Shown one piece after another: positions 1-64,000 of a stretch of DNA of 64,000 nt; the stretch's first letter is position 1; the number at the start of each line of letters is the position of its first letter. Where the stretch lies: the NCBI GenBank assembly GCA_030704615.1, contig CM060734.1:59024001-59088000 (forward strand). Direction: 5' to 3'. Source of the stretch: Takakia lepidozioides (Eukaryota > Plantae > Bryophyta). The translations under genes were made by a program, and so were the position numbers. The notes under the pieces were generated by a model, which saw nothing but the letters and a program-made list of their open reading frames with translations, ran no database searches and was not told the origin of the DNA.

Positions 1-3000
1 TGGAAAGCGGGATGCCGACTATGCGACTCTTTCTTGGCAGGGGCATCGGACCCCTGTGACTGCAATTGCTGTCACTTCCTATGGTGGGTCTGGAAGCTTT
101 GAACTATCTGTTTGATTATCCTATAGGACTGTAACCTGGGAAGTGTGATGAGTCTCTTTTCATGTTTATCTTTCAAAGCTTATCACACATTTTTGTTTCC
201 AGGTGAATTATGGACAGGATCAGAAAGTGGTTCAATGAAGGCCTGGCCGTGGGAAGTTGTATCACGTGGCCTTGTAAGTGGGCCAGAAGGGGACCATACA
301 ATGGCTGCCTTTATGGCTAGATCATCTGTGCTGCTGAGGGGGCCAATGACTGGCTCATCTCACACTGAAGTACGGATTCTTGTGGTTGAGCATTCAGCTG
401 GACGCATTTGGGCTGGGGGGCTTTATCACATTGCATTATGGTATACCTCTCCTCAAATCCCTGTCTATCTGGGTATACTCTTGTTCTGATTTAATGTCAA
501 CCCACTCAGAGCTTATCACTAACCTAGGCAGAGTTTCATGTTAGGTCATCTTGATCAAAGCATGACAACTGGGAGTGAGTTGCATCTCTCTCTCCCTCTC
601 TAAGGAGGACGGTTTTTCCGTCTATATAGATCATCCCCTTCTTATAAGGCAATTTACGGACGTGGTCATCTCCTACACCATTTCCATACCTTGTATTACA
701 GGGATGCAAGGACAAGGGAGGTCATGAAGGTGTTGGGCGCAATTGTGCTTTCAGAGCCCAGTTCTGGAAGCCAACAGTTTTCACAGGGGACCGAACTTCT
801 TTTGGAGGAAGATGGCCGAGCTGGATATGCAAAAGTGTCAAAAAAGGACAAGAGCCCTGCGAGCTGGCTGCAACGTTCTAAGAATGCTGTTATGGGGGCA
901 GCTGAAGCTGTCCGTCGTGCAGCGGATAGAGTGGGGCAAGTCTCAGAGGAGAGTAGACGATTGGAGGCCCTTGTGGCAGCAACTGATGGAACAGTTTGGA
1001 GTGGGTTAAGTAACGGTCTACTTGTCCAGTGGAATGGAGAGGGCACTCGCATCAAGGAGTTGCATCTGCCACATGTGGCATCGGCAATTAAGTGCATGGT
1101 AGCTGTTGGAAATCGTCTGTGGGTTGGTTATGCCAATGGTAGAGTTCAGGTATTTGGTCAGTTCTTCTTTCTCTCTCTTGCTCTCCGTATGCTTAGCTTC
1201 TCACACTGCTGTGTGACTGCAGAGTCAACCACACCCAGCTGGACACATCTGTGTCAGGTAGAAGGCCACTGTAGCAATGCAGACATCTAGATCGCACTTG
1301 CTGCAATGATGTCAATGCCAGCATTAAGTCAACCTTAAATCCCCTGTAGTCAGCTGTATGCAAGGGTTGGTAGTTTTGTGGGTACAGTCTCTAGGGCAAT
1401 CTTGAGGGCATACCATAGCCAACCGCCGCACGGAAGGGTCAAGACCCTTTCACCGCTGTTGTCTGTTCCATCCAACTGAGTGTGCCGTCCAATCATCAAA
1501 TGCTTTTCTTCATTTGTCTATTTCTTCCTCTTGCATAGCTATTGAACTTCAATCACTCAAATTTTCTGGGTCACTTCTCTCTTCAGGTTAGTGACTTGTT
1601 CACGAATGGGAAGGACTGTCAGAGTCACAGTGTCTTGTTTATTTGTTCCACAATAGTCAAGAGAAAGATTTATGACTCGTGAAAGACGGCTGTAGGCAGG
1701 TGAGGCATTTCTCATATGTAATCTTTGACCAAGAGTTCGCTTTGCATAACCTCAACCCTCATTTTACAAAGTTTGCCAAGGACTATCAGACTGATGAGAA
1801 AAACCTTCAATAGATACACCGAAGTTGAAAACACGTCGAAAAGTGCGCAGGTTGTCAATTGCAGTGGTGGTTCACTGGGAGCATGGCGTGCCCATCATTC
1901 ACCTTTGGTCCAGATGGCAAGAGGTGGAAACTTTGTGTTCACACTGGCAGTGAATGGGGGGATTCGTGGTTGGCATGTTGCATCCCCGAGCCCACTTGAC
2001 GCCCTTCTTCATTCAGAGCTGGCCTCAAGAGCTGGCGCTTACACTCAGCAGCAACGTCTCAGGTATGATTGACAGTTGAACTTTTATTCAGAGGAGATGG
2101 ATGATAGGGTTTATCTGTTCAAAACTCTGAACTAAGATATCTTACACCCTAGGATTAGAATCCTTTCCTGGAGAACCTGTGGCAGCTGGCCAATCGTAGT
2201 ACTTTCAGTTTGTTGTCCATCTGAGACTGGTCCTTCTCAACAATGTGTTGTTACTGCCAGTTTTCCTTTTGGGGGGTCTGGGCATGAGAATGATAGCAAA
2301 GAAAGAAAGAGAGATTCAAGGATACAGTAGTTGCAATCTTCAGTAGAGGAGTACCCGATATATCAGGATTTTTTATCATTTTGGCGTGCCAACTAAGAGG
2401 AACGAGTGGGAGAGTCTAATCCCATGGTATTATTTGTTGTTGTAATCCCAGGGTGATGGCTGCCACCTGGAATGTGAGCCAAGATAAGGTCTCTCAACGA
2501 TCCCTCCAGACATGGCTGGCAGGACCTGCAGCAGATGCAAGCATAGTGTTTGTGGGGCTGCAGGAGATGGAGATGGGAGCAGGCGCTATTGGCATGGCAG
2601 CTGTGAAGGAAACTGTAAGTGCTAGTTGCACCTCTCTTAAAAGTCTTCCATGGTCACCATACATGGTTTCAGTTGCAAAAAATGTTTTTTAGTCAATGAA
2701 ATTCATCAAATTCATGGTAGAATTTTGGCGTTCTTTGTGGTTGACGTAGATGTATCCAATCACTATTGCAAATGATATGCCGTGGCTCTAGTGGCATCCC
2801 ATTGTAAAGCCTCAAGCACAAAATTAACTGCAAATCTAGACAGAAAGGGTAGCCTTGAAGGTGAAGTCGCGGGCAATCTGTGCAAGCCATTCATTTTCTA
2901 AGTGGGTCTGATATTTGTTGTAAATTCGACATACAAGTCAAGTATTTCAATGATCACGTTTCAGACTCATGAGTTATACTTATGTCCTACACAGGTGGGT

Positions 3001-6000
3001 CTTGGCCTTCAAGATAAGGGTAGTTCAAACGGCCAATGGTGGTTGGATAGTATCGGTGCCATGATTGGTGGGGGAAATGAGTTTGAGCGAGTGGGCTCAC
3101 GACAGCTAGCAGGACTGCTTGTTGGAGTCTGGTATGCACTTCTTATGCACTTTATTGGTGAACCAGAGTCAATTGTTTTCTTGGGGTCTCCACCTTAGAT
3201 GACCTTATCAGATCTCTTCAGGACTTGCGCGAGTGGAGGTCAGTACGTCAAAACTGGCAGAAACATGAAATCATGAATTTTCTTCTCCGAATGTTAGATG
3301 ACCACCATTACTTTGAAAGCTAGTTAGGGATTCTGCCTTTCCAGTAGGGCTAGAAGGATAGTAGGTGACAGGAAGATAGTCAAGCTCTGTTTCTCCAGAG
3401 CATTTTAGGGCCAACAAGTGAGTTCTGGAAGTTATATTGCTACCTGCTATATTGGGAGAATGGCCCTAGGAACAGTGCAAGTCTTGGTGTCTACTTCCCA
3501 TGCAATCCAATGTCATCACCTATTGGTACTTTGAAGATGGTGCAGGGTGAGAAGGACTTTGCTTCCGCATGTTGGAGATGTGGATGCAGCAGCTGTGGCC
3601 TGTGGATTTGGACGTACTTTTGGTAACAAAGTAAGCCAATTAACTGCCCTTGTGTTCCTCGAGGCATTTTGGACAAATAGTTAGAATTATACTTAATGCA
3701 GGGAAGGGAGTAGCTAAGGGTGATCTGGGTGCAGGAATTCCTCTCCATAAGGTAAACTTCATTCAAAGATGATTCCAGATCATGTGTCCTTGCTCTCCCA
3801 CTAGCTTAATCTCTGCAAGAAATCATGGCCATTTGCCCAGTCTGGACAGTTGGTCAATCTTATGTTAGAACAATTCTATTAGCACTAATGTCTCACCGAA
3901 TGGTCGATGACTTGGGTTCCATCGTACACCGTGGTCCAAATGATTATTGCCATTGTATACCGCTGTTTGTTGGTGGAAGGAGGGACCAGTTTTCGGTTCC
4001 TTCCCTCATATATGCACAAATTGAGCTAGAGTTGAAGGTTGTGTTCTGTGATTGGGGGGATTGCAGGGAGCAGTTGGGATCAAAATGACAATCTTTCGGC
4101 GGACAATTTGTGCTGTGAACAGCCACTTTGCAGCACATCAGGAGAAAGTTGCTAACAGGAATGCTGATTTTGAATACGTGTACAATCAGATGGTATTTAC
4201 GAACAGGACAGGTGCAGTTGCTACTGCTGCTGCAAATACCACAACAGGTACTCTCTTCTTCTGGTTTAACACGTTAATCTATTCGACATTGTAAGTAGGT
4301 GACTAGTGGTCTGCAAGTATGTGTCAGCTACATATTGTGTTGATGTCATATTTCTAAGAAGTGTTTTTGTCTGGATGTTTCTACATTACTGTAGTCTATA
4401 AGCTTGTACATTTTACCCATACATCGTTATCATGTGTACAGATCTGTGGTTTAGCATAGGGAGAAGTGTTCGTATGTGTGTATATGTACACGTACATTAG
4501 TGGGAATGAGCACAATTGAATTTGTGTGCAGGGATGTCATTAGCAGTGCAGAGTATCCTACAAAGAAACAGTCGTAAAAACACTCAGAGTGCGGAGTTAC
4601 CAGCAGATTTTGTGGAAGGAGGAATTCCCTTACACACGGTACCATCTGGTTGTCTTTGGTTGTGTACCCAAAGTATATTTTCGCGCTGTTGGCTCAATTT
4701 TTCCTTCGACAGTGTATGTTGGTGGATTCAGGTCAAAGTTGTTGCTTGAGGACATTGGATTGCTCTGTAATTGGTCGATATCTTTTTGGGATTTGAAAAG
4801 GAAAAACTAGAGGTATAGTTTGCAGTGTATCTTTCTTCACACCAGATATTCATGATTTGGAAACTGAAGAAAAATACATCTCCACATTTCCTTGTTGCCG
4901 TCCGTGTCTTTGTTTTATGGTTGTAATGGATTTCTCAGCAGGTATGATTCAAAATCAACGTACAATGCCATTGTACCAAGTGATATAGTATCTTACATTT
5001 AATGTGGCAATATACTCTTAGTATGACATTGTTGACAATATCGTGTTGTCTTAACTTAGCCAATACCAAAATAGGTGGGAGAAGTGGATAGAGAAGATAC
5101 ATTGTGGCTGAATAGAACGAGTACTGAAGAGGACGAGGGTGTGTGCAGGAAACCGAAGTTGTGGGGGAGGCAATCATGCCCGACCTCTCGCAGGCTGACA
5201 TGCTGGTTTGGTTTGGGGACTTCAACTACCGAATTGATGTCTCGTTTGAGACAGCTTTAGATTTAATAGCGCGAAAACAGTTTGATGTGCTGGTTTCCAG
5301 GGACCAATTGCGGAATGAGATGAGTGCTGGGCGGACGTTCCCAGGCATGCGTGAAGGCCTTATAAATTTCCCACCCACATACAAGTTTGATCGAGGAAGC
5401 CAATGTATGTGATGTTTGTATTTCATGCAAAGCAGGTCCTTAATTGTATGTCGATGTAGGGGTGTTGATTGAAAAAGACACAAAGCTTACAAACTAGACT
5501 CCCTAACCTTGGTTCTTACAATTATGTTTGCAGCATATGATACAAGTGAGAAAAGAAGAATACCTGCATGGTGCGACCGTGTAGTATTCCGGGACAGCTT
5601 TGATGGCAATGATGTGTCCTGTGCCAGCAAGCTTTCACGACCTGCAAAAGCCTCAGTTATTGGGTATGTACAATTGATTTTCTTCGATCTACAGTTGATT
5701 GCTGGAATCATAACTAGTGCAAAGCTATGGAATGGACCCATGACTATCATGAGATTTCATTGGTGATGTAACTGTTCTTGGTTGATAATACCAAGGCGTG
5801 CCTTGTCATTGTCAGTTGTACGTCAGCGGAAAATTTGTAACCTCTACCTTTTTGTCAGCTATTTTGAGAAAAGTACACACGAAATAAGAATTGGTATTGC
5901 ATCTTGCAGGTATGAGGCATGCATGGAAGTAATGGATAGCGACCACAAACCGGTGCGTTGTCTGCTCAATGTAGACTTGGCAGTGATTAATGAGGGTGCC

Positions 6001-7130
6001 CGTCGTCGTGAGTTTGGGGCCATCATGCACAACCACCCTCACATCCATAAAATTTTGGAGGTGTGTAACTTTGTTCCAAAAACCAGGGTGAACAGAAACA
6101 TCGTCATTTTGGAGGATAGTGGGCTCTGTGGATTGCATATAGAAAATGAAGACCAGAAGCGTTCCACAAGTTTTATGGTCCACTGTGAAGGGGAGCCTGG
6201 TGGTGGACAATGCCCTTGTGGAAGCCATAGCAGCACCAATACAAGCAAGGGTCAGTCCCCAAGAGGTGGATATGGCTTCCCACAATGGCTACAGGTAAAT
6301 ATTGTAGATCCTGTTTTGTGTCACACTCTGCTATGTACTTCCTCCAGCTTGAAAGTGAAACTTCCCACAGCAGTTCACGCGTGCAATGCTCTGATTTCTG
6401 CACATCACAATTTCCCTTTTGCAATCTAAATAAGAGTAAGGTAAATTCTTTATCTGGAAGGAGAGTGTATGGAGATGAGGGATGTGCAGCCGCATAAATT
6501 CTGTGTGCGAACCAGTAGCTCTCAGGAGGCTGTCAGGAATTGCATCTAGAGGGAGGTTCTCAGGATTCCCTGCCAAATGTGGTCAAATGTGAAAGATACC
6601 TAAAAGCACCAATTTGAATGAAGAGTGACAGGGTAGACCAGTTACATGCAATGAGGTTATTTGCTCAAATCCGTCAGCACCTTGTAGAAGGATGTTTATG
6701 GAGGATACATTCCTTTTCCTCACCTTAGAGGTCAGACATCAACTGAGGTCTTTATCCATGTTATGGTGTGTTTGATGCCTAGGTCTACCCAGCTTGTGGT
6801 GTGATCCAACCCAACGATAGTGTAGATATCTGCATACGGTTTGCGGGCCCTGGGCCAGCCATGGAAGACAACTTGGAGATTACATACGGGCAGCCAAGCT
6901 GGTGGGGGACTGACCAAAAGGAGAAGGTGGTCGTGTTGGTGGTCACTTTGAGAGGGGCACTTTCTACAGCAATTCGGCAGCATAGGCTTTGTGTCTGTAA
7001 GGGGCCTGCTTCTGGGTTTTGGCGCCCGGCACAGGTGCTTGCAATTACACATCTGGTTTCCTACCTCAGCCTTCTCTTAAATTGGATGCAAGTTGTAGAG
7101 ATTGTACTCATAAGACGTTGTTTGCCGTAG
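1..7130 (+). CDS. Type II inositol polyphosphate 5-phosphatase with N-terminal WD40-like region (5PTase12/13/FRA3-like); multi-exon, 5' end outside window, 3' end approximate
   Basis: Exons read in order: [26 protein letters not shown] (1-440), WDARTRE...VWSGLSNG...LWVGYANG (702-1149), AWRAHHSP (~1851-2063), ATWNVSQ...[11 protein letters not shown] (~2452-2614), GQWWLD...RQLAGLL (~2995-3131), [20 protein letters not shown] (~3546-3630), GAVG...VNSHFAAH (~4067-4247), catalytic WFGDFNYRI...FPPTYKFD (~5148-5406), PAWCDRV (~5533-5663), SDHKPV (5910-6294), C-terminal exon from ~6783. GT-AG boundaries flank these. Confidence 0.92.
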
Positions 7131-10100
7131 CCTTGTGGCCATTGATGAGAAAAGGCCAGGTAAGCTACATATGGGTTATAGGTCTGTCCATGTGTGGCTC
7201 TTTGGTATGGTAACAAAATCCCTTCACAATCAGTGAGAACAACAATAAATGAAGGTTTTCAGCTTTGTTTCTTGTCTCAGATTTAATGATTGTGTAACAA
7301 CGAAACTGCACATGTAGCAGTAATGTTTCTAAGATCGAGCAGCTATAAGATTGAGCAGCTATGTGTTAGCAATTTGGAGGAAATTGGTGCTTGGATGTGC
7401 ATGCTTGTGACTCATTTTGGAATCATTGATGGTGTTGGATAACTAAGATTGACAATGAAGACACCTTTCAACTCGCAGTGAGTTTCTTCATTTGAAATGG
7501 CACTTAAATAGAGTATTGTCTGATCGGTATGATTGAAAATACCCTGCAGAGAGGCAGCAAAGAGCCTCAATTTGACAAAAGTCATTAGCCTTCTCCACAT
7601 CCTGAAGTGAGATACCTTTCAGCCCTCCTACACCCTTGTTTCTCCATAGTAGTTAACCAATAGCAGCATTTCAAGTAATCTTGAGCTATATGTGGAGAGA
7701 AATGTTCCTCGGCAATTCAGTTCAAACAATTCTGTTTATCATATGGCTTTCCTATTCCTCATGAATTAGTTAAGGAAACCTAGTAAATATTTTCCACGGA
7801 AATGTGGATCTATGCTGAAACAGGATAGAAATCCATCAGAATGGGGTTGTTGATGAGAGATTGGGCTGGTTACTGGTGATGTTGGTAGGGGAGAGAGATT
7901 GTGTACAGATATGTAAGGAATGGAGAAAAGCCGTAAAACCTTCACAGGATCTGTACTTATGATGGTGTAGTTCCTCCATTATGTTTAACATTAAATGAAC
8001 CATGACTTGCAGGATTGCGGTCTCAGAAGGGTATCTCAGGGGAAAGAGCGTAAGTTCTGGCTGCCACAGGAGAGAGAGGCCACCCCCACAGGATGCGCGG
8101 ATACTTCATGGGGCTTACACTCAAAAGCAGTACCTGATATACGGTGGTCATTTCAGGAGAAGAAAGACCATGGCCATGGCTGTCTTTCACAAGAGAGAGA
8201 ATGTTGACGGCTTCCTCCGACTAGGAGAAGGACCAGCTACTGGCTTTCTCTTCAACATGTGTAGAAGGCTCACCCTTGCACACCCAACAGAGGCGCATCT
8301 CAGAATGCATCTCAGAGTTAGTCTGCCTATTGTATCATGGGGCATTTGCTCAACTATGTATTGATAGTCAGAAGAGGTCGAAAAATTTGCTAATTCTCTG
8401 TAGGATTATTCATTGATCCCCCTATTCTTTCTCCAGTGGCTGAGGCCCCTTGGTGTAGCATCATGACTTTGTCGCCAAAGTCTTCCATGGATCCAACTTC
8501 AACTACAGCTTCAAAAGCTGAGTAAACTTTCTGGTTTGCTGCTTGATTCACTAAGGGATGATCTTCGTTGTCTGTACTCACAGCACATATCAATCAGTAT
8601 ATGACTTTCCATACTTGGGAGTGGACTGAAGATGCATGCAGCATAACAAGTGAGTGAAAATTATTCCAAGTGCTGCTGTCTTAGTGAGAGAGATGAAGCC
8701 ACTGAAGTGAAACTGTTCTCATCCACAACAGCAAAATAGCCCTACACCCGTGGGAGCCAGCAACTATATTAGGGCTCTCGGCCTCCTCATCTCCTTCGCA
8801 TTGCTGTGGCCGCCAGCCTCTCGCACGGAGGATTTCGCTTGGATATACTCCCGCTATGACGTTTGTAGAGGGATTTTGATCGTGGGTGCAGTTGAAGTGT
8901 TTGGATTTTTGGGTACCTGAGAGTTTTTTTCTTTGTAGCTTGAAAGGGGTTTGCAGGACCTAAAGGGGATGAGCAGATAGAGTGCCTGACTCGGCTACTG
9001 TGCTGTCTAGAGAGCCGCAGTGTATGAGCAGACATATGCCTCTACACCGATGCAGAATCTCTGCTTGGTTTGACGTCGTCTACTTAATTAAGCTGTGCTT
9101 GCTTTACAGGTAGAGAACTACTGACTTGTTCTGCTTGGTTGTTGAATGCTCCTCAAGTATCTTATGCCATGCGCACACGGGCGTTCCAGGAATCGTGGGC
9201 GGCCTCTTAGACACGGCTTGCCCTAGTTACTCTGTAGAAGTCACTAGAGAGAGCTTTTCCACGTAGAGCTCATCGAACGTGGGATGCTGGACGCAGGCTA
9301 GGCCGTTAATGGAACCCGACTTGGAACTAGGACTGATCAGTCCTCAAGCTTTGTCCCATCCCTGCTGTTGCAGCGTAGACTGAAGAGTGCTCGTGAAAGT
9401 CGATTGCCTAGTGATCATCCTACCTCGTGCCTCATAGCAAGGAGATGGGCATAGGATTCACCCCCGAAGGCATAGAGAGATGCAGAGTTCGTTGAGTCGT
9501 CCCAGCAATTTCATCCGAGCTGTTGACGAATTAAGAGCTGCTACATTCCTGAACCTCAGCATTGTCGTGCTTGATTTGAGGTCTCTTCGTAAATGTAGGG
9601 AAGACCCGCTGCAGCGTCAGGATGCCAACTAGTTCTCCTCTTCCATTCCTTTCTTCAAATGTACTTCTTACTATTGTGAGCTTTACATGGTATTGTGGGA
9701 AATTTTCAACTTGATCACATATATCTAATGTCCTGGCTTGGAACAGTAATCCTCTGGAAGCAGATGGGCAGATTCTGGATTTATGCCCAAAACTGACCTT
9801 CTGTGATGTCCTTTTAACTATACATCAAGTATCTCCCTAACTGTGCGCTAGAATACCTAAGGGGCAGACATCCGAGGACAGTTGAAGACGTGGAAGTAAT
9901 TGAAGGTGCATTAGCTGAGGCTGGGGCACATCAAGATGTAGTTTGAGATCACAGTTTACCGATGGAACGGATTGAAGAAATGATTGAAAAGACAAGTACT
10001 TCAATGGGGTTGACTGGACAGCCTAAACCTTAAAGGATCCTGGTTCTCAATCCGCATATCAGGAGTTCCTATCAGCAGAGCTGTCCCGTACATAGTGACG

Positions 10101-10561
10101 GAGCTTAAGCATCATGCTGGAAGAACTTTATTAGCGACCACAAGTACCAATGATGATTGCAACCCTAAACCCACCAGGAGAATGAACAAAATTGACTGGG
10201 GACAAACTGCGTCTCCGCATCAATTGTTACGTGAATCTGATCTTCGGTTCCATCCGTCACTGCATTGTAATGATGTAGCTCAACTTTCCATGCTTGTTGC
10301 GAATTACGTTTCGAATTCCGTCAGAGCGTGAGTGTGATTCGGATTTCACCCTTGAAAGCTTCGAGGAAAGAAAATTGCTGCCAAAGACAAGCAAAATCGC
10401 AGTACAGGGGACTTGCAGCTGGCATTCTTCCAAGTCATTACTTCGTAATCCTCGCTTCAATTCTCCCCTGTAAATGACCCAAACGGTCCTGCAAGGAGTG
10501 GCTGTTTCCCAGAGATCTTTGCGGAATGGTTGACTAAGGATTTGAACTCGTCATTTCAACG

Positions 10562-12469
10562 ATGCAGCTCAAGGCAGCAAACGCTCACTGTCTGTCCTGG
10601 GTCTTGAGCAAGATGTGCCCTGTGAGCAAGATGAACCGCACGCCTCTTGACCCACAGCATTGGATGCCTGAATCACCATGCTCAAGACCCTCCTTGCTGT
10701 CATGCAGGCAAGTGGGTTCGCAAGTCTGGAGTCAGCCGCAGATGGTTGTTGGGCATCAGAATGGGGGCAAAGTTACGACTGTTGGCATGGAAGCCATAGC
10801 CGACATAGGAAGAAGTCAAAGACGAGAAGCGGCAGGAGGGGAGAAGGAGAGTTTTGCAACTACTAGAGGTGATATGAGTTCAGTGCGCCAGGAGCAACGA
10901 TTGAAGGAGTCAGTGCAGCTGCTGGATGTTATGGAACAACGAGGCTTTCAGGCATATGTCGAAACCTGTTCTGGTCTCTTACAGCGGTGTACTAAGATGA
11001 AATCCTTGGCGGATGGCAAGGCCATCCACGCCCACATAATTAGTAGCGGGTTTGAGCCAGACACTTTCCTGGGGAACAACCTTGTCAGCATGTATGCGAA
11101 GTGCGGAAGAATGGTGGACGCACGCCGAGTGTTTGACAAAATGCCTGAACGGAATGTGATCACATGGAATGCGATGATCGCTGGATTAGCTCAGCAAGGG
11201 CAAGCTGCAGAGGCATCTCAATTCTTTCGGAAAATGCTACTTGAAGGCGTGCAGCCAAACAAGATAACCTTTGTGAGCATCCTCAATTCGTTTGACAAGC
11301 CAGTAGCTTTGGAGCATGGCAAGCAGCTGCATGCGGGCATAATGAAAGCTGGGTTTGAGTCAGACGTTCGAGTAGGGACTGCTCTCTTGAGCATGTATTG
11401 CAAGTGCGGGAGTGTGGCGGATGCGTGCAGAGTGTTTGAAAAACTGGGGGAGCGAGATTTGGTCGCTTGGACTGCGATGATTGCAGGATATGCTCAGCAT
11501 GGTCATGTACAGGAGGCTTTCGAACTCTTCCGGCAAATGCAAGGAGAAGGCCTGAAGCCAAACAAGGTCACTTTCATTTGCATCCTCAACGCATGCGCCA
11601 ACCCAGAAGCTCTAGAACAGGGCAAGCGACTCCATGCTGGCATCGTTCAAGCTGGACTGGAGTCAGATTTACTAGTGGGGAATTCCCTTATCAGCATGTA
11701 TTGCAAGTGCGGGAATGTGGTGAATGCGCGCCAAGTGTTTGACAACATGCCTAAGCGAGACGTGGTCTCATGGACTACGATGATTGCTGGCTCTGCTCAG
11801 CATGGCCATGGTGGGGAGGCTTTGGAACTCTTTCGGCAAATGCAACGAGAAGGCGTGAAGCCTGATGATGTCACTTTCAGTGGTATCCTCAACGCATGCG
11901 CCAGCCTCTCAGCCCTCGATTATGGAAAGTGGGTTCATCAGCTTCTCATCAAATCTGAGTTCGCATCAGATGTATGTGTGTGCAATGCCCTGGTTGACAT
12001 GTATGCCAAGTGCGGGGAACTTGGGGATGCACGGGAGGTCTTTGAGAAACTTGTCGATCGAGACGTGATCTCGTGGACTGCGATGATCATAGGATATGCT
12101 CAGCACGGGTATGGCAAGGAGGCTCTTCATCTCTTTCAAGGGATGCAACGGGAGGGGGTGAGCCCAAACGGGGTCACCTTCATTGGTGTTCTCATTGCAT
12201 GCAGCCATGTGGGCCTAGTGGATGAGGGCTGGCATTACTTCATGTCGATGAGGCGAGATCACAATATCACACCAACAAGAATGCACTACGGCTGTATGGT
12301 CGACCTGCTTGGGCGGGCAGGCCACCTGGAGGAGGCAGAGGACTTCATAAAAAATATGCCATTTGAAGCAGATGCTTCAGTGTGGGGGCCCTTGCTTGCT
12401 GCCTGCAGAGTCCATGGTAATGTGGATCTAGCAGAACGCATTGGATACATCCTCAACTTAGAACCGTAG
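10562..12469 (+). CDS. PLS-class PPR protein, ~14 PPR motifs ending P2-L2-S2-E1; truncated before E2/DYW
   Basis: 635-aa ORF with repeated L/S/P triplets (LVSMYAKCG, WNAMIAG, VTF...LNAC), then ACSHVGLVDEG, HYGCMVDLLGRAG, VWGPLLAACRVHGN; stop TAG at LEP*. Confidence 0.93.
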   Translation: MQLKAANAHCLSWVLSKMCPVSKMNRTPLDPQHWMPESPCSRPSLLSCRQVGSQVWSQPQMVVGHQNGGKVTTVGMEAIADIGRSQRREAAGGEKESFATTRGDMSSVRQEQRLKESVQLLDVMEQRGFQAYVETCSGLLQRCTKMKSLADGKAIHAHIISSGFEPDTFLGNNLVSMYAKCGRMVDARRVFDKMPERNVITWNAMIAGLAQQGQAAEASQFFRKMLLEGVQPNKITFVSILNSFDKPVALEHGKQLHAGIMKAGFESDVRVGTALLSMYCKCGSVADACRVFEKLGERDLVAWTAMIAGYAQHGHVQEAFELFRQMQGEGLKPNKVTFICILNACANPEALEQGKRLHAGIVQAGLESDLLVGNSLISMYCKCGNVVNARQVFDNMPKRDVVSWTTMIAGSAQHGHGGEALELFRQMQREGVKPDDVTFSGILNACASLSALDYGKWVHQLLIKSEFASDVCVCNALVDMYAKCGELGDAREVFEKLVDRDVISWTAMIIGYAQHGYGKEALHLFQGMQREGVSPNGVTFIGVLIACSHVGLVDEGWHYFMSMRRDHNITPTRMHYGCMVDLLGRAGHLEEAEDFIKNMPFEADASVWGPLLAACRVHGNVDLAERIGYILNLEP

Positions 12470-12760
12470 GATGCTTCTATCTATGTGCTGGTTTCAAATG
12501 CGTATGCTGCATCCGGCAGGTGGGCTCATTGATCAAAGGTGAGGAATGTGATGAAGGACAGATGTTTGAAGGAGCCAGGGTGCTGCTTAATTGAGGTTTA
12601 GAACAGGGCATCCACATTTGTTGTAAGAGGATAGATCACACCTGCAAGCTGAGGAGATCTATGTCGAGTTGGATGGATTAGTGAAGGAGGCAGGGTGGTT
12701 ACCCCGACAGGTGCTGTGTCTTGCATGATGTGGAAGGCCAAACAAAGGAACAAGTACCAC
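12470..12760 (+). pseudogene. Decayed E2/E+/start-of-DYW tail of the upstream PPR gene
   Basis: Reading past the stop gives DASIYVLVSNAYAASGRWAH*SKVRNVMKDRCLKEPGCCLIEV*NRASTFVV, then frameshifted EDRSH..AEEIYVEL..KEAG..VLHDVE; several stops and indels. Confidence 0.88.
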
Positions 12761-15173
12761 CAATCCTGCACAATTGATGTGAGATCAGCACTGCTGGAAT
12801 TATTTCTGCCTGCAACTCGTATTCCAGTTGTCAAGCACAAACACTCAATGCAAGTAATGCTTTCCGACACCGCCTTTTTCTAAAGTGCCAGTACTATATG
12901 GAGGGAGGACACCAATGCACAAGACCGGTAGTTCCCAAATCTGTATAACCCTACAATTTGACATGTTTGTACTTGGTTTGTGGTCTTGCTTCTCAGTGTC
13001 TACAGCATTATGAAAACTTATGGTGCAGTTTTTGTGTTACTGGATATTGGAGAGCATATGTGGTTGTTAGCACCTTTGCTGACCTTTAATCCAGCCCTTC
13101 CTTTAACCTGGCAGTGCTCCAATGTTTTGCCATGGTTTCCTTTTCTCCCGTTTACTCTCCTGTGGAGTCTTAGAATTTTGCTGCCATGTCAACACCGGGT
13201 CTCATTTATGTTTCTCACCCTGTTAGCAGAAAGCCATGAGGGTCTCTAGTCTCTACTTAACAGCAACGAAGCTTCAGTTGCAATGGTAATCGGTGGGACC
13301 TAGAACTTTTGACTGTGTTTGTCTTTTCTATCTCCAGAGATTTGGTCCATAATAACATGATTGAGAAGAAGAAAGTTGTATGCACGATCTGACGTGGTGC
13401 AATGTTGGCTTGACAGGATGTTGAATTTTGGGAGGTTCCTGCTTGCACTGAAGAGTGTTGCAATATTCCTTCCACAAAATGACTTGCAGCCATGATGCTA
13501 GCCATCATAATCATCATCCGCATCCAAGTGAAATAGGTGGGAACTTCAGCCTCCGGCTGAAATGGGCTCTTACCTTGGGAGAAAAACACGCCAAGTGACC
13601 ATGTTTTGTTACACTTAACAGTTTGGAAGCTCCTTCCGTAAACTAAGAATCACAGCATCCATACAAGCCCCCAAGTTAGTACGTGACAGTGACTTTGATA
13701 ACAAAAACATTGGCTAGTTTGTAGGAAACTTCGAAGTTGGTACACCAACAGGATATCTGTGTCAAACTATTCCACTGCATCCTAGCAAATTGAATCACCC
13801 GACTGAGTGAGGGCTGCTGGGCCCGCTGTCAGGGAGTCGTCCCCTCTGCAAAGTGCGAGGCTACAAAAAATGAAGGGGTGTGGATCTTGAGACAAAAACC
13901 TAATTAATGTGGAGAGTACTTGATGTGGTTATCCCACTGAGAAATCCTTTGTATGCGGAGACAGCGGCAGGCTATGGTGGTGCTTTTGAGTGAGAAACAC
14001 ACGCAATAACTAGAGAACTAAAATGTTATCTTAACTTGCTGGAGTAAAACAAATGTCAGCAGATGGAAAATTTAGGAGAATGAGCAAGACTTTGATTGAG
14101 AGAGAAAAGAAGCACTAGTGATTGAAAACATGAAGGAGGAAGAAATGGACGCAGAGTGTAGAAAATGTGATGAGATTATGATGTACAAGACAAGGTAACT
14201 TAAGGTAACCAAGACCAAGGGAAGTTTAGAGCATGCCCATTTGCCAATGGCTTTTTCTTGGTCGGCTTGGCGTTATAACTACAAACCAAAACCAAGGAAA
14301 GTGTGGGATTTTTTCAAGGATCAGCACATTTCTTGGTCTCAGTCCTAAGGCTGAGGCCTTTACACTCATTTTCCTTAGGATATTAATGTTTTCTATGCAT
14401 CTAAGGACCAAAAGTGGGACTAAGAGAAAAACTTCAACTTGGTCCGCTGTTTGTTGGTCTTGGTGCCAAGTGAATATCTTAAGAGGTAAGTTTAGAATCG
14501 AGTGCAGGCCCCTTTCTGTTTGGGTTGTGGGCAGGAGCCGCTTGGTGCCAGCCCCTCCTCGTGCTGCTTTGCTGCCAACGATTGTGTTTGGATTTGGGCC
14601 AGCGTCAAAACTAAGAGTACCTTAATGGGTACCGAGGACGTGGTGGAGGTGGATGAGAAGCGATCAGCGCTCAAGGCTCGGCCACTGGTGGTCAGGTTCC
14701 CCAGACAATTGCCACGGGTGACGCCGCTCAAGCTAGTGTCGGACGAGGGCGAGGAAGCATCGAAGTCTCGGAATTTGTTGCAGGTTTTCCTCTTAAAATT
14801 TACGCAGAACTTTTGCAATTGTAGGCAATGAGTGGAATGGGGTTTTTGTCCGAGATTTTCAAGTTACAATGTATCAAATGAGTACTTGGTTGCACTCCTG
14901 GAGGAAGACGATGACCGTGACAAAGAATCGTGGGATGCTAAGACATGTATGCGCGCGGATTAGCCTGTGCTTTATAAGCAAAATGCGACCTTAGTGATGT
15001 CCTTCATACACCCTCTTGCATATTCAAGAATTCTGTATATGGATTCAATGTAAGTTACTTCTCGCACGGGTTATACTACTAATTTGCTTCGGAATTAGAG
15101 TGATGCGGTCATGGCTTTGTAGTCTTTAAGTTCTGCATGGATGAGCAGCCACACGGGAGCAATTATGGCCAAT

Positions 15174-15217
15174 GACCCTAAAAACCTGAACTCCAAACCC
15201 TAAACTCTACACCCTAA
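15174..15217 (+). repeat. Short degenerate telomere-like (AAACCCT) array
   Basis: accctaa aaacctg aactcca aaccctaa actcta caccctaa: about six imperfect heptamer units. Confidence 0.4.
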
Positions 15218-18200
15218 TTGCGACACAACATCACCTCTTATCCTGAAGTTGGAGTTTTTAATATTTGGTGAGATTCCCACCGTATCATAACTTGATCTCT
15301 ACCTGCAGAAAGCTTCCAACGTTGTTTGTGTCAATATTGGTGAAGTCTGTCCTTTTCTCTCTTTTTTGCGCACCTGGTAACTGGATTGGTATTGAAATCT
15401 CAGGCTGAATTATGTGCCCTGGTGGGCAAACCCTTAAAGACTATAAGATCCTAAACGGACTACGCATCATATGCACTGCTTGCAGGGAGCAACAAATGGA
15501 TGCATCGCTCCTTGCTACCCTCTTCAGGAGATCTCTTTAATCTCTCACCTTATCCTTGTCTGACTTTATTTTTGTCCCTCTTAAACTGACCTCACAAATT
15601 TGGCTGAATGCGTTAGGTGTATCTCATGGGAGGCTACCTTGTAGCCCGTTGGGCCTGGGCTCGATTTCAAGAACGAAGAGCAAGGCGCCGATTTTCTGGC
15701 AGGGATGAAGACTAACCCTAGCATATTAGCATATTTCAAAAGTTCTTTTTAATGTTTGGGCGTGTTTTTATAGCTGATTATTTGCTAGGTTGCTGGTGCT
15801 CTCAGCCTGCATGACCCTCCAGCACTTCAATATAGCATATTAGTATAGACGCTGAGATGTGGGCACCAGTTATGCTTGCCATAACCATAAGGGAAGGAGG
15901 TAGAAATTTTTTGGTGGCCGTCGGTGTCGATCGAGGACTGTACTATTTCAAATGGAAGCTTTCTAGGCTTGTGACAAGTTAGTTGATACTATGAATAATT
16001 TGTTCTGTTTGGGAAGTACTCTTAGCACAAGTATGCTATGTAAGAGTCAGTGGCATCCCATGCAGGAGTCCGATTACTATAGCTGCAACTGATGTGGACC
16101 AGGTGATCCCTTCAACTGAAGGGCATAGTGACACAAAGTGACATCATACTGTGAAATTTCCCAGAAACACTGAAGTCTGTAACCTACCTAGTGTAGCATT
16201 GAGGCCATGGTCTCTGTCCCACAGAGAGATGATCCTATCATCATACATCCTTACCTACTCTCCAGCTATAGCAATTACATAGTAATTGCATTCCTCGTGA
16301 GACTGAGCATGAAGCGCAACTTCCAGCCATAGGAGGAATGTCTATCCGCACTACACTTGCCTGATAGGGCAGGGTCACCAATATATAAACAATCAATTAG
16401 ATCCGGCAAGATTTAATTGAAAATCTGGATGCCTGATAATATCTTTTTGGGGTGTGGAGTCTCTTCTTTTAACTTGCTATTGCTTTGCATTGGGCTCATC
16501 TATTTTATGCCGGGTTGGGCAGAGGTGGCTGGAACGCCTTTATCTTGCCTACCACCCATTTCTAACCATCCTCCTGTTCCACTGTTTGATTTGCTTCAGG
16601 CTGTAGGTTGGGATTTTAGGTTGGGCGCGTGAGACAGTTTGCTTTTTGTAGGGACTTTCGACTCTAAAATGTTTTGGTTTTTAAGAAATTCAGGGATGCA
16701 TCATGATCAGTCCAAAGACAAGAGACTTCGGGGTAGAAGACCATACAAACTCAAAGGCATGCAGGTTTCGGAAAGTTGCCCAATTGTGTATTGGTGCTCC
16801 AAAAAATCCCAGCAACTGCCAGTTCCCTCCCTTGCTCCATGGCTCCGGCTTTGGCATAGCAGTAACCCTCAACGGTGGTAATTGGCCATTCCAAGTTTTG
16901 ACGAATGAAATCACGAATGCAAAATTTAGGATGAGTCGATGAATTTGTGAATGGATGAGTAGGGTGTGCATGGTTGACGAGGATGGTTGTGATGTACGTG
17001 AAGAGCCGGGTGTGGATGGCACATGGAAAAGAGGCTCAGTTGATCGCAGATGTGCTTGCTGTGCTTGCTGTGGAGGTCTTGACGCAAACTGTTGTAAGTT
17101 AAGTTGAGGCAGTGCCGACAAGGGTACTTCACTGTCCAATTTGTGGACATGACGTTGAGGATAGCGAACATTTTCTGCTGGATTCTAAGGGTATTCAGTC
17201 TCCACTTCCGAGCATCACACTCTGTAACTGCAACTCCGTCCTCTTGGTCCAAGAAGCTCCCTGAGACAACTGCGAAAGCTCTGTCCCTCCTTGGGTTTAA
17301 TGGGGTAAATTCTTGTGCATCCACTTGAGAGTATGGTAATGTAGAGGTGTCTGGTCAGCTCCAGTCCGCAACAAGAATGTCTGGTACCAACGCTTTGCAA
17401 CAGATCACTACATCAATGAAATGAGAGCAACGCAAAGTATTGATGTGTTTTTCATCTTTTCTCATTAATAAAAGGACTTCGATGTGCATTTCTAGAACTA
17501 ATCTTCATAAACGGATATCTTCACTCTATCTTATATTTCCATAAGCAGTTTCAGTTTACTTTACAGTGTAGGCTTTAGAAGGCTGTGAATATATATATGT
17601 GAAATGTGGAAGCACAAAACATGAGTTTCAATGCTCTTGAAAGCTAGGTCTTGGAACAATTTAAGTACTTTGTTGCAGGGAGCACTCTAGAACAGGTAAA
17701 TTCCTACATGCACTAACCAGGGCTACTCGCTAACAAGGAATGCAGTATCGCGTGGATATGGCAGGCAAATGAAAGGACTATCTGTTAGTCTCTATATGTG
17801 CAGCCGCTTGATGGGTTTGGGTTGGGCAAGGTGGTGCTTTCAAATCACCCCTATTTTAACGAGAATGTGACAGCATGGACAAGATGGGAGGAGTACAGTG
17901 TGATTCCTGGAGGCGACACAAAGCGTTGAAAGTTGTGGACCCCTCCATTGTACCTATCTCCTATCACTTGAGCTGCTAGCTGATTTGTTTGAAAACTCTA
18001 TGTGCGTCTCTTTCAAGGCTACCTGATCACTGTCTACTTGTCCCAGCAACTCCGATCATTCTCATCTGTCCCCTATTTATAGGTACTAGATAGACCTCCC
18101 TCTGGCTACCTCTTACCTTATGCTACCATCTGTCTTTCTATACCCTTCTTCAATGTCTGTTGAGAAGATGATCAACTGGTAAGCTCTGAAGCACCAAGTA

Positions 18201-18316
18201 CTCCATCTGATTGGGGAGTGGGAATGTACTGTGGGAGAGAGAAAGATTGGAATTACACACTGGCATGCACGGATGGATCAAGTTAATGCAGCTAGTTAGA
18301 GATCTGACAATCCGCG

Positions 18317-18425
18317 GTTGGGGAGACTCATCTTTGTGACTGCAGCTTGAGCCTGAGCAGTGGGTCAAATTGTGGGCCAGCTTGTTAAGCTTGAAGGCTG
18401 CTATGTAGTGGGCACTCAACACAAG
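18317..18425 (+). pseudogene. Fragment of NADP-dependent 2-alkenal reductase (MDR family)
   Basis: Translates as GET(fs)IFVTAA*A*AVGQIVGQLVKLEGCYVVG, matching the family motif GETVFVSAASGAVGQLVGQFAKLxGCYVVG; has stops and a frameshift, followed by a GT donor. Confidence 0.65.
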
Positions 18426-19256
18426 GTATTTCTCAGAGGCGACTTATTTCTTTATGAATCCACCTATGCTAGTTATCCTGCTCTGGTTGTCTTCTCTTCG
18501 AGGTGAACCTCCAGTGAGCTTGGATAGTGGCAGTAATCGACCTAGTGATAATTTGGGCAAGTATGTTCACTTGCTGCCAATCATCAGATCTGTGTTTGGG
18601 CTGAGCTACTTAAAGCTCAATCTTGCAAACTAGTGCCTTGGATCGTTTTTCCTCCGCATGGTGCTTACTTTGCTGGGGGCAATCATGTGCCTCAAGCAGG
18701 ATCAGGCCTATGGTATGCACCGATGAGACTTGGGCTAAAGAGGAGACCGATCTTATTGTGTTGCTCTCAAGAAGTATGTTTCCTGGTGTTGTCATACCTC
18801 CCTTCCTGCCAGATCAAATTTCAAGAAGTGCAAACTGGAATAAAAATGGATTTGAATGCTATGCCTGTAGTTCTCCTCTATAATACCATTGGAAAGTTTT
18901 GGTCCAGAGAGAATCGAAGGAATGACTGAGTACCATGAAGGGTTGGTCTTACTAGCAGGGCCTGGACATGTTCCCATGAATTACCAATGTATTCGTCTGT
19001 GATACGGAAGCGCATTTAGTGGAAGTTTGGTGATTGAGTGTGATGTCTATGGCAGTAGCAAATATTGCCCGCGAGGTTGCATCACTGCAAAATATTTTTG
19101 AGCATCCATGGAGTTCAAAGCATGTGAAGATTGTCAAAATTGTTGCAAATCAGATTGGACTCCACAAACATTTGTATCTACCTAATATTATATGTACATA
19201 ATTAGATTTGACTCGACAGAAACTTGGAAAAACTCAAACTGACGATTCGTGAGCTT

Positions 19257-21473
19257 CTAGTCTACCTCTTCAATCTTGGGACCTGGGCCACTGCCAGTAT
19301 CTGCAGAAGCGCCGAAGCCTCCACCGGGCATGCCTGTACCACCACCATCTCCTTGATACATCTTCGAAATGATCGGATTGCAAAGTCTTTCCAATTCCTT
19401 CATCTTGTCTTCAAATTCCTCCACCTCAGCGAGTTGGTTGTGTTCCAACCACTCTATGGTGTTGTTAATCTCCTTCTCAATCTTCTCTTTGTCAGCACTG
19501 CTTAACTTGCCTGCAATTTTCTCATCTTTAATTGTGTTCCTCATGTTGTAAGCATAATTTTCGAGGGCATTTTTGGCCTCCACCTTCTTCTTGATATCTT
19601 CATCTTCGGCCTTGTACTTCTCTGCATCTCGCACCATCTTTTCAATGTCGTCCTTGCTCAACCTTCCCTTGTCATTTGTGATGGTGATGTTGTTTCTCAC
19701 ACCGGCGGTCTTGTCTTCAGCTGTTACATTCAAGATACCATTGGCATCAATATCAAAGGAGACATTGATTTGTGGCACACCTCTAGGAGCTGGTGGAATC
19801 CCTGATAATTCAAATTTGCCCATGAGATTGTTGTCCACCGTTCTGGCCCTCTCGCCCTCGTAAACCTGAATGAGGACCCCAGGCTGGTTATCTGAATATG
19901 TTGAGAAAACTTGCTCCTTTTTCGTGGGGATGGTAGTATTCCTGGGGATTAATGTGGTCATGACACCACCAGCAGTTTCCAGACCAAGACTGAGAGGAGC
20001 GACATCTAGCAGCAAGAGTTCCTGCACCTTCTCACTCGCCTCTCCAGTCAGAATTGCAGCCTGCACTGCAGCGCCATAGGCTACTGCCTCATCAGGGTTG
20101 ATGCTCTTGCACAGCTCCTTCCCATTAAAGAATTCTTGCAGCATGCTTTGCACCTTGGGAATTCTGGTAGAGCCTCCCACCAACACTACCTCCGCGATAT
20201 CACCTTTGTCCATCTTCGCATCCCTCAAACACTTCTCCAGCGGCTCCATGCATTTTCGAAACAAATCCATGCACAGCTCCTCAAATCTGGCCCTGGTGAT
20301 TGTGGCGTAGAAATCTATGCCTTCGTACAGAGAATCGATTTCAATTGTGGTTTGAGTAGTCGACGACAGCGCTCTTTTCGCCCGCTCGCAAGCTGTTCGC
20401 AGGCGGCGGAGAGCTCTGGCATTTCCACTGATGTCTTTCTTGTACTTCCTCTTGAACTCCTGAACGAAGTGATTCACCAGCCGGTTGTCGAAATCTTGCC
20501 CACCAAGATGCGTGTCTCCCGCTGTGGCCTTCACTTCGAAGATTCCCTCATCAAGAGTCAGTATGGAAACATCGAAGGTTCCTCCGCCAAGATCAAAAAT
20601 GAGAATGTTTTTCTCTCCACTTGCCGCTAGTTTTTTTTCAAGGCCATAGGCGATAGCCGCAGCTGTCGGTTCGTTGATGATGCGGAGAACGGTGAGACCA
20701 GCAATGACACCGGCATCTTTTGTCGCTTGCCTCTGAGAATCATTGAAGTAAGCAGGGACTGTGATCACGGCTTGTTTGAGAGACCTTCCAAGGAAAGCTT
20801 CAGAGATTTCTTTCATCTTCGTCAGAACCATTGAGGAAATCTCCTCAGGAGAAAACTGTTTCTTCTCACCCTTGTATGTTACCTCAATCAGTGGCTTGTC
20901 GTTGGGGCCTTTGACAACCTTAAATGGCCAGTACTTCATATCGGCTTGAACAGCGGGATCACTGTAGCGCCTTCCAATTAAACGTTTTGCATCTGCAAAC
21001 GTACCAAAAAGCTACCTGAGCTTAGATCATGGTAGCTTTACCGACACAGCAGAAAACTCACCTACGGTGATCTAAGTGATTTAAGCATTCACCTTAGATC
21101 ATCGTACTAGGAGTTTAATCGCAAAATCGTCCCGAAGAGCATGTACAAGTTTTCCAACTTGGATCTGATCGCTCGAGGCAGCAAGACAGACTTGTACATA
21201 CAGGTTAATAAAAGTTTAGCGTATGAAAGAAACCAGAAGGGGGAGAACTTAGAACATACCAAAAACCGTATTCTCCGGATTCAGTGCCGCCTGATTATAT
21301 GCAGCGTCACCAACAAGACGCTCTGTGTCGGTAAAAGCCACATATGAGGGGGTGGTCCGGTTCCCCTGGTCATTAGGAACAATCTCCACGCGATCATGTT
21401 GCCACACTCCAACACAGCTGTAGGTCGTCCCAAGATCAATGCCAATCGCAGGTCCCTCTGTCTTCGCAGACAT
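19257..21473 (-). CDS. HSP70: Cytosolic heat shock protein 70 (2 exons: 21473-21260, 20992-19257; 649 aa)
   Basis: [42 protein letters not shown]-terminal GPKIEEVD; 214-nt first exon with a phase-1 intron at the usual plant HSP70 position (VF/DAKR). Confidence 0.97.
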
Positions 21474-21679
21474 CTTTCAGATCCAAAAAAGCTCGAGCGC
21501 TCTCTAATGTAAGGCTTTCAAAGTTCTAGCCTCCTCAACGATGCACTGGATCTTTCAACGCAAAGGTCTCGACAGTAACTCTGCAGCTCACTACGAGGCT
21601 CCTAACCAGCTAAGTTCCAAATCAATCAACTGATGGGACAACTCGCTCTGCACACAAAACAAGCTGCTACGGACATATC

Positions 21680-21772
21680 CACCATATAGGAAGATGAGGC
21701 CCGAATGGCATCTGTAGACTTCTTCAAAGCATTCGAAAGTTCGAATAACGGAGACGTTCTCGACTCTTCCAC
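21680..21772 (-). promoter_or_regulatory. Putative HSP70 promoter: heat-shock-element-like nGAAn arrays and TATA-like box
   Basis: GAAagTTC at 21735-21742 and TTCtcGACtcTTC at 21757-21769; CCTATAT on the minus strand at ~21684-21690, about 210 nt upstream of the ATG. Confidence 0.55.
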
Positions 21773-22002
21773 TCCTCCGGACTAACACTCGTGCTTGTTG
21801 TGCACTGGTGCCATGATTCTCGACAAGCTATATTTCCTTCATCGTCTTCCTCGTCAGCAGGCGCCCATGCAGGCGTGCCTGCCTCCTGCACGTGGAGGTT
21901 CTTCTTCTTTTTGCGAAAAAAAAAAACAAAAACATCAAGGCCAAAATATTTTCAAGAAAAAAGCTATTTAGGAACTCGCTCAACTCTGGATTTAAGGAAA
22001 CT

Positions 22003-22065
22003 TGACAATGCAGGTTTCGAACCTGCGACCTTCGCGTTATTAGCACGGCGCTCTAACCAAAGGCC
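22003..22065 (-). pseudogene. tRNA-Ile(AAU) pseudogene
   Basis: Minus strand GGCCT--TTGGTTAGAGCGCCGTGCT-AAT-AACGCGAAGGTCGCAGGTTCGAAACCTGCATTGTCA: intact anticodon arm and T arm/B box, but ~10 nt missing from the 5' acceptor/D-stem region and a broken acceptor stem. Confidence 0.85.
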
Positions 22066-23718
22066 AGCCGATAGATGGAGGAGGTGCAGACATATTTTAT
22101 CTGCTATATAAGAAAGATATAGAATCAGCAGAATTTGCAGCCTTGCGCTTGTTGGGTAGGATACCGAGCATGTACTGTGGGCAGGTGCGGCCCAGCCTTG
22201 GCACCACTCGTTCTCCTTGTGAAGCTCGCTCCAAGCCGTGATGTGCTTTGCTTTCCTGCTTCAGAAACCTTGCGCATTCTGTGCTCTCCTGCAGATTCCT
22301 ACATCTCACCGACTCCCAGATCTCGAGCGAAATGCAGCAAGCAAAGAGCTGACGACCACATTGTTGGTAATTACATTTGTTAACCTGAATTAAGGTAACT
22401 AAAGACACACAAAAACTGTTCTTTAACTCTTGTTCAGTGTGTTCACTCTTTGCAATGGTTGACACTAAAATATGTTACTGCACGACATACCATGTTTTCT
22501 ATTTACTTCAGCTATTACAGATCAATGCTCTGTGGAAGGCCATAACAAACTGATATGGATTCTCGTGAGTATTATTTGAATGTATTGCAACTCACTAGGA
22601 CGCTTGTGAATCGGAATCATATGTCAGCTGTGTTTTTGTGAGCTAACAAAAATCGATTTCGATCTATGTGCTCATATCCAGATCCTCATATTGCTGGCAC
22701 TGACATCTTACACTTTTAACACCAAACCCAAAATCATGAGCCTCGATCTTCTGGAGATGATTTTCATGGCAGATGGGCAACATAGCCTTCTCACTGTGGC
22801 AGTCAACCTCATTCATACTTCAACTAGGGTTGGGAAGAAATGGATGTTGTTCAATTGGTCTAAGCAGGGAGTAGAGTGTGCCTGGGATTCCTGTTTGTAT
22901 ACAAAGAATAATCCAGACTAAGTAACTGCATATTGTCCAACCTCAATCTAAGAATAATAAGGAGAGTCAAACAAGCACATGATTTGGTACTGTTTAATGT
23001 CAACACAAATCCCAACATGTATATATAATTGAATGAGCATGTGATGTTGCCTCACACGTGAGGTCTTATCATGTCTAACTTTCATATACCCATTTGCAGA
23101 TACTTTTGAGGATGGGTATTTTGTTCACTGGATGCATGAGGACACGCCCTAACAGTGATAGAAGCCATCAACTGAAAAGACAAGACCAATCTCCTACATC
23201 TAGCAACCTGTGCTACTCTTGTAAACCCTGCAGGGCATGTTGTACATAACGTTTCCGATCCTTGCGGTTGTTCGAATTGAGTCTCTGTGCATCATACCCA
23301 CCAGAACTAGCGGTAAGTGGCAGCACGAAACTTGGTTACTACAAATGAGTAAACTACAGATCAATGGCATCACTCTTAATTTCCTGCCAACAGTTTCCCC
23401 TCTCAACCACAGGGATCATTGTCACAAAGCTGTTGTGATCTTGGGTCAAAAGATAAATCATTTCTGTTGCTACTTTTGTTTAGGGGCAAAAACGCCCCAC
23501 AAAGTTATAAGGCTTTTCGAATTGTCATGTCCAGAATGTGCTATGAGTTGAGCCACATGGGCTCAAAGGACAAGCTTCTGTTAATCAAATTAGGAATGAG
23601 TAACTTTTCTTAGGCTTAGGGTGTACGGCAATGCATGCATGGCAGAGTGCTAAACCCCCTTCAATCTCGGCGATCCGTGTAAAGGGTGTTTGGACATTGA
23701 TAAAAGGGGTACCAAATC

Positions 23719-26700
23719 TTAGTCAGGCAGAGGTTCATCGTTAGTGTCGTTGCCTCCCACATCATGGACCTCAGCAGTGCTGATACCATCATCATCCATG
23801 GCCTTTACAATCTTTCTGTTATAGAACTCTTTCACTTTTGCCTTCTCCTGCCATGTATCAAAGCAACAGAAGAAGTTGCTGAGTGCTACTCAAATTAAGG
23901 AGTTTAGACGATGTATTGCAGGAGGGTAGACATGATATATCCTGATGCCCTGGGACTTGAGAGGAACACCTGCCTAGGTCAAGTCAAAAAATCAGAAACA
24001 ATAAGAATTGAACATCTAATGTAGAAACTTTCTGCCACAGGGAAAGGAAATTCCCACTGAAGAAACGGAGAAATAACACAATTAAGAGAGCAAGAGGGAC
24101 AACTAGTGCAGACAGGACGTCGTGCTAAAGAGTCAAAGGTATCTCAACCACAAAGCCTCAGTCATGTGAAGCTGAAGGTCTAGAAGCCCCTTCACTGAAA
24201 CCAACAGTGATTTGACAGGCCCATAAAAAGAAATGGAGAGATTGATCTATTACCACCTACCTTAGTGGCACGAGGAGTTGGAGTAGAGTCTGAGGGTCTG
24301 ACTTTCACGACCAGAGGAGTGAAGGACTCTTCTCTTGACTCCTCTCTCATAATCTCGTCATCACCACTTAGCTTACCGTTGGTTGGATTGGCATCCTCCT
24401 CATCACTGGTTCTTATATTGTTCTCAGAGAAGCCATTCTGTTGCAAAGCTTTCACCGAAGCCCTTCTTTTCTCTTGCAATGCAGCAGTATACTTCCGCTG
24501 ACTAGTTTCACCAGATGCTGTCTCTTCAATATTTGAGAACATATCCTCCTTGCCATCTTTCCTGACTGCTTGTGAGCCCATGGCAGCTGCAAATTGTCAA
24601 CATGCAATGACCCACTCAATTAAAACTGGAAGTCTCAGATAAATGGATGTATAATATATCTCAGTTTCTCCTATGTGTTTCTTGTGAGTAGAAACTCAGA
24701 TTGTGGATAAGGACCCATTTTCTATTCACCCTTCACAGACCTGTCCACTTTCCAATGGGAATATGGAACCTCTTGCCTCCTGACCTTGGAACAATGAAGA
24801 AGATTATAATCCACACTAGCAACAGTAGCCTGTCCCGTTTTGCCACACCTGCTACTGTGAGTCCATGATTTGCCAGGTTACTGGTAATGATTTGCCGCCT
24901 GGGCTCCACATCACTTATAAGATTGATATCAGTGTCCTCGAGCTCAGGGTCCACCCTGCCTTTATTCTCTCCAACCCCCTCGTCCACTAATCTCACCAGT
25001 TTCGCCTGTGCTCTGTACACCATACAAGAGTGTGATGACAAAGGGGAACTACAACGGTGCACAGAGTCAGATAATTTGTGAGGCATCCTGGAAGTTAGCA
25101 GCAAACAAGTATTTTGTGCTGAAGACTGCACAAAAAGAAAGTCTTCCAGCTGATTAAAAGACGAAGCACAATCCTGCCCCTAGAAAGGAATGTGTTTAAG
25201 CTTTACTTCTTCAACTCCTCTTGAGCACGAAAGAACCGTGTGTAGCCTTTCACCAACTTTTTGGTCTTAGATGCCAACCTGCAAGGTCCATCAATAATCT
25301 CACTGTCATCCACACATTCACATCTTATCTTCTGGTATGCAAGAAAAAGTATGTGGCTCTACTTCCAACAACAGAGAAAAAGTAAAACTTGAATTTACGC
25401 TCCTATCCTGAATTTGATAGGAGGATGCTTCATAGAGCTTCTTAAGACACCTTTCGAAAAACAATTCCTACAATAGAGGGAGGGATACTAGAAATTCAAC
25501 AAGAGTAAACATCCCACAACTCCTGCAGCTGGTAAGCTCCATGCTTGGAAAGATTGCAGAGGTGTAAAAAGGAGAAAAGGTGTACCCTTTGCAATCCTCC
25601 TGGGCGTCAGCTAAGTCGGATTCTAGCATTGCAATCTTTTCGGATAACTCTGTAGTCTCCTGCACCTTCTTCTGTAAAGAAAGCTGCAGAGAACAATGGT
25701 TCCAAGATAGAAGAAAGCTGTCAAATTGAGATGGGATTTATTGTATTGGAGTAATGGGTCTTGTCGCCAAATTCTAAGAACCACCAGATTATACTGGGGG
25801 GGAATTCAAAAATGTCCGTATTCAGTAAGTGCCTCTCCTTCTCTACACAACTGGAACATGTTTAATACCATTTAAGCTGACCTGTAAGCAGATTGGCACT
25901 AATGAGGGTTATTTCACAAAGGTTAATTGAATTTCAACATTTAACCGTGGAGTCAGTAAACCTGAACCAAAGCAGAGCCTTTCACCTCAGTGCACTTGGA
26001 GCAGCCTACTGTTATAGAAAACCTCTCACAGGATAGCCACCAGACAGCTTACCTCAAGTTTCACTTTCTCAACCAACAATGCTTTCTTATCAGCCTCGAC
26101 CTGTAGCAACTGCCAACCAGCAAAGCAATGCATAACTGCAGCAGTCAGCATCGGAGAGACTGCTTACTGACCAAGATCTGCTCACACAAGGACTGAACTG
26201 ACAACTAACACGGTCCTGACAAATTCAAGCACTAGGATGAGCTTATAATTTATATTTCTCTGTCCTTTTTTATCTCATTAGCTCTTAGGAAGGACACTTG
26301 CTTCTGTGAACACAGCCTATGACGATTCCTTCATTGGGCTACCCCCTGAGACTTCCAAAAGTAGCGAGTGTGAACTTTTGTGCTGAAGAGTGGCAAAAGA
26401 GCACATTTGAAGTAATTCCATTACAGATTATTCTCTGTAATGCTGTGGGGTGACAATTCCAACCATGCTAAATCTCCAGAATCCATTCAGGTCGCGGTGC
26501 TCGAAGAAAGCATGTCGGAGGTATGCGAGTTTGGCAATACCTCCCTTAAGCTCTCAACATCATGAATTCAAGGTCAGCTGGTGGGGTCAGTTGAATCGCA
26601 TGCCTAATACCAGATACCCTTAATTTCTGTTGTGTACTGTCAATGACTAGCGTAGTGGTTTGATATACTTTCAATAGTATTTTGATTCAACGCTATTTCT

Positions 26701-29472
26701 TGGAAGTAAGACCATCCTGTCAAACAGGCCAAGTCTTGGCAGAAAAGGGTAGAAGAGATTTTCCAGTATCTGAATATTAGTCTAGAAGAATTGACCCTAC
26801 TGGATGAAGCTGACCTGGAGGGGGTTGTGTCCAAAGCAATGCTGATGCCCAATGCGATGAAAATGAAACTAGGCATAGAATGTCCCTAAACTTGTTTCCA
26901 GTCTGTGACATGGGCAAGGACCTTACGGATGATCTGAAGGGCCTACCTACCCCCGGCACTAGACTGAAATTTTCCACTCAGGGTGGGGAGCCTATCTTTG
27001 AACAATAAACAGAAGCAGGGAGATTGTAATTGCCTGATGTGTGGTCAACCTGAAGACCATATTCATTTTCTGATACATTGTCCGGGGTATTCTCTCCAGA
27101 GAGTGACCCTCTTCAGTAACATCAATCAAGAACATGGTTCCTCCACCTATGGTCACCAACTTTCAAAATCTCAAGGCTGAGTACAGCCCTGGCCCCATTG
27201 GGGTCTAACTTTTGGGCACACTATTGAAGTGAGCCCCTCACAAAGGTAGTACCTATTCCGTATATTTCCGTCCAAACTGGGCGTGGGGTCTATGGCCACA
27301 AAGCTACAGCAAACAACAGTTTATGAGTACATTCTCTGTAATGGTGTTGTAAGATGGTGGGAAGAGTAAGAGCACAAGCCTGTTAATGTCAACTATCAAA
27401 CCTGTTCTGTGAAAGCCTCTCGCACACTGGGCGATGAACTCCTCCTTGACCCAGTTTTGTTATCAGCATCAGCATCATCAGCACCAGTATCCTCACCCCC
27501 ACGTACGTCCCCTGAGACATCACTGAGGTGTGTGTCTCCATCTGAGCGTAACTTCTTGCTATCCTTCCTGTTGAAGTCATCCTTTGTGAGACAGGACTTG
27601 CTTCGAGAACTTTCCAAGGCAATGGTGCACACTGTCTGAAATCCCCTGACTTTACAAAAGCATGCTGTTGTGACATCATTGGATGCCTTGCTTGAACAAA
27701 TTAGTTTGTGCTACAAAAGGTTAAGAGCGACATATCACATCGCTTACTTTTTACAAGGTGGAGAAGACCTTGGTGCTGAAAGTGACCGACTTTCCTTGCG
27801 CATAGCTGGTGGTGACCTTGACCGACTACGCTCTGGCCGCCATTACCCCACAAGCAAGTTAGCATACCATCAACCCCTGTCCTTCTCATAAACATCATCA
27901 GATTCTCAGTATAATCACAACAATGTTCAACAGATCAATATATGCACTACAATCAGAATCAGTTGCTAGGAATAGTAACCGAAACTTGGCACCAAATCAG
28001 CAATTGACCATTTCACACGGAAGTGCTTGAAACTTGGTCTACCTCTGTCATGCTGTGGTGATCTGCGATCATGATGTGACTCTCGCCCTCTTTCATCTCT
28101 GCCTGGAGATGGTCGCCGGTGACTTGGCGGGGAGCGCCGACGATCCACTCTCTCCCTCGAATTTTCAGCACTATACCGGCCTGCAAACAACAAACGCAGC
28201 CCTCAATGTGTCACCTCCACACAAGACACCTTAATCTAAGCTCTCTCAAAAAGTTCCAACCAAGTAGATGATGGTAAGACCTGATTTTCAAGAGTTGATG
28301 GAGACACATAAGCTTACCATTGGTAAGTCGGAGTACAGAAGCGATTTAAGGGAATGTGCACAAGAATGCCTCTTCTTGCTTTTAAAAGCCCATGTCCACC
28401 GGTTAATATATCTCCTTAATCCTCATAATGAACATGGTCACAGACCCTCTGTGTTGAAAAGAGTTACCACTGATATTACCACGAACAAAAGCCTTTATTG
28501 TTGATACCCTTAAAATCAGACAACGATTCACAAGTCCTTTGAAGAATTGAATACGCCTGGAAATTACAACTGGAAATAAAGCAATACTTGTGAAAAGTAT
28601 GTGCCCTCCATGCGGGAATAAATAACCAAAGCGCGATATTCCATCCCCTCAGAATAGGGGGTTCTATGCAGCACCATATCTGCAGAAGCAATCTGCAAGC
28701 AAGCATGCCTCCAGGAAAAATGAGCTCCCTGATCAAATGGACTCTACACCTGGCATACTCTGTTCGAAATACTTCTGCGCAGGGCCTGCATGTGGCAGCC
28801 ACTTCACCACTGAGTCACGCTGGCTTTGAAGATCACAGTGAGAAGTTAGGATGAATATAACCTTTCCAGATCAACCTGCTAGAACTCGAACCAGGACAGT
28901 GCCCTACAGACCTCCCTGCAATCTTGATGGAGGGCCACCCTCAAACAGATGTCTGGCCAACTGGGGGCCATATGCAAAGCTTCAAGAGTGTAATTTAACT
29001 TCAGACAATGAGTGGTAACCATAATCCACCACAAAACCACTTACAAAGGACATGTATACATTTGGACAGGCCATTCAAAGCTTGTCAATGTGGTTGAGGA
29101 AACGATCCTACCTGCTAAGGAGAAATCAGTTTTGAGTTTGAATGGGAGAGGTAGAACCACTTTCAAAGTGGAACGTAAGACTTCAAATGCCAACGTATCT
29201 TTTTGCTGCAATTAGAAGCATTTTGAGCTGCATACCGGTTGTCACCTTGAATGATTGCACGTCACCCAAAAACTGTAAAATGATGTTTACCGCCATGGTG
29301 GTCTGTTGACCAAATATGGGAGGGGAGGGAGGTCAAGGACAGAATGCTCACCAGGATGCTTGCGGAGCTCAGTTTCTCCATGAGCAAAAGAGCAACTCTG
29401 ACGAGGACAATACCCTCGTTGCAAGTACAGTGTGCACAGTTTTGTCTTGTACAGATCCCGTGTGAATGCCAT
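23719..29472 (-). CDS. CCCH zinc-finger protein with Arg/Ser-rich and coiled-coil regions (AtC3H40/OsC3H13-like), multi-exon
   Basis: First exon MAFTRDLYKTKLCTLYLQRGYCPRQSCSFAHGETELR (Cx8Cx5Cx3H); later exons DRRRSPPSHRRPSP (~28010-28180), DSKKLRSDG...VSG (~27400-27650), ELSEKIAMLESDL (~25585-25680), LASKTKKLVKGYTRFFRAQEELKK (~25205-25278), AQAKLVRL (~24870-25012), ~24260-24585; last exon ends EPLPD* at 23719. Internal exon limits approximate. Confidence 0.85.
26690..27300 (+). mobile_element. Decayed non-LTR retrotransposon 3' fragment inside a CCCH-gene intron (antisense)
   Basis: CLMCGQPEDHIHFLIHCPGYSLQR matches the LINE ORF2 C-terminal CxxC...EDxxHFLxxCPxYxxxR zinc-binding motif; flanks are decayed and boundaries approximate. 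Confidence 0.6.
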
Positions 29473-31927
29473 TCTTCCAATACTTCCAGTCCCTATGTCT
29501 CTTCACACACCCTGGTAATTTGGCCTCAAAAGCGATATTTGTAGAGAAACATAGAGTGTCTTGACTCTTCGACTGATCAGCCTTGCCGCAACTAATGCTC
29601 AGCTCCTATCGCGAAGCATATGAATGACTCTTCTCTCCCTTCTGTGAGGACATAATATACATCAACCTAAACGCCAATGTCTGGTAGCAATAGCATCCCA
29701 AAATGCCAGGAATCATGATCTGTCGACAACCTGGTATTGTCTGGGTTCATCACGCCTGCCACCTACACAAAAATGTGAACATTTGCACCAGACTGTAATT
29801 GACCCTAACTGACATCAACTTGAAAACCACCCTCTCCTCGTATTTTGTGCAATTGTCTATCTGTCTTCCTGTCTCAGTCTCTCCATCCCTTTCTCTGAAC
29901 TCCTTTCCAGGTGGCCAGTAATTCAACCGTTCAGTGCATTGCAAGGCTAAAGATTCCCTCCCAAGTCTTGAATATCCACAGACACTTCCCGCGTGCAATA
30001 CAACTTCGACTGTAAAAATGTACCATCCAGTACTTATGACATATATGATCCACTTAATCCGCTATGTAATCTGCACTCGAAGCCATCATCGCTCTGCTTG
30101 CGGTAACTAAAACTTTCCGAATGCCCGACAAAATTCAGTCAAAACGTATTTCTACCAGGGTCAAAGAAACTTCGAGTTATCCTCTCACCCTCCGCTACCC
30201 GCAGAGAATCAAAGCAAGTGAACAAGAAATTAACATCAGGCAGACGGCGGACGGATCTCTCTATTCAAACACTAAAACCCCCTTAAATCTGTCTGTAGAA
30301 ACAAACAAAGGAAGAAAGCTCATGAAATTTCAACAACGAAAAAAGCAAGTGTGAAATCGACAACACACCACAACTCAACCGCTGCCTCACCTCGGATCAA
30401 TCCAAGGAGCGCAGCGATGTTGGCAGCAGCAGCTGTGCCTCTCGAGAGCGCGCGCGGGTCGGTTGCACACATCACACGCCTGCCCTTTGTTCCATCCTTT
30501 CGTCACCTGGATCACCACCTCAGTCGCCACATTCACCTGGCAATAGCCACATTTAGCCACTCTATAGCCATGCCACGCCCATACTTGAGGGAGACGATCG
30601 TTTTGTTTCTTTCGCAAGAAAGAAAGAAGAATCTTCCCACGCCTACTCTCCTTCTGAAGGATCTGAACTGCGATCCAGGGCAAGAGACAATTGCACTACC
30701 TTCTGAATGTGGAGAAAAACAATTCAGCTTCAAGGATCATGTAGAGATTCCGAGGTGAGAATTTGAGGCCTAACAAACTCGGGGGCTCACGTCTGTAATG
30801 CTCACAGTCTCCGGATGGGTTCCTCCATCCTTTGCAGTCATGGTGAGATCAGGGTAGCATACTAAAGCTATTGCAGTGCCGAGAGATGCAGTGCCATACA
30901 ATTGGGAGTATCTATTTTTCATCTACTCTCTACATACTAAACAGAGTGTTGATGATGCATTGTTAACAGTTACACGTACAGGCCCAGGACTCGGATATGC
31001 GGTGGGAGATAAGAGTACTAACTGAAATCTGTATCTTGATACAAGATTGAGAAAATTGGGGAGGGAGCCTGAGTGTATGGACATGGAATCGGTTACTCTG
31101 CTGAGTTTCTTAGTGCTTCCCACTTATCACCTAGCTGTTGCGGCATACAATTTTCTTGAACATGCAGTCGGGGATGTAGGTGAGGGTCTGCAATAGGCCA
31201 AAGTTAGTTGGATGGGGTTGTGGTGACAACATCCGATCTTCGCACTCAACTGGGACTGCTTCTGACCACAAAACTCCACAAAATTGCCCAGAGACTGAAA
31301 TGTGGGGGTGCTTGTCTGGAAGCTCCACCGCAGCAACTGTCTGCGAACATCCTGTGTATGGGCCGGATTTCCATCGCTGTGCTTCTTTTTTTGGTTTGTA
31401 CCGCATGAGATGAGTGATTCAAAGGACACACAACTGACGTTGTGGTGCATATGCTCCTCCACTTGACCCAACATTCTCCGTACAGCATGTGGCATACTGG
31501 AAAGTCCATAACTTGATAAGTACTTTCGCCATGTTATGATGGTTCTCCACTTTCATTCAACCAGCTACAATATGTGAAGCAGGAAAAGACGAAATTCTAA
31601 GCAAAATAGCAAGGATCCCTGTGTAGGGTACTCCAGGGATGGAAGAGGTGAGACTACTCCATCAACCGCATGGGAGGCGGACCCCTACATTCTTGACTTC
31701 TCCCGGAGAGAGAGAGGCTTACGGTGGTGATTGGGGAACACCGAGCGTGCGCAAAGGAGGCTAGCACCAGGCCTTCACGATTGGCCCCATGAGAATTGTT
31801 AGTCTTCTTATGACGCGACCTTTATTTGAAGCATGCGATCATACTAACCATTAATGTCCCGAGACGTTCCCTTTTTCAGCCGTTGCCTGGTTGGAATAGT
31901 ATTTTCTGTTGCCTGTGCTTGGAGCAG

Positions 31928-33340
31928 AGCTCGGAAGAAATTGTTACGCCTGCCAGGGGCCCCGAAAGAACTCATCTATGCGGCCTTCGGTGCTCGGCAT
32001 GTGCTGGGCATGCCACACTATGAAGTCCAAGGGCGGGTTGGTGCTCACCTTGGTTAAAAAAGGTATATGGAATGGAAGACAGTCAGACTATCGGTGTAAA
32101 GAATGCTCGAATAAATGGAAAGGTTTTGTACCATGTTCCTTCAGTTGGGTATTTAGTTAGGGTTTAGTTCACATGTCTGGGGACTGATATGACTTTTAGC
32201 TTCAGGACATCTGAACAGTCACCTGCTCTCAGGTTCGTTTTACACTTTGTCCGCTAGGAGTGAGGAAACTGTAATGCTGTGAAAAGAGTATCCTCATGTC
32301 AAGGCATTTCCAACGAAAAGACAAAAGTATTCCTCGTCGTCCTCTCAGGTTCTGTCTATAGCGAGATGCATATTACAGTGTGTTATCATATTGCAGAGCT
32401 GAATGAGAGGTGTTATATCAGGTCCATGGGGAAGACCTCAGGTGAATCTTGTGTGTGGAGTTCACCTACAATTGTGAACTTCGAGATGGCACGAGAATGC
32501 ATGTGTAAGCCGTTTCTCGTTTCACCATCCAGCAATTGGACTGCCCACAACTCTACTGATTTGCGAACCTTCCGCAGAAAGCAAATGGCAGCTTACATGG
32601 AATTTGACTGTCAGGTTGAACCCCTTTCTTTGTTGTTGTACTGTGGGTAGGGTGTTTCCAGAGTTGCTGCCTCTTGCGAGACTATAAGATCGTATTAAGT
32701 GAGTGATATTGTCGAAATCCTTCGTGGAAAAATTTGTTAATTGTTTCAGTTGATGGATGTGAGTTCCTGAAATATGAGATCACATTGCTGAGGCTACTGA
32801 GATCTGTGCTGATCGTAAACCTGGTAAGATTCTATCTTGGTAGAGTGCAAAACATAATTCTCAAGTGTTGAGAGCATGCTGTCCAAGACACCCATGCATG
32901 TTAAATACTGTGGACATCAATGTTTGTGGAGTCTTGAAATCTGTGTTTGTAGCCTGATGCAGGTTAAGTTGATTGAAAAGCGTCCACATCAGGAAGCCCG
33001 GTTTGTGCGATTTGGCCACAAAATTTGCAGAAGGACGCGACGGGGCTGTGGTCATAAGGTTGACCAAATGGAGAGATCTACAAACGTGCTTGATGAACCG
33101 AAGGATACAAGGCTGGTGGATGTGGTTGATGTAATTACAAAAAATCTCACAGGAGTCTTGTCTGACCAAGCAAAGATGAATGCAGAAGCGTGTGGTGGTC
33201 TGCATGGCTTGGTTAGGGATGTGGTGTCTGCTATCCGTGAACTGGGAGCTGCCACTGTTCAAGGGGCACAGCTGCAATCAACAATGATGAGAGGCTGGAT
33301 GCATTCCAATGTGCAGGGTACAGAGGTACTCTGCCTATGA
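31928..33340 (+). CDS. Putative orphan Cys-rich/zinc-ribbon protein (exons 31928-32122, 32397-32614, 32963-33340; 5' exon not defined)
   Basis: Three open segments joined by phase-compatible GT-AG introns (phase 1, phase 0); CYAC, CWAC and YRCKEC pairs; helical C-terminal region. No family recognised. Confidence 0.4.
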
Positions 33341-33527
33341 AGGAGTTATAATGAAAAATGCCTTGTTGTGCATTGGAAATATTGGCTTGCCAGAGCCTCA
33401 TGTTGGCTTTGATCACCCACTGATAGGAAGATTTCAATGTCAATAGGAGCTCACTATGATGTTTGAAGATTGTGTAGGTTGATACAGCAAGGAATTACTG
33501 AGTTTGATTTTGCAGAGCTCAGACAAA

Positions 33528-33545
33528 TCTCTCTCTCTCTCTCTC
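33528..33545 (+). repeat. (CT)n microsatellite
   Basis: tctctctctctctctctc run. Confidence 0.8.
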
Positions 33546-34681
33546 ACACAGCAGTACAATGCTGGACGAGAATAAATTAGAGAGAAAGACAAGGGAAGAG
33601 AGAGAGAAGAAAAGAAGTTTATTACATCCACAGGAGGCTATAGGTCCCATGGGAGATGGTACAGCAGCAAGAAAACCCTGAAGAAGCATACCACAAGGGC
33701 AAGACTTCATTTTAATCTTATGTTCAGTGATCTAGGGTGTTTTGTTTTGGTTGTTTTTAATTCTATATTTTCTTTCAGAATCTCTTTTTGTCCTATTGGC
33801 CCTTTCAAGTGGACATTTGTTGGTTCTTTTCTTTCCTCTCTCTGAGAAAGATAGTGGAGGTGATTGAGGTGAAAAGTAGTAAGGACGCAGAGGAAATGCT
33901 GTGAAAAGTGAATGGGGAAAAAATCCACTCTTAAGCATCTTTCAGAGCCTTAAGAAGAAAGGACTAGCTAAATGGCCTTCTCGTGGTGGGCACTAGGCTG
34001 AAGGTACAAGTATACTGTGCCAACCTCTGTACACTAGGTTAAGTGAGCTAAGAAAGGGAACCAACCTGTCTGATCTATGCACATGTTGGTGAGGATAGCA
34101 ACATATTTTGATGTGTTTTGATTGGAATGAGATGCCCCTACATACAGTCACTACACCTTGTTTTTCTTGTTCAAGGAGCTGAAGCCAATAAAAACTGTAG
34201 CAATCCTTGGGTCTGCATTCTTGGGTGAACACTGGGCCTTCATCTTCGAAGGTAAGTCCCATGAATGGAGCGAGCCTTCCACAAGCGAAGGCCTGGGAGG
34301 CAGGCAGGGAGCAGACATGAAAGTGGTGTAGCCATGGTTCACTATTTTTACAGCTAAGTAAGGATCAACTGACATATTAAGGCAATGACAGCACCTACTG
34401 CACGAAGAGCTAGGGCAATGACAGCTCTAGCTACTTCCCCCAAGTTTCCATTGTCATATCTTCAGTTTTTCTACTATCAATAAGTTTGATAGTTGGGACT
34501 GTCAGAGCAAGCAACGGCTTGCTGCAGCTGTAGCCGCTGGCTGATCTTTTTTCTTAAAGTGGTTGGAGTAGGATTACCGGATCTTTTTTGGAGTTTTGAG
34601 TCTTACCTATTTTGTTCCTCACATGCAGCCCTGTCGCTTCTAACGGAGTTTTCATTACCTTGTTTCCCTCTACAGGCAGTA

Positions 34682-34978
34682 ATGAATGGAGGAGAAGGGG
34701 AGATTTCGATGGACGAGCGAATGCGAAACCACCGCTGCCCAACGAAGATCTTGGCAATGCAAGACTGTTACAAAAAGTATCCCAGGGAGCCAGAGCGAGG
34801 CATGTTATGCAAACGTCTCAGCCAGGCGGCCGCTATGTGCCTGTTGTCGTTGCTATGTCCAAGTGAATTCGAGGATGTCCAAAGCTTTTGTAGTAGCGCG
34901 GGCACGGCTACCAAGAGGAAACAGTGCAAGGATGCACAAACTCGCCTTGATATCTGTATCTCAGCTCATCAACACTAA
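34682..34978 (+). CDS. Small multi-Cx9C protein, probable mitochondrial intermembrane-space CHCH-type protein (98 aa)
   Basis: CPTKILAMQDC (Cx9C), CKRLSQAAAMC (Cx9C), CPSEFEDVQSFC (Cx10C), CKDAQTRLDIC (Cx9C); SSAGTATKRKQC resembles a conserved small plant protein; AG acceptor just before the ATG suggests a 5' UTR intron. Confidence 0.75.
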   Translation: MNGGEGEISMDERMRNHRCPTKILAMQDCYKKYPREPERGMLCKRLSQAAAMCLLSLLCPSEFEDVQSFCSSAGTATKRKQCKDAQTRLDICISAHQH

Positions 34979-35649
34979 TGTTCTGATGTATCTCCTGTGT
35001 CCTCATAAAACAATTAGATCAAGTTCGAGCTCATTATGCACAGTGATGATTTTGCGAGTCGTAGGGTTTTGCAGGTCTTTATCCACGTCGTGTTCTTCTT
35101 GCTCTCACTGTCACAATTGGTCATAAGTTGGTTTTAGGCTGCATGGGGGTTGCTTTGATTGTAAATCGTGGATACCCATCGATGTAAGTGACGAGTTGTG
35201 CCTGCGTCCTCAGGGGCATCATTCGGTTATAGTGCTTGTCATGGCGACACAGTCGATGACCATGTGGTCTGGAGGTGATGCATGTCCGTGGATGTGAGGT
35301 CAAAGACATTCACTGGTCTCCAACTAATATCACTCATTAGCGAAAATGGAGCTTGGATTGCTTGGCGGCCTCCTTGACGTGTTTCCAGTTTATGTCCCCG
35401 GCAAATTCCGGCGATGCGGTAGATTGCGGTATTGACGTTACTCCAGCTGGGCGGTGGCTGTGGCTGTGGCTGCTTGTTCCATCGTGGGAGTAGCTGCCTG
35501 TAGATGATACCTTGATGTGCCAAGGTAGTGGTGAAGAAGAGTGCAGTTGCCCTGCATTCCGAGGATTCCTTTGAATGTCAGCACATAGCTTAATCCAGGC
35601 TTTCCTTGATTTAGTTTGTTTGCAAGTCATAGTAGATAGCCGAAAGGAG

Positions 35650-36530
35650 TGATGATATGGAGCAAGTGGTTCCAGAGAAAATCTTTTTACATCTGGCTTT
35701 CCAGAGGTGCCAGTTGCACTGAGTGTGTCAAACACTGGGCAATCACTTGCTCCTTGCTTAGTGGTTCTATCATAGTTTAACATTGTGCAGAGCGGGCACA
35801 TAGCGTGACCATTCCAACGGCTGTAGAAAGCACGTTGTGTGGCCATATTGCAGCAGGGGCATGACGGTGTAGGAGACAGTGTTCCTGGGATTCCATGATT
35901 GCTGCAGAGCAGCATTTACATAGAAGGGCTTCATTAAGCACTCCAGCCATTCTCCAACCTTGAGAACCCTATTTGCAATTTGCCAATGGCCAAGTTGGCA
36001 GGTCTGGTCTTGGCCCAGATGCCTTTCCATATAGTGTACCACCGTTCGCTCTGAAAATCGAAGTGACTCCATTTTTCGTTCCATTTAGCTAGGAGGGGTG
36101 GGGACTGCGAAAGGGCTACTTGGTGTTGTAAGTGAAGAAGGGGGTGGGGGTGCGTGCGAGCTTCCATGACCATTCTCCTGGATCAAAATCAGCCTCCAGT
36201 AATGGTCTTCCAAGGATCCATATAAAGCGATGGGAAGCAAGCCAGGGATACAGAGGTTGGTTTAGCGGAGGCTAAGGATTGATGTCTTTGGTTGGCGAAG
36301 TCCAGCAGCATATATTCTGTGATGCATCTATGTGTCTCGATGGTGATCTAGGCCCTTTGCCATGAGGGTAATCTGGTAATTACTACGTAATTAATAGCAA
36401 GATCCGCATTACTCAATTCCGAGTAGGAAGAGCCGTATGTACTCTGCAGAGAGTAGGAAGGTTCGTGACTTCAATGACATCGTTGTGTGTGCATAATGGG
36501 GTACTTGAGGGTTTTAATCTTTTTCCCTCT
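35650..36530 (-). mobile_element. Decayed L1 ORF2 C-terminal (zf-RVT) fragment, opposite strand to the adjacent L1
   Basis: PLLEADFDPGEWSWK..PFFTYNTK and LAKWNEKW..WYTIWKGIWAK..WQIANRVL..CPCC parallel the + strand L1 segment at ~42010-42330 (PLAALQLDLG..FSYSAKKGY, LSKWIEKW..LWKLAHRVL). Boundaries approximate. Confidence 0.6.
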
Positions 36531-39500
36531 AATAATTCCAAATAAAGTTTATCAGGGCCACTGTCCCATGTTTCATCAGTAAGAAGATGGATTGTACAAC
36601 ACTTAGCTGCTGGCGGAGGGCTGGCTCAGCACTCTCGCCTTTCGATGGGAAGGGGATTCTACTTGGCCCTTTTCTGCTCGCCAGAGGAAGCCGAAGCTGC
36701 ACTGAGATGCAACTGTCAAATGTCTGCAACAAAGGTCTTCTTATTTCCTTGGTCGCACGACTGGGGTCACAGGCAAGGAATTTTGTGGAGACCAAGGGTG
36801 ATAGTAATCCCTTACCTCCCTGCCACTTACCTAACATCGCTCCCAGAAATTGGTGCCAGTTTTGGCACCTTTATTGGTTCCCTGAATGTCTTCGAACCAG
36901 TCCAAGACAACATCAAGAGTGTCGACAACGAGGCGATTCATGTTGACCTTGCAAAAGATGTCGGAGTGCCAAAGATTGTAGTCCTCATGCCGGAGTCCAA
37001 ATCGATTGGGTCTTCAATCAAGCTCTCCCCACCTTGGATAATTCCTACATCGTTGTCTCAATCAAGGTGGAGCTCATCTCCACGATTTGCTTTTTGTGCA
37101 ACGGAGAGGGTCACATTTGGGCCAACTGCCCGAAGCTGCGCAAAAACAGGCTTTCGGAAGTTTCCAAGCAGCCTGCTATACCAAATGACAAGACAGGCTC
37201 CTCAATGAGAACGTCATCGCCAGGTGCCATGGTGGGAGACAACCAGCAAGTAAACTCGGAGTTGTTACACAGGGGCCAGACTGCCCAAAAAAGGAAGCGT
37301 GAAGGGAACGGGAAGATTGCAATCCATCCCAAACCGCCCATACGATCTGGCCCCGGTCAGAATCTCGGAAGCATGGGCTTCCTTCCCATTCTCAGAACAA
37401 GAGTTGAATCTTTTGGAGAGCAACAGCCTCGCCACTGCATTTGTGGAGCTGCATTCATTCTCAAGGAGGCCTCTAGCAGGGTGGGCTCCCGGGACTGCCT
37501 ATGCCACAGACAGGGCAGCAGTCTGTGTAACACCCCTCGTTTACAAATTCTTTGACGACTACACAAACTTTTTTGTCCCTAACAATGGAGAAGGCTTCCG
37601 CTCTGCATGGGTCACTGAAGCCTTGGCTGCAGATATGTTTGGTGGACCAGCATCAGACTTCGCTCTCCACTTGACAAACCAAGTGCTTAGGGAGTTCTTC
37701 CCCCCCATATCCATCTCTCAAACTCGCATGCAGCACATAAGCATTATGGTTGAGAATAATGCTGCTCTTGTCAATTTGGCAGTCATCCACGTGTTACCCA
37801 TTTTCAAATTTGAAGACTTGGTTGCCACTGACTACCCTATCTTTGGAATTTGGGTGGACAAGTTTGGCCTTTCTTGCAAGGTTGTTGATCCCAATGCATG
37901 GGCTCGCAGCTCTCTCATCATGGAAGAAGAGCTGAAAAATGGCTGAACTTTCTAGCATGCAGAAGCAGAAAGCCCCGGCTATTGTGGACTCAATCAACAC
38001 TGAGGACAAAGAGCCCAGCAAGGAGATGGTGCTCTACAATCAAGACCACATGCTGCTCTCTTCCAATGAGGCCCACAAACACACAAACTTTGGTCCAGCC
38101 AGAGGAGACAGTGGACTCACCACCGGCGGTAAGCATAACTGCTCATGCTTACTCTCCACTCATCTTCTTTTTTCCTGATGCTTTCACTATCAATTGTGGT
38201 TGGTCATTAGTCCTCGATCACCATTCTCTGGAACACAAAGTCCTGCCAGGCTGGTTGGAAAGATCCATTTCCATTTTCTCTGAAAAGGCTGCTTGCTTCC
38301 TGTCCTCTATTCTTGCTTGGGAGCTTCCTGTGGAGAAGCTGTTTATGCTGATTGATAACAAAAATCAATTCTTAGAACTAGACTCTTTGAGTAAAAGAAA
38401 GAGATCTAGGCAGATTTTTGTTTGGAAGCTACCTTTGATCCTCCCTCCACCCGAGGGCTTTAAATGGATCAACACATTGCAGCCCTTTTATAAGAGAACC
38501 AAGTTCCGCTTTGCTCCCACCTGGCCATCAAATCGCCATGACATGGCGGGCCATATCAGTGCGGTTACATGAACTTCACAATTTTTAGCTGGAACATTAG
38601 AGGTATAGGCTCTGATCACTCGGCTCCAAAAAGGGCGAGGATCAGACACTGGGCCTCAAATCTTCTCAATCGCTCCTCCGTCGTCTTTCTCCAAGAACAT
38701 AAGCTTGACCCTGCTAAAATAACCTCTCTAGGGAGTTCTATCTGGCCCTCTATCTCCGCTTACTGGAACCCTACGGTTGCTGACTCAAGAGGGGGAACTG
38801 CTATTTTCGTCTCTCATTCCTTAAGGCCAAGTGTCCTGTCAAACGACATATGGGTTCAGGGCCGTGTACAATCTATCATCATGGACCTGGGCCCATCTAT
38901 CAGGAAGGTAGGGCTGCTAAATATCTATGCTCCGTGTTGATCTATGGTCCTCGGTGAGGCTCAAAACTATGCAGTTGACTGACATTCAACATTGGGTTGT
39001 TGGAGATAACTTTAATATGGTTGAGACAGATGAGGATAGAGCAGGTCCTAATGATCACAGCCTTTCAGCCATTGAAAGAGACTCATGGGATTCCTTTTGC
39101 TTGGCCATTGGTCTATTGGACGCCTCCCCCCCACAAAGGGATGAGCTCAAATATACCTGGTCTAACAATAGGCAGCCTCCCAACCTTGCGCTGGCTCGCC
39201 TAGACAGGTTTTACTGCTCTGCCCACCTGTTGAACTGGTCAGTCAGATCTTCTATTGTCCCTATCGCCCCAGGTTTTGATTACTCTCTTGTCCAGATATC
39301 CCTTCACACCCCAGGTTCTAGAGTGAGAGGTAGAAGCTTCTTTAAGCTTAACCCTGCTCTTCTCTCTGCCCAGAGGTCGTGACCACTCTTCAAAGGGCCT
39401 GGTCCTCTGCTGACCTCCCCTTCTCCTCTCCCACTCTCCTTTTTCTCTCCTGGAACTCCAAATTCTAAGGAACATCTGCATAGACCTCTCCAAGAAAATG

Positions 39501-42500
39501 GCAGAAGAGAAGTCTCGAAAAGAAAAAGCTCTCACAAAGTGCCTACACGTCTGTCAGTTCCAAATGCAGAGTGGCAGGGACGACCCACAAGCCTACATCT
39601 CGTATAAGGCTGCCAAGCAAAACCTCTCGCTGCTATTCCATGATAGAGAACAATTTATTAAAATTAAGGCTGGGGTTAATTGGTCTCTCAAGGGGGAGAA
39701 AATGTAAATATTTTTTTGCTAAGGCAGCTCAGCGTAGAGCCTCCACCTTGATTCCTTCCTTGCGTGATGTGTTGGGTCTGCCCGCCTCTATCCACAGAAG
39801 ATGTCACCATTGCTGCTGATTTGCTTCATGATGCTCTTTGAAAAGAGACCCCATTCCTCTGATGGAAGAAGCCAGAAGCACTTTCTGAATAATATCCCCA
39901 TGTTCGCTATCGTATGGTAATGGCCAAGATGGCAGAGCCTTTTTCTGAAGAAGAGTTGGGCAAAGCAGTGGATGCTTAGGCTCTAAGAAAAGTCCCGGCC
40001 TGATGGCTGCGCGATTGACTTCTTTAAGACCCTTGGCCAACCATTGGGGGGATTTCGTGCACTGGCTCAGATATTTTGGCAGAGAGGTGATGCCCCTCAG
40101 ATGTCTGAAGGTCTACACCCATCTACTAAAAAGGATGAGAGAGACAATGTGGCTATAACTACCGTCCCGCCCCTCACACTTCTCAATTCTATTACAAAAT
40201 TATCGCCAAGACACTGGCTTTAAGGTTGCAACCCTTGCTAGCTAGAATCATAAGAAAGGACCGAATGGTTTTCCTCAAAGATCGCATGATAGTGGACACA
40301 ACATTTGTTGGTACCATGAGGCCACTTCCCAGAGCTACTCTGAATAACCAACCCCTTGCCCTCCTCATGCTAGACTTCAAGACCGCTTTGATTCTTAGAT
40401 TGTGCCTTTCTGCTGGCAGCTTTGCATAAGGCTGGTCTTGGTGGCCATTTCTCATCCTGGGTGAAAATTCTGCTTGAGTCTGCTTCTAGTAAAGTTCTGT
40501 TAATGAGTGGATCTTCAAATCTTTTCCTATTTGCTAGATCAGTTAGGCAAGGGTGCCCATTGGCACCCTTCATCTGTCTGATTGTTGCAGACGCGTGGGC
40601 ATCTGTTTCAAGCTAGACAAGACATCATGGGCCTCAACTACCAAACTTTGTGCCAGAAATGGTCAAACTATCCATGTATGCTGACGACACACTACTCTTT
40701 TGCTGACCAACTCCACCCAAGACAATATTGACATATTAATAAGAGCTCTGCAGCTTTGCAAATTTTTTGCTTGGGGTCTGGTTGAAAATCAATTGAGGAA
40801 TCCATAGGCCTCCTCTCCTTGTTACCAAAACCAGGCCCTTTCCTCGCATTGCGATTCTTGGGGACATGCCATTGGCCTGAATTGGCTTCAAGAGGGAGAG
40901 TTCCCCAATACGAGCCATCACTTGGTATAAACAGACCAGAATGTAGAATGCAGGCAGTCATATTGTTTTGCAAGCTAAGGATAGAGAACTTTGGCCCATT
41001 GGAGCTCCTCCATGCTCTCCATTGCACGGAGAGCCCTGGTGCCCAACCAAGTGCTCCTGCTTCCCACATGGTTTTCTGCGGCTGTCTGGGACCGGGTCAT
41101 CAATGGTGAAAGAAATAAAGGCTCTGATTTGGAATTTCATATGGGGTGCGACCACACAAGCGCCAGTGAGAAGAGCCCTCTTCTCTTGGGAGCAGTTGTG
41201 CCAACCCCAATCCAAAGGAGGGCTCGGGATTCTTGATCCGACAAGGCAGATAAAAGCACTTTTGGCCAAATGGATACCTCGCGCCTCGCTGACATCGCCC
41301 ACAGCCCCTGGAGCAACTTATTCAACCCTACCTGATGGGAGCCATGCCCTTTCCTCTCCTCTATGGGTCAATCATGCGCTGGATTGTTCAAAGGCAAGAA
41401 CGCAACTTGCATATGGGGCTCGCCCTGGCAGTCTATATGGGCAGCAGGGGCAATTCTGTAAGGTGCTCCTGACTCAAAGCCCCCCCACAAATTTGGCTGA
41501 GGCTCCCATGACAACTCTTTTTGGAAAATGCTAATTTGGATTCTGAACTGTTATTGCTTCAAAGGCCAAAATGGAGATTTTGGGAACACTGTGGCTTTAC
41601 CCACATAGGTAGTATATGGGAGCAGGATCAATTCAACTCGGAAGATACAGTAACTCACCTGGATGGCACCCGTCGGCCACGGCTTGGCCAAACTGCTTGC
41701 AGAGATACCAAATTGCATGGTTCCTTTACTTATGCAGATCAGACCCTGGACCTGCCCAGGTGGATGGCTATAAAGCCAATGGCGAGAGTGTTGTCATGCT
41801 TGTCCTCTCTCTACAGGATCAAACTGCTTCCGGTTTTGCTTTTGCTGCAGTCCGTGAGGGCGGGGTCTGCAGATGCGAGGGGTCTTTTGGATTGGACAGG
41901 AAATTCATTGTTCCAATACGGGATGGTGGATGGGGCAGGAAACACCACACCTAACCCCCGCACTGGGACATGAAGTGCGATGGGCTTCACAATCTACTTT
42001 CACCTGGTTTCTTTCATGCCCCTGGCTGCCCTGCAGTTGGACCTGGGGAGTGGAGATGGAAGGACAACCAAAAATCCCCTTTTCTCTTATTCTGCTAAGA
42101 AGGGTTACTTGATGTTGAAACCAGCCATGTCCTTCCTTTCCAAGTGGATAGAAAAGTGGGGTCACTTAAATCTGGCGCAGGCCAGCTGGGACCTGATAAT
42201 GGAAGGATACCGGGAAGAAGGAGAGAGCAGCCAAGATTTCGAGCTTTTTGTGGAAGCTTGCGCATAGAGTTTTACCCGTGAATGCTAAGACCTTCTCAAA
42301 CATACCTCCTGCAGCTTGTGTAATGCTTGCCAGAATCGATAGAACCTGATTGACTGGATGTCAATTCTTCTCTAACATTGGTAAGCAGTGATGCGTCTAT
42401 GACCAACTGGGCATCTTTACAATCTCCCCCACCCTCCTGTGTTGCTTCTGAACATCTGCCTGACCAAACTCTATGCTAACTGCCCTGTCTGGACACGTCT

Positions 42501-43520
42501 TAGGGCATATCTGTGGAACATTTGGAAAGCTAGGTGCCATTTGTGTAGAGGGCAACAGGGTAGGCAAGCCTTTTTTGGCATATATCAGACCTGCTTACTG
42601 AGGGGAAAAAGAATGGGGCGTAATGTCTGCAGACTATGTCCACATCTTCAGAATGGTGGGAGGACCTCCCTCACTGTTTCAACAGTCGCTGGGGTAAAAA
42701 TGGCATTCTCGGAGCCAGGGTTTCCAACGAGCGCTTTTGCTGGCAAATCTCCACTCCAACTACATGGGATGTCTCCTGGTGATGGAAGGGGACTTCAATT
42801 GGAGGCCCAGAAGCCTCGATGCAAGTCTCGCACAATTGCGCTTCTAGATGGCTTCCTTTCCATGTCAATGCCTTTCTTACGATTCTAAGCATTTTTCGCA
42901 TGCAGGCCCTGTTGGGATCACCTCCTGCAGATCTGTGTCCACCTCGGTTTGCCAGCACGCGGGTGGGGCCTTGGTATCTTTCTTTTTAGTTCTGCTGCCG
43001 GCCAGTTGGTTATGGGACTTTCTTCTCCTTCAGTCTGGGTTTCAGCCTAGGGCCATGGGATATGCAGGTAAATTCTCTTAAGGCTTATCTGAAGCCTGCA
43101 TCTCTGGCAAGCAGGCGATGGGGCCTTGGTATTTGTTGTTAGAGTCTGCAGCTTCGGCCAGTGTTATGGGGACTTTTTTCTTTCAGTTTGGGGTTTTCAG
43201 CCTAGGGCCATTGTGTCTGCAGTCTCAATTTCTCTTTAGGCTTACCGGAACTGCATCTCTCAGTGGCTTCCTTGACGCTGCTTACCAGCATCTCCCGACG
43301 CTTTGTTACTGTCCATCTCTATCTCCTTACCGGACGTGCTGCTATCTGCTTTGCGTGGCTTCTTTCATATAGCTCGTTTGATATGGTACGGGGTGTTTCC
43401 TTCAGTTAGCCTTCCGGCCTCCCTGGTGGTATTTTCCACCTTATGTGAACTTATTATTAATTTGAACAGGGCCTCTTCCCTTTATGGTTTTTTATTAAAA
43501 AAACACTCTTAAAAAAAGAG
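36530..43520 (+). mobile_element. Degenerate L1-type LINE retrotransposon (ORF1 DUF4283 + zinc knuckle; ORF2 APE endonuclease, RT, zf-RVT)
   Basis: ORF1: GRGFYLALFCSPEEAEAAL..FPWS, CFLCNGEGHIWANC (CCHC). ORF2 from 38569: SWNIRG, FLQEHKL, GGTAI, LNIYAP, GDNFN, ARLDRFY; RT: NYRP, KIIAKTLALRLQPLL, LDFK, RQGCPLAPF, YADDT; many stops and frameshifts; A-rich tail at ~43495-43518. Confidence 0.92.
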
Positions 43521-45151
43521 AAGATAAGTTACCATTCCTTCTAGAAGTATATAAATTGAGCTTTTTGTACTGCATATTAATAACTTCTTGCATTGGATTA
43601 CGCTTGTAGAACTATCTGCTTTTAGATTATTTTAGCTTGGAATCGAAACTTCAATGCCACTCAATGTGCAGGACACAAGCCCAGAGCAGCAAAGGGACAA
43701 AGAAGTAAGAAGTGTCCAAGCTGAGTGCAACTGTCAAGGCAAGGACGTCAAACCGGTCATTCTGGTACAATTCAGACAGAAAAAGATTTGCACAGAAGGC
43801 ACACCGGATATTCTTTCTCCGAGAGAGTATATAAGGAGGAAGAGGAGACAACAATTTGATAACGTGTGTGTGTGGCAGCCATCATATAGTGCAGTTGTGA
43901 TTGAGGAGCTGACTGAACCTGCAGGCCTCTGCTGGACGACCAGGCAGGTGGAAGATTTATCTGGAATAAGACAATCAAGGGATGAAAATACCGTTGAGAA
44001 GGAGGTCACTGATGGGTCTCCAATTGTTGAGGATATGCAGACGCGTGTGTGCGTTCATCACACCCACAGGATTGTAGAGAAATCAGAGCGGGGGTGGTTG
44101 GAGCCAGGAGAGCAGGTGTCAGAAACCCGGATCCAAACCCTGCGGGCTCCTTAGAAAGGGCCTACCGCACAACACTGGTCCACACTGGGGGGTTTCCCCA
44201 TGAGAATCAGAACTCAGCCATAGCCGCAGAGAGAATGGAGTAGAGCCTGTTCCTGCCTTCTTGGCCTACAACAACACCAACTGACCCAACAGCTCTCGGT
44301 GACTAACCCATGGCATATACAAGGACCCTTGATAACAAGACTTCAATCTCGTAAAAATTTAGTCAGATCCAGATGCATAGAACCAATTAGGTAACATCAG
44401 TATTTTATTCAATGGAGGTAGTATTGGTCTTGCCCCCTAAACTATGCATCGAGGCCAATGACACACTCCAAATCCAATTCCTCGGCACATTTCAACCATT
44501 GGCTTCACGTTCCAATGCTCAATTCACCTGCAGGACAGCATCACAGAAGTGCAACAAGTGAACATCTCTTCTCAAAACTAAGGGACCTCATACCAGTACA
44601 ATGGACCTTGCCTGGCTTACATTGACTTATAGAAACAAAACCTTATTAATCACATCAAACTTCCAACCAGATGGGATCAAAGACAAAAAAGTTCAGAATC
44701 AAAATAGAGGTGGAAACCTGCATAAACCATCAAGGACATGAGATTCATTAGATACCTGTCTGATGTCAAGAATCCAGAGGCAGAAATATTTGTTACAGAC
44801 ACCGCATTTCAGATATCATAACAATTCAAGCAGATAGTTTATAGCCAAATCTGAACTGAGATTCAATTAGCTGGAAAATTAAGGCATTTGAGGCCAGATG
44901 ATGCTGCCCAGATCCCACATTCCTGTCACTGTGGCTGCAACATAAACTTCTACTGCCCTACCAAGATAGTAAACAGAATCATGTCCAAAACACATTCAGT
45001 GGACTGAATGTTCAGTTGAAGCTTCAACACTCAAACTCTCTCCTGTGAAATGCAAGAATAATAAACCAAACATTAACTCAGCATATATGGCCAGAGAAAC
45101 CTACCTAAAACACATCAGTTAGAAAATCGCTCCAACTGAGGAGCTTGGCCG

Positions 45152-45472
45152 TTACTTGTGAGCATTAGGGTTTACAAACGATGACTTCTGGGCGTCCGCC
45201 GCTGCACAAACAGCAAAACAGGAAGTTATTGGTGAAGATACTGAGGATATGCCATCGTAACTGAACCAAGAGCAAGGTTGGGAGCCTGGAATCTCAAAAT
45301 GGAGGTCAGAAATCGATCACAACAAGAGAGGATGCTTACGATCGAGGCTCGTGCTCAGCTTGAGGATAAGGCCGACAGTGACACCGAAGCCAAACACGAA
45401 AGGCCAGTTCCTCCGCGCCTCAGAAAATGCCACCACCAACGCCGGCCTCCCTACGATGGGCGTGGGAGCCAT
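45152..45472 (-). CDS. Mitochondrial ATP synthase 6 kDa subunit (plant type; exons 45472-45340, 45201-45152; 60 aa)
   Basis: Spliced product MAPTPIVGRPALVVAFSEARRNWPFVFGFGVTVGLILKLSTSLDPADAQKSSFVNPNAHK; the WPFxxGFxVTxxLIxKLxxxL...D..xS.FV pattern is typical of this subunit; phase-1 intron is compatible. Confidence 0.85.
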
Positions 45473-45779
45473 GACCGCTTCTTCTCTCACCACAACCAAA
45501 CCCTTGCTAACACACAACACTCTCTGCGATGGCGATGCTCTCAAACCCTCTCCTCCCTTCCTGCACCTTCGCAAACCCTTCCAGTATTTCTCCTGCTTAT
45601 CAGCCGTCGATGGTTTCACGGCCCCGGTCCTTATTTTTTCGGCCTCCGTTGCCTTTTTCCACAAACAAAAAAAAAGCACGACAGGGCTGTAGCCCGCTGG
45701 TAAAGACATTGTGCATTGGCCTGTGGGTCTGGGGTTCAAACTTCAAACCCCTGTCAGGGTCAGGTAAGACGTGACACAC

Positions 45780-46260
45780 ACTTGGGCCTTGAGTGACAGC
45801 GGCTCTTATACAGCTTCTATAATGTGGGGCCTTGTGGGTCCAGAGAGAGCATTTGGTCCCTTGGGCATATATAGCAAGCTGAACTGGTTTTTCTTTGTTA
45901 ACTAGGAAATCCTTCCACAAGGCAACTTGGATTCGGTACATCAACTGGTCTGTGCCCTTACATGGGGCTCAATTCATACCTCAGCTATCAACACCATCAT
46001 GTGGCTTACAGCCAGACCCATCTTCAATTGCTTTATTTTCCGCTACCGCAAATCTTGGCAGCAGCAGTGACAACTACGTGCTCTCTGCTGCTCTGGATGC
46101 AGGGACAGCCTACATGGGAATTGCAATCTGGGTATTCCTTGGCAGTGCCAACAGAGCTGTACTGGATTGGTGTGGAAACCATGGTGATCACTGCCCTCTA
46201 GCTCACTGCCCTACAGCTCCTGGAATATCTGTTAAGGGTTGCCCAAGAGATTCATACCAT
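45780..46260 (+). pseudogene. Oligopeptide transporter (OPT) C-terminal fragment
   Basis: YTASIMWGLVGPERAFGPLGIYSKLNWFF, WIRYINW, FRYRKSW, NYVLSAALDAGTAYMG, DHCPLAHCPTAPGISVKGCP (plant OPT C-terminus); internal deletions and frameshifts; no N-terminal part on this strand. Confidence 0.88.
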
Positions 46261-47171
46261 ATACACCATCAGTGGTCTGCATATTTACATTTCTGTCTAC
46301 TACCTCCTACTGTGGGCCTTGAGGTGAGTACAGATGCAGGTGCTCTGAAGTCCTGGATTTAATCATCCTCCACCTCATTCAACATTCAGATCCAAATATG
46401 AAAGGTCAAACACTAATCTTGTGAACAATCAATCGTCACAGAGATCTAAGGTTCTCTCCAGCAACAATCCCATATACAAGAAATCTTGTGAATCAAGTAG
46501 GTCTGAGTTATGTTGTGCCCCTTAAAAAGGCCACCTCCCTCCATCCTCTTTCTATTGGTGTGTGTACAAACGCGATGGACTATCAGGTAGCAATTGTACA
46601 AAACTAGTTTTGAAAGTTGACCTTGACCTTCAAGGACGGGTTGGGGTTAGGTAGTTGTGAAATTGGAAGTTTAATGCCAAGCTTTGCAACTTGGTGAGGT
46701 ATTGAATTTGAGAGTGATTAATTAAGGCAATGATCCCCCTCAAGAACCTGGCTTTGTGCAATCTTCTAGGGATCCCTTGTCGAACCCTACATGTTCCAAT
46801 CTGCATAACTTCAGTCATGCCTCCATGCAATATAACAGGAGCAATAAGGCTTTGTGACACTTCAGTTATCCTTATCAACATGGGCAGCTCACAAAATGTG
46901 CAGTACTTGTTGTCACTTTCAATACTACAGATCGAGCCATTCATGTTCACTCTTTACTTACAAATGGAATACCATGACCTTTTCTGACCTCACAGTTAGA
47001 AGGTCGACCACCACCATGCAGGCAAACTGCTCCACTGTTGTTGTGAGCCCCTCATCTCCATTGTGGACTCACAGTAACTCCAAGAGGCCCACATGGCTAC
47101 ATGCAGAGAGAAGTGAGATAAAGGTGATGCCATCTGGCTTCCCGCGCTATTGTGAACATTTGTTCAGAAGT

Positions 47172-47311
47172 CCTGCTTTCCATACCAATGCTGACCACAT
47201 CCTGACACTTCATGAAACCACACCTCATGTAGCCAACACTTGATGCGCATCCTTCATGCTCCCCCTTTTGGCATACATGTCAACAAGGGCAGTCTTCAGA
47301 GTGATATCTGC
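47172..47311 (-). pseudogene. PPR fragment (S motif plus decayed P2), resembling 50150-50305 of the neighbouring DYW gene
   Basis: ADITLKTALVDMYAKRGSMKDAHQV versus ADITLETALVDMYAKCGSMKDAHQV in the 49280-51436 ORF. Confidence 0.85.
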
Positions 47312-47680
47312 TGCCATTGGCTTCCCTGATAACAGATAGCCCATAATGTACTCTGAGATTAAGGTGATGCTCGGTGCCTAGGTCCACAGATATGCCAACC
47401 GACTGTAAGATAAAAGGGTGCATTCCAGGATCAAGCTTTTATGAAACCTATCCTTGGCAAGAAGCTGTTAATGGTGGATTTACTGTTGCAATGAGGCAAG
47501 AGCATACCTTGTTTGCTGTGGCAATGAGCACTCCAAAGGGAAGTATGAACACAGTAGCGATGGCGCATTCCATTATGACAGCCCACCAAGGAAGCTGCTG
47601 TTGTTCCTTGAAGACCTCGACCCCGACGATGGCCAGTACCATTGAACTAATCAACACAATCAGGAACCACTGTTGCCTCA
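47312..47680 (-). pseudogene. OPT central fragment with retained intron (47507-47378)
   Basis: QQWFLIVL...QQLPWWAVIMECAIATVFILPFGVLIATANK | APSITLISEYIMGYLLSGKPMA matches OPT QLPWWG...TLPIG.I.ATTNQ/xPGLNIITEYIIGY..PG.P.A. Confidence 0.85.
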
Positions 47681-47775
47681 AGTGGTTACCGGCCCTACAC
47701 CCCACACTCAACTGAAATGCTCCATGTCGACCTCTATTTGAGAGTCCCGTCCCGATCGCTCGATTCAACTTTAGT

Positions 47776-48063
47776 CTATTTTACACTATGACGAAAACCC
47801 CGAAAACAACCAATACTGATCAAATGTTTTATATCACCCTGAATGGCTCTCTTCAAGTCTGAATCAACCAAGTGATTCTGGCTTGCAATTTTAACAATTT
47901 GGTCGATCTGAAACTTAGTCAGCTTATTCACCTTGATGTTTTCAGGGAGACCCAACTGATCACAAAGCTGAGCCGCCTTTGCCTTCCCAATCCCAAACAC
48001 CTGAGTCAGAGCGTACCTCACTTGCTTGTTTGCGACTAAATAAGTTCCCAAAACATACGACAT
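47776..48063 (-). pseudogene. rps13: Mitochondrial-type ribosomal protein S13, C-terminally truncated nuclear copy
   Basis: MSYVLGT...QVRYALTQVFGIG..KA.QLCDQLG...KVNKLTKFQIDQI...DLKRAIQGDIKHLISIGCFRGFRH, then stop; the conserved GLPxRGQRTHTNA tail was not found downstream. Confidence 0.85.
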
Positions 48064-48477
48064 GACTATTTACTATGACTTCAATCTCCTCACACAGACA
48101 TTCACCTCAGATCCCACACCGCAGACAGACACCTCGCACGCAGCACCACATGCAAACAACAAAGCACAGAGTGACCAAGAAGAAGAAGACGACGATAGCA
48201 TAAGGGTTAGGTCAAAGGTACAGTGTTCCCACGCATTTTTTCTGTTTTTGTTTGTTTTTGATGAAATTGGACGGAGGCCTTTTAATCGTAGTAGCTACAC
48301 GGATAACACCTACGCAAGGCTGAAAGCTTTGGAGCTTTTCTCTCCCAGAGAGATGGTCTCAGCGATGGTCTGTTGTGTGAGTAGTGAGTATTTGACACTT
48401 GGGGTGTGGACAATGCACACTGTTTGCGCGTTGCAGTCTGTACAGACATGAATCTGCATAGAGTAGAAGTTGTACTA

Positions 48478-48608
48478 AACTAGGCTTGTTCATGGAAGCT
48501 TTGGAGTGGGATGTTCTTTCCTCAGCTTCGATTTCGACAGTGGAGATAAAACTAGGCTTGTTCATGGAAGCCTTTCCTCAGCTTCGATTTCGACAGTGGA
48601 GATAAAAC
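48478..48608 (+). repeat. Local direct tandem duplication (~70 bp, second copy with internal deletion)
   Basis: aactaggcttgttcatggaagc...tttcctcagcttcgatttcgacagtggagataaaac occurs twice in tandem. Confidence 0.85.
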
Positions 48609-49279
48609 CTAACCGTATCTAAGAGAATGGAATCGTTTCTCGTAGCCTTGTCCCACGCCCAGTTTGAGGGTTCAGTCCTCCACTAGTGGGACCGTATATT
48701 TAAGAGAGAGATGAGTACTTCTGTTGGTTGTCTTTGACTAATTGGGAACTGAATCAGATGTATGGACCTGATTGTCCACCTCAATGCAGCTGCTCCGGAA
48801 AGGATACCCGTGTTCTTCAATCATTCCACCACCAATCTGATGAATCAAGTTTGAGAGTGATTACTTTTTTTCCATCCAATATGAATAACATGCCGTCAAA
48901 TCCTCTCGAGGACCTTCTCAAAGTCCCTGGTTTTCTGCACTCTTGTGGGGATCCCCTTTGGAAAGTTCCAATCCCTTGATTTCATTTTCCTGTTGCCACA
49001 TTGGCAGTAACATGCCAAAATCACTCCAAGTTGCACTAGATCCACCCCCTGAGCTAGACTGGAGAATTCAACATGAAAAATTAGGGTCTACTCTGATAAG
49101 AGGGCAAGGATTTTCTCCACCTGTGCCTCAAGAACTCCTCTACAAAAAGTTTTTCTGGTGATTGTTGCACTCACTACCACAAATCTGTTCTTTCATTTTC
49201 ACTCTTTACTTCACAATGACTTGACGTTCTCGGACCTGCATTTGAAGGGAATCACTTTCTTCCACTTATGCTGGTCAGT

Positions 49280-51436
49280 TCACCAGTAATCCCCACAGGA
49301 ACAAAGCCCATCTTCGAAGTGGTGAAAACGGTTGGCATCCCGTACAACAATTCCTCGCCCAGCAATCTTCGAGATGAACTTGGTGGCAGCGTGGCAGTCC
49401 CCACACACCCGAAGGTTCTTGATGATGCGAATAGGTGTCCCGGGGGGCGTGCTGATGAGTCCAAAAGCAATGGCCAGCTTCTCACTGTGGTGGCAAAGAG
49501 ACAACTCCTTGCGCTCCTCCTCCATATCATGCAATACAAAGCGAGTGTCAGGGACATACCCAGCCTCCTTCATCTGCCCAGACAATCTCCTCAGCTCAGT
49601 GTGGATTTCCTCAATTTTTGGATGCACTTTGTCTTCTACAAAGAATGTATGGACCTGATTATCCACCTCAATGCAGCTGCTCCCTGGCACCTTCTTGATA
49701 CCTCTGTCCTCCATCATCTTTCTCACCTTTGCAGAATCCTGCCACCTGCCAACTGCGGCATAGATGTTTGATAGCAGCACATAAATTCCAGCATCCCGTG
49801 GATCCCACTTGAGAAGGCATTTCGCCGCATGTTCTGCCAGCTTGACATTCTCATGAATTCTGCAGGCACCAAGCAAGGCCCCCCACACTGAAGCACCCGG
49901 TTCCATTGGCATGTTGTTTATCAAGTCCTCTGCCTCATCCAATCGCCCTGCACGACCAAGAAGGTCCACCATGCAGGCAAAATGCTGCATAGAAGGAGTG
50001 ACCCCATAATCTCGACTCATGGATTCAAAGTAATGACAGCCTTCATCCACTAGGCCCACATGGCTACACGCAGAGAGAAGAGAGATAAAGGTGATACCAT
50101 CCGGCTTCACGCCTTGTTGTTGCATTTGTTCAAATAGCTGGAGGACCTCATTTCCATACCCATGCTGACCATATCCTCCAATCATCGCACTCCATGAAAC
50201 CACATCTCGCTTGGCCATACTGTTGAACACTTGATGTGCATCTTTCATGCTCCCGCATTTGGCATACATGTCAACAAGGGCAGTCTCCAACGTGATATCT
50301 GCTGCAATCCCCGCTTTTTTAATGTCAGCATGGACCTCTTTGCCTTTTTCCAAGTCTGCCAGGCTGCCACATCCATCAAGAATGCTGATGAATGCGACTC
50401 TGTCAGGCATTACCCCTTCCCGTTGCATTTGCGTATACATCTCGAGAGCCTCCCTACCACACCCATGCTTGACATATCCTGCGATCATCACACTCCATGA
50501 GATGACATTTCGTTTAGCCATTTTGTCAAATACTTGCCGTGAATCCTTCATGCTCCCACATTTGGCATACATATCAGCAAGAGCAGTCTCCAAAATGATT
50601 TGTAGTACAATTCCAGCTTCAAGGATGGCAGCATGGACCTCTTTGCCCTTTTCTAGGGCTCCAAGGCTGGCACACGCATTAACAACACAAGTGAACGTGA
50701 CCCCGTCAGGCATCATCCCTTCCCATTGCATTTGCTCATAAATCACAACAGCCTCCCTCCCACACCCATGCTTGACATATCCTGCTATCATTGTATTCCA
50801 TGTGAACAGATCTCGTTCAGGCATTGTGTCAAAGATTTGGCGTGCATCCACCACACTCCCACACTTTGCATACATGTTGATAAGGGTGTTGCATAGAAAG
50901 ATGTTTGACTTGCATCCACTTTGGCTAATGTGGGCGTGCACCTGCTTTCCTGCTGCTAGGCTTTTTCTCTTGATGCACTCCTGGAGGACATAAATATAAG
51001 TACGAGAGTCTGGACGAATGTCTCCATGCTTCAAAATGTGCAATGCCACTTTGAGCTGTCCTGCCTTACATAGTGTTCTCACATCCCCACAGGCGTCACG
51101 GGAGCTCTTCTTGACCAACTCCCTTGGTCCTTCAAGCCAGGCTGAGTATGGGTGAAATTCCAATTCATCTGAAGGCCGTGTTTGCCCACATTCTGTCCTT
51201 CGACCATACTCTGGACCATTACCAGATATTGCTGGATATTGTATGATGGCTGCGAGCTCTGCTTTCACCCGAGGAGGGTTCGACCAACCCTCAACCCAAA
51301 GGGCCTCCTCTGTGCACTTCTGGTGATCTTGTAGTTTTCTGTAAGAACCACAACCAAGCAGCTGAGCAGCCATTGCTCCAATGACTGCCACACAGACCAG
51401 GCTACAAATACCAAAGCTCCAGGGGAAACCTTGCAC
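49280..51436 (-). CDS. PLS-E-DYW PPR protein (organellar C-to-U RNA editing factor), 11 PPR motifs + E1 + E2 + DYW; true start uncertain
   Basis: PG box KKVPGSSCIEV, HHSEKLAIAFGL (HxE), KNLRVCGDCH (CxxC), RFHHFEDGLCSCGDYW. Track start is GTG; first in-frame ATG at 51373; upstream PDF exons may splice in. Confidence 0.95.
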   Translation of the reverse strand: MQGFPWSFGICSLVCVAVIGAMAAQLLGCGSYRKLQDHQKCTEEALWVEGWSNPPRVKAELAAIIQYPAISGNGPEYGRRTECGQTRPSDELEFHPYSAWLEGPRELVKKSSRDACGDVRTLCKAGQLKVALHILKHGDIRPDSRTYIYVLQECIKRKSLAAGKQVHAHISQSGCKSNIFLCNTLINMYAKCGSVVDARQIFDTMPERDLFTWNTMIAGYVKHGCGREAVVIYEQMQWEGMMPDGVTFTCVVNACASLGALEKGKEVHAAILEAGIVLQIILETALADMYAKCGSMKDSRQVFDKMAKRNVISWSVMIAGYVKHGCGREALEMYTQMQREGVMPDRVAFISILDGCGSLADLEKGKEVHADIKKAGIAADITLETALVDMYAKCGSMKDAHQVFNSMAKRDVVSWSAMIGGYGQHGYGNEVLQLFEQMQQQGVKPDGITFISLLSACSHVGLVDEGCHYFESMSRDYGVTPSMQHFACMVDLLGRAGRLDEAEDLINNMPMEPGASVWGALLGACRIHENVKLAEHAAKCLLKWDPRDAGIYVLLSNIYAAVGRWQDSAKVRKMMEDRGIKKVPGSSCIEVDNQVHTFFVEDKVHPKIEEIHTELRRLSGQMKEAGYVPDTRFVLHDMEEERKELSLCHHSEKLAIAFGLISTPPGTPIRIIKNLRVCGDCHAATKFISKIAGRGIVVRDANRFHHFEDGLCSCGDYW

Positions 51437-52413
51437 ACCCTACTTTCAGGCCGAAATAATATGGTGCTAGCCTCTCATAACAACAGTAACAACCAAATTT
51501 GCTGCTTTTTCATGCTAACGTCAGAACATTTCATCAACCTAACCCACAGGAGACAAAATTAACTAAACAAGTCAACATCATGCAAGCTTCAGTCCAGCCC
51601 TCCGTAGTGAACGGTTCCCCCTCCTCAACAAAGATAGCCTCACCTTATCAAACCTGTTGTCCCACCATTGTGAAGGATCTGAGAAGTCGTCCTGCCAGAG
51701 CCATTCCTGCTCGTTGGTTGGCCTGGGTCCAAGACCTGCAGGAACATGAGAATGTTGCTTGCTTTTAATTGCCTCAGTCTCTATTGATGAACGCTAGTAC
51801 AGCTTCGAGCAACAGTGGTCTCTTTTCTGAATGCAGTCAAAACATACCAAAAACATTGCCTGCTGAAGAGTTACTGAGGCAACCAAGCTGATTGCAGTGA
51901 TACTCACATTCCTCCATAGCCAGTGTTTGACTAGACTCTGTCCTCCCACCAGCACCATATTGCGCTCGAACTTGTACCATGGGAGCTGTCTCTGTCCTCA
52001 CCATTGTGACGTTCAAGCCACCATCAATGCAGATGGGCTCCTTTGTGCACCTATGTTGGATGTCTGGCAGTCTTGGACTTCTCTGTGAAAACCACTAGTG
52101 GACATCTGAGCAGCTAGACTTCAACCGCAGGCTCACATAGACCAGGGTACAAAGCTCCATGCATCTTTTAAATAACAAGGGATGACCTAATGAGGATAAG
52201 CTATTGACAACAATGGTAAAGGCAGGCTTCGCTGCATTTTCTCGACAAGAGTAACGGAAGATGCAATCTAGCATCGAAACGTCATCATGCCAGCTTCAGT
52301 CACCCTGCACATGCTAAATGAAAATAGCCTTACCTCAGCCACCCTGTTCTCCCCGACTGTGAAGCAACTAAAGAAACTCCAGCGAAAACAGTTCTTTGCT
52401 GTTTATTTGGCCT
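51270..52413 (-). other. Two degenerate, intron-split OSB-type PDF motifs upstream of the DYW ORF
   Basis: Half-exons: ~52413-52335 (GQINSKELF..ENRVAE, 1-nt deletion), 52082-51908 (RSPRLPDIQHRCTKEPICIDG), 51735-51644 (EWLWQDDFSDPSQWWDNRFDK), 51338 onward (KTTRSP[del]KCTEEALWVEGWSNPPRVKAEL). Confidence 0.8.
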
Positions 52414-52602
52414 GCATGCAAACACCACTGCAACATAGATCTCTACTCTCTCTCTCACACTATGATCGGCCGTGCAATCATGTAAACGTCGATTGGAGGT
52501 TAAGCTAGTGCAGCCGTGCTGAAATTAACAGTCTTTCTAGCTGATCTGTACATACTAGCCCTCGCATCAGAACTCTCAATGCCGTGGCCCGCAACCAAGA
52601 CT

Positions 52603-52650
<48 letters not shown>

Positions 52651-52668
52651 TCCCCCCTCCCTCTCTCT
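52603..52668 (+). repeat. (CT)n / pyrimidine-rich microsatellite
   Basis: Long ctctctct run with flanking C/T tract. Confidence 0.9.
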
Positions 52669-53469
52669 TTGGCCCTCGGACATTGGGCATGGCGACTGCC
52701 AGTGCGTGCTCCACAGCATTCCAGCTACAAGCATGCGTACCTACACTACAACTCTTCTCCATGTTTTCTCGTTGACGAGTATGCAGGCTGTCTCTGTGCT
52801 TTTTACTTTTCTGTTTTCCGGGCATTCATGCTACCAGAGCGTCTTTCTCCCTTCTCCGCTGACGGTTTTCTATGGCAGCTGGCTTTGTAGAAGGAGCTCG
52901 CAGTTATGGAAACATTAGCTAAAGTTCGCTTACTTTCACCAGCTTCAAGCTGCTGATTATTTGACATTTGATAATTTGAGTCTCTGGGTATTGCTTACTT
53001 GCCAACTTGTGAAAATTTCTCTTTCAGAAATTGGTTGCGGTGTCCAATTCAGATTCCAATAAAAAAGCACTAGGCATCTAATGCTTCAATTTTCAGCTAT
53101 CTGGGTCTCATGCATAAGACGCTCAATTCAGGGGGCGACATGGGCTTGCTCGAGCCCCCTACTACTCTGGTACTGGACTCAGGTTTAAGTGTGGACTGCA
53201 TACAAACACCCTATCTGTGCGTGGGGTGCATGCAGCTCACTGACAGTACAATATAAACTGGCCAATTTAGTGCCTCAAATTAGTCTATGACCATTCCAGC
53301 CTCATGTTTTTGTCGGGGCACACTTCATCCATGTTGCTCGAGTCGCAGTCGCAATTCCTATCTTGGAAGTGCTGAGAATGGTTGGCGTCCTGTACAACAA
53401 CTGCTCACCAAAAGTTTTTGGTGATGTTGGCAGGTAGCTGAGGTTATGCATTGGCGAGCCAGCTATCGT

Positions 53470-53868
53470 GTGGTGCAGTTTGTTGTCAGATTAGATTATC
53501 TTGCTTTTAGTCATGTGGTGACACCACATACCCCAAGTTTGTTGAGGATAGGCCAATGAACCCAAAAGCAATGACTAGCTTCTCACTGTGTCTTCTCACT
53601 GTGTCGTGGCAGAAAGAAAATCCCTCTTGCTCCTCCACCTTGCCATGCAGTACAGAGCATGTGTCAGGCAACCATCCAGACGATTCATCAGTTCAGCATG
53701 TATATCATCAGTTTGTGGACGCCATATGTGTTTGAATCAAAGAGTGTTAGGAATATGGCTGTCAACCCCAGTGCAGCCTCCATCATTTTTACCACATCTC
53801 CATTCCTCCCAACTGCCAACAGCCGAACTCTCCGATAGTAGCACATAGATTCCGGAATATTGTGGATC
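53470..53868 (-). pseudogene. Decayed E2/DYW tail of the 53869-57152 PPR gene
   Basis: Past the TGA: DPQYSGIYVLLS, remnants of PQTDDIHAEL, VLH, a duplicated HSEK (13-bp tandem at 53579-53604), HSEKLVIAFGFI, KLGVCG; many indels. Confidence 0.88.
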
Positions 53869-56800
53869 TCACTTGAGAAGATATTTTGCTACACGTTCTG
53901 CTCTCTCCAGATCCCCTTGAGTTCTACAGGCACCGTTCAAGGCCCACCACACCCCAGCATCCGGCTTAATTGGCATATCTTTGATGAAGTTTTCTGCCTC
54001 ATCTAATCGCCCTTCACGGCCAAGAAGGTCAACTATGCAGGCAAAATGCTCCACTGTGGGAGTGAGGCCATAATTTCGACTCATGGACTCAAAGTAGTGA
54101 CGGCCTTCATCCACTAAGCCCATATGGCTACAAGCAGAGAGTACAGATGTGAAAGTGATACTGTCTGGCTTCAAGCCTTCTTGTTGCATTTTTTGAAATA
54201 GTTGGAAGGCCTCGGTACCAGCCCCATGCTGAGCATATCCTGTGATCATTGCATTCCATGAGACCACATCTCGGTCAGCTATATTGTCAAAAACTTCACG
54301 TGCATCCTTTATGCTCCCACATTTAGCATACATGTCCACAAGGGCATTCTCCAGATTTATGTACGACAAAATTCTAGCGGTCATGATATCAGCATGGACC
54401 TTTTTGCCAATTTCAAGGGCGCCAATGCTGGCGCACGCATTGAGAACGCAAATGAATGTAACTCTGTCTGGTGAAATCCCTTTCCATATCATTCTCTCGT
54501 ATGTGTCATAAGCCTCCCTACCATACCCATGCTGACTATACCCTGCAATCATCACGTTCCATGAGACCACATCTTGTTCAGCCATCTGGTCGAACACATC
54601 ACTTGCATCCTTTAGGCTCCCACATTTAGCATACATGTCTACAAGGGTATTCTCCAGATTTATATCTGTAGAAATTCCACTTTTGCTGATGTCAGCATGA
54701 ACCTTTCGCCCCTTATCCAGGGCCCCTAGGCTGGCACACGCATTGAGAACACCAATGAATGTGACCTGGTTGGGCATCACCCCTTCCCGTATCATTTGCT
54801 CATACATATCCAAAGCCTCCATACCACAGCCATTCTGAGCATTAGCTGTGATCATAACACTCCATGACACCACATTTCGTTCTGACATCTTGTCAAACAC
54901 TTCCAGTGCATCCTCTACACTCCCACATTTGGCATACATGTCAACAAGGGCAGTCTCCAGAATGACATCAGGCGCAATCCCAGATTTAATGATATCGGCA
55001 TGGACCTCTTTGCCCTTTTCCAGGGCTTGTTCACTACCACATGCCTTGAGAAGGCAAATGAATGTGACCCTATTGGGGGACACCCCTGCTCGTGTCATTT
55101 GCTCATACATATCCAAAGCTTCCCTACCACAACCATGCTGAGCATATCCTCCGATCATTGCACTCCATGAGACCACATTCCGTTCAGCCATCTTGTCAAA
55201 CACTTGACGTGCGTCCTTCATGCTCCCTGATTTTGCATACATGTCAGCAAGGGCAGTCTCCAGAATGATATCTGGCGCAATTCTGGCACTGACGATCTGA
55301 GCATGGACCTCTTTGCCCTTATCCAGGTCTCCAAGGCTGGCACACGCATTGAGAGCACAAATGAACGTGACCCTATTGGGCTTCACCCCTTCCTGTATCA
55401 TTTGTTCATAGATCTTACATGCCTCCCGACCAGATCCATGCTTCACATAGCCTGCCATCATTATAGTGAATGTAGACACATCCCGTTCAGGCATTTGATC
55501 AAACACTTCACGTGCATGCACCACACTTCTGCACTTGGCATACATGTTGACAAGGGTGTTGACTAGGGAGGTTTTTGGCTTGAATACATTGTGCATGATG
55601 TGGGCGTGCAACTGCTTCCCCCCTGCTAGGTTTTTCATTTTGATGCACTCTTGCAACAGGAAGACATAAGTATTCGAGTCTACTGAAATGCCTGGTTGGT
55701 TCAAAATGCGCAGTGCCTCTTTCAGTTGTCCTGCCTTACATAGAGCCATCAAATCTCCACAAGTGTCTGGAGAATTCTTGTGAACTCCGACTTTCTGTCC
55801 GCTTTCAGAAACAGTGGTCATGGTAGATGTGCCAAACTGATTCAACCCCTGACTGGACCCTGCCATCCTGCATGCACCAAACAGCTGGAGTTAGAAAATT
55901 TTACACTCAAAACCCAAAATACACCTGCCCAAGCAGTGAACCATCAGAAGGGAGACAGGCTTGATGCTACATATTAACAGGGTTCAAAAAGCCCAACTCT
56001 ATATGTTTGAGTTGGAACCCTTCAACCCTCAAGAAAACAATACCCGTTGTGATCACAGCCTGGGCTTCCATGTTGTGCATCGACAAGAAAATGAGCGCCA
56101 GATTGTGTTCGACCTTGCACCATTGTAGAGAGTTCCGCGTTCACCCACGCAGGGTTCGAGCAACCGTCAATCCAGAGGGCCTCCTGTGTGCGCTTATGTC
56201 TGAAATCCGGCGAACTCGGATTTTCCTGTGAAAAATAGCAGTGGGCAGCATGAGTAGCCATAACTTCAGCCACAGCCTCGCTAGACCAGTCTAGTGCCAC
56301 TCAAGTTACAAGCATTATTCAAATCACAGGGAACAACTTTGAGCAAACTCTTTCCACCTGTGGAGAGGAACAAGATGAAGACTTGACAATAATTTTAAGA
56401 ACAGGAGATATAATCCAAGTCACAAAACAATGTGCCAGCTTCAGTCACAAACCCCCTTGAGAAACTCGTTCAAGATGGCCTCACCTTTTCAAACCGGTTG
56501 TCCCACCACTGGGAAGGATCTGAGAAGAACTCCTGCCAGAGCAGTTCTTTGCTCACTGCTTGGCCTGCGTGCAAGCACTGAATTAACATGAGGGGACAGG
56601 GGCTATGGGTGAACCCCTCATCATGTGAAGAGAAACCTGGTGAATACTTCCACACAAACAGGTTCTCGAAAACGGCCATTGCCGCAAGAAAGACGAGTAA
56701 GTGAAGTCTCTCTCTCTCGACTGCACGCAATAAATGGAAAGAAGATAGATATATGAGACATTTCAAAATTTCCAGCAGATACTACTGAATGAGCTGATAG

Positions 56801-57152
56801 AAGGAGGAATGCATCGATTACACTGCTGAATGACATGCTGGGTTGGATTAAGGACAAAATGGCGCCTGGATCACACCGCCGCAATCAGATTAGACCCAAC
56901 AGCGTCCGAAAATATTCGCGTGTCTGTACCTTTCTTCCATATCCCTAGAGGCTGGGGAGGTGTCATAGCGATTACTGGCAAAGGTCTTGCACCCTCTATC
57001 GGCAAGCTGGATACCCATCTCCCCTCCGCAGCTAGGCCGGTCAATCTGCTGCATGATGTGAAGCTTGCTGCCCATCTTCCGGAGGGAGAAGACAAGGCCC
57101 TCGGCACGGCCTCTCCCTGCACGCTCAGGAGAGCGACCGCCCGCGCGGCCAT
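53869..57152 (-). CDS. Predicted PDF-motif/PLS-PPR fusion protein (exons 57152-56930, 56564-56485, 56225-56044, 55867-53869; 827 aa): transit-peptide-like leader, intact PDF motif, 17 PPR motifs, E1
   Basis: Exon lengths 223+80+182+1999 = 2484 nt with intron phases 1, 0, 2 all compatible and GT-AG ends. Spliced motif ELLWQEFFSDPSQWWDNRFEK|ENPSSPDFRHKRTQEALWIDGCSNPAWVNAEL. PPR exon is very secure; exon 1 is the least certain. Confidence 0.8.
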
Positions 57153-57992
57153 CCTTAGTCCTTCGATGAGAGGGCCAAGATGACAGCACCTAGGAGACGC
57201 ATGCTTTCGTTGTGCTCTCCCGATAGAGCTGGAGACTTAGCTCTGGGACAAAAGCTTCATGACTTTTAGAATATTGACGGAAATGATCAAGGTAAATCAT
57301 CAATGACCTTTGCAGAACATGTTGATAGAGGATACTTATTAGAAGCAGCCTAACAATGAGGTTCGAATTTGTCACAGATTTATGGACTCTGCAAGATCTC
57401 ACTGGAGAGATGAGATTGGCAGCAATTGGGCTTAGCAGTGAGAGCTCTGAGGGAAGCAGCAGGTGAATCAGAGCCTGTTAACTCATAACTCTTCCTTCAC
57501 ATGACTGGAACCATACATGTCTGTGAAATGTTGTAGACTGGAGAACTGAAACCCCTCAATCTCTTGGCGCCTCTTTCTGCCAAAGGCAATACAACCTGAA
57601 TCCTAGGTTTGGCACTCAGAGACGAAAAACTCTATGCTTAGAAGTGTTGTCAGGATAGTAATTGCTAGTCTACTTTATCTTGATACAACTTAGCTTAAGG
57701 GTAGTGGTCTGATCTTGGGGCTTCTCTTGTTCAACATTTTTTTATGCAAAATTTTACACGACAATTTTCTGCATGCCTACTATACCCTTGCAAATTCTGT
57801 TGACAAAGTTCTGGGAAACTGCTGCCATTGATGATCATATCTAATGGTGATCATTACACAGGCGCAGCTCCTGACAGTGGTACTCCATCACATAGCTAGT
57901 TTCTTCAACTTTTCTGTGCTTACAACAACATAAATTTTTTGCACCCTCACGATCCACCATTCAAGTGACGCACTTTCTGCATGCTGCTCATT

Positions 57993-58965
57993 TCACCAGT
58001 AATTCCCACAAGAAGGAAAACCCATCTTGGAAGTGGTACAAGCTGTTGGAATGACTGCTCGCCACACAATCTTCGAGCTGAACTTGATGGCAGTGTGGCA
58101 CTCACCACACACCCAAAGTTTCTTTGTGATGTGGATAGGCGTCCCATGGAATAATCCCAAAAGCAATGGCCAGCCTCTTGCTGTCAAGGCACGGAGAGAG
58201 TTCCTTAATCTTGTCCACACCATGGTGTGTATCAGGCACATACTTGGCCTCCGTCATAGATCCAGACACTATGTTCAGTTCAGAATGAATTTACCCAATT
58301 CTTGGGAACAATGTCTTCTGTGACGGAAGTATGTACCTTGTTGTCCACCTCCGTGTGGCTTCTTTTCTGACGCTGTCCTCCATTAGTTTGCTTTAACAAC
58401 CAACCAGTCAGCATAAGCTGTGGCGTCCGGATCCCACTTGTCCAGGCATTTTTCTCATGTACTGCACACGATATCACTATGAACTTGGTAGGCACCAAGC
58501 AAGGCCCCTCAACCTTTGCAATTGGTTCAGTTGGACTTTTCTTTAGTAGGTCCCTTCACCTCATCCACTTGGACTTGACAGCCAAGAAGGGCCCCTATAC
58601 AGCCAAAATACTCCACTGTGGAGTGAGGCCATCATCTTGATACATTGAAACCGAAGCAGTGATGCCCTTCCTCCACTAGGCCCACAGAGGAGACATAAAG
58701 GTGACACCATTTGGCCTCAAGCCTTCCTGTTGCATTTGCTCAAATAATCGGAGGGCCTCTTACCGGACCTCTTCGCATTTTTCCACTCCTGGGATGGCAA
58801 ACAAGAATGTGAGCCTGTCAGGGGTCACCTCTTCCAGCTGCATTTGGGCATAGAATCTGAAAGACTTCTCAGCAAGCCCATGCTCGTTACATCATCATAG
58901 TCAACGTAACCATATCTCTTTAGGACATAGTGTCAAACAATTGTTGTGCATCTACCACACTGTTG
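57993..58965 (-). pseudogene. PPR-DYW pseudogene (third tandem paralog)
   Basis: Frameshifted remnants SVVDAQQLFDTM, LFEQMQQEGLRPNGVTF, GLVEEG, ALLGA, EVDNKVHT, KKLWVCGECHTAIKFSSKI, SCGNYW*; large internal deletions. Confidence 0.9.
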
Positions 58966-60789
58966 ATCGACAGGGTTACAAGCTACTGCAGACTCCTTCT
59001 TTGAAACGAGAGTTAACCACTTAATTCAAAATCAAAACAATACCAAATGTGTTCTTGGCCTGGAGCTGAGATATAATCTACTCCACAAAAAATCATCATG
59101 CCAGTGTGACAGACTATACCCACCGTAAGCACTCAAACCAGGGTGTCATTGATGGCATTTCCAGACTGAGTTTCCATACCTTAGCAGGTTCCAGATCCGA
59201 ATGGCCCCCAAGGTTCGTGATTAGCAACCTGTGCAAGGAAATATCATTGAGAACATGCCCTTATCCACTTCATCCCTCAGTGGATTGACCGTTGTGGCTC
59301 TGCACAGCTCCAGAGGAACCACAGCAATGTGTGTCACATGTGTGGTAACAATCCCGTATTAAGGAGTGAGCTCGAAATCCTTGTACCTCTTGAAACTTGC
59401 CACAATATTTCCGTGGGCAATGCTCATAACTTTCAAGTTCAGAAAAAACGTGATGGGTATTTTCCACAAAACAGACTATCCCGGAGAGAATATCGACGCA
59501 CGCAAGCGGTTGCAACTAAGTACCTTTCTCGTGCAATCAATGAAAAGAAAAGAGAGATATCTACGTACTAAAGGAGCTGATGGAAGGAGAAAACGGGGGT
59601 CCATTGCACTGAGATTCCTCTACAGCCCTGAAGAAACAAACAAACCTTTTCAGTAACTTCATTTGATTTCACTTGTGAGCGTCTCGGAGAGAGCCAATTC
59701 AGATCCACAGCTTGGTTCGTTACTCTGATGAATGCTGTGAGGTTTCCCGACCTTTCACCGCAGTATGGCAGGGCTAGAGCTCCCGCGAGCGCGCTGCCAT
59801 CTTCCTGCGCGCACGCTACAAGAGAAAGCGGAGAAGTATTTTCTGATGGTCTCCGGTTTGTCCAAGGCCTAATGTTTTTTGTGCTTTGAGGAAGAAATAT
59901 GCTGCTAGATCGGAGGAGAACCCTTCCATTGGCTGTGTACATGTAGACTGCATCTAGGGCCCATCCTATGGGTGCCCACGGATTTGTGAATATAAGTTAT
60001 TGTGCTGTTGCTGCTAGACCGGGGCGCTTCACGGTGCTTCTGCCCGCTGGCACATCCCTGCTGATGTAATAATGCTCCAGGAGGCTGGCAGATTGATTGT
60101 TTGCAGCTACTCTGAATGCCTGCCTCTCTGGGTCGATTAGTGTAGCGAGATTTTGTTTTAGCGCAATATGCTTCTGAGAAGAAGCTTCAAAAATTTGGGT
60201 TGAAAAGTTGGGAGGAGAAGCCATGGCAGCGCAAACGTTAGCTAGCCTTGCGGTACTCTACCATGGCCTTGGCCGCATGTTCTCTAGGCATCTCGTTACT
60301 ACTTTTATTCCATGAGTGAATGTCGTTGCCTCACCCCAGCATTTTGGCTACACGGTGACCTTTCTTTGGCCGTGCAGGGGCGATGGGATCAGGCAGAGGA
60401 CTGCAATAACAGTATGCTCCATTGAACCAGTTGTTTGAGTGCGGCACGGTTTGCTCGGTGCCTGTGTGCATTCATTTGCTCAGCACATGAGCTCACAGTA
60501 TTGCTCCGAAGCTCTCGGAGCTTCTCCTAGGTTAACCATCTGAGTAATGCCCATGGATCTTATGCAACCCTAACATTCCAATTCTTCTATAAATCAAAAT
60601 GAGCTCATGATGTGATCTGGTTAAAGGCACCAATCAAAACTCCATATTTCTTCTTGTAACAAAACTCCATTGTTTCGCATGCCTTGAATCTATTGATTTG
60701 ACACCCTTCACGGCATTTGAATATAAATCCATAGACACTAACAACTGGAGGATAGTAGGAAGGCTAGGTCGAGGTGATTGACTTTGTCA

Positions 60790-62110
60790 AAGCCAAGAGC
60801 CCAAAGACTTTCTAGTTTCTACAAGAGTAAAGAGCTACGAACTACGAACCGTGGATGAGATGCCATTGATCGGACAAGAATCCACTTTCTCCCAACCCCA
60901 ACCAAGCTTCCACTCCATTCTCTAACCATTGAGTTTCCTGCTTATGGCCTATTTGTAGGATGTGTCACAAAAGGCTACAAAGGGTGTCTAGTATGCGGTG
61001 CTCATGTAGATGCAAGACACTCTAAAGTTCTAGGCCAAACTATCTATCTAGGTCACCGCAGGCTCTTCCCTCGGGCCCATCCATACCGCAGGAACCACAT
61101 ACACTTCAATGGATAGGTGGAGATACGTGCAAAGCCACCTCCATTCACACAGGTTGAGCAAGAGGCCGCTGGTGTTGAGGTTGAAGGTTATGACCTTGAC
61201 CCCCGTGCTTTTCCTGATGCTGAAGTTCATCCAACCAAGGTTCATGGTATGAAAAGGCGCAGCTGTCTATGGGATTTACCATACTGGATGATACCCCAGG
61301 CTGCACTTGTACTTGTTTAAGTTCAATGTTCTTTGTAAATGGAAAAGGTAGTGCCCATGCAGTGGTTACTTCTTAGTTTCCGAGTGGTAAAATAGCAGTA
61401 CTGCATGTAATTTGGACTTCACATTAATAACTCGTAGAGTGGTAAGAGGTAGTATCCATGATGCTTTGGAAGTTGTTGACATCACTTGAGAGGTTAATAA
61501 TGCACTAAATGAGTTGTTTGAACCACTGAGGAGAGATTGTCATGCATCACAACCACTTTAGAAATGGATGTATATAGTGCTCATAAAGGAATCTGATTTA
61601 TATAGGACTATAATCTGTCGAAATATTCCTGAAATGATGTCACCGATTACAGGATCTGCTGCAACGCTACTTACTGGATCTCATGCATTGCGAAAAGAAT
61701 TTTTGTGAAAACTTGTTGAAGACGATTTTCGGACTGAAGGACACGGTGAAGGTGAGGAACGACATGGAGGTAGTCGGCATCAGACGTCACTCGTGGCTTT
61801 GCCTTGATCCACAGAAACCTTCACGTATCATGAAACCAACAGCACCGTATGTTCTCACTCCTGGTGAAATCACGATATTCCTTGATGCTTTGGGGGCTAT
61901 CAAAATTCCTTCGGGATTTGCAGGTGCATTTCAGAAACACATACACCCATCTAGGAAACATTTGACGACTAGAAAGTCCCATGATTATCACGTTTTAATG
62001 CAACAGATTTTACCTGTGTGTATTTGCCATTGCATGGCTCCAAGCCCACGTGGGGTCATTATGCGTGTGAATCGTATTTTCCGCTGGATTTGTGCCAAAG
62101 TATAGGACCC
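60790..62110 (+). mobile_element. CACTA/En-Spm (Tnp2-like) transposase remnant with probable intron ~61290-61652
   Basis: FPAYGLFVGCVTKGYKGCLVCG, YLGHRR..HPYR, GMKRRSCLWDLPYW, LDLMHCEKNFCENLLKTIFG, APYVLT, KIPSGF, KSHDYHVLMQQILP; in-frame stops present. Confidence 0.9.
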
Positions 62111-62644
62111 TAATGAAATATACTACAACAGATCGCAGTATATCTTACTACCGAGGCGCGTCATGGTTTTCTCGACTTTGACCATGACTTCCCTGTATTT
62201 TTGGACCGAATGGGACTTCATGTAGTCGTTTAAATGACTACGTGACTACGTAGTCCTCTGGGCGACTACTTTGGTAGACGTCGTCATGACTGTATGGCTC
62301 CGCACTAGAGGGAAGGGTGGTCAATGAGCTTGCCACCAAATAGTCACCAAAATGACTTCTAGTACAAGCTTGGTAACCAACAGGTTTAAAAATTTTAAAA
62401 AGTTGCTTATAGGGTTGCCCATTAGAGGGTTGGGACTTGGCCTCTTTTTGGCTTTTTTTTTCTCCTACGCGTTTTCTTAGTAGTATCAAGCCGAGAGATG
62501 AGAGATGGAACGCGATGATCACAAGATATACACAGGCGTGGGATGGAGGCTTTGCAGAACAAATGATGCAGGAAGGGGCAAAGCGCAACCTGCACCGCAA
62601 ATGTGGGCTCTTGGCTCCTGTTAGTACCATGATTTGGTATTCTT

Positions 62645-62915
62645 CCTGATGTTTACAAGGTTCTTGGGAAAGTCAGCTTGGTCATAGGAGTCTGTGTTTC
62701 AATCGACGCCCGCTCAGCTACACCATGGTAGTTCTCATAGACCAATCCGACATGACTACAGACACAAGCAGCAGACACAAGAAGTCCTCTTGGGTTCATG
62801 GTCAGTCAAATCCTCCATGGGTTTCCTAATATTTACAAGGTTCTTGGGAGAGTTAGCTTGGTCTTAGCAAGCCGCATTTCAATCGCGTTTCAATCTTTGT
62901 CCGCTCAGCTGCACC
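62645..62915 (+). repeat. Diverged direct repeat, 180-bp spacing
   Basis: tttacaaggttcttggga.agt.agcttggtc...tttcaatcg...ccgctcagct.cacc.tggt at 62652 and 62832. Confidence 0.7.
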
Positions 62916-62991
62916 GTGGTGAATGTCTGCTGGAAGCATATGCAAGTCAGCATAGGAACTAGTGTGATAAGTAGGGTTGGGTTGTTTGCTG

Positions 62992-63237
62992 CTATGAAGC
63001 CATGTTGATTTGCTTTGTACTCCTCTGTTTATTGTTTTCCACACCAGTAGTTTGTGACTGGCGGTACCGCCATTCACTATGAAGCCATGTTGATTTGCTT
63101 TGTACTCCTCTGTTTATGGTTTTCCACACCAGCAGTTTGTGACTGGCGGTACCGCCATTCACTATGAAGCCATGTTGATTTGCTTTGTACTCCTCTGTTT
63201 ATGGTTTTCCACACCAACAGTTTGTGACTGGCGGTAC
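62992..63237 (+). repeat. 85-bp tandem repeat, ~2.9 near-identical copies, with a 14-bp palindrome
   Basis: Units start at 62992, 63077, 63162 (ctatgaagccatgttgatttgc...); TGGCGGTACCGCCA near the end of units 1 and 2. Confidence 0.95.
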
Positions 63238-63894
63238 TATCATGTGGCTTTTACTCACCCATCCCTTCGCTATCCGAGGTGGAAACTCCAAGATAGAAGA
63301 GTTGGATATCTCTAAGCACTCAGCCCACTCAGAATAATCAGTCATGACATGCAGCTAGTGAATCATGGTTGTGCTTCCGGTTTGTATTTCTTCTTGCCTT
63401 CATGTTAGCAAATTTACCTTACCGTGTATACTTAAGCATCAGTTTGCTCCTTTAACTATCAGATTCCATTCACTCCACAGCTTCACTCAAGTCTCTCTAC
63501 ACAGTGTGATTGTATCGAATAATAATCAGATTAAGAATCATCAAGTATCGTGTCTATGCCATTGTGTCTCTAATCCACCATCCTATATAATCCTACAGCT
63601 TGTACGAACTAAGTCGCAATCTCGTCATCCTCTTCTCTTCTGTGGAATTATCATCCATGTACTCCAAGATCGTGCCCTCTGTCCAACCTCCTCCCGTGAT
63701 GTCTAAGAAGAAGTCATCCCCCAAAAAGTCCCCGCTCTCGGCTTTATCTACCTACAAGCTGTTCTAACCGCCTAGCTAACTGACCGTCACCCCTGAAGTA
63801 ACATATTCCCTCTGCAGATGTTGTTCCCACACAGTCGTTCCCTTTCCATGATAACCGTTCCCCCTGTACTGTGACGGTTGTGCAAAATTGCGTT

Positions 63895-64000
63895 GGGCTG
63901 TGTGAAGCTGTGTCGGGCTGTGTATAGCTGTGTTGGACTGTGACGGGCTGTGACTAGCTGTGACAAGCTATGACAAGCTGTGACTGGCTGTGTATAGCTG
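63895..64000 (+). repeat. 10-bp minisatellite (GCTGTGNNNR-like), runs off the window end
   Basis: gctgtgtgaa gctgtgtcgg gctgtgtata gctgtgttgg actgtgacgg gctgtgacta gctgtgacaa ... Confidence 0.9.

Follow-up and report, generated by a model that had tools for sequence, protein, structure and literature searches.

A transcribed Takakia gene that joins an OSB-type PDF motif to a PLS-class PPR array and has lost its DYW deaminase tail

PPR editing factors are usually pictured in three parts, namely transit peptide, PPR tract and E/DYW tail, and a 2024 review of PPR architectures has no PDF or OSB module among them. A literature search, limited to a searchable subset, likewise returned no description of a PDF-PPR fusion. 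The window analysed here, a 64,000-nt stretch of Takakia lepidozioides contig CM060734.1, holds a locus in which a first-pass annotation, made from the letters alone, had read an intact OSB-type PDF motif spliced in frame onto a PLS-class PPR array. The locus raises the questions of whether this fusion is a real gene, whether it stands alone, where its PDF module came from, and what a single-strand-binding motif would do at the head of a sequence-reading PPR tract.

Four exons and three GT-AG introns (phases 1, 0 and 2) on the minus strand resolve into a single frame of 827 codons, free of internal stops, that encodes in order a leader, a single PDF motif, a linker of ~75 aa and the PLS-class PPR array (Table 1). 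We searched the exons one by one and translated the joined frame to check phase, and the exon and intron coordinates and phases of the first-pass annotation proved correct throughout. The nearest in-frame stop upstream of the ATG lies at 57237-57239, with no intervening ATG. The leader is rich in Ala, Ser, Leu, Pro and Arg (12 Ala, 12 Ser plus Thr, 8 basic and 3 acidic residues), and a Pfam search of it returned no family. The TGA that closes the reading frame of exon 4 (53869-53871) falls within the E1 motif, near its end.

Table 1. Features of the PDF-PPR gene, in positions of the window
Feature	Position	Strand	Evidence
5' untranslated leader, at least this long	57153..57243	-	X1 record 6 starts at 57243
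Exon 1: ATG and 74-aa leader, candidate organelle transit peptide	56930..57152	-	Frame; contig end at donor
Intron 1, GT..AG, phase 1, 365 nt	56565..56929	-	Frame; zero depth in bin 56644-56824
Exon 2, 80 nt, first PDF half ...KELLWQEFFSDPSQWWDNRFEK	56485..56564	-	OSB-only and A1 profiles
Intron 2, GT..AG, phase 0, 259 nt, immediately 3' of WWDNRxxK	56226..56484	-	Zero depth in bin 56282-56462
Exon 3, 182 nt, second PDF half ENPSSPDFRHKRTQEALWIDGCSNPAWV and linker start	56044..56225	-	OSB-only profile; X1 record 5
Intron 3, GT..AG, phase 2, 176 nt, within linker	55868..56043	-	Absent from X1 record 5
Exon 4 coding part: linker and 665-aa PLS-class PPR array	53869..55867	-	Pfam
Decayed E2/DYW remnant, transcribed as 3' UTR	53290..53868	-	Alignment to copy B tail; contigs

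Contigs provide the evidence that this model is used. X1 record 5 covers 56225-56043 and continues directly into 55866-55714; intron 3 is therefore spliced out, and the third junction is demonstrated directly. The same contig joins exon 3 to the PPR exon and so upholds the in-frame union of the PDF motif with the array; transcripts in which the two are never joined had been named as the outcome that would speak against the fusion. The initial 55 letters of X1 record 5 map elsewhere, presumably to exon 2, while X1 record 6 spans 57243-56929 and is followed by 51 letters that also map elsewhere. Because contig ends coincide exactly with exon borders, we infer junctions 1 and 2 from those ends rather than from any listed bridging contig, and the depth bins that fall wholly within introns 1 and 2 are empty. 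The runs are presumed to be RNA; what argues for this is the contig that lacks intron 3, together with the missing depth in the intron bins. An alternative in-frame donor at 56149, within exon 3, was rejected because X1 record 5 continues to 56043. The summed depth of the exon 2 bin is high, consistent with contigs from many related copies. These data show that the locus is a real, transcribed and spliced nuclear gene for an 827-aa protein.

Two profiles speak to the identity of the motif. The A1 profile, which was built without the window sequence, assigns 45.7 bits to exon 2 (profile positions 2-30) and 59.7 bits to exon 3 (positions 26-69). Against a profile made only from OSB-type proteins (162 copies from 71 OB-fold proteins), the scores are 32.1 bits for exon 2 (E = 1e-8, positions 5-30) and 43.5 bits for exon 3 (E = 3e-12, positions 27-63), and the two exons match complementary halves of one PDF motif. 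By reading of the alignment, all 15 invariant A1 positions are kept in the window copy, as is every residue that never or hardly varies among OSB-type, PDF-only and PPR-linked copies. The PDF motif of a Diphasiastrum PPR protein, moreover, matches P0121, a protein with an OB-fold and a PDF motif whose relatives carry the names OSB1/2/3, at E = 2e-25. Judged by these matches, the window motif is a true OSB-type PDF motif, as first proposed; failure against an OSB PDF alignment, which would have counted against that identity, is not what the OSB-only profile returned.

AlphaFold predicts the PDF module with confidence as a small helix / beta-hairpin / helix, both alone (pLDDT 83.7) and ahead of the PPR repeats (pLDDT 89.8), the latter in a liverwort protein whose linker is short, unlike the 75 aa of the window protein. 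Pfam holds no family for either PDF exon or for the complete PDF regions of homologues. A search of the A2 profile against solved structures by sequence gave nothing meaningful (best E = 0.43), Foldseek against the PDB gave no match at E <= 0.001, and a wide VIA-align structure search peaked at Z = 4.6, under the level that its own notes count as meaningful. By these sequence, Foldseek and VIA-align searches, the PDF module matches no known fold.

The 665-aa exon matches Pfam PPR_2 (E = 1.2e-100) and PPR (E = 1.7e-93) over 10-12 stretches. It carries the tandem P, L and S motifs of a PLS-class array and ends P2-L2-S2-E1; its closest relatives are PLS-E/DYW proteins, and the best PPR matches are only 47-54% identical, with no annotated protein of the locus itself among them. 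The E1-E2-DYW series of a PPR-DYW protein, with the HxE and CxxCH zinc sites in frame, is not found here, as the frame stops in E1. The terminal TGA aligns with the Trp of LLKWDP in a neighbouring copy (copy B; the window gene is copy A), and X2 record 9 (53312-54071) crosses the TGA without any differing letters there. Relative to the tail of copy B, the remnant that follows has five further stops, one frameshift and deletions, and the CxxCH and DYW ends are gone; X2 record 9 and X1 record 2 (53037-53828) both lie over it, and a 13-nt difference falls within 53312-53828. Alignment to copy B shows that the window copy lost its E2/DYW deaminase tail by a nonsense change followed by decay. The word "intact" in the first-pass annotation thus holds for the PDF motif and fails for the gene as a whole, whose E2/DYW tail is gone.

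The nonsense codon and the decayed tail show that part of the ancestral function was lost. They could also mean that all of it was lost: that the copy ceased to function once E1 acquired the TGA and now persists as an expressed pseudogene, its transcript and open frame being leftovers with no functional protein behind them. The position of the nonsense codon at a conserved Trp and the heavily broken remnant both fit such a history, as does the piecemeal decay within the PDF-PPR family displayed by adjacent copy B, in which the PDF motif has decayed and the DYW domain is kept, the reverse of copy A. The lesions, however, are distributed very unevenly: six disabling changes fall in the ~570 nt that follow the stop, whereas the 2481 nt that precede it, where ~26 would be expected at equal rates, have none. 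A dN/dS of 0.31 against copy B over 331 codons, a figure that averages both lineages and time, points the same way, as do the retention of all the invariant PDF positions, the correct splicing of the transcript, and the existence of conserved PDF-PPR proteins without a DYW domain in Sphagnum and Diphasiastrum. The 827 codons upstream of the stop have remained open and look constrained, and we regard the death of the whole gene as improbable.

The fusion is not special to this locus; annotated proteins place it in a family distributed across the seedless land plants. The PDF-PPR architecture occurs in those of a liverwort, Sphagnum mosses, a lycophyte and a fern, the taxa including Calypogeia, Sphagnum, Diphasiastrum and Adiantum. 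A PDF motif is present in 16 of the 120 best PPR matches, and PPR proteins make up 12 of the 150 best matches to the PDF profile. P0067, P0292, P0170, P0215 and many Diphasiastrum proteins have one to three PDF motifs N-terminal to the PLS array in the same frame, and the window gene has the same order in one frame, joined by a contig. In short-linker members the PDF motif directly precedes the first PPR repeat. Complete PDF-PPR-DYW proteins exist (P0067 of Calypogeia, P0009 of Diphasiastrum, P0215 and P0222), and many members, conserved Sphagnum and Diphasiastrum proteins included, end in an E motif without DYW. That ending is found in 11 of the 16 PDF-bearing proteins versus 15 of the 104 PDF-less ones among the best 120 PPR matches, a comparison that ignores kinship.

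Intron positions bear on the origin of the module. The window gene has two introns that recur in other genes, one of phase 0 following WWDNRxxK and one of phase 1 ahead of the exon for the first PDF half. A search for the first of these in other genes, which the first-pass annotation had suggested, was positive: it lies at the same site in Calypogeia L001, in Sphagnum L003 and in both PDF-PPR modules of Adiantum L004, and it is present in the OSB genes of Calypogeia and Marchantia. The phase-1 intron is likewise found in the Calypogeia and Marchantia OSB genes and, among the resolved cases, in the Calypogeia PDF-PPR gene and the second Adiantum module. Because both positions and phases are shared, the PDF module probably moved between an OSB gene and a PPR gene as genomic exons, early in land-plant history. 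Intron 3 is absent from the Calypogeia and Sphagnum genes, where the exon for the second PDF half continues into the PPR array, and the equivalent stretch of copy B is read through as one open reading frame. These shared introns offer a tangible example of how two families of organelle nucleic-acid proteins probably exchanged a module at the level of exons.

What, then, would the window protein do? We lean modestly towards the reading that this expressed PDF-PPR gene, with intron positions shared with OSB genes and its DYW domain lost, encodes an organellar RNA reader in which the PDF motif serves as a proposed single-strand clamp. The 827-aa protein would be imported into an organelle, where the PPR array would read a specific RNA in the usual orientation, its N-terminal repeats toward the 5' side. 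The N-terminal PDF motif would clamp single-stranded nucleic acid irrespective of sequence, immediately 5' of the PPR footprint, and would raise affinity or on-rate. Without a DYW domain of its own, the window copy would either bind or stabilise RNA, or would supply specificity to a deaminase acting in trans.

The clamp might instead hold DNA. The PDF motif of AtOSB1 suffices for ssDNA binding, and reports of PDF ligands name ssDNA alone and not RNA (AtOSB1; review PMC6963530); the conserved residues are, furthermore, identical in OSB and PPR contexts. The PDF motif could accordingly bind organellar ssDNA in transcription bubbles, R-loops or replication intermediates, tethering the protein to the nucleoid while the PPR array acts co-transcriptionally on nascent RNA. 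The first-pass annotation had put forward such a tether, or else a gain in non-specific nucleic-acid affinity, as what the motif could provide. Against the tether stand the short-linker members, whose PDF motif sits right before the first PPR repeat and would therefore be located at the 5' end of the bound RNA, an arrangement that RNA contact fits at least equally well; we consider the nucleoid tether unlikely. Least probable of all, in our judgment, is a PDF motif that works as a protein-protein contact for self-association, for OSB or other partners, or perhaps for recruiting a deaminase in trans: AtOSB2 forms tetramers (PMC6963530), DYW-less endings are enriched among PDF-bearing proteins and copies A and B are reciprocal in what they have kept, but the enrichment may stem from one Diphasiastrum clade or from cut gene models, PDF-PPR-DYW proteins with every domain exist, and a nucleic-acid surface seems the better match for the conserved Trp, Arg, Lys and Phe.

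A broader reading is more tentative. PDF-PPR proteins could form an ancient class of organellar RNA factors, older than the split between bryophytes and vascular plants, in which an OSB-derived single-strand clamp operates alongside the PPR tract, the PDF motif being either a general binder of single-stranded nucleic acid, RNA as well as DNA, or a physical link from RNA editing and processing to nucleoid ssDNA. If so, the frequent absence of DYW from the family would mark a PDF-dependent partnership with a trans-acting deaminase, the plants concerned not being known to have MORF proteins. A conserved N-terminal PDF module in four seedless lineages is, in any case, left out of current models and of synthetic PPR designs, and it widens the role of a motif whose links so far were to OSB proteins and mitochondrial genome stability alone.

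Three known systems place the window protein. With the OSB proteins (AtOSB1-4, PMC6963530) it has in common the PDF motif of ~50 aa with the same invariant residues, the phase-0 and phase-1 introns of the liverwort OSB genes and a presumed organellar location. In OSB proteins, however, the PDF motif is C-terminal to an OB-fold, whereas in the window protein it is N-terminal and followed by the PPR array; the SSB-like OB-fold (PF00436), present in P0121 and in Marchantia P0329, gave no Pfam match in exon 1, 2 or 3 or in the PPR exon. The window protein shares the OSB module but is not a member of the OSB family. With the PPR-E and PPR-DYW editing factors it shares a PLS array ending P2-L2-S2-E1, and with PPR-DYW proteins a downstream E2/DYW remnant, its relatives P0067 and P0009 carrying complete DYW deaminase domains; it differs in adding an N-terminal PDF module and 5' introns and in ending in E1 without a deaminase. 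PPR-SMR proteins and PRORP (PPR plus NYN nuclease) are P-class proteins that combine a PPR tract with a C-terminal enzymatic module. The window protein follows the same logic, a sequence-reading PPR tract with a second module that acts on nucleic acid, but that module is a small N-terminal binding motif and the PPR array is of the PLS class.

Gene A, the PDF-PPR gene under study, joins the PDF motif of plant Organellar Single-stranded DNA Binding (OSB) proteins to a PLS-class PPR array. Recalculation returned exactly the exon coordinates, splice sites, and phases that the first-pass annotation had proposed from sequence: all three introns have GT-AG borders and lie in phases 1, 0, and 2, and the joined exons read as 827 codons with no internal stop. 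The exons were searched separately, and the joined frame was translated locally for the phase check. The 665-aa exon encodes a PPR array of the PLS class (Pfam PPR_2, E = 1e-100), set off from the PDF motif by a linker of ~75 aa, and Pfam placed no family on the leader or on either PDF exon.

Features of gene A and the adjoining copy B (window coordinates)
Feature	Position	Strand	Description
Gene A exons 1-4	57152-56930, 56564-56485, 56225-56044, 55867-53869	minus	frame and phase check
Copy B locus	49280-52425	minus	adjoining copy with decayed PDF modules
Copy B ORF	49280-51436	minus	complete PLS-E-DYW, 718 aa
Copy B first-half PDF exon	51641-51712	minus	still good, 31.8 bits
Copy B second PDF half	51245-51322	minus	PDF.HK and WV tryptophan lost
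Copy B older, broken second PDF half	51960-52088	minus	

Two sequencing runs of the window's organism, X1 and X2, cover parts of this stretch; both were kept as contigs, and their RNA nature is presumed. X1 record 5 (391 nt, one mismatch) covers 56225 to 56043 and then passes unbroken onto 55866 to 55714, a continuity that shows intron 3 spliced out and the PDF and PPR exons joined. The in-frame join of PDF exons to PPR exon, previously a reading of the genomic sequence, is thus seen directly at junction 3; the record's coordinates fall one base off the exon borders because intron 3 and exon 4 both open with G. This record starts with 55 letters that map elsewhere, with exon 2 their obvious source, and X1 record 6 covers 57243 to 56929 and then has 51 letters that map elsewhere; we infer that junctions 1 and 2 are spliced as modeled. 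Depth is zero in both runs in bins 56282 to 56462 (inside intron 2) and 56644 to 56824 (inside intron 1) and across 52662 to 53023, downstream of the ends of the listed contigs, and these empty intron and downstream bins argue that the runs are RNA. A (GA)n/(CT)n simple repeat lies at ~52580 to 52700, between genes A and B, and 52598 to 52670 was left out of the depth scan as repeat. Gene A transcripts reach at least 53037. The contigs differ from the coding frame at three positions, two synonymous and one I61M in the leader. X2 record 9 (53312 to 54071) spans the stop codon with no differing letter there, which independently confirms the TGA if X2 differs from the assembly's own sample. Somewhere within 53312 to 53828, in the 3' untranslated DYW remnant, 13 window letters are missing from X1 record 2 and X2 record 9, possibly an allelic difference or an assembly insertion.

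Profile data identify the motif as an OSB-type PDF motif. The PPR exon retrieved relatives only 47 to 54% identical, the best named being from the lycophyte Diphasiastrum complanatum, and 16 of the 120 best PPR matches carry the motif LWQEFFSDPSQWWDNR..K..P.YPDFKHK.T.E.LW..G..NP.WV N-terminal to their repeats. The motif region of one such relative, used as query, had P0121 as its sole match within 165 to 525 aa (E = 2.3e-25); this protein carries two PDF motifs after a Pfam SSB OB-fold, and its relatives in many plants are named OSB1, OSB2, and OSB3, including Physcomitrium OSB1. A profile of 15 motif copies, A1, built with the window left out, matched 1292 representative proteins at E <= 0.001 among 1.84 billion, and the best 150 included 72 with an OB-fold, 67 with PDF motifs only, and 12 PPR proteins. 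An OSB-only profile, comprising 162 PDF copies from OB-fold proteins alone, scored 32.1 bits on exon 2 (profile positions 5 to 30) and 43.5 bits on exon 3 (positions 27 to 63), bearing out the OSB-type identity first proposed for both halves, and in six-frame translation of the window it had no further comparable match except copy B. The halves meet at intron 2, with 15 of 15 A1 invariant positions present. A weak second-half-like piece, KSSWVHGQSNPPWV (62782 to 62823, plus strand, E 0.03), may be chance or another decayed module. Long PDF arrays also exist outside OSB and PPR contexts, as in a dinoflagellate protein (P0123, Effrenium voratum; nine copies, no OB-fold) and a 1160-aa angiosperm protein (P0122, Kingdonia uniflora; an OB-fold and 13 copies).

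AlphaFold predicts for 101 PDF copies a small, confident fold (mean pLDDT 83.7) of helix 2-17, strands 22-24 and 37-39, and helix 55-70, and the same elements are predicted for a liverwort motif modeled with the first PPR repeats (pLDDT 89.8). Among solved structures, Foldseek found none like this fold at E <= 0.001, and neither VIA-align (best Z only 4.6) nor the PDF sequence profile (best E 0.43) showed a likeness.

PDF-PPR proteins occur in the liverwort Calypogeia fissa (P0067, with a full DYW domain), several Sphagnum species (P0292, P0229, and P0222), Diphasiastrum, which has many, and Adiantum capillus-veneris (P0170, with two PDF modules). When proteins were mapped back to their own genomic loci, the phase-0 intron right after WWDNRxxK, which the first-pass annotation had singled out for comparison, was found in the PDF-PPR genes of the window, Calypogeia, and Sphagnum and in both Adiantum modules; ahead of the first-half exon, a phase-1 intron was resolved in the window, in Calypogeia, and in the second Adiantum module. 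Both introns recur, with phases unchanged, in the OSB genes of Calypogeia (P0332) and Marchantia (P0329). Transfer of the module as genomic DNA is expected to leave introns that match in position and phase on either side of the mini-exon, a pattern that neither convergence nor cDNA transfer would produce. All PDF motifs of the Sinapis alba OSB gene (L002) lie in one exon; unlike it, liverwort OSB genes (L005 and L006) retain the phase-0 intron within the motif, apparently lost in the angiosperm lineage of the S. alba gene. The Calypogeia and Sphagnum genes lack a counterpart of gene A intron 3, and the equivalent stretch of copy B reads through as one ORF.

The TGA of gene A aligns with the tryptophan of LLKWDP in E1 of copy B. 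Resemblance to E2 and DYW persists for ~570 nt past this stop, in a remnant broken by five additional stops, a single frameshift, and several deletions, from which CxxCH and the DYW end are gone. It is nonetheless improbable that gene A is an expressed pseudogene: we read it as a maintained DYW-less PDF-PLS gene because the 2481 nt upstream of the stop hold no disabling lesion (~26 are expected at the downstream rate), dN/dS against copy B is 0.31 (dS 0.71; ungapped block of 331 codons), and the E motif is the natural C-terminal end of many relatives, including Sphagnum proteins whose 90%-identity clusters span several species. The two copies are reciprocal, A having kept the PDF motif and lost DYW and B having kept DYW while its PDF modules decayed. 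Directly upstream of gene A, an isolated DYW-tail fragment (...WVCGECHTAIKF...GNYW; 57993 to 58498, minus strand) with no PPR array looks like the remnant of a third copy.

PPR tracts align on RNA with the N-terminal repeats toward the 5' end, so a PDF motif that precedes these repeats would sit at the 5' margin of the bound RNA. In AtOSB1, the PDF motif suffices to bind ssDNA (PMC6963530). The simplest role for the module in a PPR protein would be to clamp single-stranded nucleic acid irrespective of sequence, adding affinity, and the ~75-aa linker of gene A would turn such a clamp into a flexible tether. The first-pass annotation suggested, as one option, that the module could tether RNA recognition to nucleoid ssDNA, a mechanism that we regard as unlikely. 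More doubtful still is a protein-contact module, hinted at by the share of proteins that end in the E motif and lack DYW, which among the best 120 PPR homologues is higher with the PDF motif (11 of 16) than without it (15 of 104), a raw count that ignores relatedness and may include cut gene models.

No paper in the library that was searched links the PDF motif to PPR proteins, neither PDF nor OSB appears in a 2024 review of PPR architectures, and annotation pipelines have missed the module because Pfam has no PDF model. The observation originally made on gene A is confirmed and its interpretation partly supported. Gene A contributes a transcript proving that a PDF exon is spliced to a PPR exon, a case of DYW loss with the PDF-PLS frame retained beside a copy of the opposite pattern, and intron evidence that ties the PDF module to OSB genes.
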